The notes under the pieces: generated by a model
What the model was told of the DNA's origin: nothing
Seen by the model: only the letters and a program-made list of their open reading frames with translations
Databases searched by the model: none
In this document: positions 1 to 64,000 of the stretch, in pieces
How positions within the stretch are numbered: position 1 is the first letter of the stretch
How the letters are laid out: every line of letters starts with the position of its first letter
Position numbers and translations under genes: made by a program
Assembly (NCBI GenBank): GCA_965207225.1
Contig: CBDBLV010000004.1
Location: forward strand, 224,001-288,000
Reading direction: 5' to 3'
From: Dehalococcoidia bacterium
Lineage (GTDB): Bacteria; Chloroflexota; Dehalococcoidia; Plut-88900
DNA: 64,000 nt

Positions 1-5
1 TGAGA

Positions 6-575
6 GTGTTAGCCACGATAAGAAGACCGGGACTGAAGTGGGTCCTACTGCTGGCCTTAGTCGGAACCGTGGCCCTGGCCTGCTCCACCGGGACGTATCC
101 CGTTGACGTCTTCACGGAGATGCACTACCAGCAGTCTTACCGGTCGCAGGAGCCGCCTCGAGTCATGCCGGCGGAAGGGGCAGTGCCGTTTACGGATGAG
201 TCGATGCCCGTCCGGCCACCGGAGCCCGCTTCCCAAGCCGAAGTGCTGGTAATGGCTAACCCCGTAGAGCCTACGGCCGACAACCTGATCCGTGGACAGC
301 AGGTGTTCACCCGCAACTGCTCGATGTGCCACGGGGTCACCGGCGAGAGCGACAGCTTCATATCCGTGACCTTCACGTCCATGGACATCAAGCCCCCCGC
401 GAACTTCGCCGAGGCGGGATCGGTCACTCAAGACGGCAGCTCTGACGGCCTTGCCTTCTGGATCATCTCCGATGGTCTCGGGAACATGCCAGCCTTCCGA
501 CACCTCCTGTCCTACGAGGACCGGTGGGGCGTCATCCACTATCTGCGTCTTATTGCACAACAGGCCGGACAATAG
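6..575 (+). CDS. Monoheme cytochrome c lipoprotein, ActE-like (alternative complex III subunit E family)
   Basis: Lipobox ALAC; MHYQQSYRSQEP segment resembling the ActE N-terminus; CSMCH heme motif; distal GNMPAF. The rest of its operon probably lies left of the window. Confidence 0.7.
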   Translation: MLATIRRPGLKWVLLLALVGTVALACSTGTYPVDVFTEMHYQQSYRSQEPPRVMPAEGAVPFTDESMPVRPPEPASQAEVLVMANPVEPTADNLIRGQQVFTRNCSMCHGVTGESDSFISVTFTSMDIKPPANFAEAGSVTQDGSSDGLAFWIISDGLGNMPAFRHLLSYEDRWGVIHYLRLIAQQAGQ

Positions 576-580
576 GGCTT

Positions 581-1144
581 ATGTCCCGTGCGCAGGGAGC
601 GCATCCATCCCGCGCTCCGCTCCCGACCCCAAGCGGCGCTAAGCACCACCTTTCGTTCTTCGCGGCGGTGTTTCTTTCCTTACTCATGGGTCTTGCTGCA
701 TTCGGCTGTGCCGCCGAAACCCTCACCATCGAAGAGAGGGCCCAGGCAATCGACCAACGGTTGATGTGCCCCGTTTGTCCCGCCGAGACCATCGACCAGT
801 CCCAAGCCGACGTTGCTATTCAGATGCGAGAGCTTGTGCGGGAAAAGCTCCGGGCTGGCGAAACCGAAGACCAGATATACGACTTCTTCGTGGAACGTTA
901 CGACAAGGGCGTCCTCGCCGAGCCTCCGGCTGAGGGTTTCAATCTTCTCGTCTGGGTGATTCCGCCCATGGCCCTTGCCCTTGGAGTGGCGTTGGTGTGG
1001 TTTGGGATCAAGCACCTGGGACGGTCTGAACCCCAGCGCATGTCGTCACACGGGGACTGGGAGGCGGAATCCGAGCGTTACCTTCGTGAAGTGAATGAGG
1101 AGTTCGAGGCCTTCAGGGGGGCGTCGGGGGCCTCGGGGCAATAG
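581..1144 (+). CDS. ccmH: Cytochrome c maturation thiol-oxidoreductase CcmH
   Basis: LMCPVC motif, QMRELVREKL...ERY...VLAEPP, C-terminal TM helix. Start placed at ATG 581, just after the upstream stop. Confidence 0.9.
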   Translation: MSRAQGAHPSRAPLPTPSGAKHHLSFFAAVFLSLLMGLAAFGCAAETLTIEERAQAIDQRLMCPVCPAETIDQSQADVAIQMRELVREKLRAGETEDQIYDFFVERYDKGVLAEPPAEGFNLLVWVIPPMALALGVALVWFGIKHLGRSEPQRMSSHGDWEAESERYLREVNEEFEAFRGASGASGQ

Positions 1145-1159
1145 GGGAGAGTTTCCAAC

Positions 1160-3160
1160 TTGGCCGAGCTGGGCACCCTTTCACTGTTCTCTGCGCTGGC
1201 GCTGGCGTTGTATGCGTGCGTTGGCTCGATAATCGGCGTTCGCAGAAACCTGCCCGAGCTGGTAACCAGCGCACGGTACAGCGCCTATTTGACGCCGCTC
1301 CCCGTTATCGTTTCCGTGATGGCGCTGGTCGGTGCGTTCCTATCCCGGGACTTCGACATCAAGTATGTCGCCGAGCACAGCAATGCAGCGATGTCTCGGG
1401 CCTACTCCTGGGTGGCCTTCTATGCAGGGAATGAAGGCTCGATCCTGTTCCTTGCCGCCGCCTTCGCTATATCGGCCGCAATCGCCCTGTCCCTCGCTCC
1501 TCGGCTGCACCAAGCCAGCCTTGCCTATACCTGCGCCGTGATAACAGGCGTTCTGACCTTCTTCCTCGCCGTCCTTGTATTTCTCGCAAACCCCTTCGAA
1601 GTTACCGCCGTATCGGTCCCCGACGGGAGGGGAATGAACCCGCTCCTCACTCACCCTGGCATGTTCGCCCATCCGCCGATGCTGATGACGGGGCTGGTCA
1701 CCGTAACTATCCCTTTCGCCTTTGCAATGGGGTCGCTGCTGGCGGGGAGGACGGGGGACGAGTGGGTGGACACGGGCAGGACGTGGGCACTGGTCTCGTG
1801 GAGCATACTCGGGGCGGGGCTGCTGTTGGGCGGCTGGTGGGCATACACGATTTTGGGGTGGGGTGGGTTCTGGGCATGGGACCCGGTGGAAAACGCCGGA
1901 TTCATGCCCTGGCTGGCGCTAACCGCCTTTGTCCATTCAATCATGGTCCAGAAACGGAGGGGCATGTTCAGGGTGTGGAACATAGCGCTGATCAACGTCG
2001 CCTTCTCCTCGTCATTGCTGGGCATGTTCATCAATCGCGGAGGTCCGACGCCCTCGGTGCACTCCTTCGCCGAGTCGGTGCTCGGGTGGGTGTTCCTGGG
2101 ATTCATGGTGGTCACTGCACTGTTCTCCTTCGGTGTCTTGTTCCGGCGCATGGGTAATCTTCGCAACGCCCAGCGTCTCGAGTCGAAGCTGTCCCGGGAA
2201 TCGGCATTCCTGGTGAACAACCTGCTCTTCCTGGCCATCGCCTTCGTCATCATCTGGGGACAGGTCTTCCCGGTGCTTTCGGATACAGTAACCGGCGTCA
2301 CGATAACCGTGGGCGAGCCTTTCTATAACCAGGTGAACGGGCCTTTGCTGTTGGCGGTGGTCTTCCTGATGGGAATCGGGCCGTTGGTGCCGTGGCGTAG
2401 GGGATCTTTAGGCCAGCTTCGCAGGGCGCTCCTCCTGCCCTTTGTCATCGCCCTAGCAGTGGCCCTTGTTCTTATCGGATTGGGCATAACCAAGGCATTT
2501 CCGCTGCTGGCAGTCGGCCTGTCCGTTGCGGTGGCAGTGGGGATATTCAGGGAGTGGTATCGGGGCACTAGGGCCCGACACCGCAGCGGCGAGGCGTACC
2601 CTTTAGCTTTCGCACGGCTGATCTCAGCGAACCGACCTAGATACGGGGGCTACGTGGTCCACCTAGCCGTAGTAATGATGGCCCTGGCGATAGTCGGGAC
2701 GTATTTCTTCGAAACCCAGCGAGACGTACGCCTCGCCCCGGGCGAAACGGCGGAGGTGTCGGACTACAGCATCACTTACATAGAGAGCGAGCAACGAGAC
2801 TTCCCGGATAGGGCGCAGAGAATAGCCACTGTTGAGTTTTTCGATGAGGACGGCAAGTCGCTCGGTCTATTCAGACCGGAGCAGTCCTTCTATCCCGCCT
2901 TCAACCTTCGCCCCGCCCGTGCAGCCATCCACTCCACGCCGTTGGAAGACGTATACGTCATCCCCAACGACTTCTTCCCGGATGGGACGGTGGGGTTCCG
3001 CATCCTGGTGAACCCGCTGGTTATGTGGATGTGGATTGCGGGCCCGGTCATGGTGCTGGGCACTTTGATCGCCCTGTGGCCGGCTAGGCAGAGGGCTCGG
3101 GCGCCGGCGTCCATCGCAATGCCTCCCGTGACCCGGGCCTACGTACCTGCGGCCGAGTGA
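1160..3160 (+). CDS. ccmF: Heme lyase CcmF/NrfE
   Basis: WGGFWAWDPVEN (WWD domain); conserved His in FAHPP, FVHS, SVHSF and VVHLA; multi-pass membrane protein. Confidence 0.96.
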   Translation: MAELGTLSLFSALALALYACVGSIIGVRRNLPELVTSARYSAYLTPLPVIVSVMALVGAFLSRDFDIKYVAEHSNAAMSRAYSWVAFYAGNEGSILFLAAAFAISAAIALSLAPRLHQASLAYTCAVITGVLTFFLAVLVFLANPFEVTAVSVPDGRGMNPLLTHPGMFAHPPMLMTGLVTVTIPFAFAMGSLLAGRTGDEWVDTGRTWALVSWSILGAGLLLGGWWAYTILGWGGFWAWDPVENAGFMPWLALTAFVHSIMVQKRRGMFRVWNIALINVAFSSSLLGMFINRGGPTPSVHSFAESVLGWVFLGFMVVTALFSFGVLFRRMGNLRNAQRLESKLSRESAFLVNNLLFLAIAFVIIWGQVFPVLSDTVTGVTITVGEPFYNQVNGPLLLAVVFLMGIGPLVPWRRGSLGQLRRALLLPFVIALAVALVLIGLGITKAFPLLAVGLSVAVAVGIFREWYRGTRARHRSGEAYPLAFARLISANRPRYGGYVVHLAVVMMALAIVGTYFFETQRDVRLAPGETAEVSDYSITYIESEQRDFPDRAQRIATVEFFDEDGKSLGLFRPEQSFYPAFNLRPARAAIHSTPLEDVYVIPNDFFPDGTVGFRILVNPLVMWMWIAGPVMVLGTLIALWPARQRARAPASIAMPPVTRAYVPAAE

Positions 3161-3173
3161 CGAGGGCAGGCTC

Positions 3174-3653
3174 ATGGTTATTGCAATCGGCGTTCTCATT
3201 GCCCTGGTATGCCTGGGGGTAGCTGCGGCGCCTTTCATGAAGTACCGGCGGTCTCGTCAGACCGTGGACCCAACAGAGGTAGTAGCGGGGCTGGAGGGGC
3301 AACGCCAGCAGATTTACCGGGAAATGTTGACGTTGGCAGAGGGGTATCGGGCGGGGTCTGTACCGGAACCCGAATTCAACTCTGTAAGCGAAACTCTGAG
3401 AAGGCGGGCCGCTGAGAACTTATGGCTCCAGCGCCGGTGGGAAGAGAGGCTTGCGGATCTGGACGAGGCGCTGGAAGCTATCATCTCCCAAGTGGGCTTT
3501 ACCGCGCATGGGCAGACAGGCGATGAGAAGGAGTCATTAGACCCTTGCCCGGAGTGCGGGGCTCGGCTGTCAGTAGATGCCACCACTTGCCTGCAGTGCG
3601 GAACAGAGCGGGATAGCGCCCGACCTGTGTCGGGGGGGAGGGCTTCGAATTGA
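3174..3653 (+). CDS. CcmI-like membrane-anchored protein with C-terminal zinc ribbon
   Basis: N-terminal TM, helical segment resembling the CcmI N-terminus, CPECG...CLQCG; directly downstream of ccmF. Confidence 0.6.
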   Translation: MVIAIGVLIALVCLGVAAAPFMKYRRSRQTVDPTEVVAGLEGQRQQIYREMLTLAEGYRAGSVPEPEFNSVSETLRRRAAENLWLQRRWEERLADLDEALEAIISQVGFTAHGQTGDEKESLDPCPECGARLSVDATTCLQCGTERDSARPVSGGRASN

Positions 3654-4867
3654 CCGTTGACCGGTTTAGGCGCCCTCTTCTGGTCCTCTCCTTCGCCATC
3701 GCGATGTTCCTTCTCGCTGCAATGCCCGCCTGGGCCGACGATCACGAGATCAGCGGTCGGGTCATCAACCTGACCCCCGATGCCGACCCCCCTGCCGGAC
3801 TTCAGGTCGTATTGACAATCTTCGAAGGCACTGAACCCATTGGACAGCTCGCTACAACCACCGACGAAAACGGCTCCTTTATCTTTGGAGAGATTCCCAG
3901 GCTGGCGGGGCTGGGATACTTATTCCAACTCCAGTATCAGGGCGCTCAGTACAGGTTCCAGCTTGATCCCGGGGCAACGATTCCAGTACAAATCGCCATA
4001 TACGAACCGACCTCGGAGCTGTCATCCCTGTCGGTTCTGGACGATACGATCATGGTGACCCGGGAGCCGGGGCAATACGAGCAGCTGACCGTGCGGCAGG
4101 TCGTCCGGGTGCGCAACGAGACTCTTGAGACTTTCGTACCTTCCTTCGGGGACGCCGGCGCCGGGATGATGAATTTCCTCCGGATCTCAATGCCTGCCGG
4201 ATTCCGGGAAATGACCGTCAGGAGCGATCTGCAGGGAGGGCAGGTTATCCCCGTGGACAGGGGTGTGGGAATAACCACGGCAATTCCCCCGGGGATTCAC
4301 GCCATCGTCTTTGCCTATGCTGCTCCATACGACCAGTCCGACCTGATTTTTGAACCGCTTTATCCGCTGGGCGCGGACTCGGTGCGGGTGCTTGTGCGGG
4401 AGGACGTAGGCCAATTGATAGGGCCGGATATCCGGGAGGAGGAGTCTGTGATCGTCTCCGGGAGCAACTTCCGCGTTTACAGCGTCGAAGAAGTTACGGC
4501 GGGAGACAGGGTAAGTCTAGGGTTCACCGACCTTCCCCAAGCCCCCTGGACCACAACCCTGGCCGACGCGTTTACAGCGGAGTGGCAGATCACGGCGGTG
4601 ATTCCCGGTGTCACCGCCTTGCTCTTGCTGCTATTTCTCGCTTATGCGTGGAGGCTGCAAAAGAGAGATCCGCGCCCCGTCGATCCTGCGGTGTTCCTCG
4701 AAAACGTCCAGAGCCAGCCCGACCAGATGGAACTGGTGGAGAGGATTGCCGAGCTTGACGGGCGTCGGGAGAGGGGTGAAGTATCGGAGGAGGACTACAC
4801 GCAGCGCAGGACGCTTCTGAAGCGCAGCCTGCTCTCGCGTGCACTTAGGAGCGCGTCCTCGGCCTGA
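3650..4867 (+). CDS. Exported, membrane-anchored beta-rich protein (ccm accessory)
   Basis: Signal peptide (AWA), ISGRVIN...TTTDENGSFIF beta-sandwich start, C-terminal TM plus IAELD...EEDYTQRR tail; 4-nt overlap with the upstream gene. Confidence 0.65.
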   Translation: MTVDRFRRPLLVLSFAIAMFLLAAMPAWADDHEISGRVINLTPDADPPAGLQVVLTIFEGTEPIGQLATTTDENGSFIFGEIPRLAGLGYLFQLQYQGAQYRFQLDPGATIPVQIAIYEPTSELSSLSVLDDTIMVTREPGQYEQLTVRQVVRVRNETLETFVPSFGDAGAGMMNFLRISMPAGFREMTVRSDLQGGQVIPVDRGVGITTAIPPGIHAIVFAYAAPYDQSDLIFEPLYPLGADSVRVLVREDVGQLIGPDIREEESVIVSGSNFRVYSVEEVTAGDRVSLGFTDLPQAPWTTTLADAFTAEWQITAVIPGVTALLLLLFLAYAWRLQKRDPRPVDPAVFLENVQSQPDQMELVERIAELDGRRERGEVSEEDYTQRRTLLKRSLLSRALRSASSA

Positions 4868-4910
4868 ATCCAGGCAATTGACCGGCAATCCCTTCGGAAG
4901 AGTCTTAGAT

Positions 4911-5429
4911 GTGTGGGACCTATTCGACATCCTGACACTAGCGGTGAGATGGGTCCATGCTATTTCATCGGTGATGTGGATTGGGGGCAGCGTGTTCTAT
5001 TTGATCGTGCTTCGCCCAGCGCTTAGGGATGCGGAGAAGTCGGGGGGAGTGCCAAGCAGGCTGGTGTCCCGCCTAGTGGCACTGCACTTCAGGGAATGGG
5101 TGCACTTGTCCATGATCGCGTTGCTGGTCAGTGGTGCAATCCTGACTTTCGATCGGTTGACGGAGCCCACGGTTTCGGCGCTTTATATCGGGGCGCTGGC
5201 GGCAAAAATAGCCATTGCGTTCTGGCTCTTCGGCATAGGAACGGCCACATACCGGAAGCGGCTGATAGAGCGTGCGCACGAGGTCCAAGACATAGAGCGA
5301 AGCCGAAAGAATGCGGTATCACGTTGGTTTAGGCCTTTGGCCTCGCCCTCGATGATCGTGTACGGAGGTCTGATAGTGATTCTCCTCAGCGACCTTCTGA
5401 ACACCGCCTTCGAAAAGGGCATATCCTGA
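4911..5429 (+). CDS. CopD/DUF4149-like 4-TM membrane protein
   Basis: RWVHAISSVMWIGGSVF motif and four hydrophobic helices; GTG start at 4911 inferred. Confidence 0.6.
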   Translation: MWDLFDILTLAVRWVHAISSVMWIGGSVFYLIVLRPALRDAEKSGGVPSRLVSRLVALHFREWVHLSMIALLVSGAILTFDRLTEPTVSALYIGALAAKIAIAFWLFGIGTATYRKRLIERAHEVQDIERSRKNAVSRWFRPLASPSMIVYGGLIVILLSDLLNTAFEKGIS

Positions 5430-5449
5430 CAAGAGAACATTGCTGAATC

Positions 5450-6766
5450 ATGAGCACTGCAATTCCAACTGAGGCGGATGCCGTAGTCATCGGCGCGGGC
5501 ATTACGGGGTGCTCGACCGCGTACCGACTGTCACAGCGGGGGTGGAACGTTGTGGTGCTAGAGAAGGACGACATCGCACATGAGGCCTCAGGGCGCACCA
5601 TGGCGGCGGTGGGGTTAGTCGGCAAGCACCACCCCGACGAATTCGCCCTAGCCAAGGCCAGCATGGAGATCTGGGCCAGCCTCAACGACGAACTCAACAC
5701 CGACATCGAGTACATCAATGGAGGCAGGCTGGTCGTGGCCAACGCCGAAGAGGACCTGCCGTTGTTCGATGAGATGATTCGGGGGGCTGAGGAGTCAGGT
5801 GTCGAGATTCAGTGGTACGATGCACCTCAGGCCCGAGCCAGATGGCCCTTCCTCCGAGGCCCTTTCCTCAAGGCGGCCCATTCGCCCTACGAAGGACACG
5901 TCAACCCGATCAAGGTGGTGCATGGTTTTGCGAGGGCAGCGCAAGAAAACGGGGCGCAGATTTATACGGGATGTGTCGCCTCGGAAATCGTCACCAGGAC
6001 AGGAGAGATATCATCAGTGGTCACCAACCGAGGTGAGATATCTACGCCGGTAGTGTTGGATGCGGCGGGGGTGTGGGGGTATCGTCTCACCGACCGGCTT
6101 GGCGTGAAACTCCCCATCCAGTTGATAAAGGTCGTGCAGGGGGAGACCGAGCCGGCACCCCGGTTGTTCGACTGTTTCCTCCGCGGTCCGACCTACGGGT
6201 CGCGGCAGACGGCCTCGGGGGCGTTCCGCATTACCGGCGGTTACCGGCTGATGGACGTATACCACAATCTATCCCTCCACGACCTGCGCGATCTGGCAAT
6301 ATGGATTCCGCGCATGCTCCGGTACCGCAAAGACGTGACCATGAAGCTGGACCCCAACATCCTCAAGCTTGACTGGTCATCCCTATGGGGCAAGACCACC
6401 GGTAACGGAAACGGTACACCTGCCCCGGTCGGGACTGAGCCCCGACCCCAGCCCGAAAATGTTGCCAGGAAACTCAAACGTGTAAGCGCTCTTGTCCCCG
6501 AAATGCAGGGCCTCAGGCTCACCAAGACCTGGGGAGGATACGTGGACATGACCCCCGACTTCCTGCCTATCCTGGGCGCCGTTGAGAGCATAAAGGGCTT
6601 CTACGTGGCTACGGGTTTCAGCGGGCACGGGTTTGCGGTCGGGCCGATAGTTGGTAAGCTGATGGCCGAATTGATTATTGATGGCAGCACCTCTGTAGAT
6701 ATCACGTCGTTCAGGCCCAGCCGTTTCGCGGAAGGCAAGACGCCCGTACCGCCCCGCCTGATGTGA
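5450..6766 (+). CDS. FAD-dependent amine/amino-acid oxidase (DAO / sarcosine oxidase beta family), paralog 1
   Basis: VIGAGITG FAD motif, EASGRT, DMTPDFLPILG, GFSGHGFAVGP. Confidence 0.9.
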   Translation: MSTAIPTEADAVVIGAGITGCSTAYRLSQRGWNVVVLEKDDIAHEASGRTMAAVGLVGKHHPDEFALAKASMEIWASLNDELNTDIEYINGGRLVVANAEEDLPLFDEMIRGAEESGVEIQWYDAPQARARWPFLRGPFLKAAHSPYEGHVNPIKVVHGFARAAQENGAQIYTGCVASEIVTRTGEISSVVTNRGEISTPVVLDAAGVWGYRLTDRLGVKLPIQLIKVVQGETEPAPRLFDCFLRGPTYGSRQTASGAFRITGGYRLMDVYHNLSLHDLRDLAIWIPRMLRYRKDVTMKLDPNILKLDWSSLWGKTTGNGNGTPAPVGTEPRPQPENVARKLKRVSALVPEMQGLRLTKTWGGYVDMTPDFLPILGAVESIKGFYVATGFSGHGFAVGPIVGKLMAELIIDGSTSVDITSFRPSRFAEGKTPVPPRLM

Positions 6767-6786
6767 GTGGCGTATAAAGTAAGAGA

Positions 6787-7284
6787 ATGACCGTTACCAA
6801 GTCCGTTCGAGTTTCCGCTGCAACCCACGACCACGTGGGCCCCATAGCACGTCTCATAGAGCTATACCGTTTTCGGAGCTCGGAGGGTCGGGCTGAGGGT
6901 TTCCTGTTGCCGGTGCATGAAGACGAAGTAAGACAGCTCGTGGCCGAAGGTCGGTTCTTTGTGGCGGAAGTGGAGGGCGAGTTCGCCGGCTGCGTTTCCA
7001 TCATGGAATACGACGGCATCGCTGAGCTAAGGTCGCTGGCCGTTGAGGAGCGACTCCAGAGGCGGGGCATCGCATCGAGGCTCATTGAGCACTGTCGGGA
7101 AGAGGCCCGCGCCCGGGGCTACGAAACGCTTCACACCCTGACGCAGACCTACGCCGCCGGCGCATTTGAAGGAGTGGGATTCGTCAGGGCCGCGGTCCCC
7201 ATACCCAAGCTGGAGAAGGACTGCGCCATATGCCCACTGCACAACAACGGCTGTGTGGAAATCCCGATGACCGTTCGGCTTTAG
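6787..7284 (+). CDS. GNAT N-acetyltransferase (short ArgA-like)
   Basis: IAELRSLAV...QRRGIA acetyl-CoA motif; C-terminal KDCAICP...C as in short ArgA-like GNATs. Confidence 0.8.
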   Translation: MTVTKSVRVSAATHDHVGPIARLIELYRFRSSEGRAEGFLLPVHEDEVRQLVAEGRFFVAEVEGEFAGCVSIMEYDGIAELRSLAVEERLQRRGIASRLIEHCREEARARGYETLHTLTQTYAAGAFEGVGFVRAAVPIPKLEKDCAICPLHNNGCVEIPMTVRL

Positions 7285-7308
7285 AGAAAGTGCAAGGGTC
7301 GCCGAATC

Positions 7309-8607
7309 ATGCTGACTAAAGCCGACGCCGTGGTAATTGGGGGCGGCATAACCGGCTGCTCCATAGCCTACAACCTGTCGAAGCGCGGCAAGCGGGTGGT
7401 GGTTATTGAGAAAGACGACATCGCCTACGAGGCCTCGGGGAGGACAGTGGCGGCGGTGGGGCTGCTGGGGAAGCAGGAAGGCGAGTTTGAACTGGCACGG
7501 GCCAGCCTGGCCCTATACGACAGCCTGAGCGAGGATATCGGTTACGACGTCGAGTTCATCAAGCAGGGTCGACTCCTGCCCGCCGAAACGGCGGAAGATA
7601 TGCCATATTTCGAGGAGATGGTTGAGGCCGCTCGGGACGGTGGCATCCAACTGGAGATGCTAACAAGGGAGCAGGTCAAGTCTCGGTTCCCGGCAATAGA
7701 AGGCCACTTAGAGGCGATGGCCTATTCTCCCGACGAGGGCCACGTGAACCCGACCCGCGTGGTCAACGGCTTCGCCAACGCCGCCCGGGAAAACGGCGCC
7801 GAGATACGCACAGGCTGCGTGGCCACCAACATCGGGGTCACGGGTGGTCGAGTCACGTCTGTGGAGACTACTCAGGGAGAAATTGAGACCGGGGTGGCCG
7901 TATTGGCGGCGGGGGTCTGGGCGTACCGCCTTGCCGACCGGCTTGGCGTGCACATCCCGGTACAGATAGTGACGCTTTCGCAGGGAGAGACGGGCCCCGC
8001 CCCACCCATCATCGAGCAGTTCGTTAGAGGGGGCTACTACTGTTTCAGGCAGACGGCCTCGGGGCCGGTGCGGGTAAGCAACGGGTACCGGCGCCAGGAC
8101 GTGTACCACGACCTCTCAATCCACGACCTCCGCGACCTCAAAGTCTGGCTGCCGAGGCTAATCAAGCAACGCAAGAGCATTACCATGCGGGTGGACATGG
8201 AGCTGCTCAAACACGACCTGAAGCTCTTCCTGGCCTCGTTACAGGGCAAGCACTCCATAGTTGCACCGGTGGGGAAGGAACCCAGGAGCGCTTTCAATAA
8301 GGTGAAGCGTCAGTTGAGCGCTGCCGGGAAGTTGGTCCCCAGGCTGCGCGACCTTCAACTGGCAAGATGGTGGGCCGGGTATATCGACACCACCCCTGAC
8401 CTGGTGCCCGTCCTGGGGCCTGTGGACAAGCCCCAAGGACTATTTCTATCCATGGGGTACAGCGGGCACGGGTTTGGACTTGGGCCGGTGGCAGGAAAGC
8501 TCACCGCGGATCTCATTGTCGACGGCAAGAGCTCGATCCCGTGGGAGCATTTCTCCTACAAGCGGTTCGAGAAGGGCGATACCCCTATGCCAACCCGGCT
8601 TATGTAA
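7309..8607 (+). CDS. FAD-dependent amine/amino-acid oxidase (DAO family), paralog 2
   Basis: VIGGGITG, EASGRT, DTTPDLVPVLG, GYSGHGFGLGP; colinear with 5450-6766. Confidence 0.9.
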   Translation: MLTKADAVVIGGGITGCSIAYNLSKRGKRVVVIEKDDIAYEASGRTVAAVGLLGKQEGEFELARASLALYDSLSEDIGYDVEFIKQGRLLPAETAEDMPYFEEMVEAARDGGIQLEMLTREQVKSRFPAIEGHLEAMAYSPDEGHVNPTRVVNGFANAARENGAEIRTGCVATNIGVTGGRVTSVETTQGEIETGVAVLAAGVWAYRLADRLGVHIPVQIVTLSQGETGPAPPIIEQFVRGGYYCFRQTASGPVRVSNGYRRQDVYHDLSIHDLRDLKVWLPRLIKQRKSITMRVDMELLKHDLKLFLASLQGKHSIVAPVGKEPRSAFNKVKRQLSAAGKLVPRLRDLQLARWWAGYIDTTPDLVPVLGPVDKPQGLFLSMGYSGHGFGLGPVAGKLTADLIVDGKSSIPWEHFSYKRFEKGDTPMPTRLM

Positions 8608-8624
8608 ACTCTGGTGGGATCCGA

Positions 8625-9767
8625 TTAGTCAAGGGTGGAGTAGGGCTCGGTGGGGGGGTACTGGCTGTCGGGGATAACCATCACTTTGCCAAATACCCGA
8701 CGCTCCAGCAGGTGGGCAACCGCGTCCCGCACCTGGGATAGGGGATAGACCTGATCGATAACCGCTCTGAGCTTTCCCTTGGATACCAGCCGCAGGCACT
8801 CCTGCAGCTCCCGGTGAGTGCCCATTACCGAGCCGAGCACCGAGGTCTCCTTGAACAGCATACGGGCCACGTTGACGGTTGCCCAATTCCCGAGGGTGCA
8901 GCCGCAGTTGACGAACCGGCCTCCGACAGCGAGGGCCTCGATGCTTTCTTCTGCCAGGTTACCGGAAAGGCTGTCAACAACTATGTCCACACCGTAGCCA
9001 TCGGTGAGGCGAGCCACTTCCTCCTTGATGGAGGAGGTGGAGTAGTTGATGCCTTCGTCGGCGCCGAGCTTTCGGGCCTTTTCCAGTTTGGCGTCGGAGC
9101 CTGCGCTGGTGATGACCCGAGCGTGGAAGAGCTTGGCAATCTGGATGCCTGCAATGCCAACGCCACTGCCGGCGGCATTGACCAGAACCGTGTCACCCGG
9201 CTGAATTCGGGCCCGGGCAACTAGCATGTGCCAGACGGTCATGAATATGATTGGCAGGGACGCAGCGTCGATGAGGGACACGTTGTCGGGGACGGGAATG
9301 ATGCTAGCCTCGGGGATCAAGGCGTACTCCGCGAGGCCACCGTCCCATCCGCTCCCGAATCCCGGCTTGTCGGGGCATAGGTTGTCCCGGCCCGTGAGGC
9401 AATACCGGCAACGATTACACTTGACGCCGGGGTAGACCATCACCCGGTCTCCCACGGCACAGGTGGTCACACCTTCTCCGACTTCATCAATGACACCAGC
9501 CATGTCGGCGCCCGGGGTAATCGGCTTCTCTCGCACGGCGGTCCTCGGGGCTTTGGCGGCCCAGGCGTCCAGGTGGTTCAGGCCGCAGGCTTTGATCAGA
9601 ACTACAACTTGCCCCGGGCCCGGGGTGGGGCGGGGGATTTCCCGGTATTCGAACCTGTCGAGGCCGTAGCCTTCGTGGACACGGACCTCTTCCTTCCACG
9701 ACTCATGGTCGTCGACCAGGTAGTGGGACATGTAGTCGCCGGTGATGGTCAACTGAACTGCTTTCAT
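8625..9767 (-). CDS. Zinc-binding MDR-family dehydrogenase / quinone oxidoreductase-like
   Basis: Structural Zn motif CNRCRYC...C, AAGSGVG nucleotide loop; LNHLD and GAD in place of the catalytic-Zn GHE. Confidence 0.88.
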   Translation of the reverse strand: MKAVQLTITGDYMSHYLVDDHESWKEEVRVHEGYGLDRFEYREIPRPTPGPGQVVVLIKACGLNHLDAWAAKAPRTAVREKPITPGADMAGVIDEVGEGVTTCAVGDRVMVYPGVKCNRCRYCLTGRDNLCPDKPGFGSGWDGGLAEYALIPEASIIPVPDNVSLIDAASLPIIFMTVWHMLVARARIQPGDTVLVNAAGSGVGIAGIQIAKLFHARVITSAGSDAKLEKARKLGADEGINYSTSSIKEEVARLTDGYGVDIVVDSLSGNLAEESIEALAVGGRFVNCGCTLGNWATVNVARMLFKETSVLGSVMGTHRELQECLRLVSKGKLRAVIDQVYPLSQVRDAVAHLLERRVFGKVMVIPDSQYPPTEPYSTLD

Positions 9768-9790
9768 GGATGCCTCACTGCTGCGCTCAA

Positions 9791-10258
9791 TCAGTTGGAA
9801 TCCTGTTCCGTTACGGGGATATATTGACGGGACTCCCGGGTGATGATGCTGGTGGCGTGAAACAGGTTGTCGGGCTCCAGGCTGCCTTCGAGGACTACCT
9901 CCACGGAAGGGACGTCGAACTGGCCGGGGGGTACACCTGCAAAGAGCACTTCCAAGGGTTCGCCTGACTTGGTCTCGGTGTCAAGGATTTGGAAGGTAAC
10001 GTCCTCCTGGTCGCCGTACACTATTGATCCCGGGACGATAATTCCGCTCACGGTGATTTCCTGCCCGTAAATCTCTGCGCCCCTGTCATGCACCTCGCTG
10101 ACGTCCAGGAAAGCTTTTCCGACGTTGAAGGCTATCAGCGAGATGATGGTAGCCAGGGCAATGAGCAGGACTATTCCACCCAGGATGGTCTTCTTGCGGG
10201 GGGAGAGCCAAGGGGTGTAGGCCTCGATGGCGGGATCGGGTCGGGAATCGGTGACCAT
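9791..10258 (-). CDS. ccmE: Heme chaperone CcmE (atypical ExxxY motif)
   Basis: N-terminal TM, ITVSGIIVPGSI, GVPPGQF...VVLEG, FHATSIITRESRQY; last gene of the ccmABCD operon. Confidence 0.85.
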   Translation of the reverse strand: MVTDSRPDPAIEAYTPWLSPRKKTILGGIVLLIALATIISLIAFNVGKAFLDVSEVHDRGAEIYGQEITVSGIIVPGSIVYGDQEDVTFQILDTETKSGEPLEVLFAGVPPGQFDVPSVEVVLEGSLEPDNLFHATSIITRESRQYIPVTEQDSN

Positions 10259-10261
10259 TGG

Positions 10262-10414
10262 CTAATCTTCCGTCTCGGGACTGCGGCTTCGGTGGATCTC
10301 CTCTACCTCCTGCCCTACGCGCGCCACCCGACGATAGATCCAGTAGGCGAGACCCATGAATACGGCCCACCCAATGGCGAACCCGGCAAAGAGATATCCG
10401 AAATTGTCTTCCAT
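10262..10414 (-). CDS. ccmD: Heme exporter protein CcmD (50 aa, not in ORF track)
   Basis: Hand translation MEDNFGYLFAGFAIGWAVFMGLAYWIYRRVARVGQEVEEIHRSRSPETED: one TM plus charged tail, between ccmC and ccmE, preceded by an AAGGA SD. Confidence 0.85.
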   Translation of the reverse strand: MEDNFGYLFAGFAIGWAVFMGLAYWIYRRVARVGQEVEEIHRSRSPETED

Positions 10415-10423
10415 AGCGTCCTT

Positions 10424-11128
10424 CTAGTCTGGAACAATTCTAGCTACGGTTTCCTCGCTACTCCTAAGCATAACCCTAACTTTCAGTAATACGAAGAAAA
10501 GCAGTGTGAAGGTGAACAGGCTGAACATCAGGGTGGTGTACATCTCGGAACTGAGGAACGATTCCTCCCCACCCCCGATTATCGGCTCCACGTGGACCGT
10601 GTCCCAGAGATATACGGACAGGTAGTTGATGGGGACAACCACAAACCCCAGGATTCCCACCGCGGCCCGTAGCCGGGACGACTTCTCCGCGGACTCCGAG
10701 TACGCGCCGACCATGAGGTAGCCGACGTAGATGAGCCAGAGCAGGGCGGTGGTGGTGAGTCGGGCGTCCCAGGTCCACCAGACCCCGAAAATCGGCTTGG
10801 CCCAGATTATGCCCGAGACAATGGTCACAGACGTGAACACGACGCCCAGCTCGGCGCTGGAGTAGGCCCACCTGTCCCATCTGCCGCTTCGCTTTCTCAG
10901 GTGCAGGACGCTGAAAATGAAGACCAGGAAGAAGGCGAGGTAGGCGATCCAGGCCACGGGGAGATGCAGGTAGAAGATACGCTGGACGTTCCCCTGGTTG
11001 ACCTCCTCGGGCACCCAGAGGAATATCAGGTAGAAATTGACGACCATGAGGACGGTAGTGATGGCGAAGAGGCCATCCATCCAACCAAATCTACGTCCGC
11101 CCGATCGTGCGCCTAGCGTACTTGCCAT
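10424..11128 (-). CDS. ccmC: Heme exporter/chaperone CcmC
   Basis: RIFYLHLP, KPIFGVWWTWDARLT (WWD motif), WDTVH. Confidence 0.95.
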   Translation of the reverse strand: MASTLGARSGGRRFGWMDGLFAITTVLMVVNFYLIFLWVPEEVNQGNVQRIFYLHLPVAWIAYLAFFLVFIFSVLHLRKRSGRWDRWAYSSAELGVVFTSVTIVSGIIWAKPIFGVWWTWDARLTTTALLWLIYVGYLMVGAYSESAEKSSRLRAAVGILGFVVVPINYLSVYLWDTVHVEPIIGGGEESFLSSEMYTTLMFSLFTFTLLFFVLLKVRVMLRSSEETVARIVPD

Positions 11129-11137
11129 ACCAGTTGT

Positions 11138-11809
11138 CTATTCCTCCAGAACGTGCTCGAAGGTCAGGAACCCTACTACCAGAAAGACTATATCGAAGAT
11201 GATGAGGACGTAAATCCACGGCTGGACCGCCGACCAGCCGGCGCCGTCAAAGGCGTCGCCCGTGGATTCCACCGCCCCTATGACCGCGGGCACTACCAGG
11301 GGAATCATGAGCACGGGGAGCATCACCTCGCGGAGTCGGGTGTTCATGGAGAGCGCCGACAGGAAGGTGCCCACGATGGCGATGCCAAGGGTGGCGACCG
11401 GGACTATGAGGATGAGTTGAATGGGGATTGCGGAGAGGTTGAAAACCACGGCGAAAATGGGGATGGCTATGGTCTCGACTATCATGACGAATACGAAGCT
11501 GCTGATGGTCTTGGCGATGAAAATGACGTCCCGTCCGTAAGGGCAGAGCATCAGGCCGTCCAGGCAGCCGTTCTCCTGCTCGGAGTTGACTACACGCTGA
11601 AAGCTGAGCATCCCGGCAAAGAGGAACGTAAACCAGAGGACGCCGGGGGTCATAATCTCGTTGGGAATGGACCCGGGCCTGAAGGCGAAGTTGAAGGTGA
11701 AGACCATGAGCAGGACGAAGAAGGTGACCGCTAGTACGACCTCCTTGCCCCGCACTTCGACGAGGAGGTCCTTCTTCACGATGGCCGCTATGGCCCTCCA
11801 GTAGTTCAT
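11138..11809 (-). CDS. ccmB: Heme exporter membrane subunit CcmB
   Basis: KKDLLVEVR, PGVLW, EQENGCLDGLML, REVMLPVLMIPL. Confidence 0.93.
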   Translation of the reverse strand: MNYWRAIAAIVKKDLLVEVRGKEVVLAVTFFVLLMVFTFNFAFRPGSIPNEIMTPGVLWFTFLFAGMLSFQRVVNSEQENGCLDGLMLCPYGRDVIFIAKTISSFVFVMIVETIAIPIFAVVFNLSAIPIQLILIVPVATLGIAIVGTFLSALSMNTRLREVMLPVLMIPLVVPAVIGAVESTGDAFDGAGWSAVQPWIYVLIIFDIVFLVVGFLTFEHVLEE

Positions 11810-11819
11810 GCTCTAATTC

Positions 11820-12539
11820 TCAGCCGACAGCCAGGGCCTCGTACCGGTAGTCCAAGGCCTCTCGATCAAGATTCTCCAATCCCGAGTCCATTGTTACCCG
11901 GCCCCGCTTCAAGAATATGGCCCGGTCGGCGATGGCAAGACCGTTGTCGAGGTTATGGGTGGACATGACGATGGTCCGGGCCTGACTCTTGCAGAAATCG
12001 AAGAGGAGGTCGAGCGCGTTCCTGTCAAGGCCCGAGTCGGGTTCGTCCAGGAGAAGTATGCCGGGGTCGTGGAGGACGGCCCTGAGCAGGGCGACCCGCT
12101 TTCTTTGTCCGTGGGAGAGGGAGTCGACCCTTTTTTCAAGCAGGTCGGTCAGTTCCAGCTGCTCAGCAAGGGTATGTATCCTATCGTCGTGAGAGGGTAC
12201 ACGGAACATCCTGGCGTAGAAACGGAGGTTTTCGGCGGCGGTAAGGCGGCCGTAGAGGAGGGGCTCGTGGAGGACGACGCCCATAGCAGACCGGATGGAG
12301 GCGTCATGCTTCAGGGCATCGAGGCCGTGGACGAATAGCTCGCCGGAGGTGGGTTTGATCAGGGTTGCCAGCAGCTTTATGAGGGTGGTCTTGCCGGACC
12401 CATTAGGCCCAACCAGGAGAACCTTTTCTCCCGGATAAATGGTGAGGTCCAGTCCCGCAATGGCTTTGACGCGTCCATAGTTGCGGGTGAGGCGTCGGGC
12501 CTGGATGGCGGGAGGATATTCGTTACCGTTGGAGGGCAT
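11820..12539 (-). CDS. ccmA: Heme exporter ATP-binding subunit CcmA
   Basis: GPNGSGKTT Walker A, LSHGQ signature, LLLDEP Walker B. ATG 12539 chosen because it lies downstream of the predicted promoter. Confidence 0.9.
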   Translation of the reverse strand: MPSNGNEYPPAIQARRLTRNYGRVKAIAGLDLTIYPGEKVLLVGPNGSGKTTLIKLLATLIKPTSGELFVHGLDALKHDASIRSAMGVVLHEPLLYGRLTAAENLRFYARMFRVPSHDDRIHTLAEQLELTDLLEKRVDSLSHGQRKRVALLRAVLHDPGILLLDEPDSGLDRNALDLLFDFCKSQARTIVMSTHNLDNGLAIADRAIFLKRGRVTMDSGLENLDREALDYRYEALAVG

Positions 12540-12541
12540 GG

Positions 12542-12596
12542 TTGTGATGCGCGTCACTAACGTAACAATGATAGATGTTCCACAATCGGGATTCAA
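12542..12596 (-). promoter_or_regulatory. Sigma70-type promoter of ccmABCDE with downstream Rex/CRP-like operator
   Basis: Minus strand TTGAAT(12591-12596)-17 bp-TATCAT(12568-12573); imperfect palindrome TTGTGA-TGCGCG-TCACTA at 12542-12559. Confidence 0.6.
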
Positions 12597-12661
12597 GGAA
12601 AGGGACCCGTTAGCAGATTGGTGATCTGCCGGGTTTTTCTTCAGCTGCGGGGGTTGGAGTT

Positions 12662-12816
12662 TTGATTGAACGTTGATTGAACGTTGATTGAACTCGTAGC
12701 TGTTTTGATTGAACGACGCCTAGAGGGATTTCTGGGGATTTTGCGTGGGGCGGGGTGCAAGGGGGAGGGGCGGGTCTTTGATTGTTTTGCGGTTTCAGGC
12801 ACGGCTTTGATTGTTT
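12662..12816. repeat. 11-bp tandem direct repeats (TTGATTGAACG) plus related TTTGATTGTTT copies
   Basis: Copies at 12662, 12673, 12684 and 12705; CTTTGATTGTTT at 12776 and 12805. Confidence 0.9.
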
Positions 12817-12870
12817 AAGGAAAAATCTTCTTTTGCCTATTCCCCCTTGCTCCGCATTCCGCACCGGGGA

Positions 12871-12894
12871 GGGCGATCCGCCAGTCGCCCCTAC
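12871..12894 (-). repeat. GTAG-type REP-like palindrome
   Basis: Minus strand GTAG-GGGCGA-CTGGCGGA-TCGCCC. Confidence 0.6.
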
Positions 12895-12921
12895 GGGAAG
12901 GGGAGGCCCTCCGCCCCACAG

Positions 12922-13042
12922 GGGAACCCTCTCCCCCTTGATCCCCCTCTCCCTCAGGGCCATTGAGGGAGAGGGGGAGAGAAGAACAGAGGCAAGGGCC
13001 TGCGCCCTGGCGCAGGCCCTTGCCTCTAGTTCAATACTGGGG
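12922..13042. repeat. Two-hairpin palindromic element, copy A
   Basis: GGGAACCCTCTCCCCCTT...CCCCCTCTCCCT...AGGGAGAGGGG...AAGAAC-AGAGGCA-[11-bp stem]-TGCCTCT-AGTTCAATACTGGGG. Confidence 0.9.
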
Positions 13043-13631
13043 AAGAGGGAGGAGTTGTTCGGTTGTGGGGTTTGGGTTTGCATTTTTCTGTTTTGGAGGG
13101 GACAGGCGATGGAGGTCCGGGACTCGGATGCAGGATCTCGATGGCACCTACGCTGACGCTTGGGGCATCGGCGGCTGTCCTGCCTTTCCCTTCACGCATG
13201 CCTTGGGAGACTTGCCGCTGTCGAGGGCGTCTCTGCGTGGGGACATCCGCTCTCCGCATCAACGCTCGACCGCTGAGCGGGACGGCATATCGGCTCGAAG
13301 CCGCCGTGGGCGGAAGGAGCCGCATAAGGGCGCTAAGGCCCTGCATAACGAGTCAGAAGACTCGCGGAATTCCTCGACGAGGGTAAGGTCGGCGAGGCGT
13401 ATACGCCCGGGTGAGGGACGTCGTATCGGCAAGGGCGTCGACAGAGAGGCCTGATGCCGCATAGAGTCGATGGACCATCCATCGCCTGGAAGCCAGGGAA
13501 GGGGCACGGGACCCGTGGTGAGGAGATAATACCTTCAGCTTGAGCCTCGGGCCTGCGCGAGGGCCGTTGGGATGGGCTAGGGCGTTGAGTCCTCCGGGTC
13601 GGGTCTCGGGGGCTTCCCCGGGTTTTTGGTT

Positions 13632-13710
13632 CCTCCTTTTGTTACTGAATTTCTGTTCGAACGCAGGATATGATAGTACCGTCGGACAGGTGTGTCAAGA
13701 GCAAATGTGC
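13632..13710 (-). promoter_or_regulatory. Near-consensus sigma70 promoter with LexA-box-like sites and an orphan Shine-Dalgarno sequence
   Basis: TTGACA(13693-13698)-17 bp-TATCAT(13670-13675); GAAC-AGAA-ATTC at 13647-13658 and GCAC-ATTT-GCTC at 13699-13710; AAGGAGG at 13632-13638 with no start codon following. Confidence 0.65.
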
Positions 13711-13742
13711 GGCTTTTGGGAGAATGTCCCCCGGCCCCCCAA

Positions 13743-13887
13743 GGGAACCCTCTCCCCCTTTATCCCCCTCTCCCCCGTATCGGGGTACGGGGGAGGCTCT
13801 TAGGGCCAAAAAGGGAGAGGGGAAGAGAAGAACAGAGGCAGACGTGGGTGCGCTGCACCCACGTCTGCCTCTAGTTCAGTACTGGGG
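13743..13887. repeat. Two-hairpin palindromic element, copy B (with nested CCCCGTA...TACGGGG mini-hairpin)
   Basis: Direct repeat of 12922-13042 with a different but perfectly paired 11-bp inner stem and a ~27-bp insertion in the first loop. Confidence 0.9.
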
Positions 13888-13952
13888 GGAAGAAAGGACC
13901 CCACCAACCCCTCGGAAGCAATATGAGTCCCACCCACCCGCCCTGTTTTATT

Positions 13953-13993
13953 GAAATATCAGGAATTTGGCTGAGACAAATTCCTGATATTTC
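13953..13993. repeat. Perfect 17-bp AT-rich inverted repeat
   Basis: GAAATATCAGGAATTTG-gctgaga-CAAATTCCTGATATTTC. Confidence 0.95.
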
Positions 13994-14042
13994 GTTGCCA
14001 AGGGGGGAAGGGGAGTCGGAGAGTGCGGTGATTCGTTAAGTC

Positions 14043-14071
14043 CTGGATTCCTCGCGGGGCATCGGAATGAC
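14043..14071 (-). repeat. GTCATTCC...GGAATCCAG-type REP-like palindrome
   Basis: Minus strand GTCATTCCGATGCCCCGCGAGGAATCCAG. Confidence 0.5.
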
Positions 14072-14180
14072 GGGTGAGAAGGGGGTGGGGTGGGGGTGGG
14101 GGTGGTCCGCCCGTATGAGAGGGGGAGAGGGAGAGTTATGTTGACCACCCCCGAGCGCTGTGCTACAAAGGGGGCCGCCA

Positions 14181-15623
14181 ATGGACACTTCATCCCGTCC
14201 CCGCCCCGACATCGATGCGATCCTCAATCCCCGTTCCATTGCGGTAGTCGGGGCATCCACCCACCCCGCCAAGCAGGGACACGTCTACGTCAACTCACTA
14301 CGTGAGTTCGGGTTCAAGGGCCCGGTGTATCCCGTAAACCCCAGGGCTGAAGAGATTGCCGGTTACACAAGCTACCAGTCTCTAAAGGACGTGCCGGGAC
14401 CCGTGGACTACGTGATCTCCGCCGTTCCCGCTCACCTGCTTCCCGGCGTGATGGAAGACGCCCGGGACAAGCAAGTCAAGGGGTTCCATTTATTCACGGC
14501 CCGCATGGCGGAGATGGGAACCGAGACTGGGCTGGCGCTGGAATCCGGGATCATCAGGTCGGCCAGGGAGCTTGGGGCGCGGATTATCGGGCCCAACTGC
14601 ATGGGGTTGTACAACCCGGGGCACGGCATCTCCTTCCGGGCCAACTTCCCCAAGGAAGCCGGGGGTGTCGGGTTCCTGAGTCAGAGCGGGGGCAATACGG
14701 TGGAGTTCGTGTACCGGGCGTCGTTGCGGGGCGTCTTGTTCAGCAAGGCGGTGAGCTACGGCAACGCCGCCGACCTGAACGAGTGCGATTTCCTGGAATA
14801 CTTCACGCACGATCCCGAGACCTCGATCATCGCCTGCTATATCGAGGGCATCAGGGGCGGGCCCCGGTTCTTTGACGTCCTCTCTCAAGCCGCAGCAGTC
14901 AAGCCCCTAGTCCTTCTGAAGGGGGGTCGGGGGGAGGCGGGGACCCGGGCGGTTGCCTCTCATACCGCCTCGCTGGCGGGGTCGACGGAGATATGGAAGA
15001 CCGCCGTGACGCAGGCAGGGGGGATTTGGGCGGAGACGATGGAGGAGATGACCGACATAGCGGTGGCGCTGCGGTTCATGACCAAGCCCCGTGGGCCGAG
15101 GGTCGGGATTATATGCGGAGGAGGGGGCAACACCGTCCACAGCGCCGATCTCTGCGAGGCGGCGGGGCTGAGGGTCGAGCCTTTGCCCGACAACGTGCGG
15201 TCGGGGTTCAAGGAGCATCTACCGGACACATGGTTCCACACCAACAACCCGTTCGATCTGTCGGGCATAATGTCGGGAGACGAGAAGGGCACGACAATGC
15301 CCCTGGCGGTAAGTCTAATGGCGGAAAGCGGGGCCTATGATCTGCTGCTGGTTGACCCCGACGTCGACTTTCAGCTGGACCATCCGCTGGCAAAGGGTCG
15401 AATGTTTCGCATTGTCCGGGCGATCACGGGCCTGAAGGGCAAGGTCCCCATACCAATTGCCATGATCATCCGCCCCGCCGACGCCCTGGAAGAATGGCGA
15501 TGGCGCGCCGTCAACGAGCTGATAGAGGATGTCTGGGGGGCAGGGGTGCCGGTATTTTCATCGATGCCCCGGGCGGCAACCTGCATAGCGAAGGTGCTCA
15601 ACAGCGGTATTCCCGTCAATTAG
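14181..15623 (+). CDS. CoA-binding protein, ADP-forming acyl-CoA synthetase alpha-subunit-like
   Basis: NPRSIAVVGAS, IIGPNCMG, SQSGG, SHTASLAG phospho-His; no ATP-grasp domain. Confidence 0.88.
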   Translation: MDTSSRPRPDIDAILNPRSIAVVGASTHPAKQGHVYVNSLREFGFKGPVYPVNPRAEEIAGYTSYQSLKDVPGPVDYVISAVPAHLLPGVMEDARDKQVKGFHLFTARMAEMGTETGLALESGIIRSARELGARIIGPNCMGLYNPGHGISFRANFPKEAGGVGFLSQSGGNTVEFVYRASLRGVLFSKAVSYGNAADLNECDFLEYFTHDPETSIIACYIEGIRGGPRFFDVLSQAAAVKPLVLLKGGRGEAGTRAVASHTASLAGSTEIWKTAVTQAGGIWAETMEEMTDIAVALRFMTKPRGPRVGIICGGGGNTVHSADLCEAAGLRVEPLPDNVRSGFKEHLPDTWFHTNNPFDLSGIMSGDEKGTTMPLAVSLMAESGAYDLLLVDPDVDFQLDHPLAKGRMFRIVRAITGLKGKVPIPIAMIIRPADALEEWRWRAVNELIEDVWGAGVPVFSSMPRAATCIAKVLNSGIPVN

Positions 15624-15641
15624 CGGGGCGCGGTTATGCGG

Positions 15642-17363
15642 CTAACGGCGACCGAACTCTCTTTCCAGCAAGCTGGAACTGAGGTGGACGAGGGTCGGGC
15701 GGCCGTGGGGACAGGTGTGGGGACTCTCGGCCTGCTCCAGCAGGCGCACAACCTCCTCCATCAGTTCCTGCTGCAGCACGTCTCCGGCGCGGATGGCGCT
15801 GTGGCAGGCTATGGATGCGGCCGACCTCTCGTCGCTCTCATAGGGAATTGAGGGGTCGATGAGGGAGTCCAGGATGTCCAGGAAGGCGCGGTCGGGCGCC
15901 CTGGCCGAAAGCATGGCCGGCACGGCCCTCAGCACGTAGGCGTTATCTCCGAAGGGCTGGTAGTCAAAGCCGTGCTCGCGGAGGGAGTCGCCGACCTGGG
16001 TGAGGCCCTCCTTTTGCACGGGGGTCAGGTCAACGGTGACGGGGGCGAGCATCCCCTGTACTTGCACCTGCTTTTCGGATTTCTCCTTGAGCACTCTTTC
16101 GAAGAGGACCCGTTCGTGGGCGGCGTGCTGGTCGACGAGGTACATTCCGTCCGGGCCCTCTGCCACGATGTATGTGTTGCTGACCTGGCCGACCACCCTG
16201 AGCAGCGGCAAGGTGGTCTTTGTAAACATGGAAGGAGTCGCAGGCGTTTCAGCCTCCGGGGTACGGGGTCCCGAGGCCCAGCCCAGCAGGTCCGAACCCA
16301 GGGGCCTCCCTCGCGATGAAGTGTCTGCAGCGGGGCTCCAGGCGCCGGTGGTCAAAGCGGGGGAATGGACGGGGCTCGACTCAACCAGGGCCTGCCTTAC
16401 GGAGCGCTGCAGCAGAGCGAACATTTCGCGATCTCTCTTGAACCGGACCTCGGTCTTGGAGGGGCTGACGTTGACGTCCACTTCCTCGGGGGGCGTTTCA
16501 ATGAGGAGGACGGCCACGGGCCTGCGCCCGACCTCCAGCATGTTCTGATAGGCCTCTTCCACCGCGTAGGCCAGGCGCCGGTCCTGGATCCATCTACCGT
16601 TCAACACTAGGGTGACGTACCCCGACTGTGCGCGGCTGAGGGTCGGCGGGCCCACTAGGCCGTGGACCTTCGCCAAGCCATCTTCCGCAGCAGAGATTTT
16701 CAGCATGGAGGAGGCGGCTTCCGAGCCATAAACGCTGGCAACGGCCTCCCTCAAGTCGCCGGAGCCGTTGGTAGTCAGTGTTTTTCGCCCATCGATGGTC
16801 AGGTTGAACCTGACCGAGGGTCGGGCCATGGCGTAGCGGGTCACGAGGTTGCCGATGCGCCCGTTCTCGGTGGCGGTGGACTTCACGAATTTGAGTCGGG
16901 CGGGGACGTTCTGGAAGAGGTTGGCGACCTGTACAGTCGTGCCCCGGGGCCTGCCCACGGCCTCTTTCTTGAGAAGGGCGCCGCCCCGATAGTGGGCTCG
17001 GGCGCCGGTCTGCTCACCCTCGGCTCTAGTGACGAGCTCCAGGTCGGAGACGGAGGCGATGCTGGGGAGCGCTTCTCCTCGAAAGCCGAGGGTGGATATC
17101 TTTTCCAGGTCGGCGCTGGAGGTGAGCTTGCTGGTGGCATGCCGCTCAAAGGCAGTTTCGACCTCGGCGGCAGGAATGCCGATACCGTCGTCCACGATGC
17201 GGATGAGCTTGAGGCCTCCGCCCGACACCTCGACCACTATCTGGGTCGCCCCCGCATCCAGGCTGTTCTCGACCAGTTCCTTGACGACGGATGCGGGTCT
17301 CTCGACCACCTCACCTGCGGCGATCTGTGCGGCGGTCTCGGGAGTGAGCACCCTGATAGGCAT
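15642..17363 (-). CDS. mutL: DNA mismatch repair endonuclease MutL
   Basis: IAAGEVVERPASVVKELVENSLDAGA, GFRGEAL, DQHAAHER, ACH, CPHGRP. Confidence 0.98.
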   Translation of the reverse strand: MPIRVLTPETAAQIAAGEVVERPASVVKELVENSLDAGATQIVVEVSGGGLKLIRIVDDGIGIPAAEVETAFERHATSKLTSSADLEKISTLGFRGEALPSIASVSDLELVTRAEGEQTGARAHYRGGALLKKEAVGRPRGTTVQVANLFQNVPARLKFVKSTATENGRIGNLVTRYAMARPSVRFNLTIDGRKTLTTNGSGDLREAVASVYGSEAASSMLKISAAEDGLAKVHGLVGPPTLSRAQSGYVTLVLNGRWIQDRRLAYAVEEAYQNMLEVGRRPVAVLLIETPPEEVDVNVSPSKTEVRFKRDREMFALLQRSVRQALVESSPVHSPALTTGAWSPAADTSSRGRPLGSDLLGWASGPRTPEAETPATPSMFTKTTLPLLRVVGQVSNTYIVAEGPDGMYLVDQHAAHERVLFERVLKEKSEKQVQVQGMLAPVTVDLTPVQKEGLTQVGDSLREHGFDYQPFGDNAYVLRAVPAMLSARAPDRAFLDILDSLIDPSIPYESDERSAASIACHSAIRAGDVLQQELMEEVVRLLEQAESPHTCPHGRPTLVHLSSSLLEREFGRR

Positions 17364-17371
17364 TGCAGGTC

Positions 17372-19966
17372 TTACTCCGAGGAACGGCCCTTCCTGGCCT
17401 CTTCCTGGAGCTCGTAGAGCTTGAGGATGGCGTCCCGGGGCGTCATCGCGCCGACATCCAGCTCCGCCAGCTCGTTCAATACGGGCGAGGTATCGGCGGG
17501 GAGGGTGAAGAAAGACATCTGCCAGGGCCCCGACTCGCTGTTCGCAGGCGCAATGCCGTCCCTGGGGCCCGCGCCGTTTTCTAGGTGTTGGAGGACCTGC
17601 GCTGCCCGGTCTATGACGGGTCTCGGGATTCCGGCCAGCTGGGCGACGTGGATACCGTAGCTCTTGTCGGCGCCACCGGGCTCGACCTTGTGCAGGAAGA
17701 CGGCCTTGCCGTCCTCTTCGGCGACGGTCACGTTGCAGTTGACGATCCTGGGGAGGGTCTCGGCCAGCTTGACGAGCTCATGGTAGTGGGTGGCAAAGAT
17801 TGTCCTGGCGGCGACACGGGGGTCGTTGTGGAGGTGTTCGATGACGGCCTGGGCGATGGAGAGGCCATCGTAGGTGCTCGTGCCCCGGCCGATCTCATCC
17901 AGGATGACCAGGGACCTGGGGGTCGCCATGTGAAGAATCCGGGCAGTCTCCAGCATCTCAATCATAAAGGTGGAGCGGCCGGTTGAGAGGTCGTCCTGGA
18001 GCCCGACCCTGGTGAATATCCGGTCTACAAGACCGATGCGGGCCTTATCCGCAGGGACGAAGCTGCCGATCTGGGCCATCAGGACGATGAGGGCGACTTG
18101 CCGCATATAGGTCGATTTGCCGGACATATTGGGGCCGGTGAGGACCATAATCTGGCGTTCTTGACCGGTGAGATGGGCGTCGTTGGGGACGAAGACGCCA
18201 TCACCAACCACTCTCTCCACAACCGGATGTCGTCCAGCCGTTATGTGTAGTGTGTCGTCTTCAGAAAGCTCCGGCCTGATATAGCCGTACAGGGAAGCGA
18301 CTTCTGCGAAGCAACTGTATATGTCAAGTAATGCAATGCAGTCTGCCAGCTTGTGGATGCTGTTAACGGACTCGGAGACCTGGGCGCAGAGGCGTCGGTA
18401 GATGGCCTGCTCCAACTCCTCCACCTTTTCCTGGGCGCCGAGGATGAGGGCCTCGAATTCCTTGAGTTCGGGGGTGACGAACCGCTCCCCGTTGACGAGG
18501 GTCTGCTTGCGGATGTAGGAGTCGGGGACCTGGGACAAGTGGGAACGGCTTACCTCGACGTAGTAGCCGAAAACCTTGTTGTAGCCGACCCGCAGGGACT
18601 TGATGCCGGTCTTGCGGCGCTCCTCCCGTTCAAGGTTGGCGATGAAGCCCCGGGCCTCGGAGGAGGCGCTGCGCATCCTGTCCAGTTCGGCGTCGAAGCC
18701 CTCGCGCACCACGCCGCCTCCGCCCACCGAGGTCGAGGGGTCGTCCATCAGGGTGCGGGAGATGAGGTCGACTGTATCGGAGCAGTCGGGCGTCCGGTTG
18801 AGCACCCAGGATAGGGCGTCGAGGCCCGCCTCTTGAATGCTAGCCTTGATTTCGGGTGCGAGTTCCAACCCTCGCTTCAATGCGACCAGTTCCTTGGGGT
18901 TGGCTATACCGCGCTGCACCCTTATCGACGTGCGTTCCAGGTCTCCAACCCTGGACAAGAGCTTGGTCACCCGGGACCTCGTGATGCCATCGGGGAGGAA
19001 GGCCTGGACTGAGTCGAGGCGGCGCTGCAACTCCGCCAGATCGAAGAGCGGTTGGCCGATCCACTCCTTGAGGAGTCGGGCGCCCATGGGGGTGCTGGTC
19101 TTGTCCAGCACCCAGAGGAGAGAGCCCTCAACCTCGTTTCGCCAGGCGCTGCTGAAGAGCTCCAGGTTTCGGCGGGTCTGGGCGTCGAGCACTACCTTCA
19201 TTTCCAGGGAGTAGGTTGAAGGGCCGGACAGGGCCCGGGCCCCGGCTTTCTGAGTCTCCCTGAGGTACTCAACAAGGGCACCCGCCGCCCTTATTGCCAG
19301 CGGCAGGTCTTCGCAGCCGAAGGACTCCAGGCTGGATACGCCGAAGTGTTCAAGGAGCACCCGCTCCGACTCGTCGATGTCCTCCGCGATGTAGCTGGCG
19401 CGGGTCACGGGGGTGTCGGGCCAGGTTGAGTCGGGGGTGAAGGCTTCGGGGAGGAGAAGTTCGGACGGGGCCAGGCGGTCGAGTTCGGCAGGGACCGCCG
19501 ATTCGGGGAGTTGCGTAACGCGGAACTCCCCGGTGCTGATGTCGGCGTAGGCTATTCCGGCCTCGGGGCCGTCCTGGACCACGGAGACAAGGTAGTTGTT
19601 CCTCTTGTGGTCGAGGATCTCGGGCTCTACGACCGTGCCAGGGGTTACGACCCGGACGACCTCCCGGTCCACCAGGCCTCGGGCGAGGCTGGCATCACCC
19701 ACCTGTTCGCAGATGGCAACCTTGTAGCCCCGGTTTACCAGCTTGGCGAGGTAGCCGTCCAGGGCGTGGTGAGGTACACCGGCCATGGGAAAGCGCTTGC
19801 CGCGTCCCATCTCACGGGAGGTCAGGGTGATGGAAAGCTCCCGGGCCACGAGTCGGGCGTCATCATCGAAAGTTTCGTAGAAATCGCCGAGGCGGAAGAA
19901 GACCAGGACGTCGGGGTACTGGCGTTTGATGCCGAGATACTGCTTGCGAATAGGGGTGGCGCTCAC
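17372..19966 (-). CDS. mutS: DNA mismatch repair protein MutS
   Basis: FRLGDFYETF, TGPNMSGKSTYMRQ, DEIGRGTST, SYGIHVA. Confidence 0.98.
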   Translation of the reverse strand: MSATPIRKQYLGIKRQYPDVLVFFRLGDFYETFDDDARLVARELSITLTSREMGRGKRFPMAGVPHHALDGYLAKLVNRGYKVAICEQVGDASLARGLVDREVVRVVTPGTVVEPEILDHKRNNYLVSVVQDGPEAGIAYADISTGEFRVTQLPESAVPAELDRLAPSELLLPEAFTPDSTWPDTPVTRASYIAEDIDESERVLLEHFGVSSLESFGCEDLPLAIRAAGALVEYLRETQKAGARALSGPSTYSLEMKVVLDAQTRRNLELFSSAWRNEVEGSLLWVLDKTSTPMGARLLKEWIGQPLFDLAELQRRLDSVQAFLPDGITRSRVTKLLSRVGDLERTSIRVQRGIANPKELVALKRGLELAPEIKASIQEAGLDALSWVLNRTPDCSDTVDLISRTLMDDPSTSVGGGGVVREGFDAELDRMRSASSEARGFIANLEREERRKTGIKSLRVGYNKVFGYYVEVSRSHLSQVPDSYIRKQTLVNGERFVTPELKEFEALILGAQEKVEELEQAIYRRLCAQVSESVNSIHKLADCIALLDIYSCFAEVASLYGYIRPELSEDDTLHITAGRHPVVERVVGDGVFVPNDAHLTGQERQIMVLTGPNMSGKSTYMRQVALIVLMAQIGSFVPADKARIGLVDRIFTRVGLQDDLSTGRSTFMIEMLETARILHMATPRSLVILDEIGRGTSTYDGLSIAQAVIEHLHNDPRVAARTIFATHYHELVKLAETLPRIVNCNVTVAEEDGKAVFLHKVEPGGADKSYGIHVAQLAGIPRPVIDRAAQVLQHLENGAGPRDGIAPANSESGPWQMSFFTLPADTSPVLNELAELDVGAMTPRDAILKLYELQEEARKGRSSE

Positions 19967-20084
19967 GGGAATTACCTGCTGCTATTCTACCCCGAAAGGC
20001 CTTCGTCACAAGGGCAAAAGGGGGAGGGGGCGTCATCGAAATCAGGTCAAAGGGCCAGCAGAAAAACCACACAACCAGGAACGG

Positions 20085-20255
20085 TTACGGCTTGTCTTCC
20101 TTGAAGAATGCGGTGATGAATAGCAGGCATCCGAAGGAGAAAGTAAGGCTCGCACCGGCGCCGAAGTAGTCCTGAGCCAAGAAACTGTTGGCGGCGAAGA
20201 GGAAGCTGCCGACCAGAAAGACCATCCAGCCGGCCAGCTCTAACCGGCGTCGCAT
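20085..20255 (-). CDS. Small two-TM membrane protein (56 aa, not in ORF track)
   Basis: Hand translation MRRRLELAGWMVFLVGSFLFAANSFLAQDYFGAGASLTFSFGCLLFITAFFKEDKP; ATG lies 7 nt after the FdhA-like stop. Confidence 0.65.
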   Translation of the reverse strand: MRRRLELAGWMVFLVGSFLFAANSFLAQDYFGAGASLTFSFGCLLFITAFFKEDKP

Positions 20256-20262
20256 TTGGAGG

Positions 20263-22962
20263 CTAGCCGACGACCAGGGCCAGCCTGGCTATCCTGGCTC
20301 GGGTCCCGCCCCCGGGAATGGGTGCAGAGGGGGCCCGGTTAATGCTTTCGACCAGGGTGTCGGTGTGGGGGATGGAGAGCTGCATAATGCCTGCGGGAAC
20401 GTAATCGCAGACGGTTGCCACGGCGTCCAGAGCTCCCGAGCGGGTGAGGACCTGGAACTCATCGCCATCACTGATACCGGCTGCGCCGGCGTCGTCAATG
20501 TTGACCATGGCCCTGGCCCGACCATCCAACTCCACCACGCCCTTCATCTCCCGCAGGGTACCGCTCATCACGAATATCGGGTAGTCGGCGTCCGGGTCAA
20601 CGGAATAGGGACCGACTTCGAAGGCGCTCAGTTGGCCCTTTCCGCGGGCGATGCCGTCGGCGTGGAGGATGGGGGTGCCGGGATGGGAGGAGTCGGGGCA
20701 GGGCCACTGCAAACCAACGACTCCCAGCCGGTCGTAACTGATGCCTCCGTAGGACGGAACGAGGGAGGCGATTTCCTCCATCACACCGGCCGGGGTTTCG
20801 AAGTCGAAGCCCGAAGCGTTCATTCTTGAGGCCAAAGCGCTGACTATTTCAGAGACCGTACGGGAGTCACCGATCCGGTCGACTACCTTGTTCACCCTCT
20901 GGACACGACGCTCGGCGTTGGTGAATGTGCCGTCTTTCTCGGCGGTGCTGGGGGCGGGGAGGACGACGTCGGCGGCACGGGCGATGTCGGAGAAGAAGAG
21001 GTCGTGGACGACGAGGAAGTCGAGGTAGGATAGTGACTGGGGGTCAATGTCGGGGGTCTCGCGCTGGGTTTCCAGGGAGATGAGCATGGCCTTGAGTCCG
21101 TCGCCACTACCTCCACCTAGCATTTCATCAATGCTCAAGCCCACTTCCGATGGGAGATCTGCGCCCCATGCCCTAGCAAAGGTCTCGGCGCCGTCTGCGA
21201 GGGCCACATGGCCCGGGAGGAGGGAGGGGGAGCAGCCCACATCGGTCGTGCCCTGGCTGTTGGCATCCGACCTGAGGGGGTTCACGCCTGCCGACCCCTT
21301 GCCCAGATTGCCCGTGAGCAGGGCCAGATTCGCTGCTGACCGGGCGATGGCCGCACCCGGCTCGATGGAGCGGGAGGTGCTGAACAGGATGGATGCGGAG
21401 TCGGCGTTGGCGTAGGCCCTGGCAGCCGCTGCGAGTAAATCTTTATCGACGCCCGTGTTTTCGGCGAACTGCTGCACGGTGGTCCCATCAAGGGAGTCTT
21501 TCAGTGCACCGATGCCATCGGTCTGCCCGTCGATGAATTCTTGGTCCTGGATGCCTTCATCGAGGATGGCTTTCGCCAGGCCGGCCATGACGTTGATGCC
21601 GGCACCGGGCCAGTGGCGGAGCCAGTGGGTTGCCATGAGGGAAAGCTCGGTCTCCGCGGGGTCGACGACGATGAGGTTTGCGCCTCGGTTGACGGCTTCC
21701 TTGACCTGGATAGCGGCGACGGGGTGGTCCCAGGTGAGGTCGCTGCCGTAGACCAGGATGCACCCGGAATCCCTGAGTTCGCGGAAGCCGTTGGTCATGG
21801 CCCCGACACCCAAAGTCTCACCAAGTGCGGAGACGGCGTCGGCGCTGCAGGTGGAGTCGGGGTGGTCGATGTTGTTGGAGCCCATCACCGACCGGGTGAA
21901 CTTCTGGAGCAGGTAGTTCTCTTCGTTGGTGGCCCGGGGCGAAGCGACGGCGCCGAAGGTCGGGCCCTTGCTCTCGGAGAGCCTGGCGGCTATCAGGTCC
22001 AGAGCCTCGTCCCAGGTGGCTTCAACCAACTCGCCATTCTTCTTCACGTAGGGGGAGGCGATGCGGTCGTTGCTGTGGATGTACTTGTAGCCGAACTTGC
22101 CCCTGGCACAAGAGTTGCCCTGGTTAACGGGGCCGCTGAGGTCGGCGATGGAGCGGATGACCCGGTCCTTTTTGACCAGAAGTTCCAGCTGGCATCCAAC
22201 GCTGCAGTGAGAGCAGATGGTCGTGACCGACTTCTCGGGGGCGCCCGTCCATTTATTGTCTTTCTCGGTAATTGCTCCTACGGGGCAGACGTCCACGCAG
22301 GCACCACAGAAAGTGCAGCCGGAGTCGGACAGGGAGCCGCCGAGGGAAGTGCCTATAAGCGTCCTGTCTCCCCTTTCGATGAAGGTGATGGCGTTGGCGG
22401 CCTCTATCTCGTTGCAGGCCCTTACGCAGCGTCCACAGACGATGCACAGGTTCATGTCGTGGTCGATGAGCGGGTTGGAGGAGTCCAGGGGGACGTTCCG
22501 GTATTCGTAGGAGAGGTCGGAGTCCTTCATCTGGAGGTGGTAGACCACGTCCTGCAGCTCGCAGCGTTCGTTCTGGGGACAGAGGACACAGCGGTCGACC
22601 ACGTTGGCGTGGCGCAGGCAGGTGTCCTGGGGACCGCAGTGGTCGATGCGCGGGCATGTCAAACAGCCGTGGGGGTGCTCCGACAGGACCATGTCCATGA
22701 TGTTGTGCCGGATGTCATTTATGGCCCTGCCCTTGGTCGTGACGACCATCCCGTCCATGACGGTGGTTGTGCAGGAAGCCGGGGTGCCGCGCATTCTTTC
22801 AACCTGGACGACGCACATGCGGCAGGCACCGAAGGCCTTGAGGGTCGGGTGCCAGCAGAGGTAGGGGATGTAGATGCCCGCCTCCCGAGCGGCCTCGATG
22901 ATCGTCTGGCCCTTCCTGGCCGTGATCTCCTGTCCGTCTACGGTTAGCTTGATTTCGTCCAC
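20263..22962 (-). CDS. Formate dehydrogenase alpha / NuoG-like molybdopterin-family subunit (divergent active site)
   Basis: N-terminal [2Fe-2S] (CWHP...GACRMC), His-Cys cluster site, 2x[4Fe-4S] (CIVCGRC, CTFCGAC), TTICSHCSVGC, AEKDGTFTNAERRVQ. Confidence 0.85.
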   Translation of the reverse strand: MDEIKLTVDGQEITARKGQTIIEAAREAGIYIPYLCWHPTLKAFGACRMCVVQVERMRGTPASCTTTVMDGMVVTTKGRAINDIRHNIMDMVLSEHPHGCLTCPRIDHCGPQDTCLRHANVVDRCVLCPQNERCELQDVVYHLQMKDSDLSYEYRNVPLDSSNPLIDHDMNLCIVCGRCVRACNEIEAANAITFIERGDRTLIGTSLGGSLSDSGCTFCGACVDVCPVGAITEKDNKWTGAPEKSVTTICSHCSVGCQLELLVKKDRVIRSIADLSGPVNQGNSCARGKFGYKYIHSNDRIASPYVKKNGELVEATWDEALDLIAARLSESKGPTFGAVASPRATNEENYLLQKFTRSVMGSNNIDHPDSTCSADAVSALGETLGVGAMTNGFRELRDSGCILVYGSDLTWDHPVAAIQVKEAVNRGANLIVVDPAETELSLMATHWLRHWPGAGINVMAGLAKAILDEGIQDQEFIDGQTDGIGALKDSLDGTTVQQFAENTGVDKDLLAAAARAYANADSASILFSTSRSIEPGAAIARSAANLALLTGNLGKGSAGVNPLRSDANSQGTTDVGCSPSLLPGHVALADGAETFARAWGADLPSEVGLSIDEMLGGGSGDGLKAMLISLETQRETPDIDPQSLSYLDFLVVHDLFFSDIARAADVVLPAPSTAEKDGTFTNAERRVQRVNKVVDRIGDSRTVSEIVSALASRMNASGFDFETPAGVMEEIASLVPSYGGISYDRLGVVGLQWPCPDSSHPGTPILHADGIARGKGQLSAFEVGPYSVDPDADYPIFVMSGTLREMKGVVELDGRARAMVNIDDAGAAGISDGDEFQVLTRSGALDAVATVCDYVPAGIMQLSIPHTDTLVESINRAPSAPIPGGGTRARIARLALVVG

Positions 22963-22972
22963 GTGATCACCT

Positions 22973-24667
22973 CTAATCCGGCCTGGCGAGGGCGGCGCAT
23001 CTTCCGGCGGGGCACACCTTGTCGATGATATGGGCGTTCAATTCGCTTTCAAAATACTTGAGCGCCGACTTTATGGGATTGACCGAGAGCTGGCCATGCC
23101 CGCAGAGGGAAGTGAGCAGGGTGTCACTCATGGCGAGCATCCGGTCCACGTCTCCTTCTTTCGCGCCGCCTTCTGTCATGGTCTCGAACATTTCCAGGAT
23201 GTGCTTGGTCCCGATCCGGCAGGGGAAGCACTTGCCGCAGGACTCCTCGTTATTGAAGTCGGCGAGGATGGCGGCCATCTCCACGGGGCAGGAGCTTTCG
23301 TCGCCGACGATGATGCCGCCGGAGCCGAGGATTGCGCCCCTTCCGGCCATCTCATCGAAGTCGAGGGTTACATCTATCTCGGAGGGGCCGAGGAACCCGC
23401 CGAGGGGGCCGCCGGTCTGGAGGAGCTTGATCTCGTTTCCAGGGCTCACTCCGCCTGCAACGTCGTCGATCACCTGGCGGAGGGTGAGGCCAAAGGGGAC
23501 CTCGGCCATCTGGGGTCGGGCGACGTTGCCCGTGAGGCACACGATGGCCGTGCCCTTGCTGCGTTCCGTCCCGATGCCGGCGTACCAGTCGCCGCCCTGT
23601 CGCAGGACTTCCGGCACGTAGGCGTAGGTCTTGACGTTGTTAATGTTGCTGGGCTTTCCCCAGAGTCCTACCTGGGCGGGGAAGGGGGGTCGGGACCTGG
23701 GCATGGCCCGTTTGCCCTCGATGGCTTCCATAAGGGCGGTCTCCTCGCCGGAGACGTAGGACTCGCCGGTCAGGGCTACTGCGATGTCGAAGTTGAAGTC
23801 GGTGCCGAGGATGTTCTTGCCCAGCAGGCCTTCTTTATAGGCCTGGTCTATGGCGGTCTGGGTGGTCTTGATAACGTCACGGTGGACGCAACGGATGAAA
23901 ACGTAGCCTTTGCTGGCGGCGGTGGCGTAACCGGCTATGGTCATGCCTTCGAGGACTGTGTGGGGGTCGCTTTCGAGGAGACCCTTGTCGTTGTAGGCGC
24001 CGGGGTCTCCCTCCTCGGCGTTGCAGAGGATGTACTTGGTCGGGCCGGGGGCGCCGGCAAGGAAGCGCCACTTCATGGCGGCGGGGAATGCGGCCCCACC
24101 CCTCCCCCTCAGCCCCGACTTCAGGACTTCCTCGATGACTTCGGCGGGCTGCAAATCCGAGAGGCAGCGGTCGAGGCCGGCGTAGCCGCCGTTGGCGATG
24201 TACTGGTCGATGTCCGAGGGGTCGATGGTGCCGCAGTTGCGCATGGCAACGCGGACCTGGGGTTTGAGGTCGGGGATGTCGAAGAGGGCGGGGACGCCGT
24301 CGAGGGAGCCCTCTCCCCTAATACCGATGGCGAGGTCGGGCCTGGGGTTTCCGCCGACCAGGTAGTCCTTGACGAGGGTTTCAGCAAGGGCTGGGGTTAC
24401 GTTGGCGTAGGTGATGCGAGGCTGGCCGGGGACGATTATGTCTACCAGCACCTCGGCGTAGCAGAGGCCGATGCAGCCGACCCTGTGGACCCGAGCCTCG
24501 ACGCCGTTGGCGGCGATAGCCTTTTCAAAAGCGTCGATGACCTGCAATCCTCCGGCGGCCCGGCCACAAGTCGCCGCCCCGACCATGATGCGGATGGGGG
24601 AGCCACTGGCAAGGGCTTCCCACCCAGTGTCGGAGCGTTTCTTAAGCTGTTGATAGGCTTCGGTCAT
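22973..24667 (-). CDS. NADH-binding flavoprotein subunit (NuoF/HoxF/FdhB-like)
   Basis: Thioredoxin-like [2Fe-2S] N-domain, GLRGRGGAAFP, NAEEGDPGA, GEETAL, ESCGKCFPCR...LCGHG. Confidence 0.92.
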   Translation of the reverse strand: MTEAYQQLKKRSDTGWEALASGSPIRIMVGAATCGRAAGGLQVIDAFEKAIAANGVEARVHRVGCIGLCYAEVLVDIIVPGQPRITYANVTPALAETLVKDYLVGGNPRPDLAIGIRGEGSLDGVPALFDIPDLKPQVRVAMRNCGTIDPSDIDQYIANGGYAGLDRCLSDLQPAEVIEEVLKSGLRGRGGAAFPAAMKWRFLAGAPGPTKYILCNAEEGDPGAYNDKGLLESDPHTVLEGMTIAGYATAASKGYVFIRCVHRDVIKTTQTAIDQAYKEGLLGKNILGTDFNFDIAVALTGESYVSGEETALMEAIEGKRAMPRSRPPFPAQVGLWGKPSNINNVKTYAYVPEVLRQGGDWYAGIGTERSKGTAIVCLTGNVARPQMAEVPFGLTLRQVIDDVAGGVSPGNEIKLLQTGGPLGGFLGPSEIDVTLDFDEMAGRGAILGSGGIIVGDESSCPVEMAAILADFNNEESCGKCFPCRIGTKHILEMFETMTEGGAKEGDVDRMLAMSDTLLTSLCGHGQLSVNPIKSALKYFESELNAHIIDKVCPAGRCAALARPD

Positions 24668-24682
24668 GGGGTTGCGGTGAAC

Positions 24683-25150
24683 TTAGCGGACGTCCTTAAT
24701 AAGCTGGACTGCGGCCTCGGGGGTGAGGTCTCCGTAGATCATCTCGTCGACCATGGCCACGGGCCCGTGGGCGCAGGCGGCGGCGCAGGACGACCTCTTC
24801 CAGGTAACCTGTCCGTCCTCGGTGGTGCCTTCCTCTTCCATGCCGAGCTCGGCCTTGACCGCCGACATCACCTCGGCGGCGCCGCGGACGTGACAGGAAG
24901 GGCCCCAGCATACTTCTACGGTGTGGGGCCCGGGAGGGGTGAAGCGGAAGTGGGTATAGAAGGTGGCCACGCCGAAAACATCGTTGATGGAAGCGTCGGT
25001 GTAGTCGGCGATGAGGGGGATGGAGTCGGGGGGCAAGAACCCGAACTCTTCCTGGACGTAAATCAAGGATGAGAGAACGGTGACTTCCTCTTTGACCTGT
25101 CGATCCAGGGCCTGGTTGACTCTGTCTGTCGTAGAGGCCGTTGCCGTCAT
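24683..25150 (-). CDS. [2Fe-2S] subunit (NuoE/HoxE-like)
   Basis: GVATFYTHF, VCWGPSCH, CAAAC..GP. Confidence 0.92.
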   Translation of the reverse strand: MTATASTTDRVNQALDRQVKEEVTVLSSLIYVQEEFGFLPPDSIPLIADYTDASINDVFGVATFYTHFRFTPPGPHTVEVCWGPSCHVRGAAEVMSAVKAELGMEEEGTTEDGQVTWKRSSCAAACAHGPVAMVDEMIYGDLTPEAAVQLIKDVR

Positions 25151-25171
25151 GGGAGGTAGCGCTTGCTCCGA

Positions 25172-25217
25172 GGGTGAACTTGCGCACTATTATGCCCTAC
25201 ACGCAGAGGGCGTTCAA
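25172..25217 (-). promoter_or_regulatory. Promoter of the nuoE/F/fdhA-like operon with Rex-like site
   Basis: TTGAAC(25212-25217)-17 bp-CATAAT(25189-25194), followed by TAGTG-cgcaagtt-CACCC (25172-25189). Confidence 0.5.
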
Positions 25218-25293
25218 GGAGGGCATGGCGGTTTGCGAGGTCAGCGTCCGGGATGGGGACTTCGCCAGCGGGCGTCGAACCTCGACGCGCCAT

Positions 25294-26616
25294 TCAGCCA
25301 GCGTTTTCTTCAAGAACCAGCTTTGCGATGCGCTGACCGAGGCGGATGGAGTAGTTGGTGCCCCGGTCCTCGGGGTAGATCTGGGTGGTATTGGCAAGGT
25401 AGAGGGCGTCGATGGGGGTGCGGTGGGCGGGAATTTTCTCGCCGTAGTTGGTGGTTACGATGGGCTGGGCGGCCTCTTCACGGTGATAGTAGTACTCCTC
25501 GATCCAGGACTCTTCGAAGTCGGGGTTGAGGCGTTTGAGGTGGGGCAGGTACTCGGCCATCAACTCCTCCCGGCTCATGGAGTACATGGGGCTCTCTTTG
25601 CCCAGGTAGTTGCTGAGATAGACGAGATGCTTGCCTCCGTAGTGGGACTTGTCGATGAAGTTGGTGTGTTCGATGACGGCCAGGAAGGGAGTCTTGTAGC
25701 CGCTGATGTTCATCCAGTAGATGTGGGACAGGGGTTTCTTCAAGACCATGACGACCAATATGGCCGCGTGGTACTTGATCCTCTCCAGGGTCTCCCTATA
25801 GTCCTCCGGGAGTTCGGGGACGAGTCTGGGGAAGATGTAGGACGGGGTTGTGGAGATTACGAGGTCGAAGCCTTCGGTGGTTGTTTCGCCATTCGCCCCC
25901 TTGACCTCCAGGCCGGTGGCCCGGTTGTTTTCAACGTTGACCCGGGTCACGGGGGTGGAGAGGCGGACCTCACCGCCCATCGCCTCGATGCGCTCCGTTA
26001 GGACCTCGAAAACTTCGCCGAAGCTGCCCATGGGGTAGCCTAGCTTTTCCTTCTGAAGGCTCTTATCCCGGGAGGCGACGCGGAGGTAGATCTTGCCCCA
26101 GAGCCAAGCCATGCTTATTTCGTCGGCGCTGACTCCGAACTTGCCTCTGAGCAGGGGGCCCCAGACCACGTCATAAGCCTGCCTGCCCGCCCACTTGATA
26201 ATCCATTCTCTGGCAGTGACGCCCTCGAATTTCTTCCAGTTGCTTGTTTTCTGCAGGTACAGGGTCACGAGGCCCAGGCGGATGCGGTTGATAAGGCTCA
26301 AGGGCTTGAACTTGAGCAGGTCGAAGGGGGTCACGAAGTTGTAGATGGTGCCCTCGTGGTAGAAGCCGACCTTCGACTCTATCCAGGCCAGCTTGTCTCC
26401 GAGGCCCAGTTCGTGGATGAGGTCAACCATGTAGGTGTCGCTCTTGAAGAGGTGGTGGTAGCCGCGCTCCAGCCGTCCGCCTCCGACATCGAAGGTGGAG
26501 GCCTGGCCGCCAACGAAGGGAGCGGCCTCGTAGACCTTCACTGAGTGGCCCTTCTTCAGCAGATCATAGGCCGCGGCCAAGCCCGCTGCCCCTGCCCCTA
26601 TGACTCCTATCTTCAA
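25294..26616 (-). CDS. NAD(P)/FAD-dependent oxidoreductase (protoporphyrinogen/amine oxidase-like family often found in glycosylation loci)
   Basis: VIGAGAAG, LERGYHHLF, IYPEDRGTNYS. Confidence 0.85.
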   Translation of the reverse strand: MKIGVIGAGAAGLAAAYDLLKKGHSVKVYEAAPFVGGQASTFDVGGGRLERGYHHLFKSDTYMVDLIHELGLGDKLAWIESKVGFYHEGTIYNFVTPFDLLKFKPLSLINRIRLGLVTLYLQKTSNWKKFEGVTAREWIIKWAGRQAYDVVWGPLLRGKFGVSADEISMAWLWGKIYLRVASRDKSLQKEKLGYPMGSFGEVFEVLTERIEAMGGEVRLSTPVTRVNVENNRATGLEVKGANGETTTEGFDLVISTTPSYIFPRLVPELPEDYRETLERIKYHAAILVVMVLKKPLSHIYWMNISGYKTPFLAVIEHTNFIDKSHYGGKHLVYLSNYLGKESPMYSMSREELMAEYLPHLKRLNPDFEESWIEEYYYHREEAAQPIVTTNYGEKIPAHRTPIDALYLANTTQIYPEDRGTNYSIRLGQRIAKLVLEENAG

Positions 26617-27683
26617 TCCCTGCCGTCTCCTTCCAGGGGTATGCTTCCGCCACCCACCGCCCCGGCCGCCGGTGTTCCGCCGCGCACCAGTTCCCTGAAT
26701 GAGCGGTGTTCAAACCACAGGTACATTATCCCGGCAATGACGACTGGCAGCCACAGGACCACGTGGAGGGTAGCGGCGTAGGCCACGGTGGTTTCGGGGT
26801 TGTAGCTGAAGGCGACCAAGGTAATCTTTATGGCCCATTCGAAAGTCCCGACGTTTCCAGGGGCCGCGGGCAGGGCCCCGACCAAGTTGGAGGTGGCAGT
26901 CACAACCATGGCCATGGCGAAGGAGACGTCGAAATTGTCGAAGGAGAGGGTGATCAGGTAGTACATCAAGCACTCCATGATCCAGATGGGGAGCGACAGA
27001 ATGAATATCACGAAGAGCTTCCTGGCACTGCCCAGAGACCCAAGGCCCTCGATGAAGGTCTCGGCGAGGCCCTTGACCATTCCCTTGAACCGGCCGGGTA
27101 CGAAGACGAGCAGCGTCCCTATGGCGATGGATGTGAGCCCGGGTCTAACGGCGAGGGTCACGAAGACGATGATCGCGCCGAGAAACACTGCGAATACTAC
27201 GGCGCTGCCCGCCACCCGACCCCACAGCACTTCTCCGGCGTCGTTTCTCAGGATGTCGGCGAGGGGAAGGAAGGGCCATATCACCAGGAGGAAGAATATC
27301 AGGGTGAGGCCGTCGAAGACGCGGTCGACGCCCACGGTGCCAAGGGCCGAGGTTGTGCTGATGCGCTCGCGGGTCGACAGGTAGTAGGATCGGACAACTT
27401 CACCGAGCCGGACGGGCAGGATGTTGTTGGCCATGTACCCAACGATGGTCACGGGGTAGAGCCGGCCAACCGAGACCTCGGTCAGGTGCTTCATCAGGTA
27501 TTGCCACCGGATGGTCCTGAACCAGAGCGAGCCGAAGTAGACGGCGATGGCGGGCACTACGTACAGGTAGTTTGCGCCCCGCAGAGCGGCCCACGTCTCG
27601 GAATAGTCGATTCGGTAGAGAAAAAGGGTGAGGAAAAGGGCACTGACGGCCAACCCCAGCCAGAGCTTTTTAGACTTTAGCAA
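26613..27683 (-). CDS. Lysylphosphatidylglycerol synthase TM / flippase-like domain protein
   Basis: GYMANNILPVRLGEVVR, DRVFD, PAAPGNVGTFE. Confidence 0.88.
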   Translation of the reverse strand: MLKSKKLWLGLAVSALFLTLFLYRIDYSETWAALRGANYLYVVPAIAVYFGSLWFRTIRWQYLMKHLTEVSVGRLYPVTIVGYMANNILPVRLGEVVRSYYLSTRERISTTSALGTVGVDRVFDGLTLIFFLLVIWPFLPLADILRNDAGEVLWGRVAGSAVVFAVFLGAIIVFVTLAVRPGLTSIAIGTLLVFVPGRFKGMVKGLAETFIEGLGSLGSARKLFVIFILSLPIWIMECLMYYLITLSFDNFDVSFAMAMVVTATSNLVGALPAAPGNVGTFEWAIKITLVAFSYNPETTVAYAATLHVVLWLPVVIAGIMYLWFEHRSFRELVRGGTPAAGAVGGGSIPLEGDGRD

Positions 27684-27829
27684 TGACCGGTGCGCCCTTC
27701 ATTGGGAATGATTTCATGTTGAGTCGGCGGGCTTTACCGCCCGCCAGTGCTGTTGGATTCGAGCCTGATAGCTATTCAATTATAGGAAGGGGTACTCGGG
27801 CGGGCAAATAAGTGTGGAGGGACACGGGG

Positions 27830-30568
27830 CTATTGTTCTTCCTCCGCTTCGAATGGCTCGGGGGTCAGGCGGAAGAAGACGATGGCGTCCTCTGAACCGA
27901 CTTGCTTATCATCGTCCAGTTCACGATTGAAGAAGTAGTCCCACCACTGTCGCCAGGTCCCTCCGTCGCCCAAAGCGCCTATGAACGTGTCCAGGGGCAG
28001 GGGGCTGGAACCGCTCTTGTATGTGGCGAACTCGGGGAACCAGGCCCGGTGTCCTATCCGCGCTCCATCATCATACGCAACCAGGTATTCGGCGGATGCC
28101 GCCTCATTCCTGTAGTGCATGACGATTACCTCGGCGCCGGGAGGTTCGTTCAGGGCGGAGCATGTTGCATCCGAAGTCTCGGCGTCGTAGCAGGGCCAGT
28201 GTACGTTGGTGTAGTCGCGCAAATACCAGCGCCAGGGGTAGCCGAAGCCGCTGGTGCGGTCGATGATGACAGGCAACTCAAATCCCTGCCCCGTGTCGCT
28301 GGCCCGCTGCTCGATGTTGGCCATGGTGCGGGTTATGTCGGGGGTGGTCTGGGTATAGACCAGCATCTCGATGGGGTAGTCGCCGGTCCCGGGCCTGCCC
28401 AGCCCGTATGCGGCATCCACCGCCACGCGCGTCGAGTGGAATCCGACCAGCGACAGGAGCACCACCCCCACCAACGCAGCAGCCCAGCGCAGATTGAGAG
28501 GGGCCCGCCAGTCGACGCGCTCTATTGCCCGCCCCAGGAATCTCGCCGCCAGCAGAATGATGGGCAGCGCAGTGTGGATCATCAGCCACGGCATCTTCTC
28601 ACCGGCGGAGGAGTAGAGTACAAGGGTGGCTGCGAGCCAGTAGACCAGGAAGGCGTCGAATCGGTTCTCACGGGTGACGGACTTGTAGGTGATGAAAAGA
28701 AGGGCAGCGAACAGGACAAGGGCGTTCAGGGGTTCCCGGCCCGCGTCGTAGCTTTCCAGAGCCGCACCGGCTGCCTCAATGATTCTCGGGACTTCCCAAT
28801 TGATCACCAATAAGAGCAGCACGGCCAGGTTGGCGACCAGGACCCTGCTCTTGAGGAAGGTCTTGTCGAAAGCAAACCAGTAGGTGAACAGGTTGAAGGC
28901 CGCGCCGAGCATCAAGAGCGTGCCGATGGTGAGTCGGGACGCGGGTCCCGAGGGCATCCAGTAGGTGTAGAGGACCAGCGCGGCGGCTATGCCCCAGAAC
29001 AGACCCTGGTAGACCAGCAGGCTGGGCTTCCAGGCGGTCTTTTTCTTGAGTACCAGCCAAGCGGCGCCAACGAGGACAAGGGCAAGGGCCAGGAACTCGT
29101 AGGCCGTGGTCATCAGGAGGTAGTAGTACCAGGGCTGGGCCCCGCGCCTGACCTCCTGCTGGGCGACCCAGTAGCCCAGGGACTGCCAAAGCCCGCTCCC
29201 CAGACCCTGGGCGGTGTTGGTGAAGAATGTCGTGAACAGGAGCAGGAATATCGACCAGAAAATCGCACTGGCAATCAGAAATCTCTTGCGATCCCACCTG
29301 ATGCCAAGATAGAAGCTGGCGGCGAAGAGGTAGACGGTTACGCCGAGCGCTACGGCGAGGCTGATATTTCCCGCGGGAGCGCCGTCGGGGATTCCGGGTA
29401 CGTGGTGTTCACTGCCACCCCCGAAACCGTTGGGGTTGGCAAGAGTGAGGCCCAGGGGTTCCTGGAATACCGCGAGGGCGGCGCCCATGAGGGGCAAGGG
29501 CAGCAGGACCAGCAAGGGCCAAGGGGTCTGGCGCAAACGCTCAATCAGAGGGCATTGGTCAGTAATTTTCTGGTATTGAAGTCGGAAGTGGAGTCGGGAC
29601 CTGCGCAGCATTATGAGCCAGGGCAGGACTGCCACGTAGAGCCCTATCGCCAGGCCCAAGGAGACAAGGCTGAATGTGAGGTTAACCCTTCCGAATACGT
29701 CGTATATGTCAAGCGACCAGAATATCGCCGAGACTATCCACGCGAGGAAGAGTGTGAAGACAAGGGGATAGGGGGCGACTCGGGGCCAGAGTCGTCCGGC
29801 GACGGCCCTGACGTTCGATGCGGCTTGGGAAAGCCTTCGAGGGACACCAGTTTTCAGGCCGTTATGTTGAGTTTGCTCATCGGGCCCCGGGGGCTCATCA
29901 ATACCCTTCAGCCACAGCAGGAAGAAGAAGCCCGCCAGGACGACCATCAGGATGAAGGTGTTTTCTTTCGTAGCGAAGGCAAGGCTGAGGACTGCCGCGA
30001 TGCCGTACAGATATCTCGCTTTCCGCCCGGCCCAGAACTTCCACAGGAAAATGATGAGGAGCAGGGTCCAGGCAGCCATGTAGGCATCGTTGCGGGCGAA
30101 TCGGGTGAAGTAGAGGATGGTCGGTGAGAGGAGGAGCATCAGGCTGGCCAGCATGCAGGTCCAACGCCCTAGATAGTTCCTCATGAAGAAGGGAAGCCCA
30201 ACCACAGCCACCCCCGACACCGCAGCCAGCCCCCTGGCTGTTACCTCGCTTTCTCCGAAGATATTGAAGAACAGGTTGATGCCAAAGAACTGGAAAGGGC
30301 CGTGGGTCAGGGGGTTGTGCTCGTAGGCCCCGAGGAAGTGCAGCGCAAAGAATGCGTGGATGCTCTCGTCGTGGTGCATGGCCCGGGTCCCGAGGTCCCA
30401 GAATCGGGTTAGAGCAGCCAGGGCCACTACCGCCACGTAGTAGACCACCTCCCACCGCGGGACACCTTCCAGCCATCTGAACAGCAGGAAATTCAGCCGC
30501 GCAAAGGTGGAGGTCGGGGTTTCGGGAGCCGCTATTTCCGTGGACTCCGTTTGCTCGGGGCCGGTCAC
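27830..30568 (-). CDS. TIGR03663 / Agl23-like GT-C fold membrane protein
   Basis: RAMHHDESIH, HGPFQF, RFARND, FATKEN, AGEKMPWL, EMLVYTQT. Confidence 0.82.
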   Translation of the reverse strand: MTGPEQTESTEIAAPETPTSTFARLNFLLFRWLEGVPRWEVVYYVAVVALAALTRFWDLGTRAMHHDESIHAFFALHFLGAYEHNPLTHGPFQFFGINLFFNIFGESEVTARGLAAVSGVAVVGLPFFMRNYLGRWTCMLASLMLLLSPTILYFTRFARNDAYMAAWTLLLIIFLWKFWAGRKARYLYGIAAVLSLAFATKENTFILMVVLAGFFFLLWLKGIDEPPGPDEQTQHNGLKTGVPRRLSQAASNVRAVAGRLWPRVAPYPLVFTLFLAWIVSAIFWSLDIYDVFGRVNLTFSLVSLGLAIGLYVAVLPWLIMLRRSRLHFRLQYQKITDQCPLIERLRQTPWPLLVLLPLPLMGAALAVFQEPLGLTLANPNGFGGGSEHHVPGIPDGAPAGNISLAVALGVTVYLFAASFYLGIRWDRKRFLIASAIFWSIFLLLFTTFFTNTAQGLGSGLWQSLGYWVAQQEVRRGAQPWYYYLLMTTAYEFLALALVLVGAAWLVLKKKTAWKPSLLVYQGLFWGIAAALVLYTYWMPSGPASRLTIGTLLMLGAAFNLFTYWFAFDKTFLKSRVLVANLAVLLLLVINWEVPRIIEAAGAALESYDAGREPLNALVLFAALLFITYKSVTRENRFDAFLVYWLAATLVLYSSAGEKMPWLMIHTALPIILLAARFLGRAIERVDWRAPLNLRWAAALVGVVLLSLVGFHSTRVAVDAAYGLGRPGTGDYPIEMLVYTQTTPDITRTMANIEQRASDTGQGFELPVIIDRTSGFGYPWRWYLRDYTNVHWPCYDAETSDATCSALNEPPGAEVIVMHYRNEAASAEYLVAYDDGARIGHRAWFPEFATYKSGSSPLPLDTFIGALGDGGTWRQWWDYFFNRELDDDKQVGSEDAIVFFRLTPEPFEAEEEQ

Positions 30569-32952
30569 TGCGGTTTCACCTTGTAGATCGTGATATCACC
30601 CGACTCAAAGGCCCGGTCCATAAACCTGTCAAAGCTCGCCGTATCCGGGACGTCGTAGAGGTCTCTTTCCAGCCTGCCGACATAGACGTATTCAATGTCG
30701 TATTTCTCCAGCAGGTCCCTGATCACAAAAAGATCGATCTCCGTATAAATTGTCTTGATGTCGTCGGCTCTTTCACGGAACCCGACCCTGTTGCCTCGCC
30801 ACTGCTCTTCGTGGCCCGCCCAGCCGATGACCGTGGGGACGCCGGTGCGCCCCGAGATGCGAGCGTAGTCGATATTGTAGCTGCCGCCAGGTATGCCCCT
30901 GTCATCGACGGACACAGCTTCGACGAGGACGGAGCCGAGGCTTGCGTCCCGGGAGAGAAATTCCAGGCCGCGGCGCTCGGATGAGTCGGAAGGGCCGACG
31001 AAGGCCAGCCCATTCAAGGTTGGGGAACCCGGCCAGGAGTCGGCCTTGTTGTCTATGGCGCCTAAGGAATACATGGAGGTAGCAGCGATTAGCAATCCTA
31101 CCAGCACTACGGCTGTCGCGCCTGCGGCACGGCGGGTGGGTCGGGACCAGTCCCAATTGGCAAGCAGGTAGTAGACCGCGAAGGCGGAGGCCAAGGCCAG
31201 CAGTATCCACGCCTGGTAGTAGAACTTGAAGACGGTGTTCATCCTGTTGTCGAAAACGTCGACGATGCGGAACAGTTCCGGGCCGAGGGTCACGAATAAT
31301 CCCGCGAAGATCAGGATGGTGGCGAATATAACCGGTACGGTCGCCCCTTTGGCAGCATTAAGCCCGAGTCTGAACATCAGCCAAAAGGCCAGCCCGATCA
31401 GGGCCAGCAGGGGAAGCGTCCACAAGAATCGCCGTCCGACCTCCGTCAGCGATTCCGTGGTTTCCCCCTGCACCACACCCGATAGAAGCACAATTGCAGC
31501 CCATACAACAAAGGGTACGAGCAGGACTAAGGCCCCCCGCCCCCATACCCCTCCGACTGCACCGATTGAACGACGGTGACGGAGAACGAGAGTCAGCATG
31601 AATGGCACTGTAATCAGAAGGAATAGACCGAGCACCAGGAAGTAGTCGATATACCGGGTGTGTACGTCCTTGACTGGAAGAACCCAGGGGAAGAGGGGAG
31701 AGGGCCGGTCTCCCAGGTAGAAGGGCAGATAGAGCAAGACTGACAAAGCCACGAGAGCACCTGCGAAAATCGTCCAGTCCTTCATGTGCTCCCGACCCCA
31801 GCTTTCCACCGACCGTCGGCTTGCGATGAAGGTCGTGCCCAGGAAAAGCCCCAGGCCCAGGGGCAGGTCCCAGCTGTTCAGGAAACCCAACGCACCCAGG
31901 GACAAGGCGATAAGGACAAAGGCAACCTTGTTTCTCCTGATCCACCCGACGCCAAAGGTGTCCCCGGAAGCGAGGGCCGTGAACCCCAGGGCAAGGGCCA
32001 AAATGACGAAGGGCAGCGACATGACGTGGGGGTGCAGGTCGCCGAGGATGAAGCTGAAGCTGGGGAATTCGGTGATGGCCGGGAAGGAGTCGGCGGCGTC
32101 AATGACGCGGGTGCTACGCCACCACCACCAGAACTCGGTGGGGTAGAAGGAGGACGATTCCGGCACCTTTGTGGCACCCTCCACCCCCACCCATCCCCAA
32201 AGCCCTTCCCCACCCAGGCCCAGGGAGCGCACCGACTCCGCAACGCCCTGTAAGTTGCCGACCCAGACCATCAGGAGGCCGCCAAGCAGCCCAAAGCCGA
32301 TCGACAGAATATCTCTACGTCCGCGCTCTTTCCTGTGCATGGCAACCATCTCGGAGACGAGGCCAAAAGCCCCCGTAAAGGCCAGCGAGAAGAGCAGCGC
32401 AATAGCCAGGTTGTAGGCCACGGCGGGCTCTACGCCCGAGAGCTTGGCCAGCAGACCGTGCATCACGTAGCCGAAGTAGTAGTAGCTCACCGAGTGCCCG
32501 CTGAGCCACGGGTCCTGGGGTGGCATGGACTCGGCCCTGACCGCGGAGTTGAGCAGGGCGAAGTCCATCGGCTGCTCAGTGTGGGAGATGGAAGGGTTGT
32601 GGGCCCGGACCACCGCCCACCCGACAAGAGCGCCCAGAAACAGCACGTCCACCACGACTATCGTCCACCGTTGGGCTTTGAGGTATTCCAGGAACTCGGG
32701 GGTCCGGTTCCTGATAGCCAGCAAGGACGCCGTCACCAGGACTACTGCCAGCACCGACACTACAGCCCGGTTAAGCGACACGACGCCCGTCAGCCCCACG
32801 ACCCACACCAGGAAGCTGAACAGCAATATGCCCAGGGGCTTCGAAAAGGCGTACCCGCCGTAGGGCATTCGGGAGAAGAGGACGAAAGTGACGGGCAGCG
32901 CGATGAGGCCAAGGGCCTCTACGGTGAGGGCCCAGGCTATGAAGTCGATCAT
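30565..32952 (-). CDS. DUF2298 (Chlor_Arch_YYY) membrane protein
   Basis: EQPMDFA...PPQDPWLSG..VSYYYFG, ITEFPSFSFILGDLHPH, RMNTVFKFYYQ, GWAGHEEQWR; ATG 32952 inferred as start. Confidence 0.88.
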   Translation of the reverse strand: MIDFIAWALTVEALGLIALPVTFVLFSRMPYGGYAFSKPLGILLFSFLVWVVGLTGVVSLNRAVVSVLAVVLVTASLLAIRNRTPEFLEYLKAQRWTIVVVDVLFLGALVGWAVVRAHNPSISHTEQPMDFALLNSAVRAESMPPQDPWLSGHSVSYYYFGYVMHGLLAKLSGVEPAVAYNLAIALLFSLAFTGAFGLVSEMVAMHRKERGRRDILSIGFGLLGGLLMVWVGNLQGVAESVRSLGLGGEGLWGWVGVEGATKVPESSSFYPTEFWWWWRSTRVIDAADSFPAITEFPSFSFILGDLHPHVMSLPFVILALALGFTALASGDTFGVGWIRRNKVAFVLIALSLGALGFLNSWDLPLGLGLFLGTTFIASRRSVESWGREHMKDWTIFAGALVALSVLLYLPFYLGDRPSPLFPWVLPVKDVHTRYIDYFLVLGLFLLITVPFMLTLVLRHRRSIGAVGGVWGRGALVLLVPFVVWAAIVLLSGVVQGETTESLTEVGRRFLWTLPLLALIGLAFWLMFRLGLNAAKGATVPVIFATILIFAGLFVTLGPELFRIVDVFDNRMNTVFKFYYQAWILLALASAFAVYYLLANWDWSRPTRRAAGATAVVLVGLLIAATSMYSLGAIDNKADSWPGSPTLNGLAFVGPSDSSERRGLEFLSRDASLGSVLVEAVSVDDRGIPGGSYNIDYARISGRTGVPTVIGWAGHEEQWRGNRVGFRERADDIKTIYTEIDLFVIRDLLEKYDIEYVYVGRLERDLYDVPDTASFDRFMDRAFESGDITIYKVKPQ

Positions 32953-33067
32953 GTCGGGCTGACGGGATTCATAGTTCTTGACCCATGATACCCAATAAGC
33001 CGATGCGCCCGCCTGAGGCGGGCGCATCGGCTCGAATTATTCCGCGGTGTTGAGGGTTCGGCAAGTT

Positions 33068-34003
33068 CTATTCCAGCAAAGCTGCGACGAACTCCTCCGC
33101 ATCGAAGGGGGCAATGTCGTCGGGGCCCTCGCCGGTGCCTATGAACCTGATAGGGATGCCCAGTTCGTCGCAGATGCTGAGGACGACACCCCCCTTGGCC
33201 GAGCCGTCCAGCTTGGCGAGGAAGATGCCCGTGACTCCTGCCGAATCTATGAACTGTCGGGCCTGCATGACGGCGTTCTGTCCGGTTACCGCATCCAGAA
33301 CCAGTATCACCTCGTGGGGGGCGGAGGGGTCGAACCGGGTCACGACCCTTTTTATCTTCTGGAGCTCCTGCATCAGGTTGTACTTGGTGTGCAGCCGGCC
33401 TGCGGTATCCACGATTACGAGGTCGGCCTTCCTGTTTCGGGCGCTGCTGAGGGCGTCAAAGGTCACGGCGCCCGGGTCCGAACCTTGTTGATGGGATATG
33501 ACCTGGGCCCCCGTCCTCTCTCCCCACACCTCCAGCTGCTCGATGGCGGCAGCCCGGAAGGTGTCCGCCGCCGCCAGGACCACGCTCTGTCCCTCTGAGC
33601 AATAGGCTTTGGCGAGCTTGCCTATGGAGGTCGTCTTGCCCCCCCCATTAACTCCGACCACCAGTACGACACCCGGGCCCCCGTTCACGGAAGAAAGGAA
33701 CTCCCTTTCTCCGGCGGCCCTGGACAGGATTGCGGCCATCTCCTCGCGGAGGGCGGCGCGAATGTCGTCGGGGTCGGAGAGGCGGTCTCTTCTGACCCGC
33801 TCGCGCAGGTTTTCGGAGAGTCGGGTGGAGGTCTTGACTCCGACGTCGGCGGAGATCATCAGCTCCTCCAGGGTCTCCCAGAACTCCTCGTCGATCTTGG
33901 GGGTATTGAACACCCCGACGATGCGCCGGAAGAAGCCCTGCCTTGTCTTCTGGAGGCTTTCCTCGGTCTTCTTTTCGCGCTTTCTAAGCCTGAAAAACGG
34001 CAT
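33068..34003 (-). CDS. ftsY: SRP receptor FtsY
   Basis: [34 protein letters not shown]. Confidence 0.97.
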
Positions 34004-34167
34004 ATTCTCAACCTGAATCGATGTTAACGCCGGCCGAAAGTCATAACAATTATAGTCTCAGCATCCAAGGTCTCGCCGAACCCCTCCCCTCGTCACCTCC
34101 GCATTGACACCCCAGCCCCGCGTTCATATCCTTCCTTCCGTCGAAACCCCAGCACCAGGAGCTAGAA

Positions 34168-35286
34168 ATGGCCGATACGACTCTGCGGACACCCCTTTGC
34201 GATCTGCTTGGCATCAGGTATCCCATTCTGCAGGCGGGCATGGTGCCGGGCGGCTCTCCAGAGCTGGCTGCCGCCGTCTCCAATGCAGGCGGCCTGGGCG
34301 TGCTTGGGGCATCGGGGTGGGAGCCCGAGGACATCCGCGAAAAGATACGCTGGATCCGGGATAACACCAGTAACCCCTTCGGCGTGGACCTGCAGCTTCC
34401 GGTGACCATGGCCGACGTGGACGATAACAGAACCGAGGTCAAGGCCAGCCTCCCGGTCGATTACCCCGACCACGTGGCCTGGGTAAACGAGGCCATCCAG
34501 CGCCACTCCATTCCCGAGGCCCAGGCCGGAAAGTCCTTTGCATACAACCCGGCCTTCATCCGCCGCCAGGTGGATGTAATCCTGGAAGAGGAAGTGCCCG
34601 TGTTCGTCTCGGCGCTGGGGCCGCCGGGCTGGATGACGGAGGACGCACACAAGTTGGGCATGAAGGTTATCGGCATGGCAGGCAGCCCCCGGCACGCTCG
34701 CCGTCACGTGGACGCGGGTGTCGACGTGGTCGTGGCCCAGGGCAATGAGGCAGGAGGGCACACGGGAAGAATAGCGACGATGGTGCTCGTTCCCCAAGTA
34801 GTCGATGCGATATCTCCAGTGCCCGTGGTTGCAGCAGGGGGCATAGGGGATGGGAGGGGGATAGCGGCGGCGCTGTCCCTCGGGGCACAGGGGGTGTGGT
34901 GCGGCACACTGTTCCTGTCATCAGATGAGGCGGCCGTCCCGGACATCCACAAGCGCCGCATAGTGGAGGGTCGCTCCGAGGACTGGGTAATCAGCCGGTT
35001 GAGTTCGGGCAAGACAGCCCGCTACTACAACAACGTGCTGGTGCAGGAGTGGGCCGAGTCGGGGCTGGATGCCCTGCCCATGCCCCTCCAGGGAATGCTG
35101 ATAGAGGACATGGAGGCGGGGGTGGTCGAAGGGCACCTGGAAGAGCTGGAGCTGAACTCGGGGGGACAGGTGGGCGGCCTGATTGCCCAGCGCAGGCCGG
35201 CGGTCAGGATCGTAGAGGACCTGGTCAACCACGCCTCGGAAGTCCTTTTGGGAATTGCCCGCTACTCTCCGAGCGCCAGCGCCTAG
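34168..35286 (+). CDS. Nitronate monooxygenase / FabK-like flavoprotein
   Basis: PILQAGM, AAAVSNAGGLG, AQGNEAGGHTG, AAGGIGDGRG. Confidence 0.9.
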   Translation: MADTTLRTPLCDLLGIRYPILQAGMVPGGSPELAAAVSNAGGLGVLGASGWEPEDIREKIRWIRDNTSNPFGVDLQLPVTMADVDDNRTEVKASLPVDYPDHVAWVNEAIQRHSIPEAQAGKSFAYNPAFIRRQVDVILEEEVPVFVSALGPPGWMTEDAHKLGMKVIGMAGSPRHARRHVDAGVDVVVAQGNEAGGHTGRIATMVLVPQVVDAISPVPVVAAGGIGDGRGIAAALSLGAQGVWCGTLFLSSDEAAVPDIHKRRIVEGRSEDWVISRLSSGKTARYYNNVLVQEWAESGLDALPMPLQGMLIEDMEAGVVEGHLEELELNSGGQVGGLIAQRRPAVRIVEDLVNHASEVLLGIARYSPSASA

Positions 35287-35313
35287 CATCGCTTATCCAA
35301 GGAGCGGTTCGCC

Positions 35314-35946
35314 ATGTACGTGCCAGATCTGTATGCAGTTACGGACAAAGCCCAAATCTACGACTTCATCCGGGATAACGGCTTCGGCATCCTCTTCTCA
35401 CACCAGGGCCCCGGGCCCACGGCCACCCACCTCCCTTTCGTACTGGTGGAAGGGGATGACGGGCAGGACACGATCATAGGGCACATGGCCCGGGTCAACG
35501 AGCAGTGGAAACATGCTGACGGCCAGGAGGTCCTGATAGTCTTCCACGGGCCTCATGCCTACGTCTCCCCAACCTGGTACAGGGAAGAAGACGTAGTACC
35601 GACCTGGAACTACGCCGTAGTCCACGTTTACGGGACTTTCGAGGCGGTACAGGGCAGGGCAGAGACCGTGGACATCGTCAGCAGGATAGTCGACTACTAC
35701 GAGTCTTTCGAGCCCCGGGCCTGGACAGCGGACTTCGACTCTCCTTACAACAGGAAGATGATCCGGGGCGTGACCGCTTTCAGGATCAAGATTGCTCGGG
35801 TGGAGGGGAAGTGGAAGATGGGACAGAACCGCCCCGCCTACCTCCGACGCCGCGCCCTGGAGGAATTACAGGCCCGACCCGGCGAAAACGAACAGGCTGT
35901 CGCCCAACTGATGGAGGAGACCTTAGACCGCAACGAGGGCGGTTAA
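35314..35946 (+). CDS. PaiB-family FMN-binding protein
   Basis: MYVP, ATHLPF, GHMARVN, GPHAYVSPTWY, VPTWNY, GKWKMGQN. Confidence 0.9.
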   Translation: MYVPDLYAVTDKAQIYDFIRDNGFGILFSHQGPGPTATHLPFVLVEGDDGQDTIIGHMARVNEQWKHADGQEVLIVFHGPHAYVSPTWYREEDVVPTWNYAVVHVYGTFEAVQGRAETVDIVSRIVDYYESFEPRAWTADFDSPYNRKMIRGVTAFRIKIARVEGKWKMGQNRPAYLRRRALEELQARPGENEQAVAQLMEETLDRNEGG

Positions 35947-35966
35947 GGAAGCGGCCTGCTCTCAGC

Positions 35967-36662
35967 CTACGGGAACTGCTCCAGGGCCTTGCGGGCGGCT
36001 TCACGCTGGGCCTCCTTCTTTGAGGACCCCTCACCCTGGCCCAGGGTCTTGCCTGCGACAATCACTTTTGCGGCGAACATCGGGCTTCCGGACTCCGACA
36101 ACTGCTCCACGGTCTCGTAGCGCGGCAACGTCTGCAGGGTAGCCTGGGTGATTTCCTGGAGCTGTGACTTGTAATTGTAGTCGGATTTGTTGCTGCCGCC
36201 GCCCAGTGCTGCGTAGATCCTGGAATTCAGGCGCCCTATGATGAAGTCACGGGCCGCCTCCAGGCCAGCGTCCAACCAGATGGCCCCTATGACCGCTTCC
36301 AGGGCACCGGCCAGGATCCTCTCCTTATCCCTCCCGCCCGACTTCTCCTCCCCCTGACCCATCCGCAAGAACCTCCCAAGCCCCATCTCTTTCGCGACGG
36401 AAGCGAGGGCCCTGGAGGAGACCAACTGGGCGCGCAGGGCAGTCATCTCACCCTCGGTCAGGCGCGGCCATTGCGCGTACAGGTCGTCGGCAATAATGAA
36501 ACCAAGGACGGAATCGCCCAAAAATTCCAAGCGTTCGTTGGATTCCAGAGCGGATTTCGGATTTTCGTTAATACAGGAGCTGTGAGTAAGGGCGAGGGTC
36601 AACAGGACCTCGTCCGAGAACTCCCGCCCAATGAGCGCTTCGATACTTTCTTCCGGGGGCAT
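35967..36662 (-). CDS. rnc: Ribonuclease III
   Basis: ALTHSS, NERLEFLGDSVL, dsRBD NYKSQLQE...GSSKKEAQREAA. Confidence 0.96.
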   Translation of the reverse strand: MPPEESIEALIGREFSDEVLLTLALTHSSCINENPKSALESNERLEFLGDSVLGFIIADDLYAQWPRLTEGEMTALRAQLVSSRALASVAKEMGLGRFLRMGQGEEKSGGRDKERILAGALEAVIGAIWLDAGLEAARDFIIGRLNSRIYAALGGGSNKSDYNYKSQLQEITQATLQTLPRYETVEQLSESGSPMFAAKVIVAGKTLGQGEGSSKKEAQREAARKALEQFP

Positions 36663-36680
36663 CTATGCGGGTACGCGGGT

Positions 36681-37301
36681 CTAGTCCCCGGGCGGGGTGG
36701 GGCGCTTGATCTCCTGCAGGTTGGGCACACCGTCGACCAGTCCGAGGACGTTGTCGAAGATGTCCCTGGCCTTGTCTGCCTCGGGCGGGGGCATCATCTT
36801 GACGAAGGCAGAGGCCCCCGACTCGGTGAACATCGTCGGCACTCCGAACACGCCGTAGTTGCTTGTGGCTTCTTCGTAGTCGGCGGCGATGGTCTTGAGG
36901 GCCTCGGGGTCGTTGATGTCTTCGAGGAACTTGTCGACGTCCAGCCCCGACTCCTTCGCAACCTCCGTCAGCACTTCCAGCTTGTCGATGGCCTTGCGCT
37001 GCATGTGCCGCGCGTTAAGGAGGGCGACGTGGAACTTGCCGAACTTCTCGGGGCCCTGCTTCTTGGCGGCTTCACCGGCCTTGAGGGCGAGGAGGCCTCT
37101 GCTGGGGAACGACTCGTCCTGCTCCCAGAGTTTCCAGTCGGGGCCTTCCTTGGAGTTGACTTGCTCCAGCGGGAAGTTCTTCCACGTTATGTTGAGGTCG
37201 TCTCCGTAGGCTTCCTTCACGTCTTGCAGCCAAACTGCTGCAACCCGGACGTAGGGTCAAAGGTAGTCGTAAAAGACCGTGAGATTAACTTTCTCGCTCA
37301 T
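36681..37301 (-). CDS. DsbA/FrnE-like thioredoxin-fold protein, probable selenoprotein (Sec15)
   Basis: ATG 37301 gives MSEKVNLTVFYDYL-UGA-PYVRVAAVWL in frame with the 36681-37220 ORF; cis-Pro motif GVFGVPT; hairpin immediately after the UGA. Confidence 0.85.
37219..37252 (-). promoter_or_regulatory. Bacterial SECIS-like stem-loop
   Basis: UGA-CCCU-ACGUC-cggg-UUGCAGC-aguuug-GCUGCAA-GACGU; apical loop begins 20 nt after the UGA and contains G. Confidence 0.75.
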
Positions 37302-37370
37302 GTCGCCCCGCCTTTCAACTCAAACTGAGGCAATTCTATCACCCGACCCACCTATAATAAAGGCCGTAAC

Positions 37371-38615
37371 ATGGACTACCTCAAGCGAATAGAAGAGCAG
37401 ACCTGCCCCGAGCTCTGGGCTCTCATCATACGGCTGGGGGAGCTGGCCGAGGAACGCGGCGCCCATCTCTTCCTGGCGGGCGGTAGGGTCAGGGACCTGC
37501 TGCTAGGTCGGGAGAGCGCCGACTTTGACCTGGTGGTTGAAGGGGACGCCCTGGAGCTGGTAAAGGCCCTTGCCGGGGACCAGGGAGGCGAGGCGGTCGT
37601 CCACTCCAGGTTCGGCACTGCGACCTACCGGCGCGGAAACCTGGCACTCGACATCGCCACCTCCCGCACAGAGGAATACTCCCGACCCGGCGTCCTCCCC
37701 GATATCCGACCCGGGCCGATTGCTGAGGACCTGAAGCGTCGGGACTTCACCATCAATGCCATGGCAATCAGTCTCGGCCCTCCGGACGCGGGTGTACTGC
37801 TGGACCGGTTCGGGGGTCGGGAGGACCTGGAGAAGGGCCTGGTCAGGGTCCTGCACGAGGGAAGTTTCGTCGATGACCCGACTCGCACTATGCGCGCAAT
37901 ACGCTACGAGCAAAGGCTCGGATTCCGGATAGAACTAAACACCCTGGAACTCATTTCCCGAGACCTGCACCTTCTCCCATCCGTCGGGGTGGACCGGCTG
38001 AGGCGCGAAATCGAGCTATTTCTCAGCGAGCCCGAGCCTGAATTGCAGTTCGGTCGGGCGGAGGGGTTGGGAATAATCGACGCTATTCAGCGGGGGCTGG
38101 TCATTGAGCCCCGGATGCGGAGACTCTTCAAGGCTGCAAGAGACAACTGCGCGGAGGTCGACCCTACTATCTATCTCGCCCTGCTTCTATACGGTGTTCA
38201 AAAGGACAGGGCCGCAGATTTCCTGGAGCGGTACCGGTTCCCCAAAGAGTGGATTCAGACCGTAACAGGCTCCTTGGCCTTGAGGGATGCGGTAGCGGAA
38301 GTCGGGGTGGAGGGGCTCAGGCCGAGCGAGGTGTACGGGTCCTTCAAGGGTTACGGGAGGGCATCGATTCAGGCCTTCAGAATCGCCGCGAATGGGAAGG
38401 TGGCAAAGAGTCGGGCCGCCGAATATCTGGACCGGCTGGCCCATGTGCGGCCTGACCTGAGCGGCAAAGACCTGATGTCGTTGGGGGTACCCCGAGGCCC
38501 GCAGGTGGGGGGATTTCTGAAACGGTTGCTCGACGCCCGGCTCGATGGGTTAGTCGCGAGTCGGGATGAGGAAGCCACCCTGGTCAAGAATTGGCTGGAG
38601 GAAGCGGGAATCTAG
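37371..38615 (+). CDS. tRNA nucleotidyltransferase (class II; resembles A-adding type)
   Basis: GGRVRDLLLG, DFDLVV, RTEEYSRPGVLP, EDLKRRDFTINAMA, DDPTR. Confidence 0.9.
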   Translation: MDYLKRIEEQTCPELWALIIRLGELAEERGAHLFLAGGRVRDLLLGRESADFDLVVEGDALELVKALAGDQGGEAVVHSRFGTATYRRGNLALDIATSRTEEYSRPGVLPDIRPGPIAEDLKRRDFTINAMAISLGPPDAGVLLDRFGGREDLEKGLVRVLHEGSFVDDPTRTMRAIRYEQRLGFRIELNTLELISRDLHLLPSVGVDRLRREIELFLSEPEPELQFGRAEGLGIIDAIQRGLVIEPRMRRLFKAARDNCAEVDPTIYLALLLYGVQKDRAADFLERYRFPKEWIQTVTGSLALRDAVAEVGVEGLRPSEVYGSFKGYGRASIQAFRIAANGKVAKSRAAEYLDRLAHVRPDLSGKDLMSLGVPRGPQVGGFLKRLLDARLDGLVASRDEEATLVKNWLEEAGI

Positions 38616-39460
38616 CTCGCGGACTTCTCCAGTCTCCGGCGGTGGAAGAGGTACTGCTGGGCGTAGCCGGCGTGACCCCCGAAGTAGTCCAGGGCCCAGG
38701 CCCGAATGGCGTCGTAGGACGGGTTGTGCCCAACCGAATACCACTCCTCGACGGCCCTCCTGACCCACCTGTCTATGGGAAACGAATCCAGCTTTTCAAG
38801 CGAGAACAGCAGCACGCAGTCGGCTACCTTGTCTCCCACCCCGTGCAGCGACATCAGATCCTTCTTGGCGTCGTCGTAGGTCAGCTCTCGGAGCCCGTCA
38901 AGGTCGTACACCCCTCGGCCGATGCGCTCTGCAGTACCGGCGAGGTATGGGGCCCGGAACCCCCAGCCAATCAGCCGCAGACCTGTCTCGCCGAGCTCCA
39001 TCACCCTCTCGGGGGTGGGGAATGAATAGCGGACGTGGCCGTCCATCTCCAGCGGGTCGCCCATCCTCCGGCATAGTGACTCGATGCATTCGCTGATCCT
39101 GGGGATGTTGGAGGAGATTGAACAGATGAAGGAAGCCAGGCACTCCCAGGGCTCTTGCCTGAGGAGTCGGAGGCCGTAGAACTGGGTTATCGCCCGACGC
39201 ATCCTCTCATCTTTGCCAATCCTGGCGTAGATGTCCGGCAGGTCATCATCCAGGCGCAGGTAGTAGATGAGCCGGTTGACTATCTCCTCTTCCGCTTGCG
39301 GGTAGCTTTCAAACTCGACGCCCAGCAACGTCTGTCGAATCTTCAGGATGTTGCCGTAGATGACCCCGTAGTACCAGTCGCCCTCCCGTCTCCAGCGGAA
39401 AGCCTGGCCACATTCCAGGGTGTGGGTGAGGTTGAAGGGCTGCTCGATGGGAATCAGCAT
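38612..39460 (-). CDS. ogg: 8-oxoguanine DNA glycosylase (Ogg1 family, HhH-GPD)
   Basis: TLECGQAFRW, LRLLRQEPWE, GVGDKVADC...FPIDRW, AGYAQQYLF. Confidence 0.88.
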   Translation of the reverse strand: MLIPIEQPFNLTHTLECGQAFRWRREGDWYYGVIYGNILKIRQTLLGVEFESYPQAEEEIVNRLIYYLRLDDDLPDIYARIGKDERMRRAITQFYGLRLLRQEPWECLASFICSISSNIPRISECIESLCRRMGDPLEMDGHVRYSFPTPERVMELGETGLRLIGWGFRAPYLAGTAERIGRGVYDLDGLRELTYDDAKKDLMSLHGVGDKVADCVLLFSLEKLDSFPIDRWVRRAVEEWYSVGHNPSYDAIRAWALDYFGGHAGYAQQYLFHRRRLEKSAS

Positions 39461-39520
39461 TGGGCGGGTGTAAGTGATAGGTCGGGCCTATCCCCCCGAG
39501 GCCGAATCCGGGTTCCGGGG

Positions 39521-40198
39521 TTAATCCGGATTGTACATCGAAAGGGCGCCCTGCCTCAGCCCCGTGGCGGGTTTAAATCGGCCTGCCCTGAGCTCGGCCA
39601 CAAGGTCTTCGTCGGTGTATACGTCCCTTTCAAAGACGGTCACGTTACAGCCGACGCCGTGGTGTGAATGAGCGTCGCTGCCCGCAGTGCAAGGTTTACC
39701 CAGCATCTGGGCCACCTTGTAGGCTGTGTGATTCTCGGTATCGTTATTTCCGCCGTTGAGGGCCTCGATGGCGTCGACGTACTGAAAGACGCGGTGTTGT
39801 GCCGCCTCTTCGAGGGTCTCGGGTTTGGAGCCGTTGGGCCAGAGCAGGCTGCCCCGGTGGTCAAAGAAGCGTCGGAAGGGATGCATGGAGACCATGAACC
39901 CGCCCACTTCGGTAATCACCTCCCGGAGCTTAGCGACCTTGTGCATACCGCTAACGTAGTGGTGCAGGCCGAAAGATCCAACGTGTCCCACATCCGTGTC
40001 CACTTCCAGGGCGTGCAACACAACAATGTCCTGAGCTGCCGCGAACTCCTTGAACTTAGCCCAGTCCCAGTTCGCCCCATGCTCCGTGAAGCAGATACCA
40101 TCCAACCCTTGCTTCTTGGCTTCCATGACCAGGTCCTCGGGCGAGATGCTGCTGTCGCTCCCGCCGACCATGGTGTGGGAGTGGAGGTCTATCAGCAC
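39521..40198 (-). CDS. PHP domain metal-dependent phosphoesterase
   Basis: DLHSHT, FTEH, HPFR, AGSDAH. Confidence 0.88.
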   Translation of the reverse strand: MLIDLHSHTMVGGSDSSISPEDLVMEAKKQGLDGICFTEHGANWDWAKFKEFAAAQDIVVLHALEVDTDVGHVGSFGLHHYVSGMHKVAKLREVITEVGGFMVSMHPFRRFFDHRGSLLWPNGSKPETLEEAAQHRVFQYVDAIEALNGGNNDTENHTAYKVAQMLGKPCTAGSDAHSHHGVGCNVTVFERDVYTDEDLVAELRAGRFKPATGLRQGALSMYNPD

Positions 40199-40289
40199 GT
40201 AGACGACCTACTAAAGCTACTTGGTATCAACAAGAATGCAAGCTGTGAAGAAACGAACAAAGTGGCCCAATACTAACATTTGAAGCCAG

Positions 40290-40721
40290 TTATGACAATA
40301 AGATCGGCATGAGCCAGCCAAACATCCCTGCAAAGGCCAGCCCCAGCAGGTAACCGTCTCTCCAGAACCACTTTCGCACCCAAAACGCAACAAGTATCAG
40401 CACGTTCGCGGTGAAGGCGCAGACCGCTATTGCGAAGACCATGTTTTCGCTGCCCAGCCCGGGCCCCGGGGCCAACGCCTCCGCGCCGATGTACAGCGCC
40501 CCGATCATTCCCCCCACCAGCCCCCAGGCCCCCATAATGACCAGGGGAAGAAGGGCGGCCGCAGGAATGGTCCCGGGGACCCGGTCCAGGTAGGAGAAGA
40601 AGTTGCTCGGGGTGCGGCCGGGTTTGGTGACGTTGATGGCCCACAGCATGGTGAACAGGGACCCCATGAAGAAGCCGCATGCAGTGCCGATAAGTAGTGC
40701 CACGGTCCTACATGGCCTCAT
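40290..40721 (-). CDS. Hypothetical 4-TM membrane protein
   Basis: Four hydrophobic segments; coupled to the ispE stop; start uncertain (ATG 40721 or GTG 40703). Confidence 0.6.
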   Translation of the reverse strand: MRPCRTVALLIGTACGFFMGSLFTMLWAINVTKPGRTPSNFFSYLDRVPGTIPAAALLPLVIMGAWGLVGGMIGALYIGAEALAPGPGLGSENMVFAIAVCAFTANVLILVAFWVRKWFWRDGYLLGLAFAGMFGWLMPILLS

Positions 40722-41611
40722 ACATCAGAGGTAATCCGGGGCCCTTCACCCGGCGCAAGAGTCCTGACCAGCCGGCAGTCCAGACCCCGCTTTTTGCATT
40801 CCCTTACTACCTTTTGCCCTTCCTCCCGGCTCTCTACAAGGCAGAAGAGGGTAGGCCCTGCCCCCGAGAGGTGGACCGGCGCGCCGCTCACGACTTCCAG
40901 CGTTTTCCACGCCTTATCGATACCAGGGAACAGCGTGGTTGCCACGCTGTCGAAGACGTTGAAAAGGGAGTCGTTGTCAAGGGCAGAGTCATTTCTTAGC
41001 AGGCTGGCCAGTCGGATTGTCTTTTGGCCATCGGTGTAGTCCCGAGGGGTGAGCGCCTTGTAGGCTGTGGCGGTTTTGTTATCGAGGAGGCTTGGTTGGA
41101 AAGCGAGGGCCAGCCATACGGTCGGAGGGGCGGGGAGGGGGGTTATGTGTTCACCTCGGCCCTCAGCAAGGGCCGAGCCGCCTGAGAGAAAGAACGGAAT
41201 GTCCGAGCCCAGCTGCGCGGCCAGGGCCGCAAGCTCTTGAATGTCGAGGCCCAATTCCCAGAAGCAATTCAGTCCGAGGAGTATAGCTGCTGCATCACTG
41301 CTCCCACCCCCCATCCCCGCCGCTATCGGAATTCCCTTCTTGAGCCTGATCTCCACCCCATCATCCACTCTTTTCGCTCTCTTGATCAGTTCGGCGGCTC
41401 GATAGACTAGGTTGTCCCGTGTCCCTAGTTCCGGCACATCGGCAATCAGCTGCACATCTTCGGCTAACGACAGCGTCAGGGTATCGAACAGGCTGACTGC
41501 TTGCATAACTGAAGCGATCTCGTGGTAGCCGTCATCCCGCTTGCCGAGGACCTCCAGGGTGAGGTTTACTTTAGCGGGGGTCTCTATGGTGACCCTATAT
41601 GAAGCGGTCAA
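40718..41611 (-). CDS. ispE: 4-diphosphocytidyl-2-C-methyl-D-erythritol kinase
   Basis: PAKVNLTL...DGYHEI, KGIPIAAGMGGGSSDAA, LGSDIPFF, SGAGPT; TTG start overlaps the rsmA TGA. Confidence 0.95.
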   Translation of the reverse strand: MTASYRVTIETPAKVNLTLEVLGKRDDGYHEIASVMQAVSLFDTLTLSLAEDVQLIADVPELGTRDNLVYRAAELIKRAKRVDDGVEIRLKKGIPIAAGMGGGSSDAAAILLGLNCFWELGLDIQELAALAAQLGSDIPFFLSGGSALAEGRGEHITPLPAPPTVWLALAFQPSLLDNKTATAYKALTPRDYTDGQKTIRLASLLRNDSALDNDSLFNVFDSVATTLFPGIDKAWKTLEVVSGAPVHLSGAGPTLFCLVESREEGQKVVRECKKRGLDCRLVRTLAPGEGPRITSDV

Positions 41612-42450
41612 CCCAGGGCCTCCGAAAGCCGGTCCCACTCTTGAATGGTCAGAGTGGCGGGCCTGCGCCGTCCATCGATTCCCACGTCATCCAACGCCGT
41701 CCCAATCACATCAACATCTACTTCAAGACCTTGCATCAGCGAATTGTGAAGCTGCTTTCTCGGGGCCCGAAATCCGGCCCTGGCCATTCGGAAGAAGCGT
41801 TCCGGATGGGGGACCAGAGGCTCGAGATAAACGTCGATGGCTACGACGGCGGAGTCTACTTTGGGCTTGGGCCGGAACTTGGATGCCGGGACGCGAGTGA
41901 CAATCATCGGGGCGCCGTAGACCTGGACTGCAAGACTCAGGAGGCCCATTTTCCCCGGCCTGGCGACCATGTTCTCCGCCACCTCTTTCTGCACCATCAC
42001 GACCATTTTGGCGGGCTTACAGTCGGATTCCAGGAAGTGCCGGATAATGGGCGAAGCAACGAAGTAGGGCAGGTTCCCGACTACCTTGTAATTGTCTTGC
42101 TTCCCGGAAATCTGTACGGTGTAGTTCGCTAGCAACTGTTGTGGAGAGATCTCTCGCACGTCTGCGGTTACTACGTGGACATGGGGCAAATCGGAGAGGT
42201 CGGATTGCAGGAGGTCGGAGAGGCGGGAGTCTATTTCAACTGCAATGACACTTTGGAAGCTTTCGGCAAGGAGTCGAGTCAGTGCTCCCGTGCCCGGGCC
42301 GACCTCCACCACAACCTCGTCGGGGCCCGGGTCAGCGGCCTCTACGATCTTCCTGGCTACCGCGGGATCCTTGAGAAAGTGCTGGCCCAGGGACTTTTTG
42401 GCTCGGATACCGGGGCCTGTGGGCTTCTCGCCGGCGGCAGAGACAGTCAT
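41608..42450 (-). CDS. rsmA: 16S rRNA dimethyladenosine transferase
   Basis: KKSLGQHFL, EVGPGTGALT, GNLPY, FRPKPKVDSA. Confidence 0.97.
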   Translation of the reverse strand: MTVSAAGEKPTGPGIRAKKSLGQHFLKDPAVARKIVEAADPGPDEVVVEVGPGTGALTRLLAESFQSVIAVEIDSRLSDLLQSDLSDLPHVHVVTADVREISPQQLLANYTVQISGKQDNYKVVGNLPYFVASPIIRHFLESDCKPAKMVVMVQKEVAENMVARPGKMGLLSLAVQVYGAPMIVTRVPASKFRPKPKVDSAVVAIDVYLEPLVPHPERFFRMARAGFRAPRKQLHNSLMQGLEVDVDVIGTALDDVGIDGRRRPATLTIQEWDRLSEALG

Positions 42451-42521
42451 AAGATTACCCTATACGCAAGGGGAGACGATGTCTAATGCCTCGGCGAAGA
42501 ATCGGTCTGAAGGTTGCTACG

Positions 42522-42962
42522 CTACAAGTTAAGGGGCAGGGCGCCGATCTGCTTGTAGATGTTCACGTTGTCCCGGTAGGCGCGGAGCGCTTTGAGCTTG
42601 CCGTCCTTGAATTCGGCAATCTCCATGAACGTCCACCCGACCTTCTTGCCCGTGGCGGGAATGCCGTTGAAGTCTCCAAGGTGAGTCCCCGACACCGTGG
42701 CCTCTGCCGCTGCCCAGTTGCCGGATGCGATGATCATTTTGCCCGTGATCCTAGAGTCCGGAAACGCACCCCACCACTTCTCCAGCGCAGCAATGAACAT
42801 GTCCCGTCCCTTATCGGTATCCGCGCGGGAGGCATCGTGGAATTCAAAGTCGTCAGAGCAGAAGGCGCGGAACTTGGCGGGGTCGTGGCTGTTAAAGCAG
42901 GCGAATATCTTTTCCAGAAGGGCTACGGTCTCGGGATCACCCGCATAGGGCACGTTGCTCAT
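42522..42962 (-). CDS. SnoaL-like / ester cyclase (NTF2 fold) protein
   Basis: AFPD, GTHLGDFNGIPATGKKV, FKDGK. Confidence 0.88.
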   Translation of the reverse strand: MSNVPYAGDPETVALLEKIFACFNSHDPAKFRAFCSDDFEFHDASRADTDKGRDMFIAALEKWWGAFPDSRITGKMIIASGNWAAAEATVSGTHLGDFNGIPATGKKVGWTFMEIAEFKDGKLKALRAYRDNVNIYKQIGALPLNL

Positions 42963-42984
42963 GGCTATCTCCGTCTCTTGAGAT

Positions 42985-43827
42985 CTAGGTCATTCCGAGG
43001 ATGCGCTTGGCATTTTCCAGCATGATGAGGGGTCGGGCCTCGTCCCAGAAGGGCGCTCCTTCGAAGTCTCGTACCCAGCGCTCGGGGGTGAGGGCGGGGT
43101 AGTCGGAGCCGAAGAGGACCTTGTGCTTTATCAAGGTGCTGGCGTACTGGATTAGCAGTGGATTGAAGTATTTCGGTGACCAGCCGGATATGTCCATGTA
43201 GACGTTGGGCTTGTGGACCAGGACGGCAAGCTGCTCCTCGACCCACGGGAAGGCCTGGTGGGCCATGACTATGGTGAGTTCCGGGATGTCGGCGGCGATA
43301 TCGTCGATGTAGGGGATGGGCTTGGTGTACTTCAGGTGGACGCCCCCGCCCCCCGGCAGCCCCGCCCCGACCCCTGTGGTGCCGGTGTGGAACATGGCAA
43401 TCATGCCCAGCTCGGCAATCTTTTCGTAGATCGGGTAGAACCTGCGCTCATTAGGGTAAAATTCCTGGGTCATGGGGATGAACTTGATCCCCTTCAGGCC
43501 CAGCTCCTTGTGGGCTCTCTCGACCTCTTTCACCGCCAACTTTCCCATCCAAGGGTCTACGGAGCCGAATCCAATGAAGGTGTCGGGATATCGTTTTGAT
43601 ATGGAGGAAACCCAGTCGTTGCTGTCCCATTCGTCGCCCTGGGCGGTGCGGTCGTCATTGGCCAGGACCACGGCCATATAGTCCAGCTCCCTGTATTTCG
43701 CTGCCAGCTCTTCAAGGGTGAGCTCGGGTGGAGACTTGAAGTAGGTGGCCATAGCGGAGTGAAAGCGGGTTGGGGGCTTTCCCGGCTCTTTCGGGGGGTG
43801 GATGTGGAAATCAATTGCCTTAGGCAC
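42985..43827 (-). CDS. Amidohydrolase 2 family protein
   Basis: IDFHIH, FHTG, MAH, VYMDISGW, LFGSDYP. Confidence 0.9.
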   Translation of the reverse strand: MPKAIDFHIHPPKEPGKPPTRFHSAMATYFKSPPELTLEELAAKYRELDYMAVVLANDDRTAQGDEWDSNDWVSSISKRYPDTFIGFGSVDPWMGKLAVKEVERAHKELGLKGIKFIPMTQEFYPNERRFYPIYEKIAELGMIAMFHTGTTGVGAGLPGGGGVHLKYTKPIPYIDDIAADIPELTIVMAHQAFPWVEEQLAVLVHKPNVYMDISGWSPKYFNPLLIQYASTLIKHKVLFGSDYPALTPERWVRDFEGAPFWDEARPLIMLENAKRILGMT

Positions 43828-43852
43828 AGACTGCTCCTGGGGAAGAGTTTTA

Positions 43853-44123
43853 GATCGTGCACCCCCCGTCGATCTTGCCCCTCCGGCCTGCCATCCGCCG
43901 TCGGGCTCAGACCAGGCGACCCTACGGCACCCAGAATGGACCGCTTACCGTTGCTTCCTTCCGGACCTGGCGGGATTCACGGTTTTCTGCCGCGTAGGAC
44001 CCAATCATCAGCGCCCGCCGGACGAACGCAGCATCCGAAGGACCAGGACCTCTAGGGGGAATTCAGTCCCGCTGTAGCGGATTGCAGGTTCAGGGCACCG
44101 CTAGCTCCCCACCTAGCACGACC
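43853..44123 (-). ncRNA. ffs: Large (Alu-containing, Bacillus-type) SRP RNA
   Basis: Alu domain GGGGAGCTAGCGGTGCCCTG...GCAATCCGCT; helix 8 CCAGGTCCGGAAGGAAGCAACGG; terminal pairing GTCGTGC/GCACGAT. Confidence 0.95.
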
Positions 44124-44130
44124 TGATAAT

Positions 44131-44159
44131 ATGTTATTTGACCCCAATTTCAGTGTCAA
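44131..44159 (-). promoter_or_regulatory. Sigma70 promoter of SRP RNA
   Basis: TTGACA(44154-44159)-17 bp-TAACAT(44131-44136), 7 nt upstream of the RNA 5' end. Confidence 0.8.
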
Positions 44160-44245
44160 ACAAAGAGGGCTTAGTCGAGGATACGGGCGAAATTGAACGA
44201 AGTATGGCTTTGTGATAACCTACCGCCCGCCGGTACAAAAGGCCC

Positions 44246-45472
44246 GTGCCCCGAGGCGGTATCTCAGGCATGGCAATTGTACGTTTTCTCTTCCACGCTC
44301 CCATCGGAGCAAGGGCCCCGACCGGCGCCTTAACGGAGTCAGACCGGGCTGAGGAGGTCTCAGCCATCGACTCGAATTTGTATCGATGGGGTAATGTGTT
44401 GGCTAACGCCCAAAGGCTGACCGGAAGTGTTCTAGGGGGACTGACGGGGGCCCTGTTAGGACTGGGCACAGGTCTGGCCCTTGTCGAGGCAGGGATTGCC
44501 GAAGGCTGGAAGCCCTGGTTGGTCCTGGGAGCAAGTCTCACTGGGTTACTGCTCGGAACTGTGGTGACTGCCCTGATTCTGGTCCCGTTCATGCAAAGGA
44601 CTGCCAAGCGGATGGAGGCAGTCCGCCCGGGAATAGTCCTGTCGGGGGTTGTGGGGGCTCTGGCGGGGGTCCTTCTTTCGGTCAGTCTCGTATATATACT
44701 TTCCGTCGGTTCCCTGCCTTACCCCTGGGACAAAGTGACTCCGGCTCTGCTGGTAACGACGCTTGGGTCTCTCGGGGCATGGGTGAGCGCCATACGCATC
44801 TCGCGTCTGGCCTGGCCCGTGGCCCGAGAGCGGATAGACGGTACGAGCGCAACCATGACATCTACGAACGGCCAGGCCAACGGGCGATGCATCCTGGTCG
44901 ACACCTCAGCCATCATTGACGGCCGCATCGCCGAAATAACCCACACCGGATTCGTGGATGGCGAGCTTCTAATCCCAAGATTCGTACTCGAAGAGCTCCA
45001 GTTCGTGGCCGACTCCCCGGACAGCCTCAAGCGCAACCGGGGACGTCGGGGGCTGGACGTACTGAACCGGCTCCAAAAGGACAGCAACATCGGCGTTCAG
45101 ATTTCGGATGTCGACGTTCCCGACCAGGACGGCGTCGACAGCAAGCTGGTCAGCCTGGCCAAGCGTTCCGATTATTCCCTCCTCACCACCGACTTCAACC
45201 TGAACAAAGTCGCCGAGCTGCAGGGCATCAAGGTCCTGAACATCAACGACCTCGCCAACTCCCTCAAGCCCACCCTCATCCCCGGAGAGGAGCTGAACCT
45301 CCACATCACCCAGGAGGGCAAGGAGGATAGCCAGGGGGTCGGGTTCCTTGACGACGGCACGATGGTTGTCGTAGAGGGAGGGATCAGATACCTGAACTCC
45401 CAGCTGCCGGTGGTAATTACCCGTGTCCTTCAGACCTCGGCGGGGCGGATAATCTTCGCTCACCTGAAGTAG
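44246..45472 (+). CDS. PIN/TRAM domain membrane protein (YacL family); start uncertain
   Basis: LVDTSAIIDGRI, RNRGRRGLDVL, TTDFNLNKVA, GFLDDGTMVVVE; yacL-ispD-ispF-cysS gene order. Confidence 0.9.
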   Translation: MPRGGISGMAIVRFLFHAPIGARAPTGALTESDRAEEVSAIDSNLYRWGNVLANAQRLTGSVLGGLTGALLGLGTGLALVEAGIAEGWKPWLVLGASLTGLLLGTVVTALILVPFMQRTAKRMEAVRPGIVLSGVVGALAGVLLSVSLVYILSVGSLPYPWDKVTPALLVTTLGSLGAWVSAIRISRLAWPVARERIDGTSATMTSTNGQANGRCILVDTSAIIDGRIAEITHTGFVDGELLIPRFVLEELQFVADSPDSLKRNRGRRGLDVLNRLQKDSNIGVQISDVDVPDQDGVDSKLVSLAKRSDYSLLTTDFNLNKVAELQGIKVLNINDLANSLKPTLIPGEELNLHITQEGKEDSQGVGFLDDGTMVVVEGGIRYLNSQLPVVITRVLQTSAGRIIFAHLK

Positions 45473-45476
45473 GGAC

Positions 45477-46196
45477 GTGGGAGAGCAAGGCCGCGGCCCG
45501 GGGCACGAGCAATCCGTAGGCGCGTTGATTCTCGCCGCTGGCAGCAGTCAGAGGATGCAGGGCATCGACAAGACCTTCGCCCCAATACTGGGCAAGCCCC
45601 TCATACTTCACACCCTCTCCGTTTTTCTTGACTGCCCAGGAATTCAAAAGATTGTATTGGTCATGCCGGAATCCAACCTGGATAAAGGGCAAGACTTGAT
45701 TGCAGAGCACCTAGGCCCTGATCGAGTGACGGTGTGCGCCGGCGGCAACAGGCGGCAGGACTCGGCCGCCAGGGGCCTCGAAGCCCTCGGCCCCTGCGAC
45801 CTCGTAGCCGTCCATGACGGGGCTCGGCCCTGCCTCTCATCCGAAACCCTCAATAGCGTAGTTGCCGACGCCCGCAAACACGGCAGTGTCGTGGTAGCAG
45901 TCCCGATTACCGACACCGTAAAGCGCACCGATGCCGAAGGCTACGTATCCGCCGCCGTGTCCCGTGACGGCCTATGGGCGATGCAGACCCCTCAAGTATT
46001 CCCCTATGACCTTGTAAGACGCGCCTATAGTGAAGTGAGCCAGGACGTCACCGACGATGCCTCAATGGTCGAGGGGCTGGGAATCAAGGTTAGGCTCACT
46101 CTCGGCTCCCCGACAAATCTGAAGGTAACCACCCCCGCCGACCTGGAGCTCGCCGAAATGATACTGACGGCCCGGGCCAGGGGTTCCGAAGGGTAG
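45477..46196 (+). CDS. ispD: 2-C-methyl-D-erythritol 4-phosphate cytidylyltransferase
   Basis: LAAGSSQRM, VHDGARP, QTPQVF, TDDAS, NLKVTTPADL. Confidence 0.96.
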   Translation: MGEQGRGPGHEQSVGALILAAGSSQRMQGIDKTFAPILGKPLILHTLSVFLDCPGIQKIVLVMPESNLDKGQDLIAEHLGPDRVTVCAGGNRRQDSAARGLEALGPCDLVAVHDGARPCLSSETLNSVVADARKHGSVVVAVPITDTVKRTDAEGYVSAAVSRDGLWAMQTPQVFPYDLVRRAYSEVSQDVTDDASMVEGLGIKVRLTLGSPTNLKVTTPADLELAEMILTARARGSEG

Positions 46197-46204
46197 GCAC
46201 TGAA

Positions 46205-46684
46205 ATGTCTATGCGCGTAGGAATGGGCATTGACGTTCACGCCTTGGTGGAGGGTAGAGCGCTGGTGCTTGGGGGCGTTACGGTGCCTCATTCTCTGGGT
46301 TTGTCGGGGCACAGTGACGGGGACGCGTTAACCCATGCGGTGGTGGATGCATTGCTTGGGGCGGCGGGAATGGGGGATATAGGGGGTCGGTTCCCGTCCT
46401 CCGACTCGACTTGGAAGGACGCAGACAGCCTGACTTTTCTCTCATCCATCGCTCCAGAGCTGGCCGATGCAGGTTGGAGCGTCCAAAACGTGGATGCTAC
46501 AATTATTGCCCAGAGGCCGGCTCTTGCCCCCCATGTCAAAGAGATGGAATCAAACATCGCCCGGGCCCTGGGGGTCGACCCCTCCCAGATCAACGTGAAA
46601 GCCACCACCAGCGACAGGCTCGGAATCGCAGGTCGAGAAGAGGGAATAGCCGCCTTCGCCGTCGCCCTCCTAGAACAAGATTAG
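46205..46684 (+). CDS. ispF: 2-C-methyl-D-erythritol 2,4-cyclodiphosphate synthase
   Basis: GIDVH, GHSDGDALTHA, GDIG, NVKATT. Confidence 0.97.
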   Translation: MSMRVGMGIDVHALVEGRALVLGGVTVPHSLGLSGHSDGDALTHAVVDALLGAAGMGDIGGRFPSSDSTWKDADSLTFLSSIAPELADAGWSVQNVDATIIAQRPALAPHVKEMESNIARALGVDPSQINVKATTSDRLGIAGREEGIAAFAVALLEQD

Positions 46685-46703
46685 CCCGAGTCCCCCAAAA
46701 CCC

Positions 46704-48179
46704 ATGCAGATTTACAACACCCTCACCCGCTCCAAAGAGGAGTTCGTACCCCTCGGCGACCCCGTGAAGATGTACGTGTGTGGGATAACGCCCTACTCGG
46801 CGTCGCACGTCGGGCATGCGATGAGCTACATCACCTTCGACGTGGTGCGGCGGTACCTGGAGTGGCGCGGCTATAACGTCCTCCACATCCAGAACTTCAC
46901 AGACGTGGACGACAAAATCATCGACCGCTCCGCAACCCTCGGCTCCTCCCCCAAAGACCTGGCCGAGGGCCTGATCCAGGACTATTTCAACGAGATGGAC
47001 GCCCTGAACGTGACCCGGGCCCACATCTATCCCCGGGCCACGGAGGAAATAGCCAAAATTTTGGAAATGACCAGGGGGCTGGTGGAGAACGGCACTGCAT
47101 ACGCCGTGGACGGCGACGTTTACTACCGCATCAACAGCTATTCCGACTACGGAAAGCTCAGCCATCGCACGCTGGAAGGCATGATGTCCGGGGCCCGCAT
47201 AGAAGTCGACAACAGGAAAGAGCATCCCATGGACTTCGCCCTCTGGAAGGCCGCCAAGCCCGGCGAGCCATCCTGGGACAGCCCCTGGGGCCCGGGCCGA
47301 CCCGGCTGGCACATGGAATGCAGCGCTATGTCCCTCAGATACCTGGGCGAGAGATTTGACATCCACGGCGGGGGCCTGGACCTTATCTTCCCCCACCACG
47401 AAAACGAGATCGCCCAGACCGAGGCGTTCACCGGCGTCACCCCATCAGTCCAGTACTGGATGCACAACGGCCTCCTCCAGCTGGACGACGAAAAGATGAG
47501 CAAGTCCCTTGGCAACCTCGTCACGGTAAAGGAAGTCCTGGAAAACCATTCCGCCGACGCCCTGCGGCTGTTCTTCCTGGGCTCCCACTACCGCAGCCCT
47601 CTTTCCTTCAGCGAGCGCGGCCTAGAGGCCATGGAACGGGGCGCAGCCCGACTCCGCAACGCCGCCCAGCAGAATGGCAGTGCCGAGAATGACGGGGCCG
47701 CGGTCTCGACTGATGGGTTCCGGGAGCGCTTTATCGAGGCAATGGACGACGACTTTGGAACCGCACAGGCGGTGGCCGCGCTCTATGACCTCACCAGGGA
47801 GATCAACCGGGGCGCCGACTCCGGGTCCAGTGTATCTGGTGCCGTAGCATTGCTCAGAGAGTTGTCGGGGGTGCTGGGGCTCACGCTAGAGGAGCGAGGT
47901 GGGGAGTCAGGGGTGGATGTCGGGGGGCTGGCGAAACTTGTAGAGTCCGTGGCGGCTCAACTGGAAGCCGCAAGCCAGGTCGAGACGGCCTCAGAGCTGG
48001 CTGGGGTGTCTGCGGACGGAGCTAGCGCCGACGATTATGTCGGGGCACTGATTGCCGCCCGGCAGAAGCTTCGCAAAAGCCGGGAGTTCGCCCTGGCGGA
48101 CGGGATACGGGACTCGCTTAGCGAACGAGGTATAACCCTGAAGGACTCACCGATGGGCACCACCTGGGAACTGGCATAG
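46704..48179 (+). CDS. cysS: Cysteine--tRNA ligase
   Basis: YVCGITPY...HVGH, GRPGWHMEC, FPHHENE, KMSKS. Confidence 0.98.
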   Translation: MQIYNTLTRSKEEFVPLGDPVKMYVCGITPYSASHVGHAMSYITFDVVRRYLEWRGYNVLHIQNFTDVDDKIIDRSATLGSSPKDLAEGLIQDYFNEMDALNVTRAHIYPRATEEIAKILEMTRGLVENGTAYAVDGDVYYRINSYSDYGKLSHRTLEGMMSGARIEVDNRKEHPMDFALWKAAKPGEPSWDSPWGPGRPGWHMECSAMSLRYLGERFDIHGGGLDLIFPHHENEIAQTEAFTGVTPSVQYWMHNGLLQLDDEKMSKSLGNLVTVKEVLENHSADALRLFFLGSHYRSPLSFSERGLEAMERGAARLRNAAQQNGSAENDGAAVSTDGFRERFIEAMDDDFGTAQAVAALYDLTREINRGADSGSSVSGAVALLRELSGVLGLTLEERGGESGVDVGGLAKLVESVAAQLEAASQVETASELAGVSADGASADDYVGALIAARQKLRKSREFALADGIRDSLSERGITLKDSPMGTTWELA

Positions 48180-48233
48180 CCTTCCCCTCGGGCCCGACGA
48201 ATTTCACTAAGGCTGAATTGAGCGCGATCAGGA

Positions 48234-48680
48234 ATGTATCGAGAGATCGAAATCCCCCCCAAAGTCACCCCCGACGACGACTCCGGCTACCTGGAAGAGC
48301 TGACCAAGGCTATCTTCAGGTCGGGATTTTCGTGGGCGGTGATACGGAGAAAGTGGGACAACTTCCGGGCGGCATTCGACGGATTCGACATACCAAAGGT
48401 AGCTTCTTATGACCTCGAGGACATGGAGCGTCTATTCCAGGATGAGGGGATAGTCCGAAACCGCCGCAAGATAGTGGCCACCATCGAAAACGCCGGGAAG
48501 TGCATGGCGTTGATCGCTGGGCACGGCTCCTTCTACGCCTACCTGCGCTCTATGGATGAACTGGACTACCGGGCCAGGGTGAAGGCACTCACCCGAGAAT
48601 TTCGCGGCCTGGGCAACACCGGGGCTTTCGTCTTCCTGCACTGCGTCAACGAAGAGACCCCGACCTGGGAAGAGCGCTGA
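48234..48680 (+). CDS. DNA-3-methyladenine glycosylase I-like (short form)
   Basis: IFRSGFSWAVIRRKWDNFRAAFDGFD, GIVRNRRKI. Confidence 0.8.
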   Translation: MYREIEIPPKVTPDDDSGYLEELTKAIFRSGFSWAVIRRKWDNFRAAFDGFDIPKVASYDLEDMERLFQDEGIVRNRRKIVATIENAGKCMALIAGHGSFYAYLRSMDELDYRARVKALTREFRGLGNTGAFVFLHCVNEETPTWEER

Positions 48681-48692
48681 GTTCCCTCGGTA

Positions 48693-49802
48693 CTAGATCT
48701 CTCCCAGCTTGTCCCTGACCCAGTTGTTGAACCTGAGCACGTGGGGTTCCGTCGGGCCGAGGACACCCTGCTTGTGGGCCCGAGACTTATTTCCCTGGTG
48801 GGCCAGTTCGCAGACGCCGAAGTCCTGCCTGTTGAACAGGTCCCAGAATTCCACCGTATCGCTGGGGTCGAAGTCGGGGCTGTCCACAACCTCGGCGTCG
48901 AAGAAGAACTCGTTGGTGATCTTCGTTCTGTTCGGGCCGTCGGGCCACATGACTATGGTGGCTACGGACTCGGGCTGGAACGCCAGGACGACGTTGGGGT
49001 ACAAGGAGACGCTCCGAAAACGTCCCATGTCCTCGCTGGTCAAGCCCTTCAGCTTAGGCTGGTCCGTCCTGCCCCCGGCGGTCATGGTGGCGTATTCATC
49101 CAGGAGCAGGGTGCCCGCCACTGAGTCCCGACCCGTCAGGCCCGTCCTGTAGATGGGCACCACCTCGCACAGTTCGGGGTGTACGCCCGGGCAGTGACCG
49201 CATTCGCTGGCGTTTTCCCAGATCTCCTTCCAGTTGGAAGCAACATCATAGTAGTTCACGCCGCCGGACTTGAGCCCGGAGAGACCGTACCGGGTTAGTA
49301 CAGGATTCAGGTCACCGAAGTCTGCCACAAAGGGCTCGGGTTCGGGGTCCAGGTTGATGAAGATAAGGCCCTGCCAGGTCGCTACCGGCACCCTGTACAG
49401 GGGGTATTTCTCCTTTTCAAGGCCGTCCATGTGCATCTCTTTGGGGACGGCAAGCAAGTCTCCGTTCATGCCGTATGTCCAACCATGATAGCCGCACGCC
49501 AGGGCGCCCCCCTGCGCGTGGCCCTCGGACTGGGTGCACAGCCTCGACCCCCGGTGTCGGCATACGTTGTAGAAAGCGTACACATCCATATCCCTGTCCC
49601 GGGTTATGACGATGCTCTCATCGGCTATGGTGCGTACCACGTAGTCGCCGGGCCGGGGGAGATTGCTGGTGTGGGCGACAAAAAGCCAGGACTTGCAGAA
49701 GATGCGCTCCTTCTCCAACTCATAAATCTCGGGGTTCCAGTAGTAGTGGCTGGGAAGGGTCTTTCCAATTTCCGCGGACTCTTTGACGATTTGACTTACC
49801 AT
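48693..49802 (-). CDS. Rieske non-heme iron oxygenase alpha subunit (GbcA/CntA-like), copy 1
   Basis: CRHRG...CGYHGW Rieske motif; ENASECGHCPGVH and QD mononuclear Fe site; ATG 49802 follows an AGGAGG SD. Confidence 0.93.
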   Translation of the reverse strand: MVSQIVKESAEIGKTLPSHYYWNPEIYELEKERIFCKSWLFVAHTSNLPRPGDYVVRTIADESIVITRDRDMDVYAFYNVCRHRGSRLCTQSEGHAQGGALACGYHGWTYGMNGDLLAVPKEMHMDGLEKEKYPLYRVPVATWQGLIFINLDPEPEPFVADFGDLNPVLTRYGLSGLKSGGVNYYDVASNWKEIWENASECGHCPGVHPELCEVVPIYRTGLTGRDSVAGTLLLDEYATMTAGGRTDQPKLKGLTSEDMGRFRSVSLYPNVVLAFQPESVATIVMWPDGPNRTKITNEFFFDAEVVDSPDFDPSDTVEFWDLFNRQDFGVCELAHQGNKSRAHKQGVLGPTEPHVLRFNNWVRDKLGEI

Positions 49803-49835
49803 AGCACTGCCTCCTGAATGATGAGACCCCAACCT

Positions 49836-49858
49836 GGGAAGAGCGTTAGGCCCTTCCC
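49836..49858 (-). repeat. Intercistronic hairpin duplicated between the Rieske genes (second copy 50999-51021)
   Basis: GGGAAGGGC-CTAAC-GCTCTTCC immediately after the stops of copies 2 and 3. Confidence 0.8.
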
Positions 49859-49861
49859 AGA

Positions 49862-50965
49862 TCAGTTTTCTCCCAGCTTTTCTATTACCCAGTTGTCGAA
49901 TGTGACCACGTGGGGTTCCGTCGGGCCCAGCACTCCCTGCTTGTGGGCCCTGGACCTATTCCCCTGGTGGGCCAGTTCGCAGACGCCAAGGTCCTGCTTG
50001 ATGATCAGGTCCCGGAAATCCACCGTGTCACTGGGATCGAAGTCGGGGCCGTCCACCACATCCGCATCGAAGAAGAACTCGTTGGTTATCCTGGTCCTGT
50101 TCGGGCCATGGGGCCATATAACCAAGGTCATCACCGACTCAGGCTGAAACACCACGACTGCGTTGGGGTAGACGGATACGGTCCTGATACGTCCCATATC
50201 CTCTGTCGACAGACCCTTTAGCATCGGCTGATTCGTCCTGCCAGTGGCAGTCACAGTCTCATACCGCAGAAGCGTCCCCTCCACCGAGTCCCGACTGGTC
50301 AGACCCTTCTTGAAGGTCGGCACCACCTCGCAGAGCTCCGGGTGTACTCCCGGGCAATGTACACACTCGCTGGCATTCTCGAAGACTTCCTTCCAGTTGG
50401 ACTCCACCTCGTAATGAAACACGTGGCCCGACTTGAGGCTCGGAAGCCCGTATCGGGGCAGTATGGGGTTTAGATTTCCGAACTCCGCGACGAATGGTTC
50501 TGGTCCGGGGTCCAGGTTGATGAAGATAAGGCCTTGCCAGGTGGCTACGGGCACCCTGTACAGCGGGTATTTCTCCTTTTCAAGGCCCTCCATGTGCATC
50601 TCTTTGGGGATGCCAACGAGGTCACCGCTCATGCCGTACGTCCACCCGCGATAGCCGCAGGTCAGGGCGCTTCCTGGCGCGTGGCCTTCGGGTTGGGTGC
50701 ATAGCCTCGACCCCCGGTGACGGCAGACGTTGTAGAAGGCATGCACCTCCATATCCCTGTCCCGGGTTATGACGATGCTTTCGTCTGCTATGGTGCGTAC
50801 AACGTAGTCGCCGGGCCGGGGGAGATTGCTGGTGTGGGCGACAAAGAGCCACGACTTGTAGAAGATGCGCTCCTTCTCCAACTCATAGATATCGGGGTCC
50901 CAGTAATAGCGGCTTGGAAGGGTCTTGCCGATCTCTGTGGATTCTCTGACGATCTGACCTACCAT
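49862..50965 (-). CDS. Rieske oxygenase alpha subunit, copy 2 (Rieske His ligand replaced by Arg)
   Basis: CRHRG...CGYRGW (codon CGC at 50648-50650); ECVHCPGVH and QD retained. Confidence 0.9.
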   Translation of the reverse strand: MVGQIVRESTEIGKTLPSRYYWDPDIYELEKERIFYKSWLFVAHTSNLPRPGDYVVRTIADESIVITRDRDMEVHAFYNVCRHRGSRLCTQPEGHAPGSALTCGYRGWTYGMSGDLVGIPKEMHMEGLEKEKYPLYRVPVATWQGLIFINLDPGPEPFVAEFGNLNPILPRYGLPSLKSGHVFHYEVESNWKEVFENASECVHCPGVHPELCEVVPTFKKGLTSRDSVEGTLLRYETVTATGRTNQPMLKGLSTEDMGRIRTVSVYPNAVVVFQPESVMTLVIWPHGPNRTRITNEFFFDADVVDGPDFDPSDTVDFRDLIIKQDLGVCELAHQGNRSRAHKQGVLGPTEPHVVTFDNWVIEKLGEN

Positions 50966-51024
50966 AGCGCTCCTTCTTGAATGAAGAAACTTCGAGCTAG
51001 GAAGAGCGTTAGGCCCTTCCCGGA

Positions 51025-52128
51025 TCAGCTTTTCCCCAGCCTTTCCCTTACCCAGTTGTCGAATGTGAGCACGTGGGGTTCCGCACGACCCAAGACTCCC
51101 TGCTTGTGGGCCCTGGACTTAATTCCCTGGTGTACACGTTCACACACATCGAAGTCTTGCTTGTTGAAAAGGTCCCAGAATTGCACCGTGTCGGTTGGAT
51201 CGAACTCCGGGCTGTCCACCACATCCGCATCGAAGAAGAACTCGTTGGTTATCCTCGTCCTGTTCGGGCCATCGGGCCATATAACCACGGTCACCACCGA
51301 CTCAGGCTGAAACAGCAGGAATGAGTTGGGGTAGACGGATACGGTCCTGAAACGTCCCATATCCTCTTCGGACAGGCCCTTTAGCATCGGCTGGTTCGTC
51401 CTCCCGGTGGCGGTCACAGTCTCGTACCGCAGAAGCGTCCCCTCCACCGAATCCCGACTGGTCAGACCCTTCTTGAAGGTAGGCACCACCTCGCAGAGCT
51501 CCGGGTGTACGCCAGGGCAGTGCCCGCACTCGCTGGCATTTTCGAAGACTTCTTTCCAGTTGGACTCCACCTCGTAATGAAACACGTGGCCCGACTTGAG
51601 GCTCGGAAGCCCGTATCGGGGCAGAATGGGATTCAGAACGCCAAAGTCTGCGACGAATGGTTCGGGGTCGGGATCCAGGTTGATGAAGATAAGGCCTTGC
51701 CAGGTCGCTACAGGTACCCTGTACAGGGGGTATCTCTCCTTTTCAAGGCCGTCCATGTGCATCTCTTTAGGGACGGCAACCAGGTCTCCACTCATGGAGT
51801 ATGTCCAGCCATGATATCCACACGCCAGGGCGCCCCCTTGCGCGTGGCCCTCGGGCTGGGTACACAGCCTCGACCCCCGGTGCCGGCAGACGTTGTAGAA
51901 GGCGTGTACCTGCATGTCCCTGTCCCGGGTTATGACGATGCTCTCATCGGCGATGGTTCGGACCACGTAGTCGCCGGGCTGGGGGAGGTTGCTGGTGTGG
52001 GCGACAAAGAGCCAGGACCTGTAGAAGATCCGCTCCTTCTCCAGCTCGTAGATTTCGGGGGCCCAATAGTAGTGGCTGGGAAGGGTAATGCCGATCTCGG
52101 CGGACTCTCTGACGATCTGGCCTACCAT
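51025..52128 (-). CDS. Rieske oxygenase alpha subunit, copy 3
   Basis: CRHRG...CGYHGW, ECGHCPGVH, NKQDF. Confidence 0.93.
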   Translation of the reverse strand: MVGQIVRESAEIGITLPSHYYWAPEIYELEKERIFYRSWLFVAHTSNLPQPGDYVVRTIADESIVITRDRDMQVHAFYNVCRHRGSRLCTQPEGHAQGGALACGYHGWTYSMSGDLVAVPKEMHMDGLEKERYPLYRVPVATWQGLIFINLDPDPEPFVADFGVLNPILPRYGLPSLKSGHVFHYEVESNWKEVFENASECGHCPGVHPELCEVVPTFKKGLTSRDSVEGTLLRYETVTATGRTNQPMLKGLSEEDMGRFRTVSVYPNSFLLFQPESVVTVVIWPDGPNRTRITNEFFFDADVVDSPEFDPTDTVQFWDLFNKQDFDVCERVHQGIKSRAHKQGVLGRAEPHVLTFDNWVRERLGKS

Positions 52129-52152
52129 GACGCTCCCTCCTGTGATGAGAGG

Positions 52153-52992
52153 TTACAACAGGCTCCGCTCCAGGACTACCTCGCTCCCGACCCGGGCCCC
52201 GGTCCGTGCCGCCGCGCTTCCATCTCTCACCGCGACTTCCACGTATCCCGAGCTGCCGATCAACGCAAACAGATTATCTCCGTCGCCGTAGCTGCGCACA
52301 AGTCCCGAAAAGGAATGTCCTTCAATCGAGCCTTTCACAGGCTCACCTTCAAGCTGCCCCCCTCGAATGCTCGTTATCAGGTTGCCGAACCTGTCGACAT
52401 GGAGAACCTCTCCGGCCATCCTGCCTTGCCCATCGATCCGGGCCATAGGTCGAGGGTAGGCGAGTATCGAGTCAACCAGCTCACCCAGATCCATCAGCGC
52501 GGTCTCGGGGAGGCGGGCGGCGACGGGGGCAAAGATATCCCGGCCGTGGAAGGTGTTGCTGACCTCCCGGAGCCAGAATTGCTCGTTGGTCAGGCGCACG
52601 GCTTCAAAGTCTTGGGGAAGGACCCGAGGACTCGGACCCCAGCCGTTTTCGTCAGGCTGGACTCCCGACTCATCCGATGCATCAGCCAGTATGAAGCTGA
52701 AGACACCGTTGTCGGGGCCTACGAAGTATTGCCCCAGACCCTCCAGGCACAGGGCATTTCGTTCAGTCCCGACTCCGGGGTCCACGACCGCAACGTGCAC
52801 CGTGTCTTTCGGAAAGTACCTGTATGACGTGCCCAGCACAAACGCCGCCTGCCGCACGTTGCCCGGCTCTATAGCATGGGTTATGTCTACTATCTGGACT
52901 TGAGGGCTGACGGTTAGCAGCACACCCTTCATCACGCCGACGTAACCGTCGCTTAGCCCGAAATCCGTGGTCAGCGTTACTATCGAAGCCAC
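52153..52992 (-). CDS. SAM hydroxide adenosyltransferase (DUF62; chlorinase/fluorinase superfamily)
   Basis: LTTDFG, VVDPGVGTER, GPDNG, SNTFHGRDIFAP, VDRFGNLIT. Confidence 0.92.
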   Translation of the reverse strand: MASIVTLTTDFGLSDGYVGVMKGVLLTVSPQVQIVDITHAIEPGNVRQAAFVLGTSYRYFPKDTVHVAVVDPGVGTERNALCLEGLGQYFVGPDNGVFSFILADASDESGVQPDENGWGPSPRVLPQDFEAVRLTNEQFWLREVSNTFHGRDIFAPVAARLPETALMDLGELVDSILAYPRPMARIDGQGRMAGEVLHVDRFGNLITSIRGGQLEGEPVKGSIEGHSFSGLVRSYGDGDNLFALIGSSGYVEVAVRDGSAAARTGARVGSEVVLERSLL

Positions 52993-53043
52993 TTATCTAA
53001 CGCAGTTGCCAACCCAAGCCCGAACAGGGATGGGCAGGGACCC

Positions 53044-53259
53044 TTAGGAAAAGCGCACGCTGAGGAAAGAGACCAGGATAAATACCACTATCAGGAGAAT
53101 TGTTAGCTGAAATAGGGTCTTTTCCAAGCCTCGTCGGGTGCGAAAGCCCGTGCTGGCGCCCCCGAACACCCCGCCCATCCCCTGCCCCTTGACCTGGAGC
53201 AGTATCACGGCTACCAGCGCCACTGAAATGAGTATCTGGACTACGTTCAGCAATGACAT
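53044..53259 (-). CDS. secG: Preprotein translocase subunit SecG
   Basis: ILLQVKGQGMGGVFGG...RRGLEKTL; two TM helices. Confidence 0.93.
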   Translation of the reverse strand: MSLLNVVQILISVALVAVILLQVKGQGMGGVFGGASTGFRTRRGLEKTLFQLTILLIVVFILVSFLSVRFS

Positions 53260-53293
53260 GTCGACTAAGCCTAACTCAATTGCCTCTTGGAGG

Positions 53294-54796
53294 CTAGGTC
53301 ATGCGCTCCTTCAGTAGCTGGTTCACCTTGGCCGGGTTGGCCTTGCCCCGCGTCGCCTTCATTACCTGCCCTACCAGGAAGCCCAGAGCCTGCGCCTTCC
53401 CCGACGCGAAGTCTTCCACCGCCTGCGGGTTCTGACTCACGACTTCGTCCACGACTGTGGAAATCTCATCGGTGTCCGTGATCTGGCTTAACCCCTTCTC
53501 TTTTACGATTGCCGCGGGATCCTTGCCCGTATCGTACATTTCCTGGAAGACTTCCTTGGCCATCTTGCCGGAGAGCGTGTTGTCATCAACCAGGTCGATT
53601 AGCTGGGACAGCGCCTTGGGAGTGACCCTGGCCTGTCCAATCTCCTCCCCTGACGCGTTTAGCATCCCCAGGAAGTCGCCGAGAAGCCACGATCCGACCG
53701 CCTTCGCCCTCTTCTCCGGATTCCCGTTCTCGTTGAAGGAAAGCGACTCCTCAAAGAAGTCAGCCAGGGCCTTGCTGTTAACCAGGGTGTCAGCATCCTT
53801 GGGCTGGACCCCAAGCTCTGAGGTAAACCGTCCAATTCGGGCCTCGGGGAGCTCGGGTAGACGGGACTTTATCTCGTTGACCCATGCCGGGTCGATTTTC
53901 ATGGCGGGGAGGTCGGGCTCAGGGAAGTATCTGTAGTCGTGGGCGTATTCCTTACTTCGCTGCGATACTGTCACGCCCCTGTCTTCCACCCAACCTCGGG
54001 TCTCCTGGTGCACCGGCAGCCCCTCCGAAACGGCCCGCACCTGCCGTTCGAACTCGTAGCCCAAGGCCCGGTACACGGAGCGAAAGCTGTTCATGTTCTT
54101 GACTTCGACCTTCGCGTTGAGCTCGGTCGAGCCCCGGGGCCTGACACTGATGTTAGCGTCGCACCGAAAGCTGCCTTCCTCCATGTTGCCCGTAGACACA
54201 TCGAGGTATTGCAAAATCGTGCGCAGCTTTATCAGATATTGTCGGGCCTCTTCTGCTGACCGTAGGTCGGGCTCCCCAACTATCTCCATCAAGGGCGTCC
54301 CCGCCCGGTTGACGTCCACCCGAGACCACCTGTCCCCACCTTCCCCGTCTACGTGCGCCAGCTTGGCCGTGTCCTCTTCCAGGTGGACACGGTTCAGCCT
54401 TGCCTTCCTTACTCCGTCTTCAGTCTCGACCGTCAGCCATCCTGCGCTGCACAAGGGCATGTCATATTGGGATATTTGATAGCCCTTCATCAGGTCGGGG
54501 TAGGGGTAGTTCTTGCGGTCGAACTTGGTATGTTCAGAGATAGTGCAATTCAGGGCAAGGCCCGTCATGATGGTGAATTCCACGGCCTTCCGGTTGATCA
54601 CCGGCAGGACTCCCGGCATCCCGAGACACACTGGGCAGACCCGGGAGTTGGGTTCGGCGTCCGTGTAGCCGGCCGCGCAGCCGCAGAACATCTTGCTCCG
54701 GGTCTTCAGCTGCGAATGCACCTCCAGGCCAATTACGGCCTCGAAGTCATCCAGGGGTAGTTTTTCTGTGGCGACTGCTGCGGTCTTGGTAGTCAT
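53294..54796 (-). CDS. gatB: Asp-tRNA(Asn)/Glu-tRNA(Gln) amidotransferase subunit B
   Basis: [43 protein letters not shown]. Confidence 0.98.
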
Positions 54797-54884
54797 CTGT
54801 GTCTAATGGCGCTCACAGTCAAGTTGAATGAGTATAGCATCGCGCCCCGAGCCTAACAAAGCGAAGAAACCTGCAACTGCAGCC

Positions 54885-55541
54885 CTAGCTCGGCCAGGCC
54901 CCGGCTCCAATCAACGGTACGAACCGGCAAAGGGCCAGAGTCTTGATCTTCGGCTTGCGTTTCCGCCTCTCCACCAGCTTGAGCTCCTGCTCCTCCCTCC
55001 CCCCGACCGGAAGCACCATCTTCCCGCCAACGGTGAGTTGACCGACAAGAGCATCGGGGACCCAGGGCGCGGCCGCCGAGACTACGATGGCGTCATAGGG
55101 CGCTAGGTCGGGATATCCCAACACGTCCCTAACGGTTTCGACGCGGATGTTTTTGAAATGGAGAATTTTCAGTCGTTTTCGGGCGTCTCTGGCGAGGTCG
55201 GGTACCCGCTCCACGGTTACAACCCTGGCCGCCAGCTGCGCCAGCAATGCCGCCTGGTACCCGCTCCCCGTGCCCACTTCCAGCACAGTCTCGTAGCCTT
55301 TCAGCGACAAGGCCTCGAGCATCAGGGCCACGATGTAGGGCTGGGATACGGTCTGGCTGAAACCTATCGGCAGTGGGTGGTCTCCGTACACCATCTCCCG
55401 GGGCGCGAGCGGCACAAACAATTCCCGAGGCGTCCGGGCAAAGGCATCCAGGACCCGACGGTCCTTGATCCTGGACGCGAGCTCCGACATCATCCTCCGA
55501 TGTGCCGTCTCCAAAGCGCCTTCTTGCCCATCCCCAGCCAC
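54885..55541 (-). CDS. pcm: Protein-L-isoaspartate O-methyltransferase
   Basis: QTVSQPYIVA, LEVGTGSGYQAA, APYDAIVV, CRFVPL. Confidence 0.95.
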   Translation of the reverse strand: MAGDGQEGALETAHRRMMSELASRIKDRRVLDAFARTPRELFVPLAPREMVYGDHPLPIGFSQTVSQPYIVALMLEALSLKGYETVLEVGTGSGYQAALLAQLAARVVTVERVPDLARDARKRLKILHFKNIRVETVRDVLGYPDLAPYDAIVVSAAAPWVPDALVGQLTVGGKMVLPVGGREEQELKLVERRKRKPKIKTLALCRFVPLIGAGAWPS

Positions 55542-55610
55542 GATCTCCAGTCCTTCCTTCAGTGTCAGCTCATGTCAGAGTGTAACAACCCGAGGCCCTC
55601 CACGCACCGG

Positions 55611-55643
55611 TGATATAATCTCCCGACCCTTCCTCAGCAGGAG
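55611..55643 (+). promoter_or_regulatory. Extended -10 promoter and SD for larB
   Basis: TGaTATAAT at 55611-55619; AGGAG at 55639-55643. Confidence 0.7.
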
Positions 55644-55650
55644 CGCAGAC

Positions 55651-56403
55651 ATCGAGCCGGAGAAGATAAGGGCCATCCTGGAGCAGGTCAAAAGCGGCGC
55701 CCTGAGCGTCGACCAGGCCTACGACGGCCTACGTCTGCTTCCCTACCAGGACCTCGGTTTCGCCAAGATCGACCACCACCGCGCCCTCCGGAAGGGCGTC
55801 CCTGAAGTGGTCTTTGGCGAGGGCAAGAGCATTGAGCAGATCACTTCCATTGCCAAAGAGCTAGCGGACCGGGCTGGCCGGTTCATGGTCACAAGGGTCG
55901 GCCCCGAGGCCTTCAAATCCGTCTCCGTTCACATCCCCGACGCCAATTACAACGAATCCGCAAGAATAATCTGGCTGGACCGCCGGGAAGGTCTCGTTCT
56001 AAAGCAGGGCGTTGCTATCCTGGCCGCAGGCACCGCAGACCTCCCCGTCGCCGAAGAAGCCGCTGTCACCTGCCGGATAATGGGCCACGACCCCCTGACC
56101 CTCTACGATGTGGGCGTTGCCGGAATCCACCGGCTGCTCGACCAGGTGGAGACCTTGCAAAAGGCCCGAGTCATCGTGGCCGTTGCGGGTATGGAGGGTG
56201 CTCTTCCCAGCGTGGTCGGGGGCCTGGTGCAGGCCCCGGTCATCGCCGTCCCGACCAGCGTGGGCTACGGCGTCGGCATAGACGGCCTGGGCGCCATTAT
56301 GACGATGCTCAACAGCTGCTCCCAGGGCATAGCCGTGGTGAACATCGACAACGGCTTCGGGGCCGGGTACCTGGCGGCCATCATCAACCAGACCCGAGAC
56401 TAA
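55651..56403 (+). CDS. larB: Nickel-pincer cofactor biosynthesis protein LarB (probable ATC start)
   Basis: DLGFAKIDHHR, PEVVFGEGK, AGTADLPVAEEA, DVGVAGIHRL, AGMEGALPSV, VPTSVGYG, NIDNGFGA. Confidence 0.92.
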   Translation: MEPEKIRAILEQVKSGALSVDQAYDGLRLLPYQDLGFAKIDHHRALRKGVPEVVFGEGKSIEQITSIAKELADRAGRFMVTRVGPEAFKSVSVHIPDANYNESARIIWLDRREGLVLKQGVAILAAGTADLPVAEEAAVTCRIMGHDPLTLYDVGVAGIHRLLDQVETLQKARVIVAVAGMEGALPSVVGGLVQAPVIAVPTSVGYGVGIDGLGAIMTMLNSCSQGIAVVNIDNGFGAGYLAAIINQTRD

Positions 56404-56445
56404 CCCAAGGCAACTCGGCCGGTCGATCCAGGGACAGGGTCGGGC

Positions 56446-56673
56446 TTAGCCGACTTTCCGTACCTCCAGCACCTCGCCCGGGGCAAGGGCCACGCGGCGT
56501 ACATTTACGCCGAACTTGAGGAGCCAGTACCAAAGGGTGCCCTTGTTGACTTCCATGTCCTCCGCCATCGCAGGCAGGCCCATGCGGTTGTACATTTCCG
56601 GCAGCAGTTCCTCCAGCGGCCGGTTGTAGCGCTCCTCGACGCGTCGCATCAATTTGCTCTTTCTAATAGCCAA
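56446..56673 (-). CDS. Small HTH-like hypothetical protein
   Basis: GGAGG SD plus TTG start; GLPAMAEDMEVNKGTLWYWL resembles an HTH; own promoter TTGACC-17-TAGAGT upstream. Confidence 0.7.
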   Translation of the reverse strand: MAIRKSKLMRRVEERYNRPLEELLPEMYNRMGLPAMAEDMEVNKGTLWYWLLKFGVNVRRVALAPGEVLEVRKVG

Positions 56674-56845
56674 AATAACCTCCCACCTCCTGAGGTTAGC
56701 CTCACTCTAGCACCACTTTAGAACCCGGTCAAGATTTACTCACAATTGGTCTAGACGAAATACAGTACAGGGAATAGACGCATTCAAAACCGGGCACAAG
56801 GGCTGCGGAATAATCTTGTTCGCCGGCGGCTAAGCGTGGCACAAT

Positions 56846-57397
56846 ATGCCCCGACCCGTCCGTCAGACATTCTCAGGACTCCCCCGACAAGTGACTGCCA
56901 GGCAAACCCCCAACCCCATCCAGGCCACCCGACAGAATCATGCCCTGGAGCACGCCACAATCGCCATTTTGCTCCAACGCAGCAACATTCACACCAGGAT
57001 CGCCGGCAGGGCGTCCCCAGGCGGATTCCACGTCTACGGCAACATCCCCACCCCCCTCGTAGAAGAAGCGGCCCACGAGGCCCTCCGCAGGCTAAAGAAC
57101 GGGGAACGGGACCTGGCTCTGTCGCCCTTCTGCGGCACCAACATAGCCGTCGCGGGAATACTGGCCGGCCTGGCATCTATCCTGGTCATGGGTTCCGGCA
57201 ATAGATTCCTCAACCTGCCCAGGGTGGTCCTTGCTGCCATCATAGCGGTTCTGGCCGCCCAGCCTATAGGCAAGATTGTCCAGAGACGCCTGACGACCTA
57301 TGCCGACCTGGGTGAAATGGTGATAACCGGGGTCACCAGATCAACTGTCGGCCCCTGGCCCTCCCACAGGATCGACACCGCTTTTGGGTTAGAATAG
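56846..57397 (+). CDS. DUF6391-like protein
   Basis: RQNHALEHATI, ALRRLKNGERDLALSPFCGTN, two TM helices; start uncertain. Confidence 0.7.
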   Translation: MPRPVRQTFSGLPRQVTARQTPNPIQATRQNHALEHATIAILLQRSNIHTRIAGRASPGGFHVYGNIPTPLVEEAAHEALRRLKNGERDLALSPFCGTNIAVAGILAGLASILVMGSGNRFLNLPRVVLAAIIAVLAAQPIGKIVQRRLTTYADLGEMVITGVTRSTVGPWPSHRIDTAFGLE

Positions 57398-57441
57398 GTG
57401 AGCCCCCGACCGGAAGAGCGTCCGGCCTCGGGGCCCGAGAC

Positions 57442-57517
57442 GTCCCTGTAGCTCAGTGGATAGAGCGACTGCCTTCTAAGCAGTGGGTCGTGGGTTCGAA
57501 TCCCTCCAGGGACGCCA
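57442..57517 (+). tRNA. tRNA-Arg (anticodon TCT)
   Basis: Acceptor GTCCCTG/CAGGGAC, D-arm GCTC/GAGC, anticodon arm ACTGC-CTTCTAA-GCAGT, TTCGAAT T-loop, encoded CCA. Confidence 0.96.
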
Positions 57518-57583
57518 TTCACACTTCGATACCGGCTGTCCACAAGGTAAAAGAGTCCCGAGCCACACACCAAGGAGGTCCCA

Positions 57584-57907
57584 ATGATCTACGAACTGAG
57601 AACTTACTACGCAGCCCCGGGCAAGATGGACGCCCTGAACAAGAGGTTCCGGGACCACACCTGCGACATCTTCGAAAGGCACGGGATGACCGTCGTCGGG
57701 TTCTGGACTCCCGAGGGCAAGGATCAGGAGGTCCTGGTATACATGCTCGGGTTTGAAGGCGCCGACCACATGAAGAAATGCTGGGAGTCCTTCGGCGCGG
57801 ACGATGAATGGAAAAAGGTGCGGGCCGACAGTGAGGTAGATGGAGAGCTGGTGTCCAGCCTGGAAAGCTCTGTCCTCATCCCCACAGACTACTCCGCCAT
57901 CAAGTAG
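57584..57907 (+). CDS. NIPSNAP family protein
   Basis: MIYELRTY...PGKMDALNKRF...HGMTVVGFW...PTDYS. Confidence 0.92.
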   Translation: MIYELRTYYAAPGKMDALNKRFRDHTCDIFERHGMTVVGFWTPEGKDQEVLVYMLGFEGADHMKKCWESFGADDEWKKVRADSEVDGELVSSLESSVLIPTDYSAIK

Positions 57908-57937
57908 ACTATCGCACCCACAACTTCGAGGTAAAGC

Positions 57938-57973
57938 AGAGAGGGGAGCGGCCAGGCCGCTCCCCTCTCTTTT
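57938..57973. terminator. Intrinsic (likely bidirectional) terminator
   Basis: 15-bp stem AGAGAGGGGAGCGGC-cag-GCCGCTCCCCTCTCT followed by TTT, between convergent genes. Confidence 0.85.
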
Positions 57974-58020
57974 GTCTCGTCAGGCGTGACGCCTTCCGAG
58001 TCTACTCTGTCTTTCTTATC

Positions 58021-59373
58021 CTACTGGGTCACGTCCGCGAGGAACGCTTCCATCCTCTCGGCTAGGGCATCGAGGTTGGTACCCAGCCATACCTCGTCGA
58101 CCACAACGGCCTTTTCAAGGGCCGAGGGGGAGGTCGGGAGGTTGTCGATGAGGGTCTGGGATACGCCCTCGAGGTCGGTGTTGACCAGCGGGAGGGCCTG
58201 GAAGTTCAGCGGGCCGTAGGTGATCCATTTGATCATCTCTACGTTGATGTGCGGCTCAGCAGTCCAGGAGATGAACAGCTCGGCAAGCTCCTTGTTGGGG
58301 GAGCCCTTCGGGATGTAGAACACGTCGGTCTGGTTCAGGTGTCCACACTCGAAGCAGTAGTGGATGTTGTCTCCACCCTCTTCGATCTGAACGTTCCAGA
58401 TTCGACCGTTCCACGCCGTGCACATGTCCGCTTCATCGTTGAGCAGGGCTGCCGGGCAGTCCGTGCCCGCCGTCCACCAGAACTGGATGTGGGGCTTGAT
58501 CAGCTCCAACTGTTCGAAGGACTGGTCGACCTGCTCTTCAGTAAGGCTTGCAATGGCGTTCCGACCTTCACTGGTCTCCAGGATCTCAGGCGTGCGGTTG
58601 AAGTGGGCGAAGAAGATATTCTCGTTCACCCTGCGACCCATCCACCTGGTTCCCGGGAATGCCTCGGTGTCCCAGAATGCTGTCCAGTCTTCAGGCTTAT
58701 TGCCGCCCCAGAGCTCGTCGACCTTGTTCTTCTGGTAGGCGAGACCCGTGGACCAGAGCACTCCGCCGCCACCACTCCAGGGAGTGATCGCCACTTCGGG
58801 GAAGAAGGGGAGGTAGCGGTTGTGGATGCCGGGGGTCAGTTCTTCGAGGTCACCCGTCGGGCCGAGCTGATAGACGGCCCTGGTGCCGGAGTCGACCACG
58901 TCCCAGGTCACGTTCCCGGTCTCGACCATGGAACGGATCTTGGCGTACTCAACGGGGCTGTCTTCGACCAGCTGGATGCCGAACCTCTCCTGGAAGGGGA
59001 GGAAGTAGGCATTCCTCTGGGCTGCCTGGTAGGCACCGCCCCAGGAAACTACGTTCAGGCTGGAACCTCTGTAGTTCTCGAGCGCCGCTTCGATTTCCTC
59101 GAAGGTGGCAGGGTTGTCAGCCGTCCACTCGTCTATCGGGCGGGGACCCGCGGGCTCGGGCTCCGCAGTAGCCTCGACGACCTGGCCGGGCACTGCCGTT
59201 GCAGTCGGCTCGGGCATTGCCGTGGGCTCCATCGCGGGCTCTTCGGGCTCGGGTGTTGCAGTGGCGGCTTCGCCGCAAGCTGCTACCACGAGCATGAGCG
59301 CCAGGACCAGCCCCAGCGCGCCCAAGACGGCCCGTCGCCGGCTCATCTTGATTCTTTTCTTTCCAATTTGCAT
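58021..59373 (-). CDS. ABC substrate-binding lipoprotein (polyamine/PotD-like), paralog 1
   Basis: Lipobox VAAC, Pro/Glu linker, VSWGGAYQAAQ, GNVTWDVVD, AWNGR. Confidence 0.88.
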   Translation of the reverse strand: MQIGKKRIKMSRRRAVLGALGLVLALMLVVAACGEAATATPEPEEPAMEPTAMPEPTATAVPGQVVEATAEPEPAGPRPIDEWTADNPATFEEIEAALENYRGSSLNVVSWGGAYQAAQRNAYFLPFQERFGIQLVEDSPVEYAKIRSMVETGNVTWDVVDSGTRAVYQLGPTGDLEELTPGIHNRYLPFFPEVAITPWSGGGGVLWSTGLAYQKNKVDELWGGNKPEDWTAFWDTEAFPGTRWMGRRVNENIFFAHFNRTPEILETSEGRNAIASLTEEQVDQSFEQLELIKPHIQFWWTAGTDCPAALLNDEADMCTAWNGRIWNVQIEEGGDNIHYCFECGHLNQTDVFYIPKGSPNKELAELFISWTAEPHINVEMIKWITYGPLNFQALPLVNTDLEGVSQTLIDNLPTSPSALEKAVVVDEVWLGTNLDALAERMEAFLADVTQ

Positions 59374-59646
59374 AAGCTCTCCTATCTAAAGTCCTTACGA
59401 GTCTCGAACCCAAAGAAGCGTTCGTCCTCGTCTGCCGGAGGAACGTTTGTTACATAGGCGTTCTCCTCAAGGGTTGGTGTGTTTGTCCTCTTGCTCTGAA
59501 AATACTGCGTATTATAGCTTTCTGTCCTGGCAAAATGTGTCGGTCTGCCTGCCGTGCTTAACGGACGGGGGCGGAGGAGGCATGTGCCTCTTCCGCCGCA
59601 TTCCGATTTCTTGTATCTAGTGTCCTTCTCCGGCCCGAGGGGTCGA

Positions 59647-60960
59647 TCACTCCTGCAACAACTCCTGGAACCTCTCAATCATCATCTGGCCCTCGTTTAA
59701 GTTGGTGCCCAGCCAGAACTCATCCATGATGATGACCTTCTCCAATGCTATTGGTGAAGTAGGCAGGGCTTCAACTATTGCGGGGTCCAGTACGGAGGGC
59801 GCCAAAGCTACGGCCTCGGGGTGCAGCGGTCCGTAGGTGATGTAGTTGGAAACTTCCACTGCATTCTCGGGGAAGCCCATCCACGCCAGGTACAACTCCG
59901 CCAATTCCTTGTTCTCCGAGCCGTTGACTATGGCATAAACGCCCGTCTGATTTATGTGACCACACTCGTAGCAGTAGTACAGGGGAGAATTGTCATCCTC
60001 CTGCTGGGCGTTCCAGATCCTGCCGTTCCAGGCAGTGCAGGTATCGTAGTCTCCTGCTATGAGCCCCTGCGGGCAGTCGGTGCCCGTGTGCCACCAGTTG
60101 ACCAGGTGGTCCTTGATCACCCGGAGATGAGTAAAGGACTCGTCAAGCTGTGCGTCGTCCAGGCTGCTGATGCTGGCCCTACCCTCGACGGATTCCATCT
60201 TCTCGGGGTATAGAGCCATTTGGGCAAAAATCACGTTCTCGTTGGGGCGGTCTCCCATGGACCTGAGTCCCGATACACCGTCGACGTCCCAGAAGTCGAC
60301 CCAGTCTTTGGGCGCGCCTTCGTGGTTGGGGTAGGCGTCCAGGCTGTAGGCCAGTCCGGTGGACCAGAGAACACCTGCGCCTCCACTCCAGGGCGTTTGA
60401 GTGATTTCCGGATAGGCAAGTGTGTAACCGTTGTGGATTGCCGGGTCCAGTTCTTCCAGGTGGCCAGGGATGCCGAGGGTGTAGACCCACCTGGTGCCGA
60501 AGTCCACTACGTCCCATGTTACGTTGCCGGTCTCGGACATCGCCTGGATCTTGGCCAACTCGACAGGACTGTCTTCGACAATCTGTATGCCAAACTTCTC
60601 GGCGAAGGGGATCATGTGGCCCTGGCGAATCGCTGCCTGCCAGCCACCGCCCCAGCTGGTCTGGGTGAAGCTGTCGCCGCGGTATTTGGTCAGTTCAGCC
60701 TCGATCTCCTCCAGTGTCGCAGGCTCTTCGGCCGTCCACTCGGATCTAGGCCTGACGTGGCTGACCATTGCGTCGCCATCGTCCATGGCGGCGTCATCGT
60801 CCATGGTGGTCTCGGGCTCTTCAGCCTCGGGTTCCGGGGTAGCCGTAGCCGCCTCCCCACAAGCCGCCAATACGAGAAGAAGGGCCATGAGGCCAGCTAC
60901 GGCAAGTACGGCCCAACTCTTCTTAATCTTGCGCCTGGCAAATGAACTCGTACGTTTCAT
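59647..60960 (-). CDS. ABC substrate-binding lipoprotein (polyamine/PotD-like), paralog 2
   Basis: Lipobox LAAC, SWGGGWQ, GNVTWDVVD, AWNGR; ATG 60960 follows an AGGAGG SD. Confidence 0.88.
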   Translation of the reverse strand: MKRTSSFARRKIKKSWAVLAVAGLMALLLVLAACGEAATATPEPEAEEPETTMDDDAAMDDGDAMVSHVRPRSEWTAEEPATLEEIEAELTKYRGDSFTQTSWGGGWQAAIRQGHMIPFAEKFGIQIVEDSPVELAKIQAMSETGNVTWDVVDFGTRWVYTLGIPGHLEELDPAIHNGYTLAYPEITQTPWSGGAGVLWSTGLAYSLDAYPNHEGAPKDWVDFWDVDGVSGLRSMGDRPNENVIFAQMALYPEKMESVEGRASISSLDDAQLDESFTHLRVIKDHLVNWWHTGTDCPQGLIAGDYDTCTAWNGRIWNAQQEDDNSPLYYCYECGHINQTGVYAIVNGSENKELAELYLAWMGFPENAVEVSNYITYGPLHPEAVALAPSVLDPAIVEALPTSPIALEKVIIMDEFWLGTNLNEGQMMIERFQELLQE

Positions 60961-61092
60961 AGTCCCTCCTCTCTGGTAGTCCAATTGTCAGCTAGCTTGA
61001 CGATTTCCGTCTGGACAGGCAATGGATTAACCCTTCGGGAAGTACCGCCGCTCTGCTAGCTGGGCAGCCCCTTCCCCCGTATAGATTAGGGG

Positions 61093-61121
61093 ATTCTATA
61101 GACGCACCGCCCTCTTGTCAA
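61093..61121 (-). promoter_or_regulatory. Sigma70 promoter of SBP paralog 2
   Basis: TTGACA-17 bp-TAGAAT on the minus strand; coordinates approximate. Confidence 0.7.
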
Positions 61122-61222
61122 ATTGCTCGTGGCTAAATGGGCCTTTGCCAGGCTAAGGAATCAACTGCCCTCGAAAGGCGCAATGGTATACTCCCTCCCA
61201 ACCCAGCCCCGAGAGGTGTAAC

Positions 61223-62377
61223 TTGCAGCACAACCCCAACCTTCCCTTCACCGCCGAAGAGTACCGTACTCGCGTTGAAACGACCCTCGCCGCCATGGAG
61301 GAAAAGGGCGTCGACGGCCTGATGATTCACTCCCCGGAGAACATCTACTATCTGACCGGTTATCACAGCGTAGGGTATTTCACCTACACGGCTCTCATCC
61401 TGACCCCCAAGGGGGCCACCATAGTCATCCGGGACCTGATATCCAGCATGGTCGAACACACTTCGTGGGTGGATGACGTACAGGGCTGGACCGACATCCA
61501 GAACCCCATCGAGACCACAAAGAAGGCCCTGGATTCCGCAGGGCTCATCGGCAAGAACGTCGGGTACGACGAGCAGGCCTGGTTCTACAACATAGGCCAC
61601 CACAAAGCGCTGGTCGAGGCGTCAGGCACAACAAACTTCGTGGAGACGGCGGGCCTGGTTGAGGCCGTGCGTAGAGTCAAGTCTCCCCAGGAGATCGAAT
61701 ACATCAGGGAGGCGGCGCAGACCTGCAAGGCAGCCATGCAGGGATGCATCGACGCCATAGAGGAGGGCGCCACCGAGAACGATGCCGCAGCCTCCGCCTA
61801 CTACGAGTCCATAAAGGCCGGCAGCGAGTACCTCGGCCACGCCATGCTGGTAGCCACCGGCTCCCGAGGCGGCCTCGGGTTCACCACTTGGGAACGCAAC
61901 CGCATCAACCGCGGCGACCTTCTCTACCTGGAGATGGGCGGGAGCTACAGGCGCTACAACGCCTGCCTTTCCAGGGGCGTGGTCGTCGGCGAACCCTCAG
62001 ATCAGGCGAAGCGCCTCGCCGACGCCTCACGCGGGGCCCTGGAACGGGCCATCGAGGCCATGCAGCCGGGCGCATCTTCGGCCTCCGTCGACAGGGCCGC
62101 CCGGGGCTACATGGAGAGCCTGGGCCTTTCCGAGCATTTCCAGCACCGCTGCGGCTACCTGATTGGTGTCGGCTTCCCTCCCGACTGGGGAGAAGGCCGC
62201 ATCATGAGCCTCATCGAAAACGACGAGACTCCGCTGGAGCCCGGCCTCGTCTTCCACCTCGTCCCCGACGTGAAGATAGACGGCGAAATCGGCGTTATCT
62301 ACTCAGATACGGTCCTGGTCACCGACTCGGGCCCCGAGGTGCTGTCGGACTTCCCCCGCGACCTCGTCGTCAAGTAG
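61223..62377 (+). CDS. M24 pita-bread-fold hydrolase, creatinase/ectoine hydrolase (DoeA/EutD)-like
   Basis: FTAEEYRTR, PENIYYLTGY, RRVKSPQEI, CGYLIGVGFPPDWGE; canonical M24 metal ligands absent. Confidence 0.82.
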   Translation: MQHNPNLPFTAEEYRTRVETTLAAMEEKGVDGLMIHSPENIYYLTGYHSVGYFTYTALILTPKGATIVIRDLISSMVEHTSWVDDVQGWTDIQNPIETTKKALDSAGLIGKNVGYDEQAWFYNIGHHKALVEASGTTNFVETAGLVEAVRRVKSPQEIEYIREAAQTCKAAMQGCIDAIEEGATENDAAASAYYESIKAGSEYLGHAMLVATGSRGGLGFTTWERNRINRGDLLYLEMGGSYRRYNACLSRGVVVGEPSDQAKRLADASRGALERAIEAMQPGASSASVDRAARGYMESLGLSEHFQHRCGYLIGVGFPPDWGEGRIMSLIENDETPLEPGLVFHLVPDVKIDGEIGVIYSDTVLVTDSGPEVLSDFPRDLVVK

Positions 62378-62397
62378 GGCAGGTCAGTAACTAAGAA

Positions 62398-62424
62398 GTA
62401 GGGGCGGCACAGAGCCGCCCCTAC
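62398..62424. terminator. GTAG-flanked palindrome (REP-like / bidirectional terminator)
   Basis: GTAGGGGCGGC-acaga-GCCGCCCCTAC between convergent genes. Confidence 0.7.
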
Positions 62425-62448
62425 GTGGCTAATCAGTCTTATTTGAGG

Positions 62449-63426
62449 CTAACGCGTCTCCCGACGCGCTATCCACCTTGGCTGGTCGCAGATGTCGCCG
62501 AGGAACTCCATCACCGTGTGCGCCGCCAGGTAGGACGTTACGCCGGTGCCTACGTCCAGCTGTGGGTTAACCTCGCACAGGTCAAAGCCTATAACGTCGG
62601 TGTGCTCGGCGATGACCTTCAGGGTTTTCTTCAACTCCTCGTACATCATGCCGTTGGGCTCCGCCGACACGCAGCCCGGGACCAGGCTCATGTCCAGCAC
62701 GTCGATATCTATTGAGACGTAGACCTTGGCATCCGAAGGCAGCTCTTCTACCAGGTTCTTTTGCCCAACGTCCCGAAATTCTTCCATGCTGACGATGCGA
62801 TTGCCGTCCCGGAACGAATCGTCGACGTACTCTTTCACGTTGCGCAGGCTCCGGATCCCGACCTGGTAAATGGTGTCAACGTTAGCCATCGCGTTTATGT
62901 GCCTGAAAGCATGCCCGTTTGTGTATTCGAAGCCGTGCATAAACGGGGTGTAGTCGATGTGTGCATCGAAATGGAATACGTACAGCGGCTGTTCATCGAA
63001 GGCCCGGACAACGGGGAAGCTGACGGCATGGTCGCCTCCCAGAACAACGGGCATAGCGCCCTTTTCCAGCACCTTCTTGGTCATGGCGGTAATGTTGTAG
63101 AAGGAGTCTTCAGCGTTGGTCGGAATTATTGGTGCATCCCCGACATCGGCGATGCGCCCGTTCTTCATCTCGTACTCCAGGTACTCCTTGTCCTCCGAGA
63201 AGTTGTAGAACCCTTCTTGTCCAAACCTCAAGGAGTGTTGTCGGATGCTCTGGGGTGCGAACCGGGCCCCACCCATGAACGGCGATCCCTCGTCCGTCGG
63301 GGCGCCCATGACCGCGATGTCGGCTTCCAGCTGATCCAGGTCCGTCACGATCCTCGACCGGAGGAACGACGGTATCCCGCTGAAAGGCCAGACCTTCGGG
63401 CCCCGATACATATCTTGCTGTGCCAT
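62449..63426 (-). CDS. Ureohydrolase (agmatinase/arginase family)
   Basis: GARFAP, LGGDH, HFDAHID, SIDIDVLD, EVNP. Confidence 0.92.
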   Translation of the reverse strand: MAQQDMYRGPKVWPFSGIPSFLRSRIVTDLDQLEADIAVMGAPTDEGSPFMGGARFAPQSIRQHSLRFGQEGFYNFSEDKEYLEYEMKNGRIADVGDAPIIPTNAEDSFYNITAMTKKVLEKGAMPVVLGGDHAVSFPVVRAFDEQPLYVFHFDAHIDYTPFMHGFEYTNGHAFRHINAMANVDTIYQVGIRSLRNVKEYVDDSFRDGNRIVSMEEFRDVGQKNLVEELPSDAKVYVSIDIDVLDMSLVPGCVSAEPNGMMYEELKKTLKVIAEHTDVIGFDLCEVNPQLDVGTGVTSYLAAHTVMEFLGDICDQPRWIARRETR

Positions 63427-63517
63427 CTTTCAGTCCTTTATGTTGAGTAAGGGTATTGCCCTATACAGACTACAGGTCTTGTATGGATGCTTTATGTAGA
63501 GCGTCCAACCGTGCCAA

Positions 63518-64000
63518 TCAGTTGGTGCTGAACCCGTAAAGGGAGCCCGCATTGGAGCTCACTATCATCTGCTTGTGCTCCTCCTCCACCCCGACAAACT
63601 GCCTTTCGATAGCCGCCCGCGAGTGAGGCCACGTGCCTTCGTGGTGGGGGTAGTCGTTGCCCCATAGCAGGCACCCGGCGCCCGTGAAGGAGATGTTGGA
63701 CAGGCCCACCGCATCCTCCCCGAAGGTGGCGTAACCTTGCCGCCGGAAGTAATCGCTGGGCTTCATGTCCAGCTTGGGACGGACGTACATGTGGTGCTTG
63801 TCCGCACCCTCGTCCATGGCGAGCATGTTCCACGCTATCCACCCTATCCCCGACTCCACGATCACGAACTTCATATTCGGGTACTTCATCAGCACGCCGG
63901 AGGAGCACAGGTAGGTGACCACGTCTATCCCGTCGACCAGCGCTCCCATCACGTAGTTGATGATTGCGCCGCCCGGGCCCCTTTCAATCCGCGGGTCCCG
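63518..64000 (-). CDS. Amidohydrolase 2 family protein (5'-truncated by window edge)
   Basis: VIVESGIGW, KPSDYFRRQ, LWGNDYPHHEGTWPHS; frame open to position 64000. Confidence 0.88.
   Translation of the reverse strand, partial: RDPRIERGPGGAIINYVMGALVDGIDVVTYLCSSGVLMKYPNMKFVIVESGIGWIAWNMLAMDEGADKHHMYVRPKLDMKPSDYFRRQGYATFGEDAVGLSNISFTGAGCLLWGNDYPHHEGTWPHSRAAIERQFVGVEEEHKQMIVSSNAGSLYGFSTN

Follow-up and report, generated by a model that had tools for sequence, protein, structure and literature searches.

Ever since the description of holo-CcmE, there has been debate over why System I bonds heme covalently to its chaperone CcmE and over the making and breaking of this bond. From System I*, its variant with Cys, it was already clear that the usual His is not obligatory, and a natural CcmE that has neither His nor Cys is a ready-made test of the need for a covalent bond. 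The 64,000-nucleotide stretch of Dehalococcoidia DNA analysed here (the window) carries a ccmE gene with a Glu codon at the heme-attachment position, and the question is whether this gene encodes a working chaperone and, if so, how that protein would hold heme. We conclude that it most likely encodes a working, undescribed third type of CcmE.

Glutamate at the heme-attachment position of CcmE

The open reading frame at 9791-10258 on the minus strand encodes a 155-aa protein whose translation ends in ...LFHATSIITRESRQYIPVTEQDSN, and the product matched Pfam family PF03100 with an E-value of 6.4e-15 and 55.8 bits (cut-off 24.6), which places it in the CcmE family; its best score against the NCBIfam CcmE equivalogs (NF009727 and others) was 54.1 bits, below the cut-off of 126. 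PF03100 scores are lower for the CcmE of this order (52-62 bits) than for the main copies of Cys-type class relatives (76-109 bits), and the Pfam/TIGR scores of both CcmE and CcmC are lower in the order than in class relatives. The AF2 model of CcmE (mean pLDDT 84) has a helix at residues 20-45, barrel strands up to residue 141 and a low-confidence tail at 142-155, and its top PDB matches in Foldseek were the CcmE chains 8ce8_E, 1lm0, 1sr3, 1j6q and 2kct; the modelled architecture of membrane anchor, OB-fold barrel and flexible C-terminal tail is that of CcmE. The genomic context is also that of a ccmE, as the gene stands after ccmABC(D) in a ccm operon, and ccmF and ccmH are present in the genome. 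The gene and the residues at issue are:

9791..10258, minus strand: ccmE, 155 aa, with N-terminal membrane anchor, OB barrel and short flexible tail (PF03100)
9833..9835, minus strand: codon GAG of Glu142, in the column of E. coli His130 and the System I* Cys
9821..9823, minus strand: codon TAT of Tyr146, equivalent of the E. coli heme-iron ligand Tyr134
9809..9841, minus strand: residues 140-150 with the tail motif TRESRQYIPVT, where conservation of CcmE within the clade is highest
9857..9859, minus strand: codon CAC of His134 in 'FHATS', an alternative attachment residue proposed in the first-pass annotation, not conserved

A phmmer search against PDB chains aligned 'ATSIITRESRQYIPV' with 'AKEVLAKHDENYTPP' of E. 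coli CcmE without a gap (8ce8_E and 1sr3_A), and therefore Glu142 falls on His130 and Tyr146 on Tyr134. Neither the canonical HXXXY motif, with His at the His130 place, nor the CXXXY motif of System I* is present, the position being taken by Glu142, and the Tyr at +4 from the attachment residue is retained and is invariant in the 56-row alignment A3. The first-pass annotation had read this tail as ExxxY, with Glu at the covalent position, and both the codons and the E. coli alignment bear that reading out.

The same annotation had suggested that the upstream His of 'FH' may attach heme, and the wider form of this idea is a takeover of covalent attachment by another His (His134 or His57). Most members of the clade do have His134, which is 8 residues upstream of Glu142. 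However, it is replaced by Gln in G010 (L024) and by Tyr in P0009, a sequence that is 77% identical, stands for 6 member sequences and has neither His nor Cys in its CcmE, while residue 57 is His or Gln within the clade. The column of His134 is variable in Cys-type relatives too (Q/E/H/R/Y), and the AF2 model puts this residue inside the last barrel strand, outside the flexible tail. No His position is common to all CcmE sequences of the clade, and Cys occurs in no clade member. The 'FH' His is thus excluded by these substitutions, and a takeover by either His is scarcely credible.

Fixation across the order and descent from Cys-type CcmE

An unusual residue in one assembly may come from faulty sequencing or assembly, from a private mutation or from a pseudogene, and the check on close relatives that had been proposed for this gene gave a clear answer. 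All 12 species genomes of the GTDB order, which span 4 genera, have the tail TRESRxYxPxT without variation, and RESRxY is carried by 17 of 19 database homologs (57-98% identity), the other two being one truncated fragment and one ccmD-ccmE' chimera; Cys or His at the attachment position was seen only outside the order. Hence the same motif recurs in 12 separate assemblies and in metagenome proteins of four sources (ena, lgn, jgi and ncbi), and the ccmE frame is intact and under purifying selection, with a median dN/dS of 0.10 over 61 pairs. The artefact reading is already refuted, its probability being next to nil, and the Glu motif is beyond chance and fixed in the order.

Within the order, Glu142 is encoded by GAG in 11 of the 12 genomes and by GAA in one, Tyr146 is encoded by TAT or TAC, and the two Arg codons of the tail vary synonymously (CGG/AGG/AGA/CGC and CGT/CGG/CGA/CGC/AGG). 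In alignment A2, 11 of 14 positions at 137-150 are invariant, including the iron-ligand Tyr146, versus 49 of 155 over the whole CcmE.

The Glu clade is monophyletic, forming one branch (SH-aLRT 99), and is nested among Cys-type (CPSKY) CcmE, and therefore Glu replaced Cys. Among the nearest 150 clusters (50% identity, from 1.84 billion proteins), 129 have Cys, 4 have His and one, the clade's own cluster, has Glu; the attachment column of the 149 other representatives reads Cys in 129, His in 4 and Arg in 1, with 15 unaligned. Along the lineage the tail changed from K-C-P-S-K-Y to R-E-S-R-x-Y, so that no His or Cys is left for a covalent heme bond. The step from Cys to Glu requires at least 2-3 base changes, and neighbouring residues were altered too (P to S and S to R). 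These comparisons point firmly to a Cys-type rather than a His-type ancestor, with a CPSKY like that of System I* but accompanied here by CcmH. As for the rate of change, the stem branch of the CcmE clade is 1.33 long versus a median end branch of 0.84, which together with the lower profile scores is suggestive and not clearly exceptional, and we do not claim accelerated evolution of CcmE.

The ccm locus, its loading site and client cytochromes

The partners of CcmE in the window, together with the residue of CcmE at the putative CcmC contact, are:

10262..10414, minus strand: probable ccmD, 50 aa, one membrane helix, between ccmC and ccmE
10424..11128, minus strand: ccmC, 234 aa (PF01578, E 2.2e-32; TIGR01191, E 8.9e-37)
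10766..10789, minus strand: WWD motif of CcmC, FGVWWTWD, in which the first Trp (E. coli Trp119) is Phe114
11138..11809, minus strand: ccmB (PF03379, E 2.2e-32)
11820..12596, minus strand: ccmA, ABC ATPase (PF00005, E 2.6e-32; TIGR01189, E 6.3e-35), start codon uncertain
524..1144, plus strand: ccmH, with motif LMCPVC (PF03918, E 9.8e-30)
1160..3160, plus strand: ccmF, 666 aa (PF16327 and PF01578)
9923..9925, minus strand: codon of CcmE Gly112, 'PPGQF' versus 'VPDxF', aligned with E. coli CcmE Asp101
3..575, plus strand: monoheme c-type cytochrome (PF13442 and PF00034), the gene starting just upstream of the window

A System I set of CcmA, B, C, D, E, F and H is thus present with its heme-handling His residues and WWD motifs, CcmD being assigned from position, size and sequence because its product has no Pfam or NCBIfam match. 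Walker A (GPNGSGKT) and Walker B (LLLDEP) motifs are seen in the CcmA translation. Against E. coli CcmC (7f02_C), His55 falls on His60 and His179 on His184, so both axial His are kept, and against T. thermophilus CcmF (6zmq_A, E 1.5e-108) the WWD motif (WGGFWAWDPVEN) and four His sites (AHPP, FVHS, SVHS and VVHL) are aligned and kept. The partners had been described as intact in the first-pass annotation; this holds for the His residues of CcmC and CcmF, for the WWD motif of CcmF and for most of that of CcmC, where the first Trp is Phe. For the CcdA/DsbD part of the thiol-reducing branch, the genome has one match to DsbD_TM (PF02683; G000:C4:402193-402699, 37.8 bits), and no Rfam match was found in the 1.5-kb gap upstream of ccmA.

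At the first WWD Trp of CcmC, 15 of 16 ingroup sequences have Phe, and Trp stands in 31 of 31 from the outgroup, in E. coli and in 13/13 CcmC read from class relatives (12 genomes, whose main CcmE is Cys-type). W174L of CcmC seemed specific to the clade when set against the outgroup and was dropped as evidence because 5 Cys-type class relatives (G019, G022, G025, G028 and G039) share it. On the CcmE side, Gly112 is invariant in the clade and the column is Asp in 116 of the 149 other representatives; the corresponding Asp101 of E. coli CcmE is given as a CcmC-contact residue in the available text of PMC6204919. A prediction of CcmC, CcmD and heme in complex with CcmE scored 0.45 against 0.00 for the best control and passed. 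Of 157 solved complexes, 116 reach the passing mark, as do 2 of 215 mismatched pairs; with a score of 0.60 or below, only 18 of the 157 reach it, and both mismatches do. The runs agreed in at least 68% of contacts, with partner pLDDT of at least 70. Because a like complex has already been solved (8ce8), this pass may reflect memory of that structure, and the prediction gives weak support only to an association of CcmE with CcmCD.

A second, canonical ccmE elsewhere in the genome had been raised as a way in which this copy could be relieved of its task, and the searches give it no footing. PF03100 gave a single match in the genome, the known ccmE, and tblastn with 10 Cys- or His-type CcmE matched the known locus only. 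'KCPSKY' and 'TCPSKY' did turn up in a motif scan, within two short open frames (14 and 24 aa), which we judged to be chance because tblastn found no CcmE similarity there. PF01578 matched CcmC and CcmF only, and ResB, for System II, gave no match in this genome or in the 12 genomes of the order; at a genome completeness of 92% another system counts as not found, not as proven absent, although none turned up in any of the 12 genomes.

Client proteins are present, with 3-6 cytochrome c domain matches in each of the 12 genomes. The nearby c-type cytochrome mentioned in the first-pass annotation is indeed present, at 3-575 beside ccmH, and has a single CxxCH after a hydrophobic N-terminus. Further clients are a pentaheme ActA-like protein with ActD, several monoheme cytochromes, and a CoxII fused to two cytochrome c domains that adjoins COX1. 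This gene content indicates that the genome needs c-type cytochromes (Alternative Complex III and a caa3-type oxidase), and the order is apparently one of aerobic, uncultured Dehalococcoidia. Among the 23 sequencing runs listed, none was of RNA.

These observations bear on whether CcmE has degenerated into a structural CcmABCD(E) subunit that carries no heme, which would then go straight from CcmC to CcmF or take some unrecognised path. The loss of both known covalent residues and of the CcmC-contact Asp would fit such decay, as would the PF03100 scores below those of the main copies of Cys-type class relatives. However, no part of the protein is more conserved than the tail, which retains the iron-ligand Tyr; the dN/dS is low; and service as a scaffold would put no constraint on a disordered tail. 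Moreover, the trait persists across the 4 genera together with client cytochromes and with no other maturation system found. We therefore regard degeneration as improbable.

Heme handling and comparison with known CcmE systems

The order-wide RESRxY tail, the single ccmE and the lack of a System II match all support the first-pass proposal of a third CcmE chemistry within an undescribed System I variant, and it is likely that this CcmE is functional and handles heme without a His or Cys bond. For how it does so we put forward a non-covalent carrier mechanism built on Tyr146, Glu142 and Arg, which we hold tentatively, at slightly less than an even chance. CcmCD would bring heme to the WWD site of CcmC, which is remodelled in the clade, and the flexible tail of CcmE would take ferric heme non-covalently, with Tyr146 ligating the iron. 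Glu142, one helical turn from Tyr146, could act as hydrogen-bond partner of the tyrosinate or as second ligand, and Arg141 and Arg144 could hold the heme propionates; these three roles are suggested by the sequence and by analogies with tyrosinate heme carriers. Loaded CcmE would then be released by CcmAB and received by CcmF/CcmH, where reduction by the CcmF b-heme may weaken the Tyr-Fe bond, and heme would be attached to the CxxCH of apocytochromes.

Alternatively, the Glu142 carboxylate may itself form a transient heme ester, by vinyl addition or at an oxidised methyl, that takes the place of the His-vinyl or Cys-thioether bond and is resolved by CcmF/H on transfer. Glu is placed exactly at the covalent position, right after the last barrel strand, and is invariant; the machinery presumed to make and break the covalent bond is kept (CcmC axial His, CcmAB ATPase and CcmF b-heme His); and the number of base changes with the altered neighbours suggests a rebuilt reactive site rather than simple loss. 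Glu- and Asp-heme esters are known in other enzymes, for example, at an oxidised methyl, in mammalian peroxidases and CYP4 enzymes. However, those known with Glu depend on peroxide-driven autocatalysis at the methyl groups of heme, and a carboxylate-vinyl adduct with heme is not known to us from any heme chaperone. Nor is a chaperone adduct of this type named in the available text of PMC3601427, PMC9084895 and PMC6204919. A Glu ester is rather unlikely, and its fuller form, a reversible ester made in the remodelled CcmC WWD site as a third covalent chaperone bond, is marginally less likely again.

If heme is carried non-covalently, as we prefer, the covalent intermediate is dispensable; if the Glu ester is true, it would be a new heme chemistry, and System I would work with an oxygen-based heme attachment. 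Either way, this CcmE is a test case that is fixed by selection in an order needing c-type cytochromes for respiration, with no other maturation system found, and the paired changes (Asp to Gly in CcmE and Trp to Phe in the CcmC WWD motif) single out residues of interest. For annotation pipelines it is also a warning that a protein labelled 'CcmE' need not form an adduct through His or Cys.

The literature, within the available text and with subscription-only papers outside the scope, yielded only His and Cys types and no Glu-type CcmE. The nearest sequence relative of the Glu clade is the Cys type of System I* (CPSKY/CXXXY), found in D. desulfuricans, D. vulgaris (PDB 2kct), Methanosarcina acetivorans and many Chloroflexota. 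Both have a short tail, Tyr at +4 and a TM anchor with OB barrel, whereas K-C-P-S-K of the Cys type is R-E-S-R-Q in the Glu clade, the Asp of 'PDxF' is Gly and the first CcmC WWD Trp is Phe; because Cys is replaced by Glu, a heme thioether is impossible in the Glu clade. System I* as defined by Allen et al. 2006 has no CcmH, as reported in the available text of PMC3601427, which also states that about a third of Cys-type bacteria possess CcmH and that Chloroflexi have Cys-type CcmE. Here CcmH is encoded in the window and in 12/12 genomes of the order, and a sample of 29 class relatives from beyond the order gave CcmH in 13 and CcmE in 15.

The canonical His type (HXXXY) of E. coli (PDB 1sr3, 8ce8) and Shewanella (1j6q, 1lm0) shares with the Glu clade its fold, its position in the ccmABCDE operon and the position of the Tyr ligand, and CcmF and CcmH are present in the Glu-type genome as in E. 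coli. The two differ in the change of His130 to Glu and in the tail past Tyr, which is much shorter in the Glu clade. Moreover, the three CcmC-contact residues that the available text of PMC6204919 gives for E. coli CcmE all differ, as Tyr aligns with Arg73, Gly with Asp101 and Val with Glu105.

A further comparison is with laboratory mutants that lack the covalent residue. In the available texts, E. coli CcmE(H130A) still joins CcmCD and heme still arrives at the WWD site (PMC12077264), the mutant has no covalent hold on heme and binds it non-covalently in vitro (PMC6204919), and C120A of M. acetivorans CcmE yields neither holo-CcmE nor holo-cytochrome c (PMC9084895). The pathway therefore does not normally survive the loss of its covalent residue. 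H130A and the Glu-type CcmE are alike in having no known covalent attachment residue, but H130A is a laboratory dead-end 'pre-adduct' mimic, whereas the Glu form is natural, is fixed by selection in a cytochrome-c-dependent lineage and is accompanied by apparently compensating changes in its tail and in CcmC.

The glutamate-bearing CcmE and its gene neighbourhood

The ccm genes in the window are as follows; ccmA, ccmB and ccmC share the strand of ccmE, and the three CcmE codons were read from its ORF.

3-575, plus strand: monoheme cytochrome c, at the start of the window
524-1144, plus strand: ccmH, motif LMCPVC, at the start of the window
1160-3160, plus strand: ccmF, at the start of the window
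9791-10258, minus strand: ccmE, 155 residues, C-terminal end ...LFHATSIITRESRQYIPVTEQDSN
9821-9823, minus strand: codon TAT of CcmE Tyr146
9833-9835, minus strand: codon GAG of CcmE Glu142
9857-9859, minus strand: codon CAC of CcmE His134
10262-10414, minus strand: putative ccmD, 50 aa, one helix, assigned by position only
10424-11128, minus strand: ccmC
11138-11809, minus strand: ccmB
11820-12596, minus strand: ccmA

The window protein matched the Pfam CcmE profile PF03100 (E 6.4e-15, 55.8 bits against a cut-off of 24.6) and six NCBIfam CcmE equivalogs, each under its curated cut-off (top 54 bits against 126). A gap-free phmmer alignment to PDB sequences placed 'ATSIITRESRQYIPV' on 'AKEVLAKHDENYTPP' of E. 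coli CcmE (8ce8_E, 1sr3_A), and therefore Glu142 occupies the position of His130 and Tyr146 that of Tyr134. The AlphaFold2 model (56-row alignment, mean pLDDT 84) has a membrane helix at 20-45, a beta barrel with Arg141 as the last residue of its final strand and, from Glu142 onward, a tail of low confidence; its top Foldseek matches in the PDB were the CcmE chains 8ce8_E, 1lm0, 1sr3, 1j6q and 2kct. Profile, fold, operon position and Tyr all place the protein in the CcmE family. The first-pass annotation had reported Glu at the heme-binding site with Tyr at +4 spacing, and the codons and the alignment bear this out in all details; the protein lacks the residue that defines each of the two described classes, the His type and the Cys type.

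Two possible ccm accessory genes directly follow ccmF: the first (3174-3653) encodes 159 aa with a single N-terminal helix and a zinc ribbon at the C-terminus, the second (3650-4867) a protein of 405 aa that is secreted or anchored and has only a weak SHOCT match. Two repeat copies (12907-13053 and 13728-13898), ~150 nt each and 82-89% identical in pieces, lie between ccmA and a CoA-binding gene (14160); the repeat contains a CCTCTCCCCC/GGGAGAGGGG hairpin. When 12900-13060 was compared by blastn with the own genome, 149 matches at E < 1e-5 turned up on several contigs, and the element is therefore a high-copy dispersed small repeat; it had no Rfam match.

Fixation of the glutamate tail and its origin

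A search of 5.8 billion proteins gave 19 matches, and TRESR[QKR]Y was present in 17 of them (57-98% identity); of the remaining two, P0017 is a fragment truncated at its C-terminus and P0019 a ccmD-ccmE' chimera. The GTDB order of the window is represented in the genome collection by one family, 4 genera and 12 species genomes including the own genome, and all 12 carry the motif; the titled carriers are MAGs of an uncultured 'Dehalococcoidia bacterium' or 'Chloroflexota bacterium'. Across these genomes the peptide is constant while its codons change synonymously, Glu being GAG in 11 and GAA in 1, Tyr TAT or TAC, Arg141 CGG, AGG, AGA or CGC, and Arg144 any of five codons. A private mutation is ruled out by these counts and codons, and the ExxxY of the first-pass annotation does mark a conserved clade. 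Moreover, 11 of 14 positions between 137 and 150 are invariant, against 49/155 for the whole protein (16-row clade alignment), and in the 61 pairs whose dS was usable, pairwise dN/dS (NG86) had a median of 0.10 and peaked at 0.37, values that are rough because dS often exceeded 1. These comparisons indicate that the order-wide replacement of Cys by Glu at the covalent heme site is real and under selection. The chimeric ORF P0019 (locus L018, 883-1350 on G002:C1, immediately upstream of the ccmE there) joins ccmD, the first ~45 ccmE residues and a second ccmD-like stretch, and seems to have arisen by local partial duplication in a single species of the genus.

The clade profile matched 737 of 1.84 billion cluster representatives at E <= 0.001, and at E <= 1e-30 it matched one only, P0020, the clade's own cluster. 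Among the best 150 of the 737 matches the Glu142 column held Cys in 129, His in 4, Glu in 1 and Arg in 1, with 15 unaligned. Of 29 genomes that belong to other families of the class, 15 had a CcmE match, and their main copies have K-C-P-S-K-Y-like tails, except one H-x-x-x-M. A maximum-likelihood tree of 96 rows was built by a quick method with the tail columns kept in. Its cluster representatives were restricted to those among P0020-P0089 with a length of 110-200 aa, together with four His-column rows from the aligner, and four rows were left out, namely the chimera, one truncated copy, one protein with three domains and one paralog. In it the 13 Glu-type rows formed a single branch (SH-aLRT 99, stem length 1.33) within a poorly resolved group of Cys-type sequences; this placement and the Cys-dominated column show that the Glu type descends from the Cys type. 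By direct codon comparison Cys (TGY) to Glu (GAR) takes three base changes, so the change went through intermediates, and none was seen among the sequences compared.

Other unusual CcmE tails occur in the class, namely Q-C-P-S-K-M, with Met replacing the Tyr ligand, T-R-H-P-D-T-M, a His type that has Met, and K-C-P-T-K-W, where Trp stands for Tyr; the carriers are P0064, P0065, L013 (G016:C4:14604-14888) and L028 (G038:C55:11186-11485). CcmE-fold proteins of ~130 aa (P0028, P0107, P0083 and L030, G019:C334:16833-17081) have a tail without CxxxY and end in a c-type heme-binding motif (…SLCTLCH, …FCAICHG, …SLCAICH; CGNLCH in P0083), L030 being a second copy alongside a CPSKY CcmE in its genome. 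A single 305-aa open frame (L020, G020:C17:28205-28972) with three consecutive PF03100 matches and a K-C-A-S-K-Y end is apparently a triple-domain CcmE.

Changes in the partner proteins and dependence on the pathway

Clade-specific replacements, ingroup against outgroup at positions conserved in the outgroup; the fractions are only a guide because outgroup sets differ by protein and samples are not independent.
CcmE: 5 real replacements among ~19 conserved positions (Y50F, Y106F, D112G, C142E, S144R)
CcmC: 8/89 conserved positions replaced, several radical
CcmF: 17/345 conserved positions replaced, mostly conservative

On this comparison the changes concentrate in the heme-loading pair CcmC-CcmE and not in CcmF. 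At the Asp of the 'PDxF' motif, which 116 of 149 other representatives carry, the clade CcmE has Gly112. The excerpted text of PMC6204919 reports that E. coli CcmE Asp101, with Arg73 and Glu105, contacts CcmC Asp47, Gln50 and Arg55, and that the triple CcmE mutant gave no holo-CcmE. Window CcmC aligned with E. coli CcmC (7f02_C) with His55 on His60, His179 on His184 and FGVWWTWD on WGTWWVWD, and window CcmF aligned with Thermus CcmF (6zmq_A, E 1.5e-108) with its WWD motif and four His sites retained. Hence the His and WWD motifs that the first-pass annotation called intact in CcmC and CcmF stand, apart from the first CcmC WWD Trp (E. coli Trp119), which is Phe114. This Phe was found in 15/16 ingroup sequences, against Trp in 31/31 of the outgroup and in all 13 readable CcmC of class relatives (12 genomes, main CcmE Cys-type). 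Other clade-specific CcmC changes are R141G, D164V, V168N and P180V; W174L was rejected because 5 Cys-type genomes carry the same change. The CcmC of one Cys-type relative (L071, G019:C40:7550-8380) reads 'YLMVP' where other CcmC read 'Y[FL]H[VL]P', with Met at the first axial His position (E. coli His60).

A predicted complex of CcmC, CcmD, heme and CcmE scored 0.45 against 0.00 for the best control (at least 68% of contacts in agreement between runs, partner pLDDT at least 70). The mark is reached by 116/157 solved complexes and 2/215 mismatched pairs, and at scores of 0.60 or lower by just 18/157 plus both mismatches; the tool rates the result as weak support, and because a solved structure of the E. 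coli complex exists (8ce8), the pass could stem from likeness alone.

The own genome (4.03 Mb, contamination estimate 8.3%) has one PF03100 match, and when ten CcmE of the Cys or His type served as tblastn queries, this 92% complete assembly showed no trace of a further ccmE, so that a second canonical copy, raised at first pass, was not found. CcmC and CcmF are its only PF01578 carriers, and ResB was found neither there nor in any of the 12 genomes of the order, all of which have CcmH and 3-6 PF13442 (cytochrome c) matches. The c-type cytochrome said to be encoded nearby is confirmed as the monoheme protein at 3-575. Further clients in the own genome are several monoheme cytochromes, a CoxII that carries two fused cytochrome c domains and adjoins COX1, and, immediately upstream of the window, a membrane-anchored pentaheme protein; the genome also has a CcdA-like DsbD_TM gene. 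The pentaheme protein heads an Alternative Complex III-like operon (L064 3975-10922, G000:C4:215975-222922), followed by a molybdopterin-type subunit, a 4Fe-4S subunit, a 479-aa ORF with no Pfam match, an NrfD-like subunit and ActD. Thus the lineage appears to respire with c-type cytochromes made by this Ccm system alone. The Glu-for-Cys replacement is accompanied by matching CcmE and CcmC changes in organisms relying on this pathway.

A luciferase-like monooxygenase gene separates that operon from the cytochrome c-ccmH-ccmF genes. Near-identical multiheme cytochrome genes, each with its neighbouring gene, lie on two contigs (G000:C2:148479-149920 and G000:C3:347937-348791); the latter ends at the contig edge region and looks broken, and the pair may have been duplicated in assembly, which would agree with the contamination estimate.

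Heme carriage and comparison with described classes

No clade member has Cys in CcmE, and the only two positions with His both vary: position 57 is His or Gln, and position 134 is His in most members, Gln in genome G010 and Tyr in P0009. P0009, which represents 6 member sequences and shares 77% identity with the window protein, has neither His nor Cys anywhere, and therefore the upstream 'FH' His, offered at first pass as a possible attachment residue, is excluded as a shared mechanism.

We infer that the protein still carries heme. Tyrosinate heme carriers exist, and by comparison with them we tentatively favour non-covalent carriage, in which Tyr146 would ligate ferric iron, Glu142 at i-4 would support the tyrosinate or act as second ligand, two new flanking Arg (K141R, S144R) would hold the heme propionates, and heme would be released after reduction by the retained CcmF b-heme. 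Glu-heme esters occur in peroxidases and CYP4 enzymes, and an ester of Glu142 at the same position is the main rival, although we consider it rather unlikely. That CcmE serves as a scaffold only seems more improbable still, and fits poorly with the disordered tail being the most conserved part of the protein. For non-covalent carriage, ligation by Tyr146 is proposed by likeness to Tyr134, which ligates iron in E. coli holo-CcmE (PMC6204919, excerpted text). Two mutants count against any working model: in the same excerpts E. coli H130A was unable to bind heme covalently, and in those of PMC9084895 M. acetivorans C120A gave no holo-CcmE and no holo-cytochrome c.

The excerpted System I review (PMC3601427) gives a single CcmE variant, the Cys form of System I*, with CPSKY as usual motif, Chloroflexi among the carriers, a few Tyr-to-Phe cases and CcmH in ~1/3 of Cys-type bacteria; likewise, bacterial CcmE is HXXXY or CXXXY in the available part of PMC9084895 (2022). 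Full-text literature, subscription-only papers and supplements aside, yielded neither a Glu-form CcmE nor a CcmE of Dehalococcoidia in the portions available. Compared with the canonical HXXXY CcmE of E. coli, the window protein has Glu142 in place of His130 and shares the Tyr position, and whereas System I* CcmE has the Cys of CXXXY, the clade has Glu and retains the Tyr. The clade CcmE is thus a form outside both described classes, HXXXY and CXXXY, and fixed throughout its order.
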